Positions 1 through 64,000 of a DNA stretch of 64,000 nucleotides are shown one piece after another. The position numbers and the translations under genes are program-made. This DNA comes from Trichoplax adhaerens. Its lineage: Eukaryota; Animalia; Placozoa. The notes beneath the pieces were generated by a model. It saw only the letters and a list, made by a program, of their open reading frames with translations. It was not told the origin of the DNA and did not search any database. The DNA is taken from the NCBI RefSeq assembly GCF_000150275.1, contig NW_002060947.1, positions 7,673,880 through 7,737,879 on the forward strand, written 5' to 3'. Numbering within the stretch: the first letter of the stretch is position 1; every line of letters starts with the position of its first letter.

Positions 1-6
1 TAAAAG

Positions 7-69
7 GCTGGCTCCGTTCGAGAGGAGAAAGTTGATAGCCTTCGAGCTAGATTAGAGTTTTACTACTGA
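7..69 (+). CDS. Possible terminal coding exon of an upstream gene (AGSVREEKVDSLRARLEFYY*)
   Basis: AG at 5-6, then an open frame with protein-like composition ending in TGA at 67-69. Family not recognised. Confidence 0.3.
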   Translation, partial: AGSVREEKVDSLRARLEFYY

Positions 70-660
70 AATATTCAGTAGTTATTTTTACGTAATAAAC
101 AGTTTTTAACCGCTACACTGTGGTAGTAAGGACCGAATGGCTAATTAGAGTAGGGCTAATGGTAGTACATTATCACATAGGTTTACCAAACCAGTATTCA
201 AATAACCATTGATAGCATCTATGATATATTAACTCACACTCAATCGAAGGTAAATGTATGATAGGCTAATGAATCTTCTCACTTATGTAAGGTGCATTCT
301 GGAGAGGATTCTTATTACTATATCAGTTGTTCTTCTGTGTAGGACTAAACCAATTCTAAAGTGAAACCATTAAAATGCTATTATACTTTGCGGCTTAAAA
401 CTACTTTAGCCTAGCTTTATTTCACAAGCGCAGTTCACAATTGACGCTTATTTAAAATTATTAACTTAATTTCACTATAATTTACAAATGAATACTATTC
501 TACTTTCCAGTACAACAATAAGAAATGGAAGTAGGAAGAATCGTTACAATGATTTAGCTAGAACTTACAAGTACATACTGTAGGTAGAAATCTGGTCTGG
601 TGTAACATTATTACTATCATTCAGTGTGCAGTTGAGTAAGTTATTCTATTCACGATTTAT

Positions 661-2515
661 TTACACCCTAGCAAGTTCATTAAAATCAAGAATGCCTTCT
701 ATCGTGTGATTAAAATATTGCCAAATTTGGTCTTCACTAATGTACTAGTTAGATTCAGCACTAGCTGTCTACATTGTAAAAAATTATTTAGGGCTACATA
801 ATGTATTATAGCACTGTAATGTATACTCATGTCGATACTGTTAGCTCGTATTTTGCAAAATTCTAGTATTAGATGATCCCTTAACGACTGGGTTGAATCT
901 GTTTATTTTTCAGAATACGCTTGTATATTGTATGGCACGCCAATTTACATACATTACAGGTACTCTGATAAATTGGAGCAAAGCTATTCCTTCGTTAAGT
1001 TGACTACGCATACATAAAAGCTGCCGCTTTCAATCATTACCGTGAGTATTAAAAAACAACATCGCTATATATTTTAAAATTGCTTTATATGTATATTGGC
1101 AGCAATATCTATGGCAATCTGTGCTTATGATTAATCCGAAATTGGCCAGTGACGAAATAAATTCTTCAATTGTACGAACTTATTTCCTTTTATTCAGATC
1201 ATCATATTCAAGAGCAACAGGCGAACTGAATGATACATGTTTAATTTTTAAACATAACTATTTCAAGATTGCGTTCGAGATATCCGCTATAACAGCTAAT
1301 GTCAAACGGTACATTCAAGTTTACTGTATATTCACAACTTACAAATTTACTATTGGAGCTCTAAAATCTTCTAACCAGGAACGATCGGTGAATTTCAACG
1401 CCTAAGAAGGCATGGATTATTAAATTCATAATACTTGCAACTCATAGTAGGTATAACGCTATAACCCCAATGTGGATGTCAATAGGTGATTAAATTCACC
1501 AAAGTGTTGTTTATGCGGCAAGCACTTTTACGTATGCGGTGAAGCACTTAAATTTCCTTCATTCTGTTATGATAACAAAAGTTAGATTTAAAACATAATA
1601 GCAACCTGGTAAATTTTAAAGATAAAAGTTATATCATAGAAGTAGCAATTTTATTACCTAAGACGTTATAAAGAAAGTAATAAAAATCGCATGCTTTAAA
1701 CTTTAGGTCGATTAATAACAGCTATACAGATTAAAGATGTAGTTTCCACTGCATATTCAATAAATAAAAGTAATCCATTTGTAAAATCAAGTAATAATTT
1801 GGGAATAATATAGATTTTTAAAGATAAATGCGATATCACTGGAATTTCAGGAACTAATTTTCAGTCTATCTTGCATTAGTTGTAGCCTGCTGATGCCGCT
1901 CGTTCTACAGCACTCTGTATCGTATCGAGTTAACCGACTTTTACAACTTGACAGTCTTGCTCCAGCTAGGATGGTGCTGACTAGGATGATACAGACCGTG
2001 GCTGCAAGGATTACAGTATACATCCAATAGTGTCGAAAAATTAATAATTAAGTCAATTGCTTACTCAATAATAAACTTGGGAACCCAATGCTATCAACTT
2101 TTAAAATTCAGGAACTATTTCCAGCAATTCTAGGATATTCAATTTTGGTAGTGTTGTACAACATTGCTGAGAGATGATGTGCCATTATCTTCTTGAGCAA
2201 ACACTATTCTAATAACAACGTAACAGCATTGAAGGTTGTTGTTTAACAGAGCTGACGAGCATTCTGAAGCTTTGACTTGAAAACATGATGACGAGATCCA
2301 AGTTGCCTAACATGTACATTTAATTACAACAATTACAATTACATCTTTCAGTTCAGGGTAAATCCCAAAATTGGTCAATGTGCCAATCTTGTTTCATTCT
2401 TCTAAATTTATTACGCAAGAATATCACCCTATGTGATGGAAAACGCCGTCCCCCTTCGAATGATAGGATTACCCTGTCACTGTTCTACTTAAAATCGGCG
2501 TGGCTATGAAGCCTA
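661..2515 (-). pseudogene. Decayed BTB/POZ(-BACK)-like gene
   Basis: 2484-2353 reads NSDRVILSFEGGRRFPSHRVIFLRNKF, like the BTB N-terminal D-V-x-L...F-x-x-H-R-x-I motif, and is bounded by in-frame stops. Downstream fragments LNILELLEIV (~2140-2112), YLERNLEIV and LEYDDL (~1290-1195) and YISEDQIWQY (745-661) resemble BTB C-terminal and BACK motifs. Several stops interrupt the frames. Confidence 0.35.
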
Positions 2516-3202
2516 AATTAGTATTTAAATCTTACAAATTGATGGCCTTTATTTATATCATCTTAAGCAATAATATAATGTTTCCAGAGCTCAAATTTGT
2601 ACGAATGTCATGATGCCTCAATTGTTGTTGAGATCGCATAGGTGTGATTACCGTTATGTGTATAAATATGTTATATATACAAGTATACGCAACAACAACA
2701 AATCTGCTAGAAAATACAACTCTGCAACTGTAGTCCTACTATCTTGCTAATATTATAATCTATTTCAATTTAAGAATTCATTTCCAGTCATTCTTCGCTA
2801 TCGCTCTTGCCCATCATGGGACAGTATAGCACTATGTATAATTTTGTATCGAGTTAACCGACAGGGAGTTGGTTGCACCATTGGCTTGGGTGCTACATCC
2901 TTTCATATCCGTGTTTTGGCTATAGGAACAGTATGCAATGGAGTTGAGTGTTGTACATGCCATTGCCAGTCTCTCTCTGATCGAACTATACGATATTGCC
3001 TTGAAACTGAATTGCATATTTGTTCAGTGACCAACTGACTAGCTTACTAAGCTACATAATCGAGCAGAAAATGCAATGAATCTTTCAAAATTCAGTAACT
3101 CATTTCCACTTCCTTCTTCAATTGACTGTAGTCTGCTGATGCCCTCCATTGACTTGCAGACTTCATTATTCTGTGTATGAACAACAACTTAGATCTGCTA
3201 GA

Positions 3203-3295
3203 GGTTCGGTTCGAGCCGCATACGAACCGATTAAAGTCAGTTTATCCGGTACTGTTCAAATACTTAAAAGGCGCGGTTCGAACCGAACGAACCGC
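3203..3295. mobile_element. Small MITE-like inverted-repeat element with GGTTCG/CGAACC motifs
   Basis: gttcggttcgagccgc (3204-3219) pairs with gcggttcgaaccgaac (3273-3288) at 15/16. Further GAACCG copies lie inside. GC-rich against an AT-rich background. Confidence 0.4.
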
Positions 3296-3690
3296 TTAAT
3301 ATTAACGTATTGACATGATTTAGTATGACATTTCATATAAAACCTGCAGATTGTAACTGATGTTCATTTAAGTTAATATCGCATTTAATATAATGAAATA
3401 TATGCAGATTATAAAATCGGATTACAGAAGTCTCAAAATTTTAGTGCAACTGCTACACGTCTTTATAGTTGATTTATTTACTACAACGAATATTAATATT
3501 AACGTATTGATATGATTTAGTATGACATTTCATATAAAACCTGTAGATTGTAACTGATGTTCATTTAATTTAATATCACATTTATTGTAATGAAATATAT
3601 GCTGATTATAAAATCAGATTACAAAAGTCTCAAAATTTTAGAGTAACTGCTACACGTATTTATGGTTGATTTATTTTCTACAACGAATAT
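3296..3690. repeat. Direct tandem duplication, 2 x 197 bp
   Basis: Units start ttaatattaacgtattga at 3296 and 3493 and differ by scattered substitutions. Confidence 0.9.
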
Positions 3691-4085
3691 TAATTGCTAC
3701 AGCGTACGTATTTATGGTTGATTTATTTTCTACAACGAATATTAATTGCTATAGCCTACGTATTTATGGTTGATATTTTCGATTCATTTACTACAACGAA
3801 TATTAATTGCTACAAACTACGTATTTATGGTTGATTTATTTTCTACAACGAATATAAATTGCTACAGACTACGTATTTATGGTTGATTTTATTTTCTACA
3901 ACGAATATTAATTGCTACAGACTACGTATTTATGGTTGATTTATTTTCTACAACGAATATTAATTGCTACAGACTACGTATTTATGGTTGATTTATTTTC
4001 TACAACGAATATTAATTGCTACAGCCTACGTATTTATGGTTGATATTTTCGATTCATTTACTACAACGAATATTAATTGCTACAG
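3691..4085. repeat. Minisatellite, 7 units of 52-61 bp plus a partial unit
   Basis: Consensus taattgctacagactacgtatttatggttgatttattttctacaacgaatat. Unit lengths 52, 61, 52, 53, 52, 52, 61. Related to the 3' end of the 197-bp unit. Confidence 0.95.
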
Positions 4086-4109
4086 GGGCAGTGCACGGGC
4101 AGGAAAGCC

Positions 4110-4180
4110 TACAGTACAAGGCAGAAGGCTACAGTATACAGTACTGTACACTGTAGCCCAGTGCACCAGCTTGTACTGTA
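4110..4180. promoter_or_regulatory. Nested palindrome of TACAGTA motifs upstream of LEMD3
   Basis: 32-bp near-perfect palindrome at 4127-4158, inside a perfect 11-bp inverted repeat (tacagtacaag 4110-4120 / cttgtactgta 4170-4180), about 250 bp before the ATG. The regulatory role is inferred. Confidence 0.45.
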
Positions 4181-4433
4181 CTGGACATCACTAGCTCAAG
4201 CGTCCCTCTACGGCAATATGGACGCTAAGACAAAAGCACCAGAAAGCGTTTTTAGCCTATCTTGGCTTGTCATCATCACCAATCGTAGGCTGTGATAGGA
4301 CAAAATCGTCATCAGCTTGTTCACGCTTGTCATTTAAATTGCAATTATTGTTGTTTGCTTAGATGAACGATTAATTATCGCTCGTGTATCCGTCGTCAGT
4401 GTTGAATTAATTGATTTGGGTAAGAAATTAGCC

Positions 4434-7400
4434 ATGGCCTTGGTCAGCGATGAAGAATTAAGAGCTAAATTAATTGAATTTGGAGTAGATGTAGGTCCGA
4501 TCGATTCCAATACCAGGAAGATTTATACCAAAAAATTAGATCGTTTGATAGCCAGCAAAACGACTAGCAATAAAAGAACTCCCAAACGAAGTAGTAGAAA
4601 AACAAGAGCAACTCGAAGAACGACAGAGAATGAAGACGAAAATCAAGAAAAGTCAGTCAGTAAGAATACTTCCTTATCCAGCGCTCAAGTGAAACCCATC
4701 CATTCGGAAGAAAGAGTCAGTAGCTCGGTCAGTAAGAGACTCTATCATACTAGCTCTCCAACAGCTCGAGCTGCACAACGACCTGTCGTCATGACTAGAA
4801 TTAAAGAAACATTTTCTTCGGATGATGATGGACTTACTGTCCAGCGCACCAATATGCAAACAACCACTTCACCTTATTCTAATCCATCAACATTGGTAGC
4901 GCAAAATAAGAAAGTCGATCAGTGGCTAAGTAGTGGTAAACAGGTTCTTCGTCGCAATTTAATGTCTAATTGGGTGAGCCCAGCCAAAGACAATAATTCA
5001 AGTCAAGTCATGCATGATTCCACAGCTCAAGGCAATCAACAAAACGTGCCTAACAATTTAGTCTTACCAAAGTCACAGTATTGGCCTATCGATGCAACTC
5101 CGTTCTTATATCTATTGCTCATTATAATACTCTTGATTGCATTCGCTCGTGTAACCAATGATAGCAAGCAATATAAAGTACTATCGAAGGATATACCACA
5201 AGGTAAATGTTATCATTTTCTTATCATGTGCATCACTTCATTTTCATGGATGCTTTAGTTCATGTTGCTTACAATGGTAGCTCTATAATTGTTTAAAGAG
5301 ATGCTAAAAGTCGTATTGGCCATGTCATCTTCATCATCATAGAATATTGTAAAATAGCATGATATAGCCGACCTAGTCATGGCTACTATTCAACCTATTC
5401 GTTATGAAAATGAAATTTGCACACTTTGTCGCGCTGAGCTGCTTTCTTTCCATTGATCTACAACATCCATAGAATTTATCAACTTAATCCAGAATTTTAA
5501 TTGCAGCTTCTATTAATGCACTACTCAATCATGCATGCAGTATCGGGTACTAGTCGATCCAATAAAAGATGTAAGAAAATCTTCGTAAAAACGATTGCCA
5601 TACGAGTATTCTCAACCAATGATGGTGTAATGCGCAGATCTATCTGTTTGTGCATAACCTTAAAATTAATTAATTGAAAGCTACACTACTGTATTGGTAG
5701 TCATATTGATGATTATATAATAAACTCAATTGGCTAGTAAAAATTGTTATTTATATTACTCGTTTTATGTAATGATCATTACTACTATTGGTGAACTTTT
5801 TGAGCTATATCAATGTAACTTGAAAGTAGCATTGCCTACATCGCGAATCCATGGCCTAGCTACGGTCGTAAAAATGAGTACCAATAGTACAGATAGCAAC
5901 TGTATCGGCTGCAGGTCATTTTATATTCAATCGCTATCTTACAAAAAGTCTTACCCGCTCGGGTATATTTGTTTCGATTCATTTAGATAAACTACTCCAT
6001 GATGTCAGTCGGGAAGAATGTGCAGCAATAATGACGTACCTAATGAAAGGAATCCATAAACAATCAGGTAAACCTTGTAAACGATTTATAAGCAAGCTAT
6101 CAAATTAGCAATTATAATTACTACTAGTTTTCTTACGGCTGGTATGCAACAATCTAGCAAAATACGAATGTACCCGTGGAGTTCCAGAGAGATGGATAAC
6201 TTGGCATCAAGCAACGGAATTAGTAACCGAAGTGGTAACCAATGCCTGCTTTAAACTGTGATATTATGCTCCAAATAATTAGCGAAGATGTTCTACATGC
6301 TACTATCTTTGATTAATTAAAGTTAAAGCTATTCAACTTATCATAATAGCCTAGAGGAAAAGCAACTGCTCTATTTCAGAACTAGTACTTGTATTCTTGG
6401 CTCTTAAAAGTGCCATGAAAATAAGAACTTCTAACAGTTGCTTACTATATAGATGTCCGATCGTACAATTTCAAGTAAAAAGCCGAAAAATGATACTATT
6501 AAAGGCATCCTAAAGTTATTTAGTGACCTAAGCAGTAATTTTCCCGATTGGTGCATAACGTAAGGCGGAAAGTTCTTTTGCTAACATCACGAGCTCGAAC
6601 TTGTTACAATTGCAGCACTGTCAATTAATCTGCTCTAATTTCCTAGCGTTAGCGAAAGTGGCGTTGAAAATGTAACATATCACTTTCAATCTTGCCGGTC
6701 GGCCAATTTTGGATGTGTATTGTGGCGACTTGTTCAAAACTCCTTCTACTTATTCCTTGTTGTATCGATAGGTACTGCATACATAGCTGAGTAGGAAACT
6801 TTATTTAATGATAAAATTGTCTCGCAAAGATATCGCATTCTTTTATTTTTAAATTAACTCTAAGGGTATTTTATATTTCGCTTCGTATAGTGGTTATCCC
6901 TTGTTATACATATTATACTTGGTCGGAGGAACGAAAAAGAGCGCATAAAAGATGGTCTATAGAGCTTTATAAACTGATCGATCGGATTATCGGTACAATA
7001 AGCTATAGAAATGGTAATTCTAATCTTAATCTTAGTTCATTTTCGATTTATGACTTACATTTTATTATAGAGGTTGTCCGTACGCATTATACTGATAGCA
7101 TGAATTCCGGCGACGCTTTACCATACGTTGCAGTTTCTCACGTGCGCGACATATTAATACCACCCATTCAGAGGTATTCTTGTTGTACTAGGTATTATTT
7201 CCATGTCTGGTAGTAAACTGATAGTATTGTAACCTTTTATAACATTAACATAGACAACGAAAGCGCAAACTGTGGAATGAGGCCGCCAACTACGTCAGCA
7301 AGAACGATTCCCGTGTAAGGCTAGAAACACAAAGAATTGCTGGTGAAGATTTTGAGGTCTGGCGATGGACCTGTCAATCAAGTCCTGCATTGAACCACAA

Positions 7401-7920
7401 ATTTAAATCATTATATTCTAGCTTACCTATTGAAAAAAATTCAGAAATTGAGCAGTTAGTTGTGCCTGGAATTGGGTTTAAAGTTTGGCAAGGGCAAATA
7501 AAACACACTAATAATATAATATCGAGGACGATTGAATGTAACGACAGTTGCTGCTTAAAGTTAGGGAATATGTTTGATTATGAGCTTGAAAGTGGTAGTG
7601 ACTGGACCAGTAGAATACAAGATGCCATTCTGGAAAAGTGTGGAGACAGCAGTAGCATAGTCCATATACATGTGGAAAGGTATTCTAATCGTGGTTCAGT
7701 TTACATCAAGTGTAGTCAAATAGAAGATGCCAAAGAGACATTTAAAGCTATGCATGGCTGTATATTTGACGGTAGGATAGTTCGAGCTAGATTTATAAGT
7801 AATCAGACATATCACAGCTTGTTTCCAGATGCAGCAAAATTTAGCGAGCCGTTGAAGCCTTCAAATGATTCCGTGAGATCAATGATATTTCTTGCTGAAG
7901 CGAATATATATCTAAGTTAA
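4434..7920 (+). CDS. LEMD3: Inner nuclear membrane protein MAN1 (LEM, 2 TM, MSC, UHM/RRM), multi-exon
   Basis: N-terminal LEM domain (SDEELRAKLIEFGVDVGPIDSNTRKIYTKKL), TM segments, MSC motif PYVAVSHVRDILIPP...ETQRIAGEDFEVWRW, KVWQGQ and a C-terminal RRM-like domain. Approximate exons: 4434-5202, 5507-~5539, 5987-6067, 6158-6231, 6453-6559, 6647-6770, 6891-6991, 7071-7173, 7254-7920. Confidence 0.93.
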
Positions 7921-10630
7921 ACTCACAACAACGGATGGCTTTCTGATATCGAGGTGCAATTGAAACTGACGTTGTTATAGTTTTACCGTTCCTAATTCGG
8001 TGTTATTACTTAACTTTGAAGCATTTAATGGAGAGAATTGGCATTGATGATGTTCCTATACTGGTTCAAAGCTGGTATACTATGAATACATAGATACTAG
8101 CTACACAAATATTGTACATTCAGATTCTAACATAAAAATGGTCGAAATTTTCTTCCGCTTTTACATTATAACACTATTGTATAAAAGCTCTTACGAATTC
8201 CATGTAAAGTTTGTAAGTTACTGCGGCTCGCTTGTTATCTTCTTGCGCTAGATCACAAGAATTTGTCAGATCTAAAATTTAATACTTGATGAATTGTAAC
8301 CTCAGTTGAACTGTTATCTGTAACTACATAATTTTAGCGTGTGATATTTGTATCGCTAATACAACGTAAGTATACTGATTTTAAATTCTCTTTGCGAAAC
8401 TGCAACTTTTCGAAAAACTATAAATGATTGTCTAATTCTTGAGATATTTAACATCAGAGGTCAGATGCTGAGAAGATTATGATACTATGATTTTAATACG
8501 ACTTGTGTGATGGTCTTTAACTTCATCTTAGCTTAAAAATAAGCTTTCAAAATCATTATAAAATATAATGTTAATCAAATCAGAAAACCTGCATTTTTAC
8601 GCTCGCGCATTGTTGCTGGGTATGTTGTTGTGGCCGAAATATTGCATGCAATGACAATGTTCACAAATATATAAGTAATTTGTTACTGACCATAAATGCA
8701 CTTACCATTATTCCTCGCAGCATGACACGAGATGACCTTTAATACGAGATCTTTGCTGTAAAATAGTGAACCTTTTGTGCATCTACATAAACAGTAGCTC
8801 TGAGTAACAAAGTATGGATGCATGCATTGTCAACTTTTAAAATACCGCTTACGAATGTGTGCTGTATAGTTGCAATCAGCTCTAATAATAAATATTTTAT
8901 CAATGATTGAATTAGATGAATAATAGGCCTGCAGATTACTGAAAGTTTCTGTAGTTATGCTGCGACAGTTGTCATTTTACTAAATATTGCAAACAAATTT
9001 ATGGAGCTGCCTTCCACCTCAAACAGCGTCATTGAATTAATCAGAGACTGACGTAAATTGTGATTATATGCACGTATGTGCCTATTTACTACTCAGATAA
9101 CTATAAATAAATGAAAATATTTTAATGACTCTCGAAAGGAATTAGCTAAAAATTATAATTTCGCCTCAAAATACGCTAACTACATTAAATATCGCTTTTT
9201 AACACCCATAAATACGTGATATTATTCATCCTGTAATGCATAATCTTCAGTTATGGTACAGTATTATCGACAGCTTAACCGACAGACCAATAAATACGTG
9301 TATATACATAAGACTAGAATTACACTTACTAGTCCTACAACCTATCGTGTTACTGACTGTAAATATGTGAGAGTTGTCATTCAACAATGACCCATTGCAT
9401 CTCGAATACATCATAACCCATGTATACCTATAGTATATCATGGGCTGCAAGATGCACTAGTACATCTACTGTAGTAGTCCATATCTACATTAAGTGCAAT
9501 ATTTCCTGTTCAACAGCTGATCAGCTGACGATTGTTCGATAATCTCGTATACTATACATTTAAAAATTTCAGCAAAATAAAAATTTGATGTACCCCTACC
9601 AAGCAGCGCACATGTGATATTGACATTGACGATGCGACACATGGCTGTCTACAAATGAGTCCTGATGATTATTTTTAGTCCTCATTTTTACATCTCGCAT
9701 AACCAGAAAAGAGGCTTCTAAAGAAAACCACGTAGGAAAGTAGATACAACAAAGTTCTATAAGATTAATCAATCAGTTGTATATATAAATATCTACGTTA
9801 CATAACTATAGTCTATATATACATGGTTCAATATAGTCCTTTATTCTTCAATTCTGTCATTAAAATACTACATTTTTTTCGGAGTAAAGCTTGCTAATAA
9901 ATACAGTACATCAACTATGGTATTTGTTAAGGCTAAAATTAATAATACTAGGTACGGCTCCTATTTCCCTTAATTTATAATCATTGCATTTGGTCTATCC
10001 CGTTGTTCATTTTGTAGTATTTCCAAAATTCCCGAACTAATATGACAGTATTATATGATAGTTATTATTTGTTCATATATAGTTTGCAAGAAATCGAATT
10101 AAATTGGATATCTTATGCCAAGCCATTGATACAGGAACTCCTTAATTTGCTTTAAATATGTCAATATTGCTGTGATCATATAAGCGGAAAAAAGCATAGA
10201 TATCTCACTGTAGATTTGTAGCATAAAGGTTCAATTTTTTGGATAGATAATAGTTTTATTTATACTTGAATGGAGTATTTTCAAATAATTTGGATCAACT
10301 ACAAAGACAAGACAAGGATCACTGACTCATTATCTTTTTAGTCTTTATACTATGATATATTAAAGGAATTACAGTAGAGATTTAAATCATTATAATTAAA
10401 ATCCGCTTATCATTATTTTATCCTTTAGATTTTTTTGGAATTGTCCAAGTGATAGATGAAGATTAGTTCTTTCGGCACCCTCAATTTTATCATTCATAAT
10501 ATAATTAATGCAGAATAAATCCCTAATTTTTTAATATTATTCAATTAAGAATCTGCACATTTTCATTTCGTGTTCCCATCCTTTTGTAGCAATCGAGAAC
10601 TCTTCGGCTAGTTTGAGATAATTCAGTTTC

Positions 10631-12270
10631 TTAGTTAATATTTTCGGTTGTCCTTTTAAATGGAAACATGCCAGGTAGATTATCTTCTCTTTTAAATGGA
10701 TACCATTTGCGTTGATTATCTCCTCTTTTAAATGGAAACATGCCTGGTAGATTATCTTCTCTTTTAAATGGATACCATTTGCGTTGATTATCTCCTCTTT
10801 TAAATGGAAACATGCCTGGTAGATCATCTTCCCTTTTAAATGGATACCATTTACGTTGACTATCTCCTCTTTTAAATGGAAACATTCCTGGTAGGTCATC
10901 TCCTCTTTTAAATGGAAACATTCCTGGTAGATCATCTTCTCTTTTAAATGGATACCATTTACGTTGATTATCTCCTCTTTTAAATGGAAACATGCCTGGT
11001 AGGTTATCTTCTTTTTTAAATGGATACCATTTGCGTTGATTATCTCCTCTTTTAAACGGAAACATGCCTGGTAGATCATCTTCTCTTTTAAATGGAAACA
11101 TGCCAGGCAGATTGTCTTCTTTTTTAAACGGAAACATGCCTGGTAGATTGTCTTCTCTTTTAAATGGAAACGTTCCTGGTAGATTATCATCTTTTTTAAA
11201 TGGATACCATTTGAGCTGGTTATCGTCTTTCTTAAATGGATACCATTTTCGTTGGTCAGCATCCTTCTTAAATGGATACCATTTTCGTTGGCCATCTTCT
11301 TTCTTAAACGGATATCGTATTTGTCGGCTATCATGTTCCTTTGAGAGATCTCGCTTATGTTCTTCGTGTTTTTTTGCTTGAATAGCGTCATCTACAAGTT
11401 TTTTATCGTCTTTCTTCTTCTCATGTAAGTCATGAGAAGACATAGCATCAGCAGCTTCACGAGCATGATGATTGCTGCTTCTTGTCTGTGATGACGATTT
11501 CTTTTGATTATTAAGAGAGCTTTCCTTTTCGTCTTCGTTTCGATCTTGGCTCTCATTACTATTACTTGCAGTAAAATCCTTCGCTGAATCCGCAATTGGC
11601 CGATGATGCAAGCCGCTTTCTTTATAGGACAACTTTTGAATTAAATCTTGAAGTCGATGGATTAATCTTGCGCTATTGTCATAGTCAACAATTAGCGGCC
11701 GATTAATTATTAGAGAAATATTATATTCTCATACTCATGAGCAAGAATGCTCTCGCTCTTTATATTAAACAGTTTATCTGGGCAAAATTAGCTAAAGATT
11801 GGATATTATGCTAGAGGTAATCATTCTTTTAGTTTAAATCATTAAAAATAGATGATAAAAAATTGCCGCAATTTCAGTTACGAAAACATAATTTCAATAT
11901 AGAACAAATAATTTACATCTTGTATCAAATTTTTACTACTATTGACATACGTGAGAGTATTTCAATTTAAAATGAAATGAAACGATATCAACTTACATCC
12001 TGATGAACAAAAAAATAACGAAATACTTATTCTTTGAGCTTAGGTATCGAACAGACCCTATCTAATTTGATGTAGTCAATAATTTATTACCTTAATTTAT
12101 TTAGTTATCCTGGCCGACAAGCCTTTTAATGTATTTAACCTGAAGATGAAAATTCCAAAATATGATCAACCCGTCCAGATCAAGCTCTTATATACTGTGC
12201 CGCTGAATATAATTGAAATCACAGCTATTAATAACAAGCCTTCTAGTAAAACAATTTCGATACTAACCAT
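10631..12270 (-). CDS. Secreted neuropeptide precursor of the MFPF/WYPF type, ~383 aa, 3 coding exons
   Basis: Exon 12270-12196 gives a signal peptide (MVSIEIVLLEGLLLIAVISIIFSGT). Exons 12061-12027 and 11672-10631 join in phase through GT-AG introns. 19 peptides are flanked by KK/KR: 10 xDxLPG(M/T)FPF, 8 xxxQ(R/L)KWYPF and 1 QIRYPF. None has a C-terminal Gly, so they are not amidated. Confidence 0.92.
10652..11325 (-). repeat. Coding 36-bp tandem repeat (12-aa peptide cassettes)
   Basis: About 19 units of two sequence types; the C-terminal part alternates as a 72-bp higher-order unit. Confidence 0.95.
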
Positions 12271-15200
12271 TTGTTAGCATCTATTCATTGCTTGATAAAA
12301 AAAATTATACCATTATGTCCAAGAATTGTTTTAGCCGATTTTGACGGAATACTATTAACTATTATTATCAAATTGCTGATTACCTTTGATGACAACTTTT
12401 ATCCCTTATTTCATCACTACTGCTTTGACCTATTAATTCCAAATGCTTAGACAACTGCTATAAAGTCTCAACTATATTTGACTATATGCTTTAAGTTAAT
12501 TTAAATTTGAATACAATACTAACTTTATTAGTTAATATTTGGTTTCTTGACGAAATAAACAATTGTAAATTAATTATGTTCATTTGTGATTGCTGAAAAT
12601 TGAATAAATTGTTTTCATCATCGTCACTGAACTGTTATTCAATTCCTGTTTGTCCACCTGTTTAATATGACCAGCAGCAAAGTAATGACGATTTCTTGTG
12701 GGTTATTACACCGCTAGCATTTGCAACTATTTTCATATATTTTATCGTTTTGATAACAAAATTTTTTCCTATTCTGGAGACAAAAACTGCCAAGCAAGGC
12801 TTTTCATTGCATTATATTAATAAGGCATATTGTCTTATTGATAGTTCGATCAATACTCTTGTATTACTCTATCAGTTAGAACCCAGCAGAGAATGGGACA
12901 TAATTGTCTTCCCATTAAGCTTCAGGTGAAATTCCGATATTGCAATGACAAAAAATTAAAACTATTTTCTGCTAATGATTTTTTTATATGTGAAATAATA
13001 ACTCTAGATAATTAAATTAAGTATAATTTTAATAAATTAGCTAACTGCACTGCTTTAATAGTGGTAACAAATCAGCGTCGATATGTTTAAAATTGACATT
13101 ATTAAAGCATAGGCGTCATTTAACGATTGAATGATTATCCATCACCTTTAATTGCATGGATGAATAACTCAATTCTATTTAACCTTAAGATGTCGATCTA
13201 TTTGAAAACATGAAGTGAACATCGTTAGTCGGAGAGACATGTCTTAATTTGGTACGACTCATTAATAAACGCAAGCAATAAGTCAATGATTCAACACGAA
13301 CAAAACGATTTTCCGTATTTTTTCCCCTTTTATTCTCTGGTAATACCTATTTTGTTGTACCCTGAGGTGATCAAAGCAAGTACCATAGGTCAGGAGATGA
13401 TGGGAAATTTTCTAAATTAATTATATCATCGAAATTCAACAGAATATTTTATTAATAGAATAGTAGACAATTACTGATCAATGTAGCGTTGAAAATCCTT
13501 TCCGACAAGCATTTGATTGATAATATTAAACTTTGTATAGATTTAATTTAATCAGTAAATGAAATAACAAGGAGGGCTGTAATCTTAGATATCTAACATA
13601 ATACAATAGAATATTTTTAATTAACGATCGTCAAAAATAATCTAAATCGTCTAATTTTTATTTATTTTTTACTAATCTAGCAAATACTGATGTACAAACC
13701 CTTGAAATGGCGCATTTTTTTGCGTGCATTTCTTTTTCTTATGCAGTAAATAAAAAGTTAATTGTTATGATAGTCATTTGTAGCTACATCAAATCATCAT
13801 CATTTATCTGATTGATTGTGAAAGCGTATAAATTACTAAAGATACAAAGGTTCTGTTTAAGAGTTTCACTTTTTCAAGTGTAATTTATAGGCACTAAACG
13901 TAGGTTGGACAAACTTTTTTGGCAGTAAATTTTGATTAGGCTATTACCACGACAACAAAAATAATAAATACTTAATCTGCTATCAGCAATAGAATTGCCT
14001 TCAATTTCAATTCAGTTTGAAAAAAAGCTAGAGGTACATTATATAGAATATAGATCTACTGTCAAGGGAACTGCGATACTCGTACTTTGTAACAAAGTAC
14101 TCGATTTAAGTATCTTGTAAAATCAGTAAGTCTTATTTAAGAAGGTAATAATGTGAATAATATGTTACATATTTGCTTATTCCATCATCGGCTGAAGGTA
14201 TAGTACCTGAACTCTAGAATCTGTTATATTTGAAGACCATTTACATTTCTGGTTCAGAATTAAATTTAGAAAACGAAAATAGTTGCTTTTTAGTATAAAT
14301 AATACAAATGTTTCGCTGATTAATGATTGATTACTAAAGCAATATGACGTAATATTATCTCAAAAGTTTATAATAGTATCATTAATACGTTTAAGGGCAA
14401 AAGTAATCGATACGTAATAGGAAAAATATTTTAAAATTGTTACGGTATGCAATAATGAATGGAAGCCAAAATCAAAGTACATTAAATTTTCTAAATCGCT
14501 TAAGACCAATATTTTAAGCAGAAATGGATGTTGTTTCCCAGGTGGCAAAAACAATAACAACAATTCTTATAACAATGCTATCCAGTAGAAAAAGTTAATA
14601 GATCATGAAGTCAGATCTACATTTTTACATTAAAACAAAAGATCGAAAAAGGAAACAAATAAATTGACCTCGATTATTTTTCCGGTCGTAAAGAAATGAA
14701 GTATTCTGAGATACAGTTGATTATGGTTGTTTTTTAGAGATCAAAAGCAGCTTTGTTGTTTTATAATCGTATCCATTGAAATCAATAACATCTGAAATAT
14801 CACCTTACAGAAAATCTATATAGGGGCTGATATAATTATTGCTTAAGAAGGGATACTGATTGTTGGTGCTCTAAGATTAATTTCTTGCTTGATTAGTGAT
14901 ATATCTGGTAGTATTCATAGCGGAGGCATTAAGATAATAATGAGCGTTAGTTAAGTAAAGCTAAATTCCCTATAAATACTTTAACTATTGTTGAACGAAG
15001 AAATAAAAAATAGCGAGGACGACTTTGATAGAGTCTCAAAAGCACTCTTAATTTCGGTCAGATTTATCAGCACAGCCGTAGCATTATAAAATGCACCTGC
15101 ACTATAGTTTTAGTTTAAAATATCAGTATACTACGATAAACAAAAAGTTAACTCCTATCTAAGCTTCTTCATCGTTTATTCAATTTGGATAACAATTTTA

Positions 15201-18200
15201 TCTAGCAAAGCATAAAAGCTGCTTGAGTATTGTTTGACCTAAAGCGTCTACTTTTAACCTAGTCGTACCCTAGACGATTATTATATTGCAGCACGAAAGA
15301 GAACTTAACATACTGTCATAGTTATTTCAAGTGTTAAGGAAAAAGTTGCTAGAATTATAATCGATATGCATCGTCAGTTTTCTACCATTATTTTATCTAT
15401 TATCAAAAATAACAATAATGTCTACTTGGGATAGTACAAGACTTCAGCACGATTATAATAAAATGTGACCTGAGTTCTACAGAGTATTGCTAAGTAACAC
15501 AAAATTTCTTTCCTTCAATATGGAAATGCCAATTATGAATGAAAATTAAAGACAATAGTTTCTCAATTGCTGTAGTATATTTCGTGCCGAATATTGTGAT
15601 CGTATTAAGTCGATGGATGAATTTATAACAATAAACAAAATCAAAATTGATCCTAAATTTAGTCGTGCCTAACAGGATCACTAGTCTTGATTAAGAACAG
15701 TTCAACTACCGGTCGGAATCGTACCGTAGGAAGTGAGATCAAAATAGAGTATTTTACAGGATAATAAAATAAGGCATATTTGATCCGAAGGCATTTGCCA
15801 TACACGATGTCACAGTATGGTTTATGTTCAACCATGTAAGAAAATGAAGCATCGATAATTATAATTTGAATGGAGATATTGTCTGATACAAAGAGTAACG
15901 ATCAGTGTAGTACTTTCTTCTCCTTTTCGTATTTAAAGTGATCGGGTATGATGGATGGAATTAAATTAAAGGTTAAAATATTACCGTAGTAGTATCAGAT
16001 AAGGATAGCCGCAAAGTTAGTCTATTTTACTCTGTTCCTTAACTGTAATATCACACAACAGGACACATTAAATTATAGGCGGAGACGATACGAGAAATAT
16101 ACCATTGACAATACTCCTCAATGCCGAACGTATTCGTGAAATAACACACATCATATTTTGGCGAACAAGGTTATTTTAATTTAAAATAGCATTTAAATCC
16201 AATCAATGTCCGATAGCTGTAATAACTTTTACCATTAATAGCAGCCCAATAATAAAAATATTTTCAACCACGTTACACGTATGTAACTATTACTTCCTAA
16301 TTAGTGAAGTACTGGTATTTCAAGATTCAGCTCTATATCGATATCTACCTAACTACGTAATGATGGGAGCATATTATCGCTCTCATAGATTGATGCTGTC
16401 AAAATTATTTTAACATTAAAATGCTTCTTTATGACAGAGATCAATTGAATTGTGGATTAAAAGAGATGAAGATGAATCCCCTGAAGCTATCTTACTATAA
16501 AATTTGAAGATTAGATTTAGACAAAACCGATCCATCCTACAACAGCCTTAGCTAATATTTTATTCAGATCGCAAGTTATTTATAAATTTCTACTGATAAG
16601 CATCAACTGTAGTGCTGCTTAATATCTCATCAAGACATGATTTTTTCGCTATTTAAACCTAAATTCTTTAACTTAATGTTACTAACATCTCTCGATCATA
16701 AACGTCACCCGTATGTAAATAGGGCGTAAATAAAATTTATCAACTTATGAGATCCTATGGCGGGTTAAAGACTAAATTCAATTTGCGATCATATCATTTC
16801 GGTACATAGTTTAATATCCGGTTTTAGACTTATGTAGGCGTTCTAAAATTCAATTACAGCAGTTTTATTCAATTTTAGCAACCAGGTGATAATAAAGATA
16901 TAGTAAATTCTGACGGCTAGCACAGCTTGATTACTTCTTTTGATTGGTGTCTCATCTCATTAGTTAGAGTCTTCGACATAGCTTCGGACATACCATCATG
17001 CTTGACTAATTTTGATTTCGTTACGGATAGTATGAGTAAAAAGGAATAGTATGGTGCTGATTGAAGCCATTTCAATAGTTAATAAATAAACATTACATTA
17101 ATCAGGCCACCTTGAATGCTATGCTGCTTCGCTTTCTAGCCGTCTTGTTCACGAGCGTTTTATTCTCCTTGCATGTAAGAGTATTTCGACAAATCAAAAT
17201 ATTTATTTAGTATCAGTATTAAAATAGCCTGAATGCGGTACCGAATGAAAATGCTATGTAACTAAAAGCATTTATTAGCAACTGTATAAATATGTTCAGT
17301 CTATAAATAATATAATTAAACATGCAAGAACCAAGAAGATGGGGCAAGTTTGAGCTTTTTTAAACATGTTTGAGGTTAGGCTATCATTCTTGGATACTTT
17401 TTATTTCTTACTTTACAGCTTAGAAATCTTTTTGGTAAGTGTATTTATTAAAATAGCTAAAGGCTATCCGTAAGTAAGAGTTATCTTGAAATTCAAAATA
17501 AATGCTGGTTAGCCTTTAAAATAAGGTAATGAATACTTAGCATTATCACCAAAAAAAATTCTAAATGCGTGTGAAAAATGAATACTAATTAACACTTAAA
17601 ATATGAATTAAGTAAATATTAAAATTAATTTGCCTTTTAAAACTTCACTTTAGCTGAAATTGAGAGTTTACGGGATTATTTATAAGAGATGATCAAAATT
17701 ATGAAATTAAGCCATCTGAAATAGACAATTCTTAGCGTAAACATTCCTAAATTATTGAGCTAAAATCTCTATCCGGTCGTATAAGAAGTACTCATATTGA
17801 TTTACTATCATCGAATTAACTTAGAATTCGTACAGTAATTTGGACTCTTTTTATATAATTATCGGCATATGTATTTGAAATTCTCGAATTAGTCGTTTTA
17901 TTGTGAAAAATAAATGATTATACGCTTATTAACTTAACTAGACAGTATCAGACGTTTTTTAATTCTATTACAGTAGATACTTGTTATTAACATCACTGAA
18001 TAGTGCTTAAAATAATAGAATAAGATAACGGTTTTTTTATTCTAGTGAGGTTTGCTAACGCAGTGCTCATGTTGTGAACTAGTCGATCGAAAAGATTAGT
18101 TTACGAATATGCCAAATGGTTAGATATAAATAAATAAATGTCCAGGTGTTTTGGGTAACGTCTAATACCTTGCAATTATACGATTATCAGGTATGGTACT

Positions 18201-19457
18201 TTATTTCTAAATTATGTATATGAGTTCGTTTTAACTACTTTAGTTACGTCTAGACATAGCTATTATAATGAAATAATTTTTGGTACATATATAGTGCAAT
18301 TCACTTGCTTTTATTTCATCGCTTTCTACCAGTAGCAGAAAATCTCGTTAGCATAAATTATTCTAATGCTCTCTTCTACATCTAAGAGATGCCTTTAAAA
18401 TAAATGATCAGACTATCCTTTACGAAATCGTAGCGGATGAAAAGATTGAATAATTATGAAATTTTTCTGTTTAGCTTGCCTCTCATCTAGTATATAGTAT
18501 TAAAGACCAGTAGTAGAGTTTTCGATCAAATTAAATCACAGAAGTTAAGATTTACTTGTCAGTAGACCTCTTTTGTCCTTTTAAGCTCAATCTGACCTTA
18601 ATTTCCACTTCTGAAAGGCTTTATTCAAAAATTAGGCTTCTTAACTTTTATAATTACTGTACAATAATTGAAAATTTTAATAACCATGGGAGGCTACTAT
18701 AACCATGCACAATTTTCGTGCAATACAATTAATGTAATTTAATCTTTAATACAACATGTATGTTCGCAGAAATTTCCCGTTTACTGTCATTCGTAAGTCT
18801 TGACCTATATCTTTGTCTTCAATCACGAATCTCTAGTCGAAAAATAAAATATAGAAATTAAACTGGACTTTTGGATCTTACTATTTATTTCCAATTGGAA
18901 ATAAAAAGATCCTCAATATTCATACTAATAATACATATTAATTAATGAATAATTCCGAGAAACTAGTGCAAGTATGGTACATTGTTTTAAATCTATATCT
19001 ATGAATGTATTCGCTCATTATCCACTTACAACTAGTAAGCAACAAAAATATACTGCAAAATTTTCATACTATTGCATCCCTTCATAATGATCACTAAATA
19101 TCTAATAATGTGAGATCAAATTTTGAAGAGAATAGCTTAATTTTGACTTTAAATAATTCATATATCTTACGACTAGTACAACGATATTGTACATCTATCT
19201 CTATCAAATGAATAAATGTCCTTATTAAATTTTAAAACTAAAAGTACTAACTACAGCAAAATTGAATCGCAAAATGATTAACCGTGTAATAAGCTATAAA
19301 ATACTTGGGTCGAAATAATCGAGTCTAAATCAGTTCTTTCTGACTAAAATTAAGCTGTTCAGCCCTATATGCAGCAATACATAATTATTATAATTCAATT
19401 TAAGTACAGAACCAATATTATTTTTATTTCCGTATTTTATGAAACTGTAGCAAGGAT

Positions 19458-19594
19458 NNNNNNNNNNNNNNNNNNNNNNNNNNNNNNNNNNNNNNNNNNN
19501 NNNNNNNNNNNNNNNNNNNNNNNNNNNNNNNNNNNNNNNNNNNNNNNNNNNNNNNNNNNNNNNNNNNNNNNNNNNNNNNNNNNNNNNNNNNNNN
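19458..19594. other. Assembly gap (137 N)
   Basis: Run of n characters. Confidence 1.
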
Positions 19595-20140
19595 GAAATA
19601 ATATATTAATTTATTATTGTTAGTATCAATGTGGTAACTATGCAATAATATTGCGAACTAAATATGGAAAATAATAATATATTACTTCAGAAAGTTATAC
19701 GCACTTTTACTCTCCAAATAAAACTAATGAAAAAAAAGATTAAGCTAAAATGTTGGCATTTATCAGAATTGAGGCTCTCTCTGACGTAAAATCTATCGGG
19801 TACATTCCTTGAGGTTAAAATAGATACTTTACGTAAGAATCATCGTAACTGATATCAGTTAGCCAATTAATCATACTATCATTAATATTAGTATTTGATT
19901 GATAGCTTAATCTGTAATATCTTAATTTTACGAATTTAGTTTTACGTCTTCCTTATATTGTATTTCAAACGTTAAATAATTTTACTCGCATTTTTATGTT
20001 ATAATAATGGAATCTTCACTAAAAATAACGATAGAAATAGGGATTGAAGAGATACCTATCAATTCGCAAATAATTTATTTAACATAGCTTCTAGCAGCTG
20101 TTGTTGCTAACTAGTAGACATCCATATGTGCAAATCGGCA

Positions 20141-23100
20141 TCAATAAGTGAACCTATATTTGTTAACTAGATCGGCATAATATAGCCGCAAAGCTTTAAT
20201 CAGCTGGTCAATGGTGATTCTAATGCTGCTACTTATGATGCGCATATGATAATATATCCATTGCGTGTAATTGACACTTGGATCCTGTGATGATTGTTGT
20301 TGAAGTTCCGAACAGTATTTCTCGCATATACACATTACTACATGCTGTGGTTACGTTATAACTAACAGATACTATTACATTAGTTCCTTTAAAACCTCTT
20401 TTTAGCATTAGAACTGACAATGTAAATCTTAGTTACATACTTTACGCTAATGAAATGTTGATGTTGGGTTGATATACAGAAGTACGAAAAGCTAACTGAT
20501 TGCAATATATCACTCAAAATAAGTAAGGTTAAATATAAAACTCGGTGCTAAATATCGATTTTTAATGAACAACTAATATAGAAATTAAAACAAGTGAGAG
20601 AAAGAAACAGCGTGATTCTAACTAGCCATTGCAAATTTTATATTAAGTACAACCTATCTGCTTAATGTAAGATCTGCTAACAATTTCTAATCTACTCATA
20701 GACTCTACTTACTCTAGCGTCATTTGAAATACCAAATAGTGCACCGAGGTATACCAAATGAAAATAAGCAATCAGGCTAAAGACAAGATTGATGGATATA
20801 GCTACAAAGGAAGGCTAGAAAGGAATAAATCCAATTTATAATTGAAATACCCAATTACCCTATCAAGCTGCACAGTAAAGTAGAAGATTATCGCAAAGGT
20901 TTTTTAATATTTTGTTGGTGTATGTGATTCTCGACACACTTAATGAATTGAACTTATGGCTGATGGAATAGTTAGACAAATAACTTTTCATTAACACTTT
21001 TGTTATGTAATAGCTCACCGCTAAGTGCAATCATTTCGCTTTTAAGATAAAGTCTATAATATCCTTTCATTTGTTGTCTGAGTAAACTAACCTCCTTATA
21101 GAAATGCTGACAACGATTTTTTTGACATTTTCTTGACATGATGCACGCATTCAATAACTGAGCTAATTTTTTCCGGAATACTGAAGTGAAGACCGTCCAG
21201 TTTATTCATATTTAATGTAATCATAAAATGAATAAAATGATATCTCTAATTAATTAAAATCTTTTGATTGACATAGTTTGGCTAAGTGAAGAGTTAGTTA
21301 ATCATAAGAGTCTTGTTGTAAAAGAAAAATTGCAGTATCTTACGAATGTATCAAAAACGATATTTTCAATCATTCCATTAATACTTAGATATATCAAGGA
21401 TAGTCTAGCAATGAAATGTAGGTAGATAGATATTCCCAGACTAATAAGTCAATACATGATACTAACTTTATGTTTATCAATTATAATTAATTATAATAAA
21501 GGAGATAGGCCAATCATCTACACTACAATTTTGCTACTTTCAGGAAATTCTGTCTCTGGACATTATGCTTATTAAAGAGCATTTCATTATTTTTGGAGAC
21601 TTATAAGCTCAGATATAATTAGATTAGCTAGTTTCCAATCTCTAGCTTTATGCCATTGCAATATATATCTGAATTAATTCTAGTAAGAAATAACTAGAGT
21701 AATTTTCAAAGCAATAGTAAATTGATGCTTTCTATTTAACAATTTAAGATATATCACTTTCCCTACTATCATCTGAATTAGCTATAAATAAATTTTAAAA
21801 AGTTATAGCAACTGTCAAACATAGCAATATATTATTTGGTGAAGGTAAATGGTGAGAAGAGAGTCTGTTGTTCCTATTTTGGATTGTTTTTAAGCCGTTA
21901 AAACAGTTAAATACAACATGTAAAATACAATCTATATAGGGGATTAGAGGATCAAATAGGCCAAATACATTATGTATCACTAATAGGTTACTTGAAACTT
22001 ACCATGTTCAATGTATGCATAAACTCCAATAGATAGCAATATTGCGGATAGAGAAAAATTCAATCCCTAAAAGAGAATTGATATGCTGTACTTAATTGAA
22101 GTTCCATTTACAAATAATAGGTATATGAGTAAATCAAGAAGCTCCAGGAAATTAGAGTATTAGGGTGTTTAATACCTTCTTTAGTGTTAAGTTAGATAAA
22201 TTATCTGTTAGCACGAGAAGCTACTCAAATGTTCTACACTATAGCGATATACTATCAGTAGTATATAGACACAGTGAATATTTACTATGCGATACGGCTG
22301 ATTTAATGGTACCGTAGTAAATATAGATTAGCCGTTGTTTAATACGCTTGACTAAACATATATTCCATTTTACAAGTAGCAGCTAACTTGTAGTTGCCAC
22401 GAACGAATATAAATGTACTAACGTGTAATAGAGCACTAGCAAAATATGTTGCAAATACCGCAAACCATTTGCCTCCAGTTATAGAAGGTTGATAAATATC
22501 TAACGGTAGAATAGTTGTATTAGCATAAAAAAATATGAACATGAAAAATCTTCATAAAATTCGTACAATGCTTGATTCGAAATAAGCGAAGAAAAATTGT
22601 AGTGTAATCTTACATTTTTTCAGCATCCAATGGATTGGCATGTTCCAGTAAATAACAACTTCTACCAATGATCTAGGTAATTCAATTCTTGAAGGTTTAA
22701 CAACTTCATGTTGCCTGAAATTAAGAACAATTTTTGGTGGAAGAATGTCAAATTACCTTAAACATTTGCAAAAGGATATATGTTACATTAATACGAGTGT
22801 AAATTAAATGTAGACTATATCTATTAACTATCAAAATAAGTTTCATTGCCTTCAATTGTCTTAATATCGATATTTGACGATGAATGTAGCAAATAATTAT
22901 CTCTAATATTAATGATGATAGATGAAACTTTTTGCAGTTGGCTAACCAATCAAGACTTTCGTTATCTTCATGAGGCTCATTGAAATAACCCGACGCTAGG
23001 CTAGTCGCTTCCGATGTTAAGCAAACAAAGTAGTGACTAAATCGAAACGATAGGGCAGATAGCCAGGCTATGATCCACCTTTAACGTATTGCAAAAAATA

Positions 23101-25463
23101 ATAATTATATCTTTAGAATGTGCAACACAGCAAATCTAAGCATCTAATGTACTATATCACAATTTTGAGCCTTTTTGTAATTAATTTTTGGCTAGCTTGT
23201 AAAATAATATCAAGTAAATACTGAAGCATCTAAGCACTATACCAGAAATTTAAAGCTCTAAATTCTATTTAAAGAGCTTATTGTAAATAAATCACAAACT
23301 ACGACTTAGACTTAATTTTCCAGTAACAATTTGGCTAGTTAATAACTAACAAGGCATGTATATATATTCTAGGCATTGCTGAGAGCAATGATCTGATTCT
23401 CCAGTTCGTGTATGAGTCTTTTAAAGCTGATTCCGTTCTTAAGAGTGAACAGTGGTATATTTGGGGAGAGAGTAAAAGATAAGCTGATTATGCTCGTTAA
23501 AAAGATATGTTCCATGACATACTTATTATTATTACTGTGTTCTCGTAAGCCAGAAGACACACAAGTAGATATTATTAGGCATATAAAACCAAGTATCAGC
23601 GATTTACAGATCGCATAGCTCCACCTCAAGTCCTATCAAATCATGAATCAATAAAAAGTATTATCAGACAATGAGATTGAATCATTAGTAGGATTTTATG
23701 CAGTTGGATAATGGAAAATGAGCCTAAATTTATAAATAAATAGATGATTACAATTCTTCTATTGGAGATGCAGCGCTGATAATCATTATAAGTCATGAAA
23801 GGGCCAAAAATAGCAGTGCCAACAAAATTACAGTATCCAAAACATTGCATAGGTGAAATAGGTAGGTGTACTTCTTTGCTGTCTACATCAACAGCTAGAG
23901 CGATAAGTTTCATGGCTAAGACCATTTCTATCCCTATTTTCAAAGATATAATTAATTCAGATTCTTACTTACGGCAAGAAATATACACCGGTTTTAATTT
24001 AAGACCGTTAAATTTTACCAAAAATTATAGTTACGTTAGTCAATCTGCAGCTGAATTAAATTCTTATACGTTATATGTAGGTCACCTTAGTTACAATACA
24101 TCTTAACTTTATAATCTATGGTGGAGTAAATATAAATTTGATATAATCGTAAATTTAGATCACCTGTTTTATTGCTACAAGCTAATATTTGTCGAGATGT
24201 AACATTAAATATTCTAGTACCGATTCTAAAATACTTATCATGTAAACTGCCGACAATTAACTGAGGTGTGATGATAGGGATAAATATTAGATTAATAACA
24301 CAATTTGGATACTTTTAAAAGAATACTGTGCTAACTTGATTCTTATCCATTATCATAGCGAATTGATTGCCCTAAATATTCTTTTGCTAATTTTTAAAAC
24401 TTGCTTTGATTGCCTTACCTCGTAATCTTTGCCACGATTCTAGGTAAATAATTTCAAATTCGCTGATTTAAGATAAGAAGAATCTTAAATAAATATTATG
24501 TGTCGTATTTCAGAGTAAAACGTCTTAATACAAAAGGATTTGAAGATTACTCTATACTAAGGTTTAAAATTAAGTAAAATAGAAATTTAAATCGTGAAGA
24601 GAAAAAACAAATATCTGTAGCAGTAGCAATTCTACTCCATAATATTTCGTCATTTTTGATGCGAAATATTACTAACTAAACCTTCAACTTTCTTCTACAG
24701 TATCTTCAATAAGATTCTTTAATGTTGTCTATTAGCTTTAATATTCAGTTTGATTTACTGTTAATTTTTTGAAATAGGAAATTGTTAACTGTGAATAGAT
24801 AATAATATGAATAATATTTACACATTATGTATTAACGACTGAGTCCTAATACTCCTTCAGAAGACATACCTAACGTTCCATAAAACTTAACTTATAACAG
24901 TAGCTCTATATTCTTATACTATGAATAGGGCACTATAGCATTGCTATAGTACCAGCAAGCTAACGAACTGAGGGTCTTCAAGTCATTAGTTTAGTTTGTA
25001 CAGGTAAATCTATTTTCTATCAGTCTCTTATATACCATAGCATTAGATAGCAAACGGAAACCAGAGCCATGATAATACCGCGATGTCGATCAAAAAATCG
25101 AATAATTACATAGCCAATCCAGGTTTCTACTAGTAAAACGACTATTTGACTTTCAAATTGAAGCCAGAGAACTAATGTGCCTGCTAGGCCTGCGAAAGCA
25201 TGATTAATGAAAGTGTATTGTTGATGAAATGGATTAAAAAAAACCAAAAGACGAAATAGAATACAGGGATAGAAGTTTAAATAATGATTGAATAGTATTT
25301 GACTAAGTAATGGAATCATGCATTCATAATATTGTTGAGTTATATAACTAAACCACGTCTGCGGTGATGATAAAGTTGAATCCAACATTAGATTTATTAA
25401 TTCATTGGAACCAGGATATTCTGAGTCTTTACTTAGGTATAAACCAACATTACCGTCTTCCAT
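20141..25463 (-). CDS. PORCN: Porcupine, Wnt O-palmitoleoyltransferase (MBOAT family), multi-exon
   Basis: ATG at 25463. Motifs: WQRLRG-IEMVLAMKLIALA, GTAIFGPF, SFRFSHYFV, VKPSRIELPRSLVEVVIYWNMPIHWMLK, TYFASALLH-GLNFSLSAILLSIG (catalytic His), FRKKLAQLLNACI, FHLVYLGALF. The last exon (20284-20141) is tentative. Confidence 0.93.
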
Positions 25464-28400
25464 AATTAATCTGTAGTTATGTCGATAAAATAGCGAAGTA
25501 ATTCTCTCAGCTAGCGAACTTTTTGGACAAGGTAACCCAAAAGAAAACTTTTCTTGTTTCAATGTGGCCTACTTGAAGTATGAATTGAAAAATTACGTAA
25601 ACTTCTATATAATTATTAATCGCTAACTTTAATTGATTACTAGCTAACATAGTACATTAAAAATGACTTAATCCAAGTATAGCAGACGATATCATTTATA
25701 TTTAAAACATTACTATATAGCTAATATTTCGTAACTAAAACAGATATTATCTACGTTATAGTGGCGTACAAAATATTATTGCACTAACTCGTGTTTTGTA
25801 TTAAAACACAAAATATCCTAAATTGATCCGCAATTATAATCACTACTACGGTATCAATAGCTACTAAATAAAATTGATTTTGTATGTATTTTTGCATGCA
25901 CATTACAGCTCATACAGTAGTATTGTAGAACATAGGATTCCTGCTCAATATTTACTACTGAGTATAACATATCTACAGAATAACCAGAATCCAGAGTTTT
26001 TATACGATTGTTGTGCATATATAGCAATACGATAATAACTTGCGAGTGTGATAATAACAACGTCGTAGTGCGTCCTCTTTTAGTACGGTATTTGTAGCGT
26101 TCCAGGCGTATATAACCACAATCTCTAACCAACTACATAGCCTGTAGTACAGAACATTCAAGGCTACAATTTGTAATAAACCTTAATTAACTGGCTGTAA
26201 GAATTAGCTGCCTGCCCGTCAAGACTATACGGAAACAATACTATATTAAAATAAAATTAAATTCACTTAAAGTTATACTGATCACAATGTTCTAAATAAC
26301 CAGAAGCGAGTGTGCTATTCAGTATATTGTACTCCAATATGCACGTCCATAAAGTAAAAATTGGAAAAGTAAAGACTAAGCGAGTATGAATATATATATA
26401 TATAATATATATAAGTAAAAAATAAAAGCAAGTTAAGAGAACATCACGAGTGATAGGTGTAAGCTAGAAATCTTCAGCACGCATATTTCAATACGACTAT
26501 TTAAATAATAAAAGCAAGTGTATTCTAGAATTGAAAATAAATCAATAATACTTAACAAAATGAATATTAAAATATTCTTAAATAAATTAACCGTAGTAGC
26601 TTCTACTGATATTCATTCTCGAAAGTAACCCAGTATTAGCATTCAAAAAAAAATAATCACGGAAACTTATCAATACTAAACAAACTCTTACCGATATTTA
26701 ATTCCTAAAAATAAGTGTGCAGAAAATGTATAGACTTAGCTGTGGTTGACCACTGTAATTGGATATCAAATTTATTCTAGATCGCTATGACTATCAAAAC
26801 CCGTTCATACTGTATCGACTTATTCCCAATAACCGTTTTATACACACAAAAAAAAAGCTATTGTAACCGTGTTAGCCCTTTTATTTAACTAAATAGATAT
26901 CAAAATAAACCTACATTTTTAACGATCGCAGATACGTTAAGTGCATTTGATTATACTGATGTTGACAGTCGTTATTACCACTCTTGCTGCTATTAATCTT
27001 ATTTCGTAGTCCTTTATAGATGATATCGCAGTTTCTGCATTTTATGTTCTTCTACAACAAATACGAGCCAGCTTCAAAGTGCTTGATAGACTTGATAGAA
27101 AGAGTTGCCCTTTCTATTATGCTAGAAGGTATTAACAGAAATAATCCAATCCTAGTTATCGAACTTTTTACCTTGATTCAATGCGAAAGATTCGATACTT
27201 TAATATTGTAACTCGATGAAATTTTTTAAAGTCTACACGTATTCTGAATAGATTGTAACTCGTGTATAAATATTGATTACAGCCAATCAATGATTTTTTT
27301 GCGAACAATATTGCTCTTATAATATCGGTAATCACGGAGGCTCTGTTGCCTTTGATATTGTCGGTAGAACGTGAAGATAATAAAGTATGCTCTTCTTTCA
27401 AAAAGTAAAGTACAATGGTCATATTTATAGAGATTATAATATAATTTGTTGTCACCTAAGTAGTTCAAAAGAACCAAATATAGCCTGAATAAAAAAAATC
27501 GATTCTTATAAATCAATATTCGGTATCGATACATCGAACACTATTATAGTCCAGTAAAAGCCTTAAATGGCATTTCTGTCGGTTATTTGGAAGGCAGAAT
27601 GTATCCGATACGATAGCTTTCACCTGAATTGATTATAAGGCTAGAAATATAGCTAAAATAAAACGGATATAGTTGACTAACAAAGATGCAATATTTCTGA
27701 ATGAATATTCTACTCTATTATTCCAAAAATAAAGCACGAAAATACGATTTTATATCAGCTGTTATAGCCGGTATACCAATTATTGTTGGGTCAGAATTGA
27801 TGACTTGATTAAAATAAGATCCAATGACAATAGAAAGTCTTGGCTAATAGTATATAATAAATAATAAGGGATCATCTCTATTATCTCTATATCATTCAAT
27901 GAAAATTTTGAGATTATATTTGTACATAATATTTACACTTGGAGAGGTACGGTACTTTGAATTATTACAGTGGTCAAGTTATCGTCATTCGACCAAATGA
28001 AAAGGATACTTGCCCGATACAAGTACCGGTGCCAATAATTTTTGTGATAACTCACCGCTAAATAAATTCTAGATATTATTTCCATGTACTATTGAATGAG
28101 TATAGTATGCCTGTAAATTATCAGCATGGTCGAGATTAGTTCAAAAATTAAAATCTTATCAGAAAACTGCCCCAAAATTTTCAATTACGAACGATTTTCT
28201 CTATTGTTATTCAAGTAACTCTAGGATAATATAATATCTATATCTCCCATCAAACAATTAGGGTACTACAGTTCAGTTATACTGGTATCTAGCAATGATA
28301 TCATAATCTAAATTCAGGTAAATAGCATGTTATAAGGTAGGAATGAGAATACCGGCCTAATAATGCACTATAAATGCTCCACTCTTTTGTAATGACCGAG

Positions 28401-31400
28401 TAATAGTCTTCTACTATTACTATTAGCCACTTACTGTACTACTGTACCATTATTAGCTGAGATCATTATAGCTTTTCGTCCGTCAGTATACACAGAGATA
28501 ATATTTATACCTCCTGTTTGGATCATTTTTGTATCTCTAATATCACTAACAGAGTGTAAATTAATGAAAAATGGAATATCTGTAAGATGAAATTTACTAA
28601 ATAATGTATTCCTATAATTATAATCTAAATGTTTTGCTTTTTAGCTATGAAAACAATATATAGACATCAACATCAGTCATTGTACTTAATATTCTAGCGT
28701 AGCCAAAATGGTAATTTAAGAAAGATAATAGGACGCTATCCTAATAATGCGTCAGAATCAATTTTCTGTACTTATTACCGTGAAATTTAATCTAAAATAA
28801 ATAGCTACCGCTAAATAAAGTAAACGGTATAATATGTATATTGCTAGCCTTGACGTTAGTAAAATATAATTTGAGATCGTATCTTCAATCGGCTATTGGA
28901 TGAGTATCACATCATTACAATTATGCTAGTAATCGAATTTGATGAAAAAAGGTGTAAGACTAGCAAGGACTACTAAAATGAAAGAGAAGAACTGACAACG
29001 GGTCGTTCATTACACCAAAAATGATGGGGCTGGCTATCTAGCTGGTCATATCAACTGAACAGTTTGTCTGAACGATACGCGGCACTATCCGCGATTATCA
29101 TCCTAGTGGACGGCCGGGTTGGTTTGTGCAGTGCGATATACTGTTTCAGTGATAGCGTATAGTAGATTGGCCAGAAAAAAATAAGTCTTATCGTTATTTT
29201 TACAGAACGGCCGCTTTAGTTTCCCTCTTTCCTTTTAGGTAGGATAGGTAAGAGGATTTTTATCAACAAATGGAATCAATGTTCCGCTCCATGATCATTT
29301 AACAAGCTCTGAAAAATTATTTACATTTACTGCTTGATAAGTATGATTGCCTGAAATAATTATTATTTTTGAAAATGTTGCAAAAATTAAATTAAATCGG
29401 TTTAACTTGTACTTACCTTATTGTAAGTAATAATACTTTGATAGTCTTATAATTTAAACTATCAATGAATAAACTTATTAATGAAATTAAGACGTTTATT
29501 CGCTGTTGTATACAGGCTAGGCACGTTGAACTATTATTAAATTCAAAATTAATACTTGGGTATAGTAACAGGGGAATTAAAGTATAAAGATTGCACATTA
29601 AAATGCCAATTTGGGATCCTCATAATCGTTCATTGAAACCCTACTATCATGTCTTTATCTTCTGTTAAGCAGGATAGTGTATGAAAGTAATAAAATTTAA
29701 ATTTATTAGAACGTCAAATTAATTGTTGAAAGAAAAAGCACTATCATTATATCTCAACCAAAACTCGAATTTTCTACCCAAATTCAACTTTTGAATACAA
29801 CATACAAGTCTTACTACTACATACGACATTAAGAGGTCTTAGTTCTGATCAAATTGATCGATAATGGATCATTGAAACGACGTTTTTCTAAATTCTATTC
29901 TTGGCTAGACCTACTATATTCACTGAAGTTCAAATTAATTCATTGTAATATATTCTCATAAGTAATTCTCTCATATATCAAATGAATAATCGATGATCAT
30001 TAATAATACTGCCTTTTTATGACATATTTTTTAACTTCCAACACAGAGTCAGCTTCATAGAATTCTACTCTAAAAGTGCTACATAATTTATGCTAATGCA
30101 ATTGCAATGGATTTAACTAATTTAGGTTAGCCTCAACTTTCTCCACTCTCACATCTACTGTCATACCGGTATCTTAACCCTTAGAAGACAGGATATGAAA
30201 GATAGTTTATTAAATGATAGAAAGTATCGACGAAAGAGACGAGAAAGAAAGTAATTTATCTTAATTTCTTCGCTTATAGCAGGATAAGCTTAGGATAATC
30301 TTTCATAAAATGGAACGCCATTAATAGTTTGTATTAACGAATATATAAATTATATTCTAATTACATCATTCAAAGCCAATCATTTATCTACATTGATTAA
30401 TAGAAAACTCTCGCTAGTCTAAACCTTTTTTAAAGATTTTCTCACCTTTCATTAACCGTTGCACCAAAGCTTGTAAAATGATAGAAGATTTAGCAATAGG
30501 GTAATCAATGCTTAGTTTATATATATATATATAATTCAAAGAAATAATAACTGCAATCAATAATAAAGGGATTCGTAAATTATTCTCTTTTGATTTGGAT
30601 AAGACCAGGAAAAATATCGTATTTATGGTTTGACTTTTGTAAAAATAATAAAATATCGGCAGTGTCGTATAAGTGATGCTAATTCAACTTCATAAGATGG
30701 CGTTTCTATTATAATTATCATTCAGGAGTAAGAAAAGCCATAGACTCTCTATTGTCAAGATTAAAAATTGCATAAAAAATCAGTGATAAGTTCAACTCTT
30801 TAACAGGAATAAACACCGATAAGGAACATTTCTCGTCGCAAATTATTACTGCATTTTTGTGAAGATGTTCATATTTTTATTGTTCAGCTGGCTTTACGAC
30901 AATAAATTTCCTATAGGAGTAGGCTTTAATTAATCCTTAATAATTACAGTAAATCAATGTCTGGCTTATAATTAGATTAAATGATACGTTTATTCTACAT
31001 TCGCATAAGGATAGCTTTGCTAGTACAGATCTACAACTTCTATAACTTTAACTTCAGATCCTAAATATCTCAAATAGCTCCTCGTTGTATTATGCTCTCA
31101 GCGTCTAATGAAAGTAAAATATAAATTAGATTTAATATTAACTGACGAAACTGGCACCATATCAAAGATTTAAGAATAGGAACACGGTGGATAATAGATT
31201 TGTCTGGACAATTAAGATAAAAAGGGATAATACAATAAGTCATAATAGATAACGTCTAGCCTAGCGTCAATTACAGTCATTAATATTGGCTCCATCCGTG
31301 TTACTATCCCTTGCTGTTTATCTTTCAGCAATATTAATATAGTTTTTGAGAGATTAATAGAACAAAATAGATGATAGAAATAGGAATTAGTTACATTTTA

Positions 31401-34400
31401 TTTCGAGTAAGGATTACAAGTAACTATTCCGGTAATGCGTATTAAATTATCATTAAATGGGATAATCTAAAGGTAGGTGCAAATTAATGTTGAATTGATA
31501 AAATCAGTTTTCATACCCATACAATAAACGGAGCCGATGGCGATAAGGCATGATAATAGTAGTTAGCTACGATTGCAACTGACGCCAGCGGCTTAGAATT
31601 AAAGCTTCATCTCTGGGTCTTGGTATAAAATTAATTAAGAGACGTATATTGCTTTCAAGAAAAACCTTATGGTAACATTTTAACCAGCCATTTGGCTTAA
31701 TTATATCAATAACCGATGATCAATATGCGTATAAAATAGATAGGTTTATGAGATATCCTTTGTAAGCTCAATTTAATTCGATCCAATAGTAATCATCAAG
31801 TGCGTAAAAAATATGGATATACAGGTACGTAGTAATTAAATATATCTTTATCATCTGCATTGCAGCCTACCTAATGTAATCTCATTATTTACCGATAATC
31901 CTCATATAACCTTCATACTATTACAATTACAGTTACTAATACATCTTAGCAATGAATATTCCAGCGAGATTTACTCTATATTCTCGGCATGTCAACAGAA
32001 CAGCAATACCTATTAATTTTATTTTAGGTTTGTATCTTTCCGAGTCATGAATTCATTGCAAATTTTATCAAGATAGTACAAGTTAATCATTTATCCCTAT
32101 CAAAAGTAAGTTAGTAATGTAATCTCACAACAATTTAAACCTTGATGAGCTTTTCTTACTCATTACTACTGATAATTCAGGAATCGTTTAGAATTATCAT
32201 AACTCAGCTCAGAAAAGTAATAAATGTTCATGAATACGAAGATTCGCCTTGTTGACCATAAATATCATTTCATAACATCAATAAATAAAATTTATCTGAA
32301 ATCTTCATTCAAATGCAGCTTAAAATATACAACATTTCATATGATTAGCATCACCTTCAAATATTAACAATAACAAGATAATGTATGTAACTTCTATTAG
32401 GGAAATGAGCTGTATTTTTTAATTTCTTCCATAGATTTCTAAGCATTTCTCCTAAACATAATTCTTTCATGAAGACAGATGACTCATTCTTGCGCATATA
32501 CTTAAATGAAAAGCTAAGCATATCAACTAAATATTTATGTCCTAGCCATAATCGTATAATTATATAAAAGGATCGGTGTCTATGAATAAGACTTAAATTA
32601 AAATTACAACTGTTACGGCCAATGCCGGTAACGCATCCAGAACTGGTATTGACCAAAATTTCTTAACCATTGGCCATAATATAGCAACTCGTAATGTGAA
32701 TGTCTCAGCGCAATAATCGTAAATCTATTGGCGTGAAGACTAAATTATAAAAGTATGCCATAGCGTAAATTTATAGGAATAGAAAACTGAAAGAACCATA
32801 GCCTAGACAATAATGTGTCAGCCAATTTTTGCTAATACAAGTTCTAGTGATTAATAAACTGTTATTTTATAAATTACTTGAATTACTTTTGATGATACTG
32901 ATAAAAATCAATGGTGAAGTATTTGTTAATTATTTTATGCTAAAAGTTAAGAAACAGAAGTTGTGTAGTTTGTCTATATAGCCTGAAGCCACTCATGTTA
33001 AATTTTAGGGCTGAATTAGAGCACTAGTATTCTAATATCATTTCAAAGGTGCATAGAACTTTGCTCTATTCTCTGGCCGTATCACAAGTTCGTGATTATG
33101 AACAAGGAATATACGTGTATATTGATTATGACCGTTCTAGCATATGTAAAGCAACAAATACCAGTGTGGATTGTATCATCACATGTTCGGATCTATGATA
33201 TTAGAAGCTAATCAACCATGATTATACTAGCTCTCAGTATTTTAAGTCATGCTCTATTTGATGAATTATAAAATCTTGCTAAATAATGAAAAAGAAAAGA
33301 TGGCAAAGTCTCGGCTTGACAAGGTAAAACTTAAAGATACTATCACTTTCTATGAGTTTTCTATAGTAAAGTAACAATAGTTTCGTACTAAAAGCTATAA
33401 AGGACTCTGTTTTTAGTCCTTTACTACAGATCAGTATAAATATTTAACAATTAATGTGCTCATATTTCTATACAAGATAAAGTAATGGCAGTTCAATGAC
33501 ATTTGCAAAATATTAACATGAAAGGTTAGGTCAATACTTAGGATTTTCCATAATCTTCATCTGATTCTTTCTTAGTAGTAACCGTTTCACCTCAAACGTT
33601 TGGGCTATACAATTAAACTACATATTCATAATAGTATTTGCGGAAATTAGTCAATTTTTTTAATTTCATCTAGCAAAAGAACAGCAATTAGTAATTATCA
33701 AAGTAGAAGAAATATTGTTTACTGTTATCAGAAACTAGATAAAAATAAATTAATAGTAAATTGGTGCAAGTGTTTTATTTTGATTCTGAAGTAATGTAAT
33801 AAAGCCTCAGAAGAGCCAAGCTCTATTAATACCTTTCCATTAAGATTCGTTATATAATCCCCTTAGTCCAAGATCTAATGGATGAACACTATCATATTTT
33901 TGGCGTATTATTTTAGTAAAGTGCAATAATGCTAAGATTTTATCATAGCAGAACAATAAATTAACAACCAGCAGATTAAACTGTTCAAAAACAATTATTT
34001 ACCAATTTTGTAAAGTAATGGATATACCGTGCTTTAAAAAAAGAAACTGTAATAACTCAAGAAAATCACTTTCAATAGCTCTTTCTATATATATTTTATT
34101 AACTCGTCATTCAAATACTTACATTAATAAATAAATACGTTGCGGATACAATAACTTATCGAAAACAAGTTCTACTTAACCATTAACCATTATCATAATT
34201 TTCTACTAGTAGTTCCTTTTTTGTAAATAAGCTTGTAAATAAAATATCAGTTTCCTTCCTAAAGCAGGGGTAATTATTAGCAGACAGGATTAGCCATGTA
34301 AAAAAATAAGTGTATGAATTATTTAAGCGCTTTATGATTATCTTAATGGATGTTGTAATAGAAATGAGTCTAGTAATATATATATAAATATCTTACGAAC

Positions 34401-35199
34401 ATGGCCCACTTAATGCAAATATTAGGCTATACGATTGCAATTACTTTGATCTACCTAAAATTCATCTTTGTTTATCAAGGCAGAAGCCGGTCATGTAAAT
34501 ACATACCGTTAAAGCACAAAATGGGATTACACTAGAGATATTGTAGCTAAAGGCCTCTATGCAATTGTAAATACGTACTATGTAAATGCATTATATGTTT
34601 ACTATCGCAAATATTAAACTTTACTAGGCTAATTATAAATATGTAGGTAAAATTTATGACTAAGCATTAAATTAGAAGATATTACTTAGTACAGTACTTA
34701 ACTTTGTTGTTGAATAAAAGGGCTAATTAATGATAAAATTTTTATTATATGATTCTTAATTATTCTTCCTTTCGGTTGAATTAAAGTTGAGATATTTGTT
34801 ATCAAGCAAGTTATACTCAGTTAGTGTACTAGCAGTTATTCTGATTCGGTTAAGACCTACGTTTGGCTAATCTAAACATAGATGCTGCAACGAAAAGTTC
34901 AAATTTACTACGAAAGGTAGGCAATTTATAGCCGCAGCTTTACTTGCATTGCAATTATTAGGCTGCACTTACGTGAGCTAAATATTAAGTTCAAATTCAC
35001 ATCTAAACATGAGATTAATTAAAGCTCATAAAGTAGATGCTAGATAAAAGTACAGTCTGAAACGTGACTAGTTATCAATTTATGACTTTTATCATTAACA
35101 GTTGCCGTATTCACTTTACAAAAGTTGAAATATTTTATAAGCCAAACCGCCATAGCCAATGCATCTAACACGCTGAAAAGTCTTTTAAAATCTGTAATT

Positions 35200-35790
35200 A
35201 GCTATTTGAAGACTATAAGTTCAGAAGCAAACGCCTACATGCAATGAAAAAATCCTGTACTACAGTATGTGCAGGTGCAGTACTACGTGTTGATGGCAAA
35301 TATAAAAAGTGGTGATTATAGAGATTAAATATGAATTCATGTGTAAACATCAAATTAAAGTCATTACGCAGGTGCTTGGCATAAATAGTACATAAAAGTG
35401 AGATAGTAAATCTTTTAAACTGGCAACATTAGCCGTTATCTATTTAATGGAAGGGGAAAATTTTTAGTAGCCAGGCAGTCTGGGCTAGTGTACTTACGGA
35501 ACAAAATATCCACTAAAGCCGCAACTAGCAAATATGAAACTATGGAAGCTAAAGCATAAGGTCTACATGCACCGAAAAATGTGTATCGTATGCAGGTTTA
35601 ATATTGTGTACTAGATGCAAGTATTAAATTACATCAGCAGTACGGTGTAAAATACTCACTTAAACCACAACTAGCAAATATGAAGTCATGATTGCTAAAG
35701 CAGAAGCCTACATGTACTGCAAAATGCGTATCATTAGCAGGTCTAATATAGTGCATTGAATGCAAGTATTAAGTTGAAGCAGCAGTTGTC
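35200..35790. repeat. Diverged ~150-bp repeat, two clear copies and one older copy
   Basis: 35514-35641 and 35661-35786 share caactagcaaatatgaa...gctaaagca...ctacatg...gcaggt...atgcaagtattaa...cagcagt. A weaker copy lies near 35200-35305. Confidence 0.7.
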
Positions 35791-38700
35791 ATATAACTTA
35801 AATTCGATTTATAGCCTAAACATCCAATTAGTGACTCTTATCCAGACGCTTGGTTTGAATATTGGATAGAAAAGCGAGTATTTATCCGATGATAGCTTTC
35901 AATGTCAATCTATTATCATTGCATGGATCACAGTAGAAATATTTAATAAGCTGGCTAATCTTGCTAAGTCTACTAAGGGTGTTTTATAACAGTCTATTTA
36001 TAGCCAAGAGTATACTAATCTTATACCAATCCGTGCTACTTTACCCTATTGATGGCTAATGAGAGTTGTTAGCAACTCTTCATGTTAGGCTATTGTCATC
36101 ATCCAAATCAATAACTAGATAACGACAATGTATTAATTCCTATTTTTCTGTTGTGTTAACTAGACATCGTCAATAGACAACGATTGTTATGGATATTAAT
36201 TTATTTTCAATAGTAATTTCTTTATTCAAGATAACAATAAGGTTAAATTATTTGTTGTTCGACTGTATTGTTGACATCATTAGCCGACGAATTGGATAAG
36301 AACTACGATAGAACATATTTTATCTTGATGAAGTATAGAATAGGAGTCTATGAAATAGAGAGATAAAAGAAAAAGAGTAACGCAGCGTTTTATTACTAGC
36401 ATTGTAATCACTATTACATTAGTCTATTATTTATTCGGATAATTTTACTCTTTTCCTTCACCGTTTATATCAATAACTCCAATAGATATAGTCGCTGATA
36501 GGATCAAGCTGGCAATCAGGAGTGATTTCAATCAACAAAATGTTGATTTTTGTTAGTTATTGAATTATTGATGATTAAGATCATTATAAGGGGATACTCG
36601 AGCGATCAAGTAATCTAATCGACTGCCCTAAAATTAGATGCGTATCTAGTTCTTTTAGAACTTGGTTTAGATACTCGTATACTATAAACGGCTACCTTCT
36701 TACGCGAATAGGTTTGTTATAGCCATTTGACGTGCAACCATCAACTTTAATTCGTCTTATCCAAGCTAATCGATTCAAATCACCCGTTACTTTCCATCGT
36801 TGGACTACATTTGGACATTTTGAAGAAAAGGCATTTTTTACTGTTATCTTCTTAACAATCTAGTTAAAATTTTACACAGGTAAAATTAGTGTAATCGATA
36901 ATAGAATATGAATAAATAGTTAGTAAGATAATATAGATAGTATCGATCGAAATTGAAATCAGATTTTATATTGTATCATCTCTAGCTATATTTATCCACA
37001 CTTTAATATTGAAGCCATGTATAAGTATTTATTTAACATTCTTTTATCTGAAACATGTTACATTGATACTAAAATTTGTAATGTTACAGTCATCGCCAAT
37101 TGGTTATTAGACTTAACTTTTCAAAGTTATCTTTATAATTTCTGTAAAATGTTACTAGTTGAGTGCATGAAATCCGATCTATAGAGGTAGTAGAGTAAGC
37201 CATATTTATTGATTATAGTGTAAACGATAGTTGTTTTGTCATGGGAAACCTTTTATGATAGCTGTAGCAACGATAAAGACCGGAAAAGTTCTTTAAAGTG
37301 ATGAGCTTTATTTCATGCCAACGTTACTAATAGCCCTAATAGGACTCGATGTATTTCGTTTCTCACTTTAAAAGCCCAGTCACTCCTAGCTTACGTAATG
37401 GCAGATACCTTTCTTTCGACGGAAAGTTTACATAGAAAGCGAAGGTTTAATAATATTAATTTTATAGTTTATAATCTTGAGGCTACTGCTCATTCGAAAT
37501 GTTCATTTTCAATAACTGAAATGGAAAAATGATATTCTGGGCACTCTAATTTTAAAGTTAGCTTTTACTGTCAAAATTAATCACAACTACCGAGTTGATT
37601 ACATCGTCGATCGTAGTAGAAACCTGTCAAATTTATTTAATATTCTCTACAAAGGTTCAATTATGGTGATGGCTGTACTATTAGTAACAGGGAATTGGAA
37701 TAAATCACAAAATTTCTAACAATATTTTATCTTTACTTTGCCATTTCATTGAATATCAGGTCAATGAAAACTAGACTTGTCAATCTATTTTACTTTTTTA
37801 ATGTCTACTAATCGTATCGAAATGTCATCGATATCGAATACTATTTAAATCATTGTTCAATTAATACCTAAGTGTCACTAATAGTAAGTTCTTAATCCCT
37901 ACAGCAGCTAACATATTTTAAAATAAAATGACAGAATAAAACTGACTGTCGAAAGAACATCCTTTTAATTATAGGAAGTTATTGACAATTTATAGTACAT
38001 TCACTATAAATTCCTTTGAAAGCGTTAAAATTAGCTGTAGCAGCAGGATAAACTAATCTACCTTAATAAAGAATGTATTAGGCACAGTAAAACATCGATT
38101 TTAGTACTCGATTTTAAATGATCAAGAAAAGTATATAGATAAGCAGATATTGGCTTAATAGTTTTATGTAGTAAAAGTTGTCATATTAAAAGTATTCAAA
38201 AAGGTTTGATATCGATTATGTATGAAATTTTAAAAAGTTGGACATTTTCTTTCACATAATGAAATATACATATCCGGTAGAAGCTTCGACAAAGAATGAT
38301 TTATGACGTAGTGAACAAATAAGTTGGTAAATAATTTATTTTCAAGTTAGCTAATTGATATTAGATTCCAATAGAGACAAAAAAGTTCTATAGTTCGAAA
38401 GATGAAAAATAAATAGAAAGATACTTGTGGCAATTTTAGATTCTTGTCATCTATAGGGATCATAAATTTTTCGTTGGTAATGATATTTATTTATTCGTCT
38501 TTAAAAATAACGAGAAATATTTTTACTCCAGATCCTAGTAACAACGGTCGTCCTTGTTGGAAAATAATTATTAGTTAAGGCAATAAGGATACTATCGATC
38601 CATCTTTCTCCCAGTTTTACTGTCATTACTCATCGTTACTATTAGAGAAATCATCGTTATATTGCATCTTATTCCACAAATTATGTTATCCTATTTCATC

Positions 38701-39414
38701 TTCATTAACTGGCCAACATTACTATTAAATGAAGCTTTTTGTCAAATTGCTATTAAATGATACCCCTTACTCTTAAACATGATAATCCATGCATTCCACT
38801 CTTAGAACTTCATCAATTTTGTGGTAAAGTTTCGCTGTTAATAAAATCCTGACATTGTTGCATTTCATGAAAAAGATTTGACCACCAACCAAATTAAAAT
38901 TACTTTATGCTACTCATGGATTCTACCGAGGGACTAATACAACTGTTTTTCTTAACCAGTTTAACGATCATATCGTCTTACTACAATTCCTTTGACAAAG
39001 GCCTACTTTTGAAAGACAATAAAAACGTTGTATATTATGAAAGTTTTAAATTTCAATCTACACCGTTATTAGGAACTCCTAAATACGAGTAGTGGACTTG
39101 CTTGACTACTTTATAAGCTAATCAGAAGTAAAGATGATAGTTACAGTTATTAAGTGTTTGTACTTCTAGCTGCGATGATTTTTCTGTGTTAATTTGAGCA
39201 TCGTTAAGAAAGGTTAGATTAAACTCCTTAAGAATACTCGTATAAATTATCTCTGTTTCAGTAATAGACAAGGTAATATCGATAATTTTGCTTTGATGTC
39301 AAATATTGATGATATTTTTCCTTTATATTTAGTACCTGACCTTTAGGACCCGCTAGACTTAGCGATTGGTGTTAATGTTGACTATGGAAGCTAACTAAAT
39401 ATCCAGAGACTATA

Positions 39415-42400
39415 ATGCAACTATTAACTGCTACATTGATATTATTTATATTTTCAACACTTGGCCAAGGCCAGTGGTTGACAAACGACAGGTAGACGAT
39501 TACTTATCTGTAACATAGAATCTTTTTTAAATCCTCAAAATTAGATCCGCTGCCTTTAATGGCTGTTTGTTAATAAAGTTGAAGGCTATATTATTATATG
39601 CTCTATTCCTAATCTTCTCTGAATAACTATGGTATTATTTGGCTACAGTAGAAATTTTTCCTGTAGAAAGATTTAAAAATAGTTTAGTGCAGTACGGTAC
39701 CACACCAAGACTGGAGAATGAAGTACTAAAAATACTATCGCAATTTGCAAATTTCACAGTACTTCAAGATACAGTAATTGTGAAGCTTCTGTCTTCTCAT
39801 GTTAATTTCAGTTAGAAGAAAGATTAAATACGGATTATTTATACTAAAAAATTAAAGGATACATTTTTCGTATTAAATACATGCTGCAAATACTTCTTGC
39901 TCCAGTCAATGATAGCTAAAACAGTGATAGTAAATTTTCTTTAAATATTTCATTTTTCTTTTCTCTGATATAAATTAACAAAATCTCTTAATTTCTGCAA
40001 TTTCAAAATTAGCTCACGATACAAATACCTTAGAGATCAATTTGTAACCTATCTTTTGCCTTTATTTCTCAACGAAAGGGTCGAAATTTGGGCTTTAAAA
40101 TTAAGTACAGAATTATACACCCTTTCTGAGTCCCTAACAACGGTTGAAAATATCGTCCAGGTATGCAAATAAATTATGATTTTTAAATAAAAATTGACAT
40201 TAGATATCAATTGATAGCTATTGCATGAATAAAATTCTAAATATCATAAGGTATCAATATTTTGGAAAGAAAGTAGATAGTTTAAAGTATCATAACTTTA
40301 CGTAAAATCAATCTATCACTTTAGGATTTTTTTTAACACGTTTAATATATTAGTCAAAGAGTTAGTCATTTTTAGAGACAACCTATTACAGTTTCTTGAT
40401 AACATAAAAATTTTAATAGTCCAATTCGGCAGCAGTTATTAGTGTAAAACTTGGACATATTTCAATAAGATATTCCAAATTAGATAGCAGGATTAAATAA
40501 ATTAAGTTGCAGCATTGAGAGGTATTACGATTCTGTAAATAAAGCAAGTAGCCTAAGGAACCCTAACTCTACGTGAAGTCTATAATTATTTTAGAATCTT
40601 TTGAAAACATTTAAAACATTAGCAAAAGATGTAAGCACTTATAGAGACAGCCTATTGCAGTTTTCCGATGACTCTAACATTTTAAAAATCCAATTCGACA
40701 GCAGGTGCAATTAAAACATTTTTACTCTGTGTAAAAAAATTAGGGAGCGAATATCGACATTGCAAATGATATAGCAGGATACCATCTCACGTTACCCAAT
40801 TGGTAGAATTAGTACAGTCTTAGAATAGATATCAAAAAGACTGCTGTATTTGTAGATTTTGCATAATCTATTTCTAAGAAAATAAATTACAGTAGCTGAA
40901 TAGAATTAATGGAATTCTCTCACTATTCAAAAAGGGAAGGCGGTGTCTAGATATATGTTATTGGGTTATCATTAAATTAAAATTTATTTACATGGTAAGA
41001 CGGATTCTGAAACAAATATCTTCAGTATGATTGTGCATAACTAAGATAATGAAGGAATAAATAGTGCAAGTTTAGGAGAAATGTATCTATCCTGTCTGCA
41101 TATATACTGTAAAAAGTATATGCTTTACCTATTCAGTTCTTGAGCATTTTTGATTTCTATTTCCATTGATGAACGATTTAATACAGCTCTATACACTAAT
41201 TTCTTTGGCTTTTGTTTCAATTTTCTTAACTACATCGGTACTAACTAACTAATAGAATGATTAGCTGCTATAGTGTTATATGCAAAGGCAACAATGATAC
41301 TACCTAATCCTAACTTCGTGTTAGATGCAATAAATAATTACAGTCATCCATCGCCAGAGATAATAATATCTAATGATGGAGTTCAGTATTCGAGCAAAAT
41401 TATTTAAAATCTGCAAGTGTTACTAAGTAACAGAGAATAAAATATATTATACAAGCCTTCCATTTTCATAAGTATTGATAATTTATAAGGAAAAGTTTAA
41501 TTTTGTAGAAATTTTTCACTTACAGAAAATATGAACATGAATTAGTTAACGATTTTGACTTTGAATTGCACTAGGCTTATGAGGCAAGGAACGTCAGCGC
41601 TGTTTCTTTGAATGCCAGTGATATTGCATCTCAATTTCGACAACGTTTAGGTGGCTTATTAAGCAATAAAGTGGATGCGTTAGACGTAAGTTATTCATTA
41701 GTAAATAATAAAGAAATAATGATATATAATTAACAGCTATCAAGAAAATGGGTTTTAACTTGTAATTCTATATCTAACTAATCGCTAGCTGTCACACTAC
41801 TAATATTTCATAAGCTTAGAAGTTTAGAAATAATTTCAAGTCAATCTCATTGTCAAGTTATTCCTATTCGTTTTTATGTCTTATCTTAAGATTATTGAAT
41901 CAATTTTTTTTAATTCATCTTAGTACAATTTATCATTTTAGTATGATTTCCTAATCAGCTAAATTTTACTTTTCGATATAACATAACTTTAGGAATTAAT
42001 TAATGTAGCCGAAAAAGCATATAGTGATTACAAATACAATGATTCATTGAAACCGGGAGATGTACAGGTAATTACGGCAATACTTTCTTTTACCTACGCA
42101 AATAATTCTGATTACTTATCTAAAATTATCTATGATATAATACTCTACTACCCTTGCCTATTATGCAGTCAAATAATTAAAAGGCGCTGATGTAACCTTC
42201 AAATTTATTGTAGACTAGCTGTTTAAATAAACTCACTAAAAAATTACAATTCAGTAGAATTTTCAAATTTAAAACGGTGTGTTACTAGACCAAAAATTAA
42301 ACTGATATAAAATTCGCATCAATAAGTATTCTTAACGCAGAAATCTAAATGTTCATTCTGTCCATGTAGCCATCATACTTGCATAAAAATTTTAAACCCA

Positions 42401-45400
42401 TATAAGCTTTAATTTTTTTCCCCATCTGATTATGTTTCCATCCGATTATAGTGGTATAATGCCAAGAAAATTCAGCTTAATAGCACTGATCCTGTATTTA
42501 TATGCAATGATCGTTTCCAACGTAGCGTTAATGCCAACATTAGTGCAATCCAAGTTCCAACCAATGTCTACGACGGCGGTAAGCAATTCACTAACATAAT
42601 AACAGTTTTAAGAGTAGTGTAAGCGTAAATAGTACATTTTGTAGTATTTTATATACCAGAATTACTGTACTTCTTGTCGCATAGCTTAACAAAGCTCTCA
42701 ATTAAGATATTGATGTTGTTTCAAGAAATCATTCGATCAAGTGCACTTTGATATGATGAATGGCAACATGTTAATGTCGTATTCACTTAAATAAATGATG
42801 TCTAGGCGTGAACGTATTAAATGCAATCGAATGGTCAAACGCTGTTGATGCACAGTTTAATAAAAATTATTACTCGGATAAAACAATCAAGTGGCAATAC
42901 TTTGGTAGTGCTACTGGTTTCTTTCGATTGCACCCAGGTCAGCATCCATCTAGTTTGGCGTACTAATTTCCGTTTTGAAAGAAATTGATATCACGTTTAA
43001 ACCATCATTATGCTATAGGAGCCATTTGGAGAGATTATAACTCCAACGGACAAGACTTATACGATTGCCGGAAAAGGCCATGGTAAGCTATAGCTTTCTG
43101 ATTTCAAAATGAACACTCTAATCTGAGCCATAAGGAAATATTGTTAATTAATCTACTATTGTTATATCACTTACGCTCAAATTACCAATATCAGATGGAT
43201 GATCTGAAGTTCAATTTTAATACTAAATTTCAAGCTATAAAACATTTTTTTTTAATAGGTACATTAGCAGCTCAAGCACGGCAAAAGACGTAGTCATTTT
43301 ACTAGATGTGTAAGTAGGACAGCAAATTACTGATTTATATATACTGTACTATTGTAAAACTAATTAACACAGAAACTAAAATGATTGTTATCGGAATGAC
43401 TGTGTGGGATTATATGCCGTAATATAGGAGTGGCAGTATGCACGGAATGCCGTTGGATATTGCTAAAATAAGCATACAGAGCTTAATTCGAACGTTTGGA
43501 GAAAATGATTTCTTAAACATTGTCTTCGTAAGTTGAATTATAGAATTAAAATTTGATGTTTACGCAAGTGTCAAATTGGATCAAGTTTTTGATTCTGATT
43601 TTGGAGTATTAATCGCTAATTATAAAGGCTGCATATTTCGGACAAGCGGTAAATGTAATAGTATTAAAGAGGATTATAAATTGATGTGATTTTAGCTTAA
43701 TCGAATGCGTTTAATCATTAAGTAAAATAATTTACTGGTTGCTTTTTTAAATTATGCTGTAGCTATGGCTTAAAAAAATTCTTTCATCATAGAACAGATT
43801 AGCATTATTCATAGTCCACCGGATTTATTTTATGAGAAAATATACTGTACATAATTAATTATATCTCCTTTCTGAGAATTATATATTACCACTTTTATTC
43901 GATCGGATCACCAATCCCGCAGAATATTGGAAAATATACATATTTATGCTTCCTTTCTCAAATTTCTTGTAACAAGTAGCCTTGTCTCTTTTCCGATATT
44001 TTACAGTTTAACAAAGACATTAATTTGTCCATTCCGTGCTTTAAAGATGTTGTGCAAACTTCTGAATCTCACAAATACGTAAGTTTATACTTGAAAGTCA
44101 GCGATGATGCTAAAATAAGATGCTAGTATTGCCTATGTAATCGATATCAATGATAGCAAAAATATACCGAGAATGAGTTTACATTTAAAGCCGACAAGCG
44201 AAATGAATCTACGTCGTCAATAAAGACTTACATTTGCAGAATAACTATTTCGCTATGAAACACTCTCATTACAATTTTCTTGGCCGCCATCAGAGCTGTT
44301 ATAATACCCGCTATAACTTGATACATATCACCTGATCATTTAGAAGTTTTTGAATTCTAACTCTATTTGAGAAAGTAATTTATCCTTAATCCAATTAGGT
44401 TTTCGGTAGAGCATTGGCAGCAAATATTCTAGACGGTGGCATAGCTGATTTTAGTAAAGCATATGACTATGCTTTTCAAATGTTACAAAGGGTAATTTAA
44501 CTTCTGCAGTAAGATATTTAATCACGGCTGAGTTGTATGTATAATAAGTGTACTCTGCAATTAGAGCTTATAACTGACTTATTATTACAAAAATTGGGAA
44601 TCTGTACCTTCTCAGCTTTGTACTTTATTTATGATTCTATTTTATTCCAATATCATATTATGATTGCTAATTATTTTACTTATTAGTTGCTTTTGCAGAG
44701 TGTGATTAGTTACAGTTAACATCACGTAGCTTAATGTCTTATTTGTCATATGGAAAGCATTTCACTGAAATAGTGGTTATTGTATTAATTCTAGAGCAAT
44801 TCAAATGTTGTCATAAAAATATCTTTAAAAATTTCCGTTCATAATCTTTATACTGCAGTCGAGGTCAAAACAGGAACAAAAACGATGCCACCAACTCATC
44901 ATGGTGTTTTCTGACGGAACAGAAGAGAGGCCAAAAGCTGTATTTGATAAATATAATGCTGATAAACAGGTTACTGTACATTAATGAAATCAATATATTT
45001 GCCGTATATAGCTTCTACTTTGATCGCACGATTAATTTTCTCATATGCTATAGTAGTCTAATGAAGATTCTTGCTAATAAAATGCTTTGAAAACATTTTT
45101 GATTAAAACATTCTTTTCTGCTTTAGATCAGTGTCATTACTTATGGAATAGGCACAGTTACGTCACGTTTTGAAGCTTTACGCTGGATGGCCTGCTATAA
45201 CAAAGGTATTCGTTATAACTCTTCAATATGATAGCTCTTTTACCCTTTATACGTGGTTAAAATAATGTCAGTGACAGCTTTCGATGTCCTATCAATCTAA
45301 TTACGTAATAATTATTCAGGCAAGTTCATTCGAATCTCAAACGTTGGAGCTATTCCGGATAACATTCAGGTTTTTAATGGCTTATATTATTTATCCATTA

Positions 45401-48400
45401 TTATTATTACTTTTCATGTAATACTTATACAGTGTTGAATAATTGCAAAAGAAAATGATATTAGTACATTATATATCGATATAGATGTAGAAAAATTACC
45501 CTTTTGGCCTTCCGTACGTAGTTATTTAATTTCTGCATCGATATTGACTGTATCTCTTCATTCACTTTCAACTTAGAAATATTTAACAATTTTAAGTAAT
45601 CCAACAGCTTTAACGAAGGAAAATTATTTCACATGGAGTCCTGTCTATACCGACGTTTCTGTATGTTTATTATCAATTAATAAAGAGATAGTTTCTCCTA
45701 TAAGTCATAAATATCTCATCAGTCAAAAAGGTCTAATTACATTATTAATACTTGTTGTCAATGCTATTCTAATAGGGACTTGGGTTACTAACAACCGTAG
45801 CAGCTCCTGTTTTCTTTCGACCGAATGTCTCAACGGTATTTTTAAATTTTGATTTAATAGGCCAGTGTATCGATTTACTGTCTAGGCTATAAACCTAAAC
45901 TTCTTCACAGCCTTTTAATAACACAGCCTATGATAGTAAATAGTAGAGTTTTTACCTTAAACGCTATATAATCTATGCTTAACGGATTTTCTTAACCACT
46001 CATTTAGTATAACCAATCCGAGAATTACTTACTCGGAGTGATGGGATCCGATGTGCCCTTACGTGATGTTAATGCTACTATACCATATAATTTGGTAAAT
46101 TATCGCATATTTAATTCAACTAGTGCTCAAAGTATCGCTTATTTTGATAGATTTACCAGATTTGATGAATAATTCAACTTATAATATTAAATTAGCTGGG
46201 TTCTAATAGTTACTGCTTTGGAGTTGATAATAACGGGCGCATATTCTTTCATCCCATTATTGGTGAACAGGTAAAGTATTCTTGAAATAAGACTCAAAGG
46301 AAATGATTGCATTGTTAGCTTGCGATATTTAAGCTCTTCATGTACACTAATTATATAAAACATCTAATCTCTGTCAAAATTTATGCAATTAAATCGAATT
46401 AGAGAGGCTACTTAAGCGATCCTCCTGATTTGCAAATGCATGATTTAGAAATTGTTCATGGAAACATTTTGGTAAATCAGCTAATGCTTTGTATTGATAG
46501 AATGTGTGTAGTCTAAGAATTGGTATCATAGATATGATATAAATTCCCGTATATCTACTTTCTAACTTTTTTCTAATATTCAAATACCAACTAGGTCCAG
46601 AATGTTACTGCAGGCGGTAAAGTAGTGGAGTTTAAAATTCGATATAACGAACAGGTTAGACGAGCAATTATTACAAACAGAAATTATAAATAAGATAGCA
46701 ATAACTTCTACTATTAGTTGAGAATAAAATATTAATCGACATTACTACTAAATTATTCATTATAGCTACGTAAGAATATGCTTTCAAGATTAACTGGTAT
46801 GATGTATGTGACGACTACTGTCCACTTATCTAACAGTGTAAGAAATAGCAAACTAGTGAAATAATTAAGTGTGCTATAGGCTATATATTTTGGCATTAAT
46901 TTGCCTACTTGTTTTATTTACATTGAAATAGAAACGTGTTATGTACATGGAAAGGCAATATCATTATGGTCCGGTCTTGAATGATTCATTTAGGTAAATT
47001 TATCAGCAAAGATATTCAGTTACTGATATTGCTGTGTTACGAAATTTACTCCGGTAATTAAGTAATATGAAGTAGTTAAAATCGGTATTAGCATCCTTAT
47101 GTTATGGGCTTAAGCAATTCTTATATTTTCGATGTCAGTTACAATTATCACATTTTTTTTCTGAGCCATTAAAGTCTTGAATTGGCAGTATGCACTTGAT
47201 GCAATTATATTTAGAAAGGCGAACGGGTCATTAAATTGTATTCATATTATGAACGTTAATATGATCAGATTTTTTTCAACTATGTTACGAGTTAAGAGTT
47301 TATTCATTGTTCTATTCTGTATATATATGGATACACATTGGAAGTTATTCGTATCAATAATGATTGATATACGTATATTTTCTACTAATTCTTATATATG
47401 TAGTTCATATACAGAAAGATAATTAAACGAAAGTATAAGTTTAAATAACATAAGCGAATACTACAATTATTTGAGCATGTTTGGGCCTAAGTATCATTTT
47501 GACCAAATTCTGTTTAGCATTAGCAGTTAAATTTAAATGTGCATAGAAGATTTATTAGTCTTAATACCAATTACAGTAGTTGATATCTATCATTTAATCT
47601 ATGCAAAGTATTCCTTCTGGGCAGTGCGCTAATTTCTTTTTCTCAGCGATATTAATTAAAATGAACCTAAATTACTGGTATTCTTCTAGTTTCGGTACTG
47701 TTCTACCTAAAGAAGGCTGCTTTAACTTTGAAACTGCTCTCACTAATCAAGAGAAAACAGAAGGTTGGAATAATATGTTGTGCAAATAGTCACGGAAAAA
47801 AAGCATAATTAACGTGTATTAATGGACAATTTTTATCTTTCTTCCTTGTCTCTCCTTTATTTGACATAGGTTTAGCTTTGTTAAATAGCAGGACGCGGTC
47901 TCCACTCTTTCTACAAATCTGGTACAATAATTTTTTTCAAATTTTGAGACGACTAGTATTTTAGCCCATTAACTATGATCTAATTTTCACTCATTTAAAG
48001 CTGATTAATTTCTTCATTTATATAGGCGCTATTGTAGTTTATACAGCCAAGATGAAAGTGATATTTTGTTTGTGCAACGACCTACCCTAGAAATTAGTAA
48101 TATTAGCGGCATCATTAATAGAATAAGCGAGCTGGTCTTTTCTCCTAATAATGCCGGATTTGATGAATGTAATTATGATTACAAATTAAATAGAACAAAG
48201 ATGAATACTTCTTGGGATATAGCTGTCATAAGTAGTTCAATTGTCTTAACGAGTCTATTGCAAATTTGAAACTAGCATTAATTTAATAGGCCACTGTTAA
48301 GATGGACAGTAATTTTTATAATAGGAAACCTATTTTACCGTCTTAAGTAGACGAGCATGAATACCTGTATTCAAATAGTCAATTACATTAATGAATTTAT

Positions 48401-51400
48401 CGCTTACGCACTCGTATAGGTTCGAAAGATCTTGCAAATCGGCTCGTTTTGGATGCAATTATACTACAGCAACTAGAAGATTATTGGACTAAAATAGCTA
48501 GAGAACATGCTAAAAGGTTGCGATTATTCCTTGCATTGTCTTGCAATACCAATATTTAATCTGTATATATATAGTCCATAATTCCATAATTCCGGCTGAA
48601 TTTTATCATCATGATTAATATCTTAATTACGATGTAGAAACTACATTTTTCGAACATTTTATGGCTCAAGCAGTGGACTAACTAAACTTTACCAAGGAGG
48701 GTAAGATTTTCTATTCACAACATTACATTCTCATTAATCCGTAGGATGCACTAGAGTAGATACTATAAATGAATAAAACAAGTGAAGTGCTTATCGATAT
48801 TAAATCAATTCTGCAGATCATTTCAGTGCAAGGAGAGCCTATCTGGTGATTGTGCCATTAGGTAAATTAGAAATAGCATAATGAAAAATCTTCTCGGCTT
48901 TAAATGAACTCATTACTTGAAAATAAAAATTACTGATATCTAGAATACAAACAATCGAATTAGACTGATTAACGGCTGATGAATATTTTCTGGCCTAGGA
49001 ATATGTTCATTCCAATATATTCACTAGTATTAAGTAGGATATTATATAACATACAAACTATCAAGGCGTTGCTCTATTTATTTCTAGTGAAGTCCCAAGT
49101 ATCCCTAAGAATACCATTATGGCTGATTATTATCGTTTGGCAGTAGCTCAAATTAATGCTAATTCATTCGTCTATTTGGCCAATTTAGGTAAAATTTACT
49201 ATAGCTGTTAAATAAAAATAGCATTATTCAATAATAAATGAACTTTTGTAATTGATTAAAAAATTAAAAGTAGTGCTATCTTCCCGTAAACAAACATTAT
49301 ATTCGTATAGTTTTATTTTGAGATTGATTAGTATATCCTTATTTCTTCATAAAATTCTTGACTTATAAGTACATACATAAAGTATATATGCATATATCTA
49401 GGTTTTAGAAAATAGAATTAGCTATAAGTACGATGCCAGAAAAAAATGTACGATTACTAAAATGTTACTTCACATGCTTTAAAAAATCTCCGTGATTTAA
49501 ATAAAATTTATGCCTTAAGCGATAGTGAATACTTTCGACTACGGCATTATCTAATATATATCTTCTAATTTTTTAACAGATCGAAGTAGTCTGTCTGTTG
49601 CATCTATTGAAGTAGTCAAAGCCATTTCTTTGGAAGAGGATGCAAATGTTGGAGGTGCGTAAAACTAGCTAAAGTAGAGATGAATTGATATTAATTAATT
49701 TCAAAGAGCTTATAGTTTAAATATCGCTATTTTAGACGCTTAAGAAAATTTTAATTTTGCTTTTCCTTTAGTCGTTGGGTTTCAAATGAATTCGGTCTTG
49801 CTATTCCAAATATTAATAGAGGTTATTCCGGAATGTATTACCAATAACGTAAGCTGAATTATATTATTTACTTTATTAAGCTCAACTTTTACCATTGATA
49901 ACTTATCGTGTTGATCCTTTAAAGCATTCATTATTGTCTAAGTTTAATCTAAGTTATTACTAGATACTCACATTTTTAGCGCAATACCAGTAAATATGAA
50001 TATTTGCTAACAGCAATTGTAAACGTAAACATTTACATGGCCCATAAATGTTATTAGAATGAATAATAATATAGATTTCATTTCCAATTGTAATATTTTC
50101 TTGAGAGTTTTATATTGTTAATATTATCCTCGTATATTTCATTTACGCATATCTTATCAATTTCTACTTCTGATTTCGGTAAATTAACAACTCTCTCCTT
50201 TTTTTACCTCTGATTTCTAGAGTCTACGCTGTTATATCCTGGATCGTAATGGCTACGTTGTTATGTTTGCTCGGAAACGTATGGCATTTCATTCACATAA
50301 AGTTCAAATACCCGTAAGTAAACAAACCTACGACGCTAATCTAATTTAGTTATTAATTTCGAGATGTTTGGGATCGTTTATAATATATTTAAGTAGTTGC
50401 TATCATTTATTTCATGGTATGCTCCATTACAATTCATAAACCGCAAATACGAGAACTACATTATCATGCTCTTAATCATCATTAGGTGCGCGAAGGGAAA
50501 TTTGTAGGAGTTTATGAACCAGCAGTTGTTACAAGTTTGATTGATAAGAAAATAATGACAAGGTTTGTTAACTTGTCTAATAATTTGGTAGCTACATGAA
50601 CTTATATGCTACATTTGTTAATATGGGTGTATCTTAACCTTTTAGTTTTATGAATTTTATGCCAATCTACTATTTAACAACATCTAACGTTTGTTACATA
50701 TACTAATATACTTGAAGATTTATTTTAACCTTAAAGTTGATTAGTATACATGCAGTAAAAAGAGAATAATGCATACGATAATTCCTAGTATATCTTCTGT
50801 AGAGATTTGAAATATCGACAAAAAAATTGCTATGAAAATTAATATTTTCAAGATAAATTCCCGAATCATTAGCTATACGTAATAAAAAAAGTTTGCCTCA
50901 TTTAATATCTCTGCTGTATAACTGAATCTTATCTTTATGTAACTAGAGAGGAATTTGTGACATATAACCAGCTATGTAATGGGCAAAAACCAGTCAATAC
51001 TTATACGATAGCAAGCAGCGCCAGTCAAATACTAACGGTAAGTTTCATCTAATCCTTTTAGAAATTATTTTTCCAAGTTTTTTATTTCTACACTGAAAGT
51101 TTTGACATATAATGCATTATATTCACAGCCATTTCGATTGTCGTTCAAAATTCTAATGGGATGGCTAGCACAGCTATCAACGTAAGTTAATCTCCATAAA
51201 TTGGAATAAAAAGACAATCTGTTATTCGCAAAGCTTCAAATAACTATTATTCAAATCTCTAGGACCATAATTCATTTGGCTGGTGTTTTTCAGTACTGGA
51301 TCTCAAGTACTTCAGGTAAGTTGTATTTTATATTACCCTAGAAGTAGGATAATTTTCTATTAACTTTGACCAATGAAGCGCATCTGCTGTACACTATATA

Positions 51401-52479
51401 TTATTAGGTGTTTGTGATGCTCCACAATCGAAGAATACATCCATCTACACTTGTGCTTTACTTAATAATCTATATATTATCAATCAAAATACTACGACAC
51501 ACAATGGTTAGTAAGTTATGGGTGTTAGTTTCAGTACTAATGTCTAATAAGTAGGCTTTTACGGACTAATTTAACTTATAATTCTTCTGCTTCAGGCACT
51601 GGCATATGCTCATCATGTTCTAGGTAAGATTATACTCTAGTAATCTTTTAGTCAAATTTTCACTTACTGTAAATACTTAAACTGGCAACAGATGATTTAT
51701 ATGTCCATTATATCTTAAAATTAGATATAATTTTAAGATTTGCAAACTATACCGTGCAAGTAGTAAAAAATGCCGAGGGTCTAATAGTATACATTATATC
51801 GGAATTGTAGTAATCATCATTACTGTTTTGCGCTAGGATAGTTTCGGAATATGGACCTTTAATTGATGTATATCACAAAAAACCCATATTATTAGATCTA
51901 TATTTAAATAAAATTCTACTAATGAAATTGCATGTAATTTACACTAGACCATATGTCATCAGCTCAATACCGGATAGCAACCTGTACCTGTTAGTTATTA
52001 ATGACACAGAAACGTGCAATTGTCAGCCAATTGCATTGGAATCTAAACAAAATATCCTTTTATTACTAATGTGGCTTATCGGTGATATCAATTATATCGA
52101 TTCATAAAAATTCTTTGATAGTTTCACTAGCTATAATTTGGAAACAGTGGGCTAACAACTATATAATTAGATTATGATCTTTAACTTAGTGTCACTTTTC
52201 TTCGATCATTGTCAACAGTTACATTTATTCAGAAAGGAACCTTCATATTGTTCAAAAGTTGCTACGGTATACTGTCTTGAAAGAATAAGGCGTTAATAGC
52301 GATCTGATATACATTTTTTTACCTTTAATATACTAAACACTCACTTTTATTACCATTTTTTGCCTTATTTATAGGAATCGCTAGCAACTGCGCAAGTATG
52401 CAATAAAGCAGTAACATCGGCCTCTATCAATATTATCTCAATTTTATTAGCCATTCTCGTACAGCAGATGATGAACTAA
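39415..52479 (+). CDS. CACNA2D: Voltage-gated calcium channel auxiliary subunit alpha2delta (VWA + dCache, GPI-type tail), more than 30 exons
   Basis: Signal exon 39415-39491 (MQLLTATLILFIFSTLGQG), then VEIWALKLSTEL, SAIQVPTNVY, WQYFGSATGFFRLHPG, YDCRKRPWY, MIDAS KDVVILLDVSGS, WSPVYTD, LLGVMGSDVP, YCFGVDNNGRIFFHP, CYILDRNGYVV, IPDSNLYLLV and C-terminal CNKAVTSASINIISILLAIL...*. Paralogue number cannot be assigned. Confidence 0.95.
40325..40780 (+). repeat. Diverged ~270-bp duplication of an exon-like segment inside an alpha2delta intron
   Basis: tagagacaacctattacagtttcttgataac...tccaattcggcagcag (40373-40435) matches tagagacagcctattgcagttttccgatgac...tccaattcgacagcag (40642-40704). Both copies follow a tttag acceptor-like site. 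Confidence 0.75.
52052..52195 (+). other. U12-type AT-AC intron
   Basis: 5' ATATCCTTT, branch-site-like TCTTTAAC at 52178-52185, and 3' AC at 52194-52195. Splicing restores the frame ESKQ-I-FFDHCQQLHLFRKEPSYC, which matches the delta-chain C..R..P..C motif. Confidence 0.88.
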
Positions 52480-53872
52480 CCGAATCGAATGTTATCATGT
52501 CTGTATCAATACCTTTGCTATCGCTTCCGAATGGAAATCATTTATTCTTTATAAATTAACCACAGCAGCGCCTATTTAGTATCGCTGATACAGTATAGCA
52601 TAATTTTCATATTCAATCTTATAAGATATTCATGTTATTCTACCATTTGTAAAAACTTGCAACCATTTCATTGCATAAACTTATTTAATATTGTCATAAA
52701 TTTATCCTGTAGACAGATTTTGTAAATTTTATACTCTTAAATATTTCAATCAATTTTTTTACAGTGCAGATCATACATGATTTAATCATTAATTTAGAGT
52801 TAAAATAAAACTATGTCTTTTGGCCAACAAAAGTAGAGGAATACTGTTCTGGCCTGTAACTTGGGAATTCATAATTCTATATTTGATACCATTTACTAGC
52901 AATACTTTGACACTTTAATTAATTACTAGCCATATTTATACAATTACAAAATTTGTATTATTTATAGTTGGCTATATAATAATTTTAATCCATAAACTGT
53001 ATTAATGCTTTTAACAACTATTAGTACTGAGTAATAAATTGTATTGTATTCCTGTATCTTAAATGCAGTTGCGGCCTGACGATTACTAAATTACTACAAC
53101 AGGATAGGAAAGACAATTTGTCTCAAATGTATAAGATCAAAAGCTAACTTTATTTGAAAATAAGCTTATTTGTATACTATATGACACCGTACGAGATACA
53201 TCAGTAAAATAGTTGTATAATATAATTATTATCTAGATATGGTAGTGATCAGTATATGCTATTTAATTTTAAAACGACAAGTCTCATATTATACATTACT
53301 AGTAGAATTTGAACGGGAATTAAATGTTACACCAAACGTATGCTTAACATTTGAGAGTGAGACTTTAATTTTACGATAGATGCCATGTTGTAACAGTCTT
53401 CTTTCATCACTTATACAATCCAAGAAGGGTATACTTAAATGGTTTCTAGATTGCAATTGTGAACCGAGACATTACAGTAACTTTGTTACATTATTAATGC
53501 TTGCGACATTCATAGGTAAAAAGTAACAGCTATACAAATGTCTTAGGAAACGAGTCAAACAATACAATTTTATTCTTGAAAATCTAATGAAAATGTTCCA
53601 CTAATTTGAGAAAACTTTCGATATATAAAATTACTGATTTTTACCTGATAATCTCTTCAATTTTATTATGCAAAAACTATCAGGCAACTAAAAATTTTGC
53701 AAAGGCATTAATAGTTTTTTAAGGTTCAAACATCTTCCATTGATGTTCATTAAAGGTTTATAGATAGAGAGTTAATATTAATCGATTGAATACTATTACA
53801 CGTATCTTATAGTGTGAATATGAAATACAGTATAGGTGTATTACAATATATACAGTTTAGCTGCTATTGCTA

Positions 53873-56058
53873 TTAGTTAGAAAGTAGCCTGCTTACAGAT
53901 TTTTCTAAAATATCCACCGAACGTCTAACACCATCTGCAATACGCGAATAGAGAACAAATCAGATAAAAAAATTTAGATTAATTAGTATAAAATTGACTT
54001 TGTTACATACCTAAAGTTTTAACAGTCGCTATTTGTTCTTCTGATAAAGCTTCATCAGTTTGCGTCATAAAATCGTTACCCAATTTTTCGTAAGATCCTT
54101 TAATGGTAGCAATACCTTGCAATGTCTAGTTACATACAAGAAAGTATAATAATTTTTTCTCCCAAGCTAAAGTAATGAGACAAATACATATATTTTATGG
54201 ATAATATTTTGCTTACTTGAGAGAAGTGAGCTAATAAGCTATCGACACGTTTCACTACAAGTCCTAGAGCTGCACAAGATGACATCGAAAAGGATTATGA
54301 TTTTAGGCTTACGCTAATCTGAATCGAGCATAAAATTTGACATATAAGTCCATTTACCTGACAATCTTGGCGAGGGCTTTTGGCACCAAGTTTTAATTTC
54401 TGTTTCATAACAGTGGGAGAAACCCGCCATAATTTGAGCTAACGTTGACAAGGTTAACTTAAGCCGGCGCAAAATTGGCCTAATCTTATTCATGTCGTAT
54501 TCACATGGGGAATACTAGCAAGCAAAATAAGCACATGTTAATTATTCATAAGGTTAACACTGAAGTTTAGCTAGCCAAAGTTATTCGTTGTATCTATCTA
54601 TTGCTGCGTACGCTGCTTTTCAAATCAGCAAGCTGATTTTGCCTTTCAACCAGTTGATCAGCGATACTGCTGGCAGAGTCCAACAAATCTTTATAACTAT
54701 AATTGATACAGAGAGATAGGATGATTCGGAACAACTATTATGTTGAGGTATACGAAATGAGGCTGTATATACAAGATTGTAAGAATTTTTTCATGTCAGG
54801 AGGGGTATCAGAATTTGATTTGATCTAAAAATAGCTTACTCTTTTTCCGTTACTGATGCACTTTCACTTCCCCTTGTAATATTAGTTAGATCATAGGGGA
54901 AAAGATTAATATTGGTTAGAAAGACCTGCTGTAAATTTTCTTGATGGCATATTTTATCCATAAGTAAACAATTGCTAGTGAATTTCTTTTCCAGATGACC
55001 GCTATCAATGGCAATTTTTAACATTACTTGAGATCGGGTGATTTGTTGACAATGATTTCCATTTCTTAAGTCAAAATTTTATATACCTTCCCATTTTCTG
55101 ACTCTGATCAATAGCACAAACGACATCGATTAAAGTATTCATAAAGATTTTCTGCTTAGAAGCTGGGCATGTCCCCTACATGATCATGAATTACACCGTG
55201 AGGAAAAGTTTTCTACATTTTCAATTTGCTATCAACGTTGACAGGATTCATAACAGATATCGAGTAATATAATTACCATAGCACAAGCATAGACTTACTT
55301 TAATCAACTCTATATCGTGTGTTGCACATAAGCCCAGAGATGAAGCAATAAACAGCAATGCTTTTTGAATTGAGAAACAACATCAACAATGAATTGGACT
55401 CTTCAAGTATCGTTTCCGACGTCCAAAATTCATTAAGGTACATTTATATTATAATAATTGATAGACTAAGACTGAAGAAGTATCAATCTATATAAAGTAG
55501 AAGAGATGGAATAATATCCTGATATCCCTTATTTTACTAAGAACAACCAACTAATGAGACGCTTACTTTGTAGCCTAGAATCGCCTCGACCAGAAGCTTG
55601 TATTGTTTGGTTATCTAATATTTCTTCAATACTAGGTTCTAATCTAAAAGTAGACAAAAAAATCAATCGTTACGATCATATCATAAGCCGATAATCTAGT
55701 TATTTTCCTCATCATCAAGCCATAAAGGAATAGTATAGCGGTATCCTTAGATGCTCACCTAGCAAACAGCCATTGCAGTAAGCGTATTCTAGCTTCTCCC
55801 GGTTTAAAAATCAACTCGGTCACCCATGATTCGTCGACATCTTCAACATAAGGGCAATCGAGACTCTACACCATCAACGATTACAAATGCTACTGTCATG
55901 ATCATCATATATCACTCCAGCCATATGCGAAATCAATTTCATTTCACTTGTTAGTAACTGTTTACTTTTACTTGGAATACTGCGTTAATATTTTGGTTAA
56001 AATAGCTTAAATGTAATTGTTGTACCTCAAGCCGTTGGACCCACGTCGATCCCGCCAT
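53873..56058 (-). CDS. HAUS7: HAUS augmin-like complex subunit 7, multi-exon
   Basis: The spliced N-terminus MAGSTWVQRLE-SLDCPYVEDVDESWVTELIFKPGEARIRLLQWLFAR matches the HAUS7 CP(F/Y)...ELL..P...R..LL.W pattern. It is followed by ASSLGLCA...LIK, INLFPYDL and coiled-coil exons. The 3' end is approximate. Confidence 0.8.
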
Positions 56059-56517
56059 AACGATTTGAAAGAGTTTCCTTGAAATTGACACCGTACTCAG
56101 AGTACAGTAAGTACAGTACTATGTGTACTGTGACTGTAACTCCGACCTGATAGTAAATCTAGGCATAGTGCTCTTTCAATTCATTGAGTAGCCGACGTAG
56201 ACTAAGGCGACGAAACGGTTTGTGGATGGCTTGCGGAGAATTACAGTACAAAGTGCGTCGGATGGATGGATAGAAATACTATAATCCTTGCAACTACTCT
56301 CGTATCCCAGCTAGCATTTGCAACGGAATCAATTGCAAGATGATGCTGGCTGCAAGCTCTTATATTTTGCAGAATTGATGGGTTAAAACAAGAGATAAAC
56401 TGGGAATAGAAATTATTCAATATCGCAAATATTATTCGTTGGTCATTAGGGGTCATTTTGAATGCTAGTAGCTCTATTTTACTGAGCTAACTCCATCGCT
56501 GGTCAGCTAATATTGCC
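56059..56517. promoter_or_regulatory. Bidirectional promoter region between HAUS7 and FAM185A
   Basis: Head-to-head ATGs with 459 bp between them. A cluster of GTACAGTA/TACTGT motifs lies at 56092-56140. Confidence 0.6.
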
Positions 56518-58753
56518 ATGGCCTTCTTCTTATCGAGGTTACGACCAGTAGCTTCTGCTTATATCCGCTTACTAACGAGTTACGCGGTCGCACCTCGAGG
56601 AAAAATCAATATCTCCATGCCATGTAAATTGGCTCGCATTATTCCTATGATGTCTGACGATCAAATGTTAGTTCGGTTAATTGATCACGATGGTTATCAG
56701 GTAGATCAAGTATTGCAAGTTGATATCGAAAAGAATAATACCAATCATCGCTCAGATATCAAAATCAATAGCAAGCCTGAACTGATGCAAGACTTACGCA
56801 ACAAGCTGCAGTTCGAACTTCAAGTTCCTATGCATTACGGTATGCTATTTTCAGTTATGGTATTTATACTCCAAGAAATTGATAATTGCTAAACCCTCTC
56901 CCATGTAATTCAAGTTGATCTAGTCGCACTTTAGCAACTTGTGCTTTCTGCATAATGCAATATACGTAGATCTGGATATTAACTTGGAAGATGGAGATGT
57001 ACAAATTGAAAATCTAGAGAGTCGGGCAATTAAAATTAATTTACTGAATGGTTCATGTGTGACCAAGTCCTTGAAGGTGATGCAGTATAAATTAAGGCTT
57101 TACGTTTCAAATAGACTGATCAATTGTGTTCTTACTATATGTTTGATAATTCTTATCATTGTTACGCTCGGGTGATGAGACTTGCGGTATAACTGAATTT
57201 CCATATTTACCTTAATAAATTAGTCTACCAATCTAGAAATTGAATGTAAATATGGAAGCATCACCAATCACTCCTATGTTTTAGGCGATTACATTGCGAT
57301 CTGCCGATCTTCTGGGGTAATATTTCCAATTCTGTATTATCAAGAATTAAAATGATCTGTAGCATGTAGCTTGTAGGCGATATATTTTGCTGAAAAGGAG
57401 AGACACAGTAGATACAAATTAATGCTCTGTTCTTATTCTTATTATCGAATTTAGTATATAGCATGCAATTTTTCTCGTCAGCTTTTTTTTATTTCTATTA
57501 GGCAATTTTTGCAAATAAGCTTCAGGGTTCAACAATATCACTAACAACTGATAAAGGTGATCTTGTGATGGCTTAATAAAATATTATTGTACTGTGCTAA
57601 ACGTGTGCAACCTTCCGTGTACTTTGGACAAGTGCGGTAGTTATAATAATATAATTTATAGAAAACTTTCATTGTAGCATGTTGTATACGAATGCTAATA
57701 TTAATATATTTATTACAGGTAATGTAGCCGTTGAATCAGTATATTGCAAATCAATGGATTGCAAATCTGAAATGGGTTTAATTCGTTTAGGCAGTTGTCA
57801 TGGTAAATTCTAGCAGTTGTGTTCTCAAATCATATTATTAGCTGTAAAATGTTACCATGATATCCTTCATTCTGTTATTAGTTGTTGGCCTTACAATATA
57901 TGAGTACGACTAGATAAATATAAATATGATCTTAGCTAACGGATACCCTAAACATTGCAGGTCATATGAATGTTACAACATCATTGGCAAACATCGATAT
58001 TGGTATTGATAAAATCTTACTCTTTTTAGTTTACGATTGTGGGTATATTTGAACATTTTATAGTGATTAAATGAGGCCTGAATTCATATAGATAGTCTAT
58101 CTGGTAGTGCTGAAATAGCTTCACGGGATGGTTCAATTTCCATTCATGTTGATGCCCATGCAATCGGAAATGTAGATTTGCAAACAACTGAAGGTAATTT
58201 TATATTATGTGTACGCTTGTTGAATACTGATTGTCAAAATTCAGTTATTTTTTGATGGTTACACAATATGGATAGTTTTGTCAAACTAGAGTTGCCATAC
58301 ACAATAAATTTGAATGAATTTTACAGGCAATATCGACATTACTGTACCATCGAATCTTGGAGTTTCTGCCCATTTCATTGCTTCTCATCTTGAATTAGAC
58401 AGAAAGGTATTCTTTCTTTACACATAATTATTGTCGTATCTCTGCATTATCACCGGCAAAACATAAAAACTTAAATATTAATTATTTGTAAATCATTTTA
58501 GCTTTCATTGTCAAACTCAGTGTGCACAAATGATTCCTATAATGGTATGTTTATATTTTCGAACGAGTATTGCCGTCACTCTTAATTACGTATATGAAAC
58601 CAATTAGACATTGTATGGGTCATCTCATTAGGTACTATTGGTAATAGATCATCGCAGACTACTTCATCGGTTTTGAATGCATTTGCTAGAAATGGTACGC
58701 TAGCAGTAAGAGTAAAGGAATGGTTTGATGTGCTAAAGTTTAAAAACCCCTAG
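56518..58753 (+). CDS. FAM185A: FAM185A-like protein (DUF4097/putative adhesin beta-repeat), probably mitochondrial
   Basis: Arg-rich, acid-free N-terminus; FELQVPMHYDLDI...GDVQIENLE; repeated GxIxI motifs; KLQGSTISLTTDKG; IRLGSCHG; ends VKEWFDVLKFKNP*. About 9 GT-AG exons. Confidence 0.8.
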
Positions 58754-59622
58754 TTAAATAAGCTGTAACCGGAAGCCTTTATGGCTAGTTCGGAGCTACT
58801 GTGGAATATTGCAAGCTTACTGATGCTTTATCTATTAGGATATAGGTATAAAACACATAAATTCCACAAGGTTTGATTTTATTCCTAATGGCATTAAAAA
58901 AATGAATTTTCATCCAAAAATAATTTGATCAGAAGTTGTTTACATACATTCCATCGCAAGTGAATAAAATAATAATCAATTAATTAATGTAGTGGCATCG
59001 GGTTACAACACGCGAATATTTACCAATATTGGATATTAATTTCATTGTATGATACATCGATAAATGAAATAAAATGAAAGTCAAAAATGACCTAAAATTA
59101 CTGTCATTTATAGAATATATGTGTATGCGTACGCCAGTTTAGAACTAACATTTAGTATTCATATTATAAAATTGGTAAATACCATTTAAGCTTTGTTGAA
59201 TATAAACCTAACTGGATATAATACTGTAGAAATGATATTACAAACTATGAGGATGGTATATCGATCTGCGATATTCGTAATGTTTAGAAGCCCACTAAAT
59301 TGTATATTACATTTTAACGATATTTACAAATTGCAAGGCAAATGTTATAAGCACTAAAGCAATCCTTTTCAATGATCGGTAAATAGGCAACATCTTACAA
59401 TAATTAAATAGTATGTACCTAGAATCGGATAATGCATCTGATTCCGATTTGGTGACGATTTTATCAATACCTATCAGAATAGTGATCATTTTTACAAAAC
59501 AACGTTGCAATAGGCTATCAATACATGAACTACTTTTTGATATCTCCTATTTAGCAAGGTCCAGATTACGTATATATATATGCTATAGCGAAATTTTTCT
59601 TGAAGTAACCGTAGAAGTGTTG

Positions 59623-62600
59623 TCATACTAGTGACGCATGAGTTCCATGCAATTTTCTAAAATCTGGTAGTCTTGGTCCATAATTGTTAACACTCAGATG
59701 ATCTCTGCCTGGCGAACGCCCACTTTCGCTAATATTGCTCTCATCGTAACTGTCTTGTTGGCTTGGTACTGAACTAGTGTTAGAAAATACTAAACGTTCC
59801 GAAAATTCATTGCTAGGATAGTTATCGTGTTCCCGCTGCCTTCCAAGCAAGTCACCAATAGATCCTGACAAATGACTGCGTGAATGATTACCTACGAGTA
59901 CAATATTAACAAATTTACTTAATATACTTTTAACAATAAGCGTTCACAATCGGTTCTTTGAATTTCCTTTTAAAGAAGTGCTATCAGCATCCTGTTAAAC
60001 ACTCAATCTCATACCGTTATCAAGCTCAAATCCTTTTCGGTTCAAGTATGCTACAGAAGGAGATCGATATGGAGCTTCAGGGAGTAGTGAAGTTTCTTCG
60101 CTTATCTGACCAAAGATATTAGGTAAAGATTTATTTCTTGACCTGCCTTCAGTCTCTTGTCTTTTAATTGTATGACTTAAAGAAGAAAATCGCTTTGGTG
60201 CAACAGGAGCAGATCGAACATCTGCTAGAGCAAGGTCACTACCACCACGACCATGATTGCTGATACCGTAATGTTCATTAATTCCATTAATTCCATTGTT
60301 ACAGTAAGAGGTGTCTACTTGTTGCTCCCGAAAGATACCGCCTTCAATATTAGAATCTAAACAGTTCACGCATTTCGTTGTAATTAGTAAAGTCCTACAA
60401 ATTTGATCCTTCAATCCTATTTACTCATACTATGGTAAGGTAAAGCAAAAGTGAAAATTTACCCTCATGGCGATAAGTCATTGCACCATTAATGTTCAAT
60501 TTTTCAAATTCACGAAGACTTTCTTCAAGTGATATAAGCTTAAATTATCAGGAAAGGTTTTAAAGTCTTATTTAGACAAATTTTTTATTACACTAAATCT
60601 TTATACTGAAACTTAAATAACTAAGCTTGTCGATAGAGAAATAGAGTAAACGCTTAGTAGACCTCCCCACGTCAAAGGTATCCAAATTATTTACCTTATC
60701 TACACTCTTTCTATGGAATGCGTCACAAGCCTGATTCCAAATATTATTATTTCCACTGGTAGTTCTCAATTTCTAACAAAAAATGATCAAGGATATACAT
60801 AAATTTTGCTTTAAGCATGTAACTGTCACTGCAAGGGTAAATACCAAACGATTAGTAGAGTATGTTTACCATTATTGATTCAATCAGTTGTCTCTGTAGA
60901 AAAATATCTTTTTTCAAAAGGACGATATCATTCTATCAAAGTTAATAATATAATCAGTCATTTTGTAATACCAGCACAATTTCTGCAGACTACATATTGT
61001 ACGTAAGCTATTCCCCATTCTTATACTTACTTTTCGATTTGTTACCTCCAATTGACGAAGTGAAAGGCTGCTCTCAAGATCATTGTTTTTGAGAGGTTCT
61101 AGACATTCAAAACTGTATGGAGATCCTTCCGGTAAAACACCAGTGATTTCCTATTTGACGTAAAAAAATATTATGAGAGGTTTCTTCGCAGATATTAAAA
61201 ATAATAATTAGAGCTTATTATACATTAACGTATTACCTTCTCTTTCAAACATAATTGTCGCAACTGGTCAATTTTATTTTGTAACTTTGCAACTAGCGCT
61301 TCTTTCCTACTCGCAGAAGTTTTTGTAACACCATCCAACGCTAAACTAATAGCAGGATTAGGACAGGTGTCTAGAATTGAAGGATATTATTACACCTTAA
61401 TTTTGTAAAGTAGCACATTATTTGAGCCATTCAATAATTACAATAATTAATGTGTGCTACTAACTGGATTTAGTAAAGCTACTTCTTGTATTATCGTCCT
61501 GGTCTATGTCAAGCGAAGTTAACGATCCTTGTGATAAATTGCAATGAGTATGCGTTATCTCTTCGATCATATCTTTCGGATTCTTAGTTAGAGGAACCTA
61601 CAATCATTATCATCGAAGCCTTAGTAAGGATCAAACAATAGAATGAAAAGATGGTACAAACTATAGTTGTTAACATACTTTCGTTTTACTCCTAGATAGA
61701 TAGAACTGATGTTGATTTATAGCTTCTAGCCAAAGTCTTCGCGTATTAGATGCAGAATAGCCATACCAGACTTGAGTAATGATATAACAGCTATTGAAAA
61801 GCAATCTACTATTAAGTATTAACTAGGCTACGGTAGATGTTTGAGTTTGTAATAGTAAATTCTATTAAATAAATCTAATTTCGAAACAAGTGTAATAACA
61901 TTCTACTTGAAATCAAGCAAATCTCTATTTTTTACTTGAATTCTCTCCTTTCGAGCATGTTTTTATCCGAATTTTGCCTATGATTACAAAATAAAATGAT
62001 CAATCACACTAAATGATGAAGTAGTTGGATACTGAAGTGTTTCTAGTATTAGCGTATATTTACGCAAAGGCTATAAATGTGTTGTTTTAACAATATGTCA
62101 GGGTAAAAATCATAAATATAGAAGGTACAGCTGCAAATACCTTGCGACTTTGACTTCAATAGTAAACTTTCGGTCTTTAAAGTATAGATTCTCTAGCTGC
62201 TTCCACGCGTAAAACTGTTAAATTAGTAAAATAACGTTAAAGTTGCAACATTATAAAATAACATAAACTGTTCAAACATCTATGTCATCGCTACACACAG
62301 TCTTCATTATAGCTATCAAGGTCAGTAAATGAACATTTTCTAACAACTATGCAGTTATATCTCAAGTAAGATTTATGAAAGTAATCAATAATTTATCACC
62401 TCCTGACATATTTCTTTGTCTTCATAACAGAACTGTCCGATTCCTTGAAGACTAACCCCCACATAAATTTGTCGCCCAGCTTCATTCTAGTCATATTATA
62501 GTGTAGAAAATTGAATAAAACAACACAAAATGTACCAACAATAAATCGTATTCTACATTTACTTTATATGGTATCTAAATTTAAAATTTCTGCATTAGTA

Positions 62601-63607
62601 ACCAATGAATAAAGTCTGTATACGAAACCGATAAGCTTAACGGAAAAGGATTCAAGCTTTTCCATGTGCAATGTAAATATAGGGTAAACTTAAGTTTATG
62701 ATTATTTCAGGACTAGTAAAATGGTCTTATAGTTTACAAATCGTAGAAGCTATTTACCTGCATTTTAAAGAAATGCAATCCGTACGTTGGGATATCCTGC
62801 ACAATCGACATAAATCTATCCGTAAAGGTATACAAAGGACGTGGATAATTTAAGGCCATTGCATTAATTTTTGGCTAATATTATCTGAATTAATTAAAGT
62901 CATAAGTAATTTCAATGTATATAAGTCATTGCAAGCTCAACATCAATAGCGTATGAATAGATTAATAATTATAATTTCAAAGTAAGTATTTCTATATTGC
63001 AATTGCATAAATGCTTTTTCCTTTAAAAACATAAAAAAGAAAAAACTACCGACTTCTGCTCTCAAATTAAGTGGAATAAGTGCATGACAAGCAAATAACA
63101 ATTGTATTACCGATGTGGTATTTAAAATGAGATGATTTCGATAGTAAAACGAGCTAAATCAGCCCATTGATAATATTGTAGTGAAAGAAGATATTGTACA
63201 AAAAAAATGGACGAAGAGCAAATTCGGCACATGTGAGACAGTTGAATCACCTCATGATAGCATCCCCTCGGCTCCAACCGTATATTTGACAGTAGTTAGA
63301 ACAAATTTTTCCTCTTCTGTTCGTTTCCATGAAAGAAAAGAGATAAATCAACAAGAGTATTACAATCCTTTCAAAATATTACTCAGGCAACTGTAAGTTA
63401 TTTCTGTTCAACAGTTGATTGAACAATTCCAGTTCGTTACATTGAAGTGCTGCATTTATTTAGTATACAAGTCACTAATAAAATGTACTGAAAACGATAA
63501 GTGCATTGAATTTAAACTTACAATGATGATAAGGCTGGATCAGTTTTATATATAATTGCTGGTAGAAATTGTGTGCGTTTTAATTGCTCAATTGCAATCT
63601 CCTCGCT
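59623..63607 (-). CDS. FRMD4: FERM-domain protein 4-like (FERM_M/C, coiled coil, low-complexity tail); 5' part unresolved or outside the window
   Basis: Spliced YGWSRGDAIMRFMSIVQDIPTYGLHFF, FYVGVSLQGIGQF, WKQLENLYFKDRKFTIEV, WYG...LWLEAINQHQFYL and LKEK-EITGVLP match the FRMD4A/B signature motifs. Confidence 0.85.
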
Positions 63608-64000
63608 TTTAAAACAAAAAAATTACAATTACGAGAATAGCATTTTAAATTAAATCAAACATTTAACGTTTGCGTAACCAACTAGTTATCTATATCGACA
63701 GAGATATATCTGTTTCATGTACGGTGCTCAAGGTACAGTAATGAGAATGACTTACTAAAAAGATATTACCTTAAATAGGGCATTCTAATTGGTGTGTTAT
63801 TAAATACATAATGAGGATTTTAATTTAAAAACATTTAAAATTTGATGTACTGTACTGTAGAATTAGATTCACAAAAGAGAGATAACAACGTAGTTATTGA
63901 TAAAAGATCCAGACATAAAAGTTGGAAAATGCCATTAATACTAGCTCGCTGTTTCCATTCAACACATTTGATGTAGTTAAATTAAGTACTGTACTACAGT

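Follow-up and report, generated by a model that had tools for sequence, protein, structure and literature searches.

The MFPF/WYPF propeptide gene of Trichoplax adhaerens, very probably the ortholog of a published gene of Trichoplax sp. H2

'MFPF' was introduced as a new Trichoplax peptide in Varoqueaux 2018 (10.1101/360925), where synthetic EDDLPGMFPF applied to Trichoplax caused flattening, tighter rim adhesion, and changed churning. Table S5 of Najle 2023 (Cell; PMC10580291) lists a precursor for it, the gene TrH2_TrispH2_003760 of the sister species Trichoplax sp. H2, in an orthogroup (OG_1564) with members in T. adhaerens, Trichoplax sp. H2, Hoilungia hongkongensis, and Hoilungia H23. TrispH2_003760 is SignalP-positive without a transmembrane segment, and its orthogroup is flagged 'nosignature' in H2; the OG_1564 gene models of H2 and Hoilungia have the SignalP label 'wSP'. 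Among cell types, expression of TrispH2_003760 is highest in, and specific to, peptidergic_kappa cells (fold change 158). Mass spectrometry (MS) of H2 in the same study recovered LPGMFPFK, Met-oxidised as well as plain, in the context [NDE].LPGMFPFK.[KR] (3 spectra in Proteome Discoverer, abundance percentile 0.55), and QRKWYPFK with its N-terminal Gln converted to pyro-Glu, in the context [DN].QRKWYPFK.[KR] (1 spectrum, percentile 0.013). Both forms carry one C-terminal Lys. Also recovered were pieces of the pro-region of this gene (NEDEKESSLNNQ, AADAMSSHDLHE, and RPITDSAKDFTASNSNESQD) and its C-terminal remnant, TTENIN. The word 'trypsin' is found 0 times in that paper's main text, which mentions no protease digestion, so the ends of the H2 peptides appear to be endogenous.

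The curated set of 60 peptides in the same work (PMC10580291) includes QRKWYPFK (H2NP032), EDDLPGMFPF (H2NP033, tagged 'previously described' and without spectra), and LPGMFPFK (H2NP034). Each curated peptide was docked in silico with 207 receptors; the sole positive for this gene paired LPGMFPFK with TrispH2_004656, an adhesion-type GPCR of the dorsal epithelium (pDockQ 0.303), and QRKWYPFK had zero positives. The precursor, both peptide classes, their N-terminal trimming, the pyroglutamate (pGlu) cap, and the expressing cell type are thus already published. The WYPF peptide is published solely in the supplementary table, where it is unnamed; within the searchable literature, 'WYPF' is absent from the main text of placozoan papers, and we found neither a receptor nor a bioassay for it.

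We have analysed a window (the whole stretch of DNA, 64,000 nt, in which all positions below are counted) of the T. adhaerens genome. On its minus strand lies what is very probably the T. adhaerens (H1) MFPF/WYPF propeptide gene, the ortholog of Trichoplax sp. H2 TrispH2_003760 (OG_1564). The features of the gene, in the order of the putative transcript, are these:

12196 to 12270, minus strand: candidate exon 1 with the start codon, predicted from the position of the ATG, hydrophobicity, and donors.
11997 to 12061, minus strand: candidate exon 2, 65 nt, predicted by splice-compatible exon enumeration and reading IGSVRYLSSKNKYFVIFLFIR plus 2 bases.
10631 to 11672, minus strand: main (last) coding exon, an open frame with the pro-region, an array of 19 cassettes, the C-terminal TTENIN, and a TAA stop (10633-10631); its 5' end is a best guess.
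11324 to 11650, minus strand: charged pro-region, recognised by matches to Trichoplax sp. H2 MS peptides.
10652 to 11323, minus strand: cassette array, in which cassette 1 (QIRYPF) is followed by 18 units of 36 nt, from Tandem Repeats Finder (TRF) and parsing of the translation.
10634 to 10651, minus strand: C-terminal remnant TTENIN behind the final KR, an exact match to an H2 MS peptide.
10530 to 10535, minus strand: candidate poly(A) signal ATTAAA, ~100 nt past the stop, by consensus match.

With one mismatch allowed, LPGMFPFK occurs 10 times in the window and QRKWYPFK 8 times. The site columns of Table S5 read 10/11/0/0 for LPGMFPFK and 8/8/0/0 for QRKWYPFK, the T. adhaerens entries being 10 and 8 (PMC10580291); this agreement in counts, together with the peptide matches, identifies the locus as the H1 ortholog of the published gene. 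The H2 MS peptides NEDEKESSLNNQ and AADAMSSHDLHE are matched exactly at 11539-11504 and 11455-11420 on the minus strand, as is TTENIN, and RPIADSAK... (11602-11543) has 1 mismatch, A for T, to the H2 20-mer RPIT.... The two genes are alike in having both peptide classes, 8 WYPF sites, the C-terminal TTENIN, and the same two exact pro-region peptides; they differ in the number of MFPF-type sites (11 in H2 versus 10 in T. adhaerens) and in RPIT versus RPIA within the pro-region. The array encodes EDDLPGMFPF exactly three times, and six more times with one mismatch.

An earlier reading of this DNA, made from the sequence only, stated that an MFPF peptide had been reported from Trichoplax. This was correct, as the EDDLPGMFPF assay of Varoqueaux 2018 and the precursor in Table S5 of Najle 2023 attest. 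The same reading looked to peptidomics for both peptide types, and both are indeed in the published H2 MS data, as LPGMFPFK and pyroGlu-QRKWYPFK. It had also held that prior characterisation of both peptides would remove the novelty; both have been described before, so the novelty is gone and the discovery value of the locus is small, gene and peptides alike being in the literature already. A word-index protein search with the whole open reading frame (ORF), with ORF residues 1-150, or with a 135-aa pro-region query gave no match, and it likewise missed the H2 ortholog; since a known ortholog was missed, the collection evidently lacks placozoan proteins, and such blanks are uninformative on novelty. 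There was also no match in an exact-product look-up of the protein from the first in-frame Met, or in scans of metagenome DNA with a unique pro-region 30-mer and a degenerate MFPF-spacer-WYPF pattern.

The ORF listing gives the minus-strand ORF at 10631-11632 as 333 aa from a TTG, and the same frame is open back to 11728, a total of 365 codons; from window composition, the chance of so many stop-free codons is ~2e-13. Further reading frames across the repeat are likewise open. TRF reports a 36-nt period of ~17 copies and a higher-order 180-nt period at 10653-11314. By translation and parsing there are 19 cassettes: nine LPGMFPF, one LPGTFPF, seven QRKWYPF, one QLKWYPF, and one QIRYPF. Cassettes 2-19 are exact 36-nt units, each with a spacer of 3 aa, a core of 7 aa, and K[KR]. 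The dibasic KK or KR follows directly on 19 of 19 cores, and Gly precedes the dibasic pair at 0 of 19. With no Gly ahead of the basic site, none of the 19 peptides is amidated. The sequence-only reading had counted 19 non-amidated peptides in two types at about 10:8, and our own count (10 LPG[M/T]FPF, 8 Q[R/L]KWYPF, and 1 QIRYPF) bears this out. It had also called LPGMFPF acidic, which is incorrect for the mature LPGMFPF(K): the acidity of the cassette sits in the three-residue spacer (E/G-D-N/D), which is removed.

The nine LPGMFPF cores differ at 4 sites, all of them third-position synonymous (CTA/CTG, CCA/CCT, GGA/GGC, and CCA/CCG), and among the seven QRKWYPF cores the sole variable codon is that for Arg (CGA/CGC/CGT). 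Such third-position synonymous variation picks out this reading frame. Non-synonymous changes in cores are confined to the two variants LPGTFPF (Met to Thr, codon position 2) and QLKWYPF (Arg to Leu, positions 2 and 3), and the spacer codons do vary non-synonymously. Judged by codon variation, purifying selection evidently acts on both cores but not on the spacer.

Reading R for QIRYPF, W for the WYPF type, M for LPGMFPF, and T for LPGTFPF, the cassettes run R W W W T M M M W M W M M W M W M W M. Strict W/M alternation is limited to the 3' half of the array. Over the whole array, which the earlier reading described as two interleaved types, there are 12 runs (P = 0.22 by shuffling), and we reject interleaving beyond chance at that scale. 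Cassettes 16 and 18 are identical at 36 of 36 positions, and cassettes 15 and 17 at 35 of 36. The recurrence of near-identical cassettes in the 3' half suggests recent duplication of W-M pairs.

The frame of the repeat exon has its first in-frame ATG at 11443, with none between there and 11728. H2 MS peptides lie upstream of this Met, so the start codon must be supplied by an upstream exon. Moreover, QDLIQKLSY (11650-11624) aligns at 7 of 9 positions to the Hoilungia MS peptide pQNLIQKLSH. Because it matches an expressed peptide, this stretch is exonic, and the exon begins upstream of 11650 rather than at the TTG at 11632. Possible acceptors are at 11727 (phase 1), 11672 (phase 2, the only YAG), and 11666 (phase 2), and the true 5' start of the repeat exon would thus fall between 11727 and 11651. 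Our best guess is the second of these acceptors, with its TAG at 11674-11673.

Candidate exon 2 has the strongest donor in the region, a perfect GAT|GTAAGT with 11997 as the last exon base, and its donor phase fits the 11672 acceptor. It contains the hydrophobic run YFVIFLFI. The ATG at 12270 is the only one in 12270-11997, and of the ATG-initiated pieces within 5 kb upstream, the one that it opens is the best hydrophobic one. Exon 1 could then take two forms: 75 nt encoding a signal-like hydrophobic MVSIEIV...IIFSGT, with the weak donor ACA|GTATAT, or the bare ATG (12270-12268), with the strong donor ATG|GTTAGT directly after it. Two gene models follow. Model A, which we place slightly above the other, would join 12270-12196 (signal-like, with the weak GTATAT donor), 12061-11997, and 11672-10631. 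Model B would join the ATG only to the same two downstream exons and take YFVIFLFI as the core of the signal peptide. A two-exon model running from 12196 to the TTG at 11632 was rejected, as it would leave QDLIQK intronic despite the expressed Hoilungia match.

Two further observations concern this upstream region. A TATA-box-like TATATAAG lies at 12194-12187 on the minus strand, coinciding exactly with the weak donor of the first candidate exon. We reject it as a TATA box, because upstream of the MS-confirmed pro-region the resulting transcript would lack any start codon that it could use, and its placement is probably fortuitous. Directly behind the candidate start codon, 271 nt (12267-11997, minus strand) are free of ATG. 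We do not take this as a signal, since, of 1213 gaps between ATGs on the window's minus strand, 10 are at least that long; it is probably chance, though a constraint on the 5' leader could also produce it.

Elsewhere in the window, the 280-aa ORF at 4416-5258 (plus strand), with a LEM domain at its N terminus (PF03020, E = 3e-14) and a hydrophobic segment at its C terminus, resembles an exon of a LEM protein of the inner nuclear membrane. Downstream of it, the ORF at 7390-7920 (plus strand) had no Pfam match. Tandem arrays of non-coding appearance occupy 3296-4085, with two copies of a 197-nt unit and then ~8 copies of a 52-nt unit (90% matches), and a 145-nt unit occurs twice at 35503-35786 (77% matches). 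A run of N at ~19400-19600 (assembly gap or masked) gives X in translations. Searches of the window for tRNA and Rfam families found none.

In the processing route that we propose, the precursor would enter the secretory pathway by means of a signal peptide, here encoded by the candidate upstream exons, in peptidergic cells of a rare type, which the published expression data identify as kappa in H2. Proprotein convertases would cut at the K-K and K-R pairs present in the sequence; the convertase P-domain P_proprotein (PF01483) occurs at three loci in this genome. Carboxypeptidase trimming would be incomplete or halt early, because the MS-detected forms retain one Lys. The 3-residue acidic/Asn spacer would be stripped from the N terminus by unorthodox processing of the cnidarian/placozoan type, at the cleavage positions given by MS. 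N-terminal processing at acidic/Asn residues is common to cnidarians and placozoans, and Trichoplax has a glutaminyl cyclase, according to a review (PMC9545775). Trimming would end at an X-Pro N terminus (Leu-Pro-Gly-) or at Gln, with X-Pro or pGlu as the putative block to a putative trimming enzyme, and the exposed Gln would cyclise to the pyroGlu that is seen by MS. The sequence-only reading had foreseen spacer trimming to pGlu-RKWYPF. Trimming and pGlu have both been seen by MS in H2, but the form detected there keeps one Lys.

Each precursor would yield ~10 LPG(M/T)FPF(K) and ~8-9 pQ(R/L)KWYPF(K)/pQIRYPF(K), to be released together and to act as paracrine signals. As both come from one polypeptide, one would expect the same cell to release them at roughly 10:8-9. 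We infer, as had the earlier reading, that WYPF is a co-released second ligand; the two peptides may be packaged together and have separate receptors. We further propose, tentatively and at somewhat less than an even chance, that pQRKWYPF(K) acts as a ligand in its own right, through a receptor of its own and with a behavioural effect unlike that of LPGMFPF(K), and that the native Lys-extended and pGlu forms are the active species, rather than the EDD-extended synthetic peptide. If this is true, one rare cell type broadcasts two messages at ~1:1, the ratio being set by gene architecture. The sole bioassay used EDDLPGMFPF, with the acidic spacer still in place and without the Lys; it is a form without MS detection, unlike LPGMFPFK and pQRKWYPFK.

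It could instead be that only the MFPF-type peptide signals, the WYPF cassettes being by-products or spacers without a receptor of their own. QRKWYPFK, with its single spectrum at percentile 0.013 against three at 0.55 for LPGMFPFK, its absence from the positive docking list, and no bioassay in the searchable literature, fits such a role, as does the WYPS that Hoilungia has in place of WYPF; a short basic peptide may, however, ionise or recover poorly. We consider a by-product role unlikely, given that the seven copies are identical in amino acids while their Arg codon takes three synonymous forms, that 8 sites are found in H1 and in H2 alike, and that the clean dibasic flanks and pGlu cap are like those of bona fide placozoan peptides. 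A cationic, aromatic pQRKWYPFK might also be a secreted defensive (antimicrobial) peptide that carries no cell-to-cell signal, a role to which its composition alone would point (its net charge is positive, and it has Trp, Tyr, and Phe). This is very improbable: an antimicrobial peptide of 7-8 residues would be very short, expression of the gene is in a type of peptidergic cell alongside other signalling propeptides, and the precursor is shared with the behaviourally active MFPF peptide.

On residues 213-349 of the open frame at 10634-11728, Pfam places RDM3_C (PF23348), with E = 5.9e-12 and a score of 46.5 bits, above the curated cut-off of 35. Because the plant nuclear protein RDM3/KTF1 has tandem repeats rich in Trp and Gly, the PF23348 match is likely one of repeat on repeat and a false family call. 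That the repeat region is a folded RDM3_C-like beta-solenoid protein with no cleavable peptides, as this match would have it, is barely credible in view of the dibasic site every 12 residues, the apparently undigested 8-residue products found by MS in H2, and a single-sequence AlphaFold2 (AF2) model with pLDDT ~40 and no strands across the array (a weak test). The AF2 model does have two helices in the pro-region.

The reading of the locus as a two-peptide propeptide gene can be set against other aromatic-Pro-Phe peptides of Trichoplax. Its endomorphin-like QDYPFFamide and its WPPF carry YPF and PPF motifs, as the peptides here do, and affect gliding and feeding-like behaviour. They are, however, encoded by other genes, and the endomorphin-like peptide is active mainly when amidated. 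We take this likeness as a lead, not as homology. The cassette gene itself is single-copy in the assembly (105,631,681 bp in 1414 contigs), with no paralog detectable in the genome. Among cnidarian and placozoan multi-copy preprohormones, those of Antho-RFamide and PRWamide (PMC9545775) share with the T. adhaerens precursor the many tandem copies, the C-terminal basic site, N-terminal cleavage after Asp, Asn, or Glu, and the pGlu cap. Unlike them, the T. adhaerens array has no Gly or amidation and interleaves two unrelated cores.

Outside Trichoplax, the OG_1564 ortholog of Hoilungia hongkongensis, Hhon_g05652.t1, has yielded the MS peptides pQNLIQKLSH, ILASNINENQD, TPAKSELVA, (AD)IEGKWYPS, and HDKPGTFPF (PMC10580291). 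In the pro-region, ILASNINENQD aligns at 7 of 11 positions to FTASNSNESQD of T. adhaerens, and the Hoilungia gene carries PGTFPF-type and KWYP-type peptides, as the T. adhaerens gene does. Its cores have diverged, with HDKPGTFPF and IEGKWYPS each having one match in their own gene and WYPS standing in place of WYPF; its top cell type is 'eta', as against 'kappa' in H2. The single LPGTFPF cassette of T. adhaerens has the Thr of the Hoilungia type. From these supplement peptides, rather than from full-sequence alignment, the Met form looks peculiar to Trichoplax, as does the high copy number. On the same basis, since both motif classes occur in both genera, the two-peptide design appears to be older than the split between Trichoplax and Hoilungia. 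A design of such age within Placozoa would offer a simple case in which to ask what purpose it serves, in an animal that has no neurons, for a single cell to release two unrelated peptides in fixed proportion.
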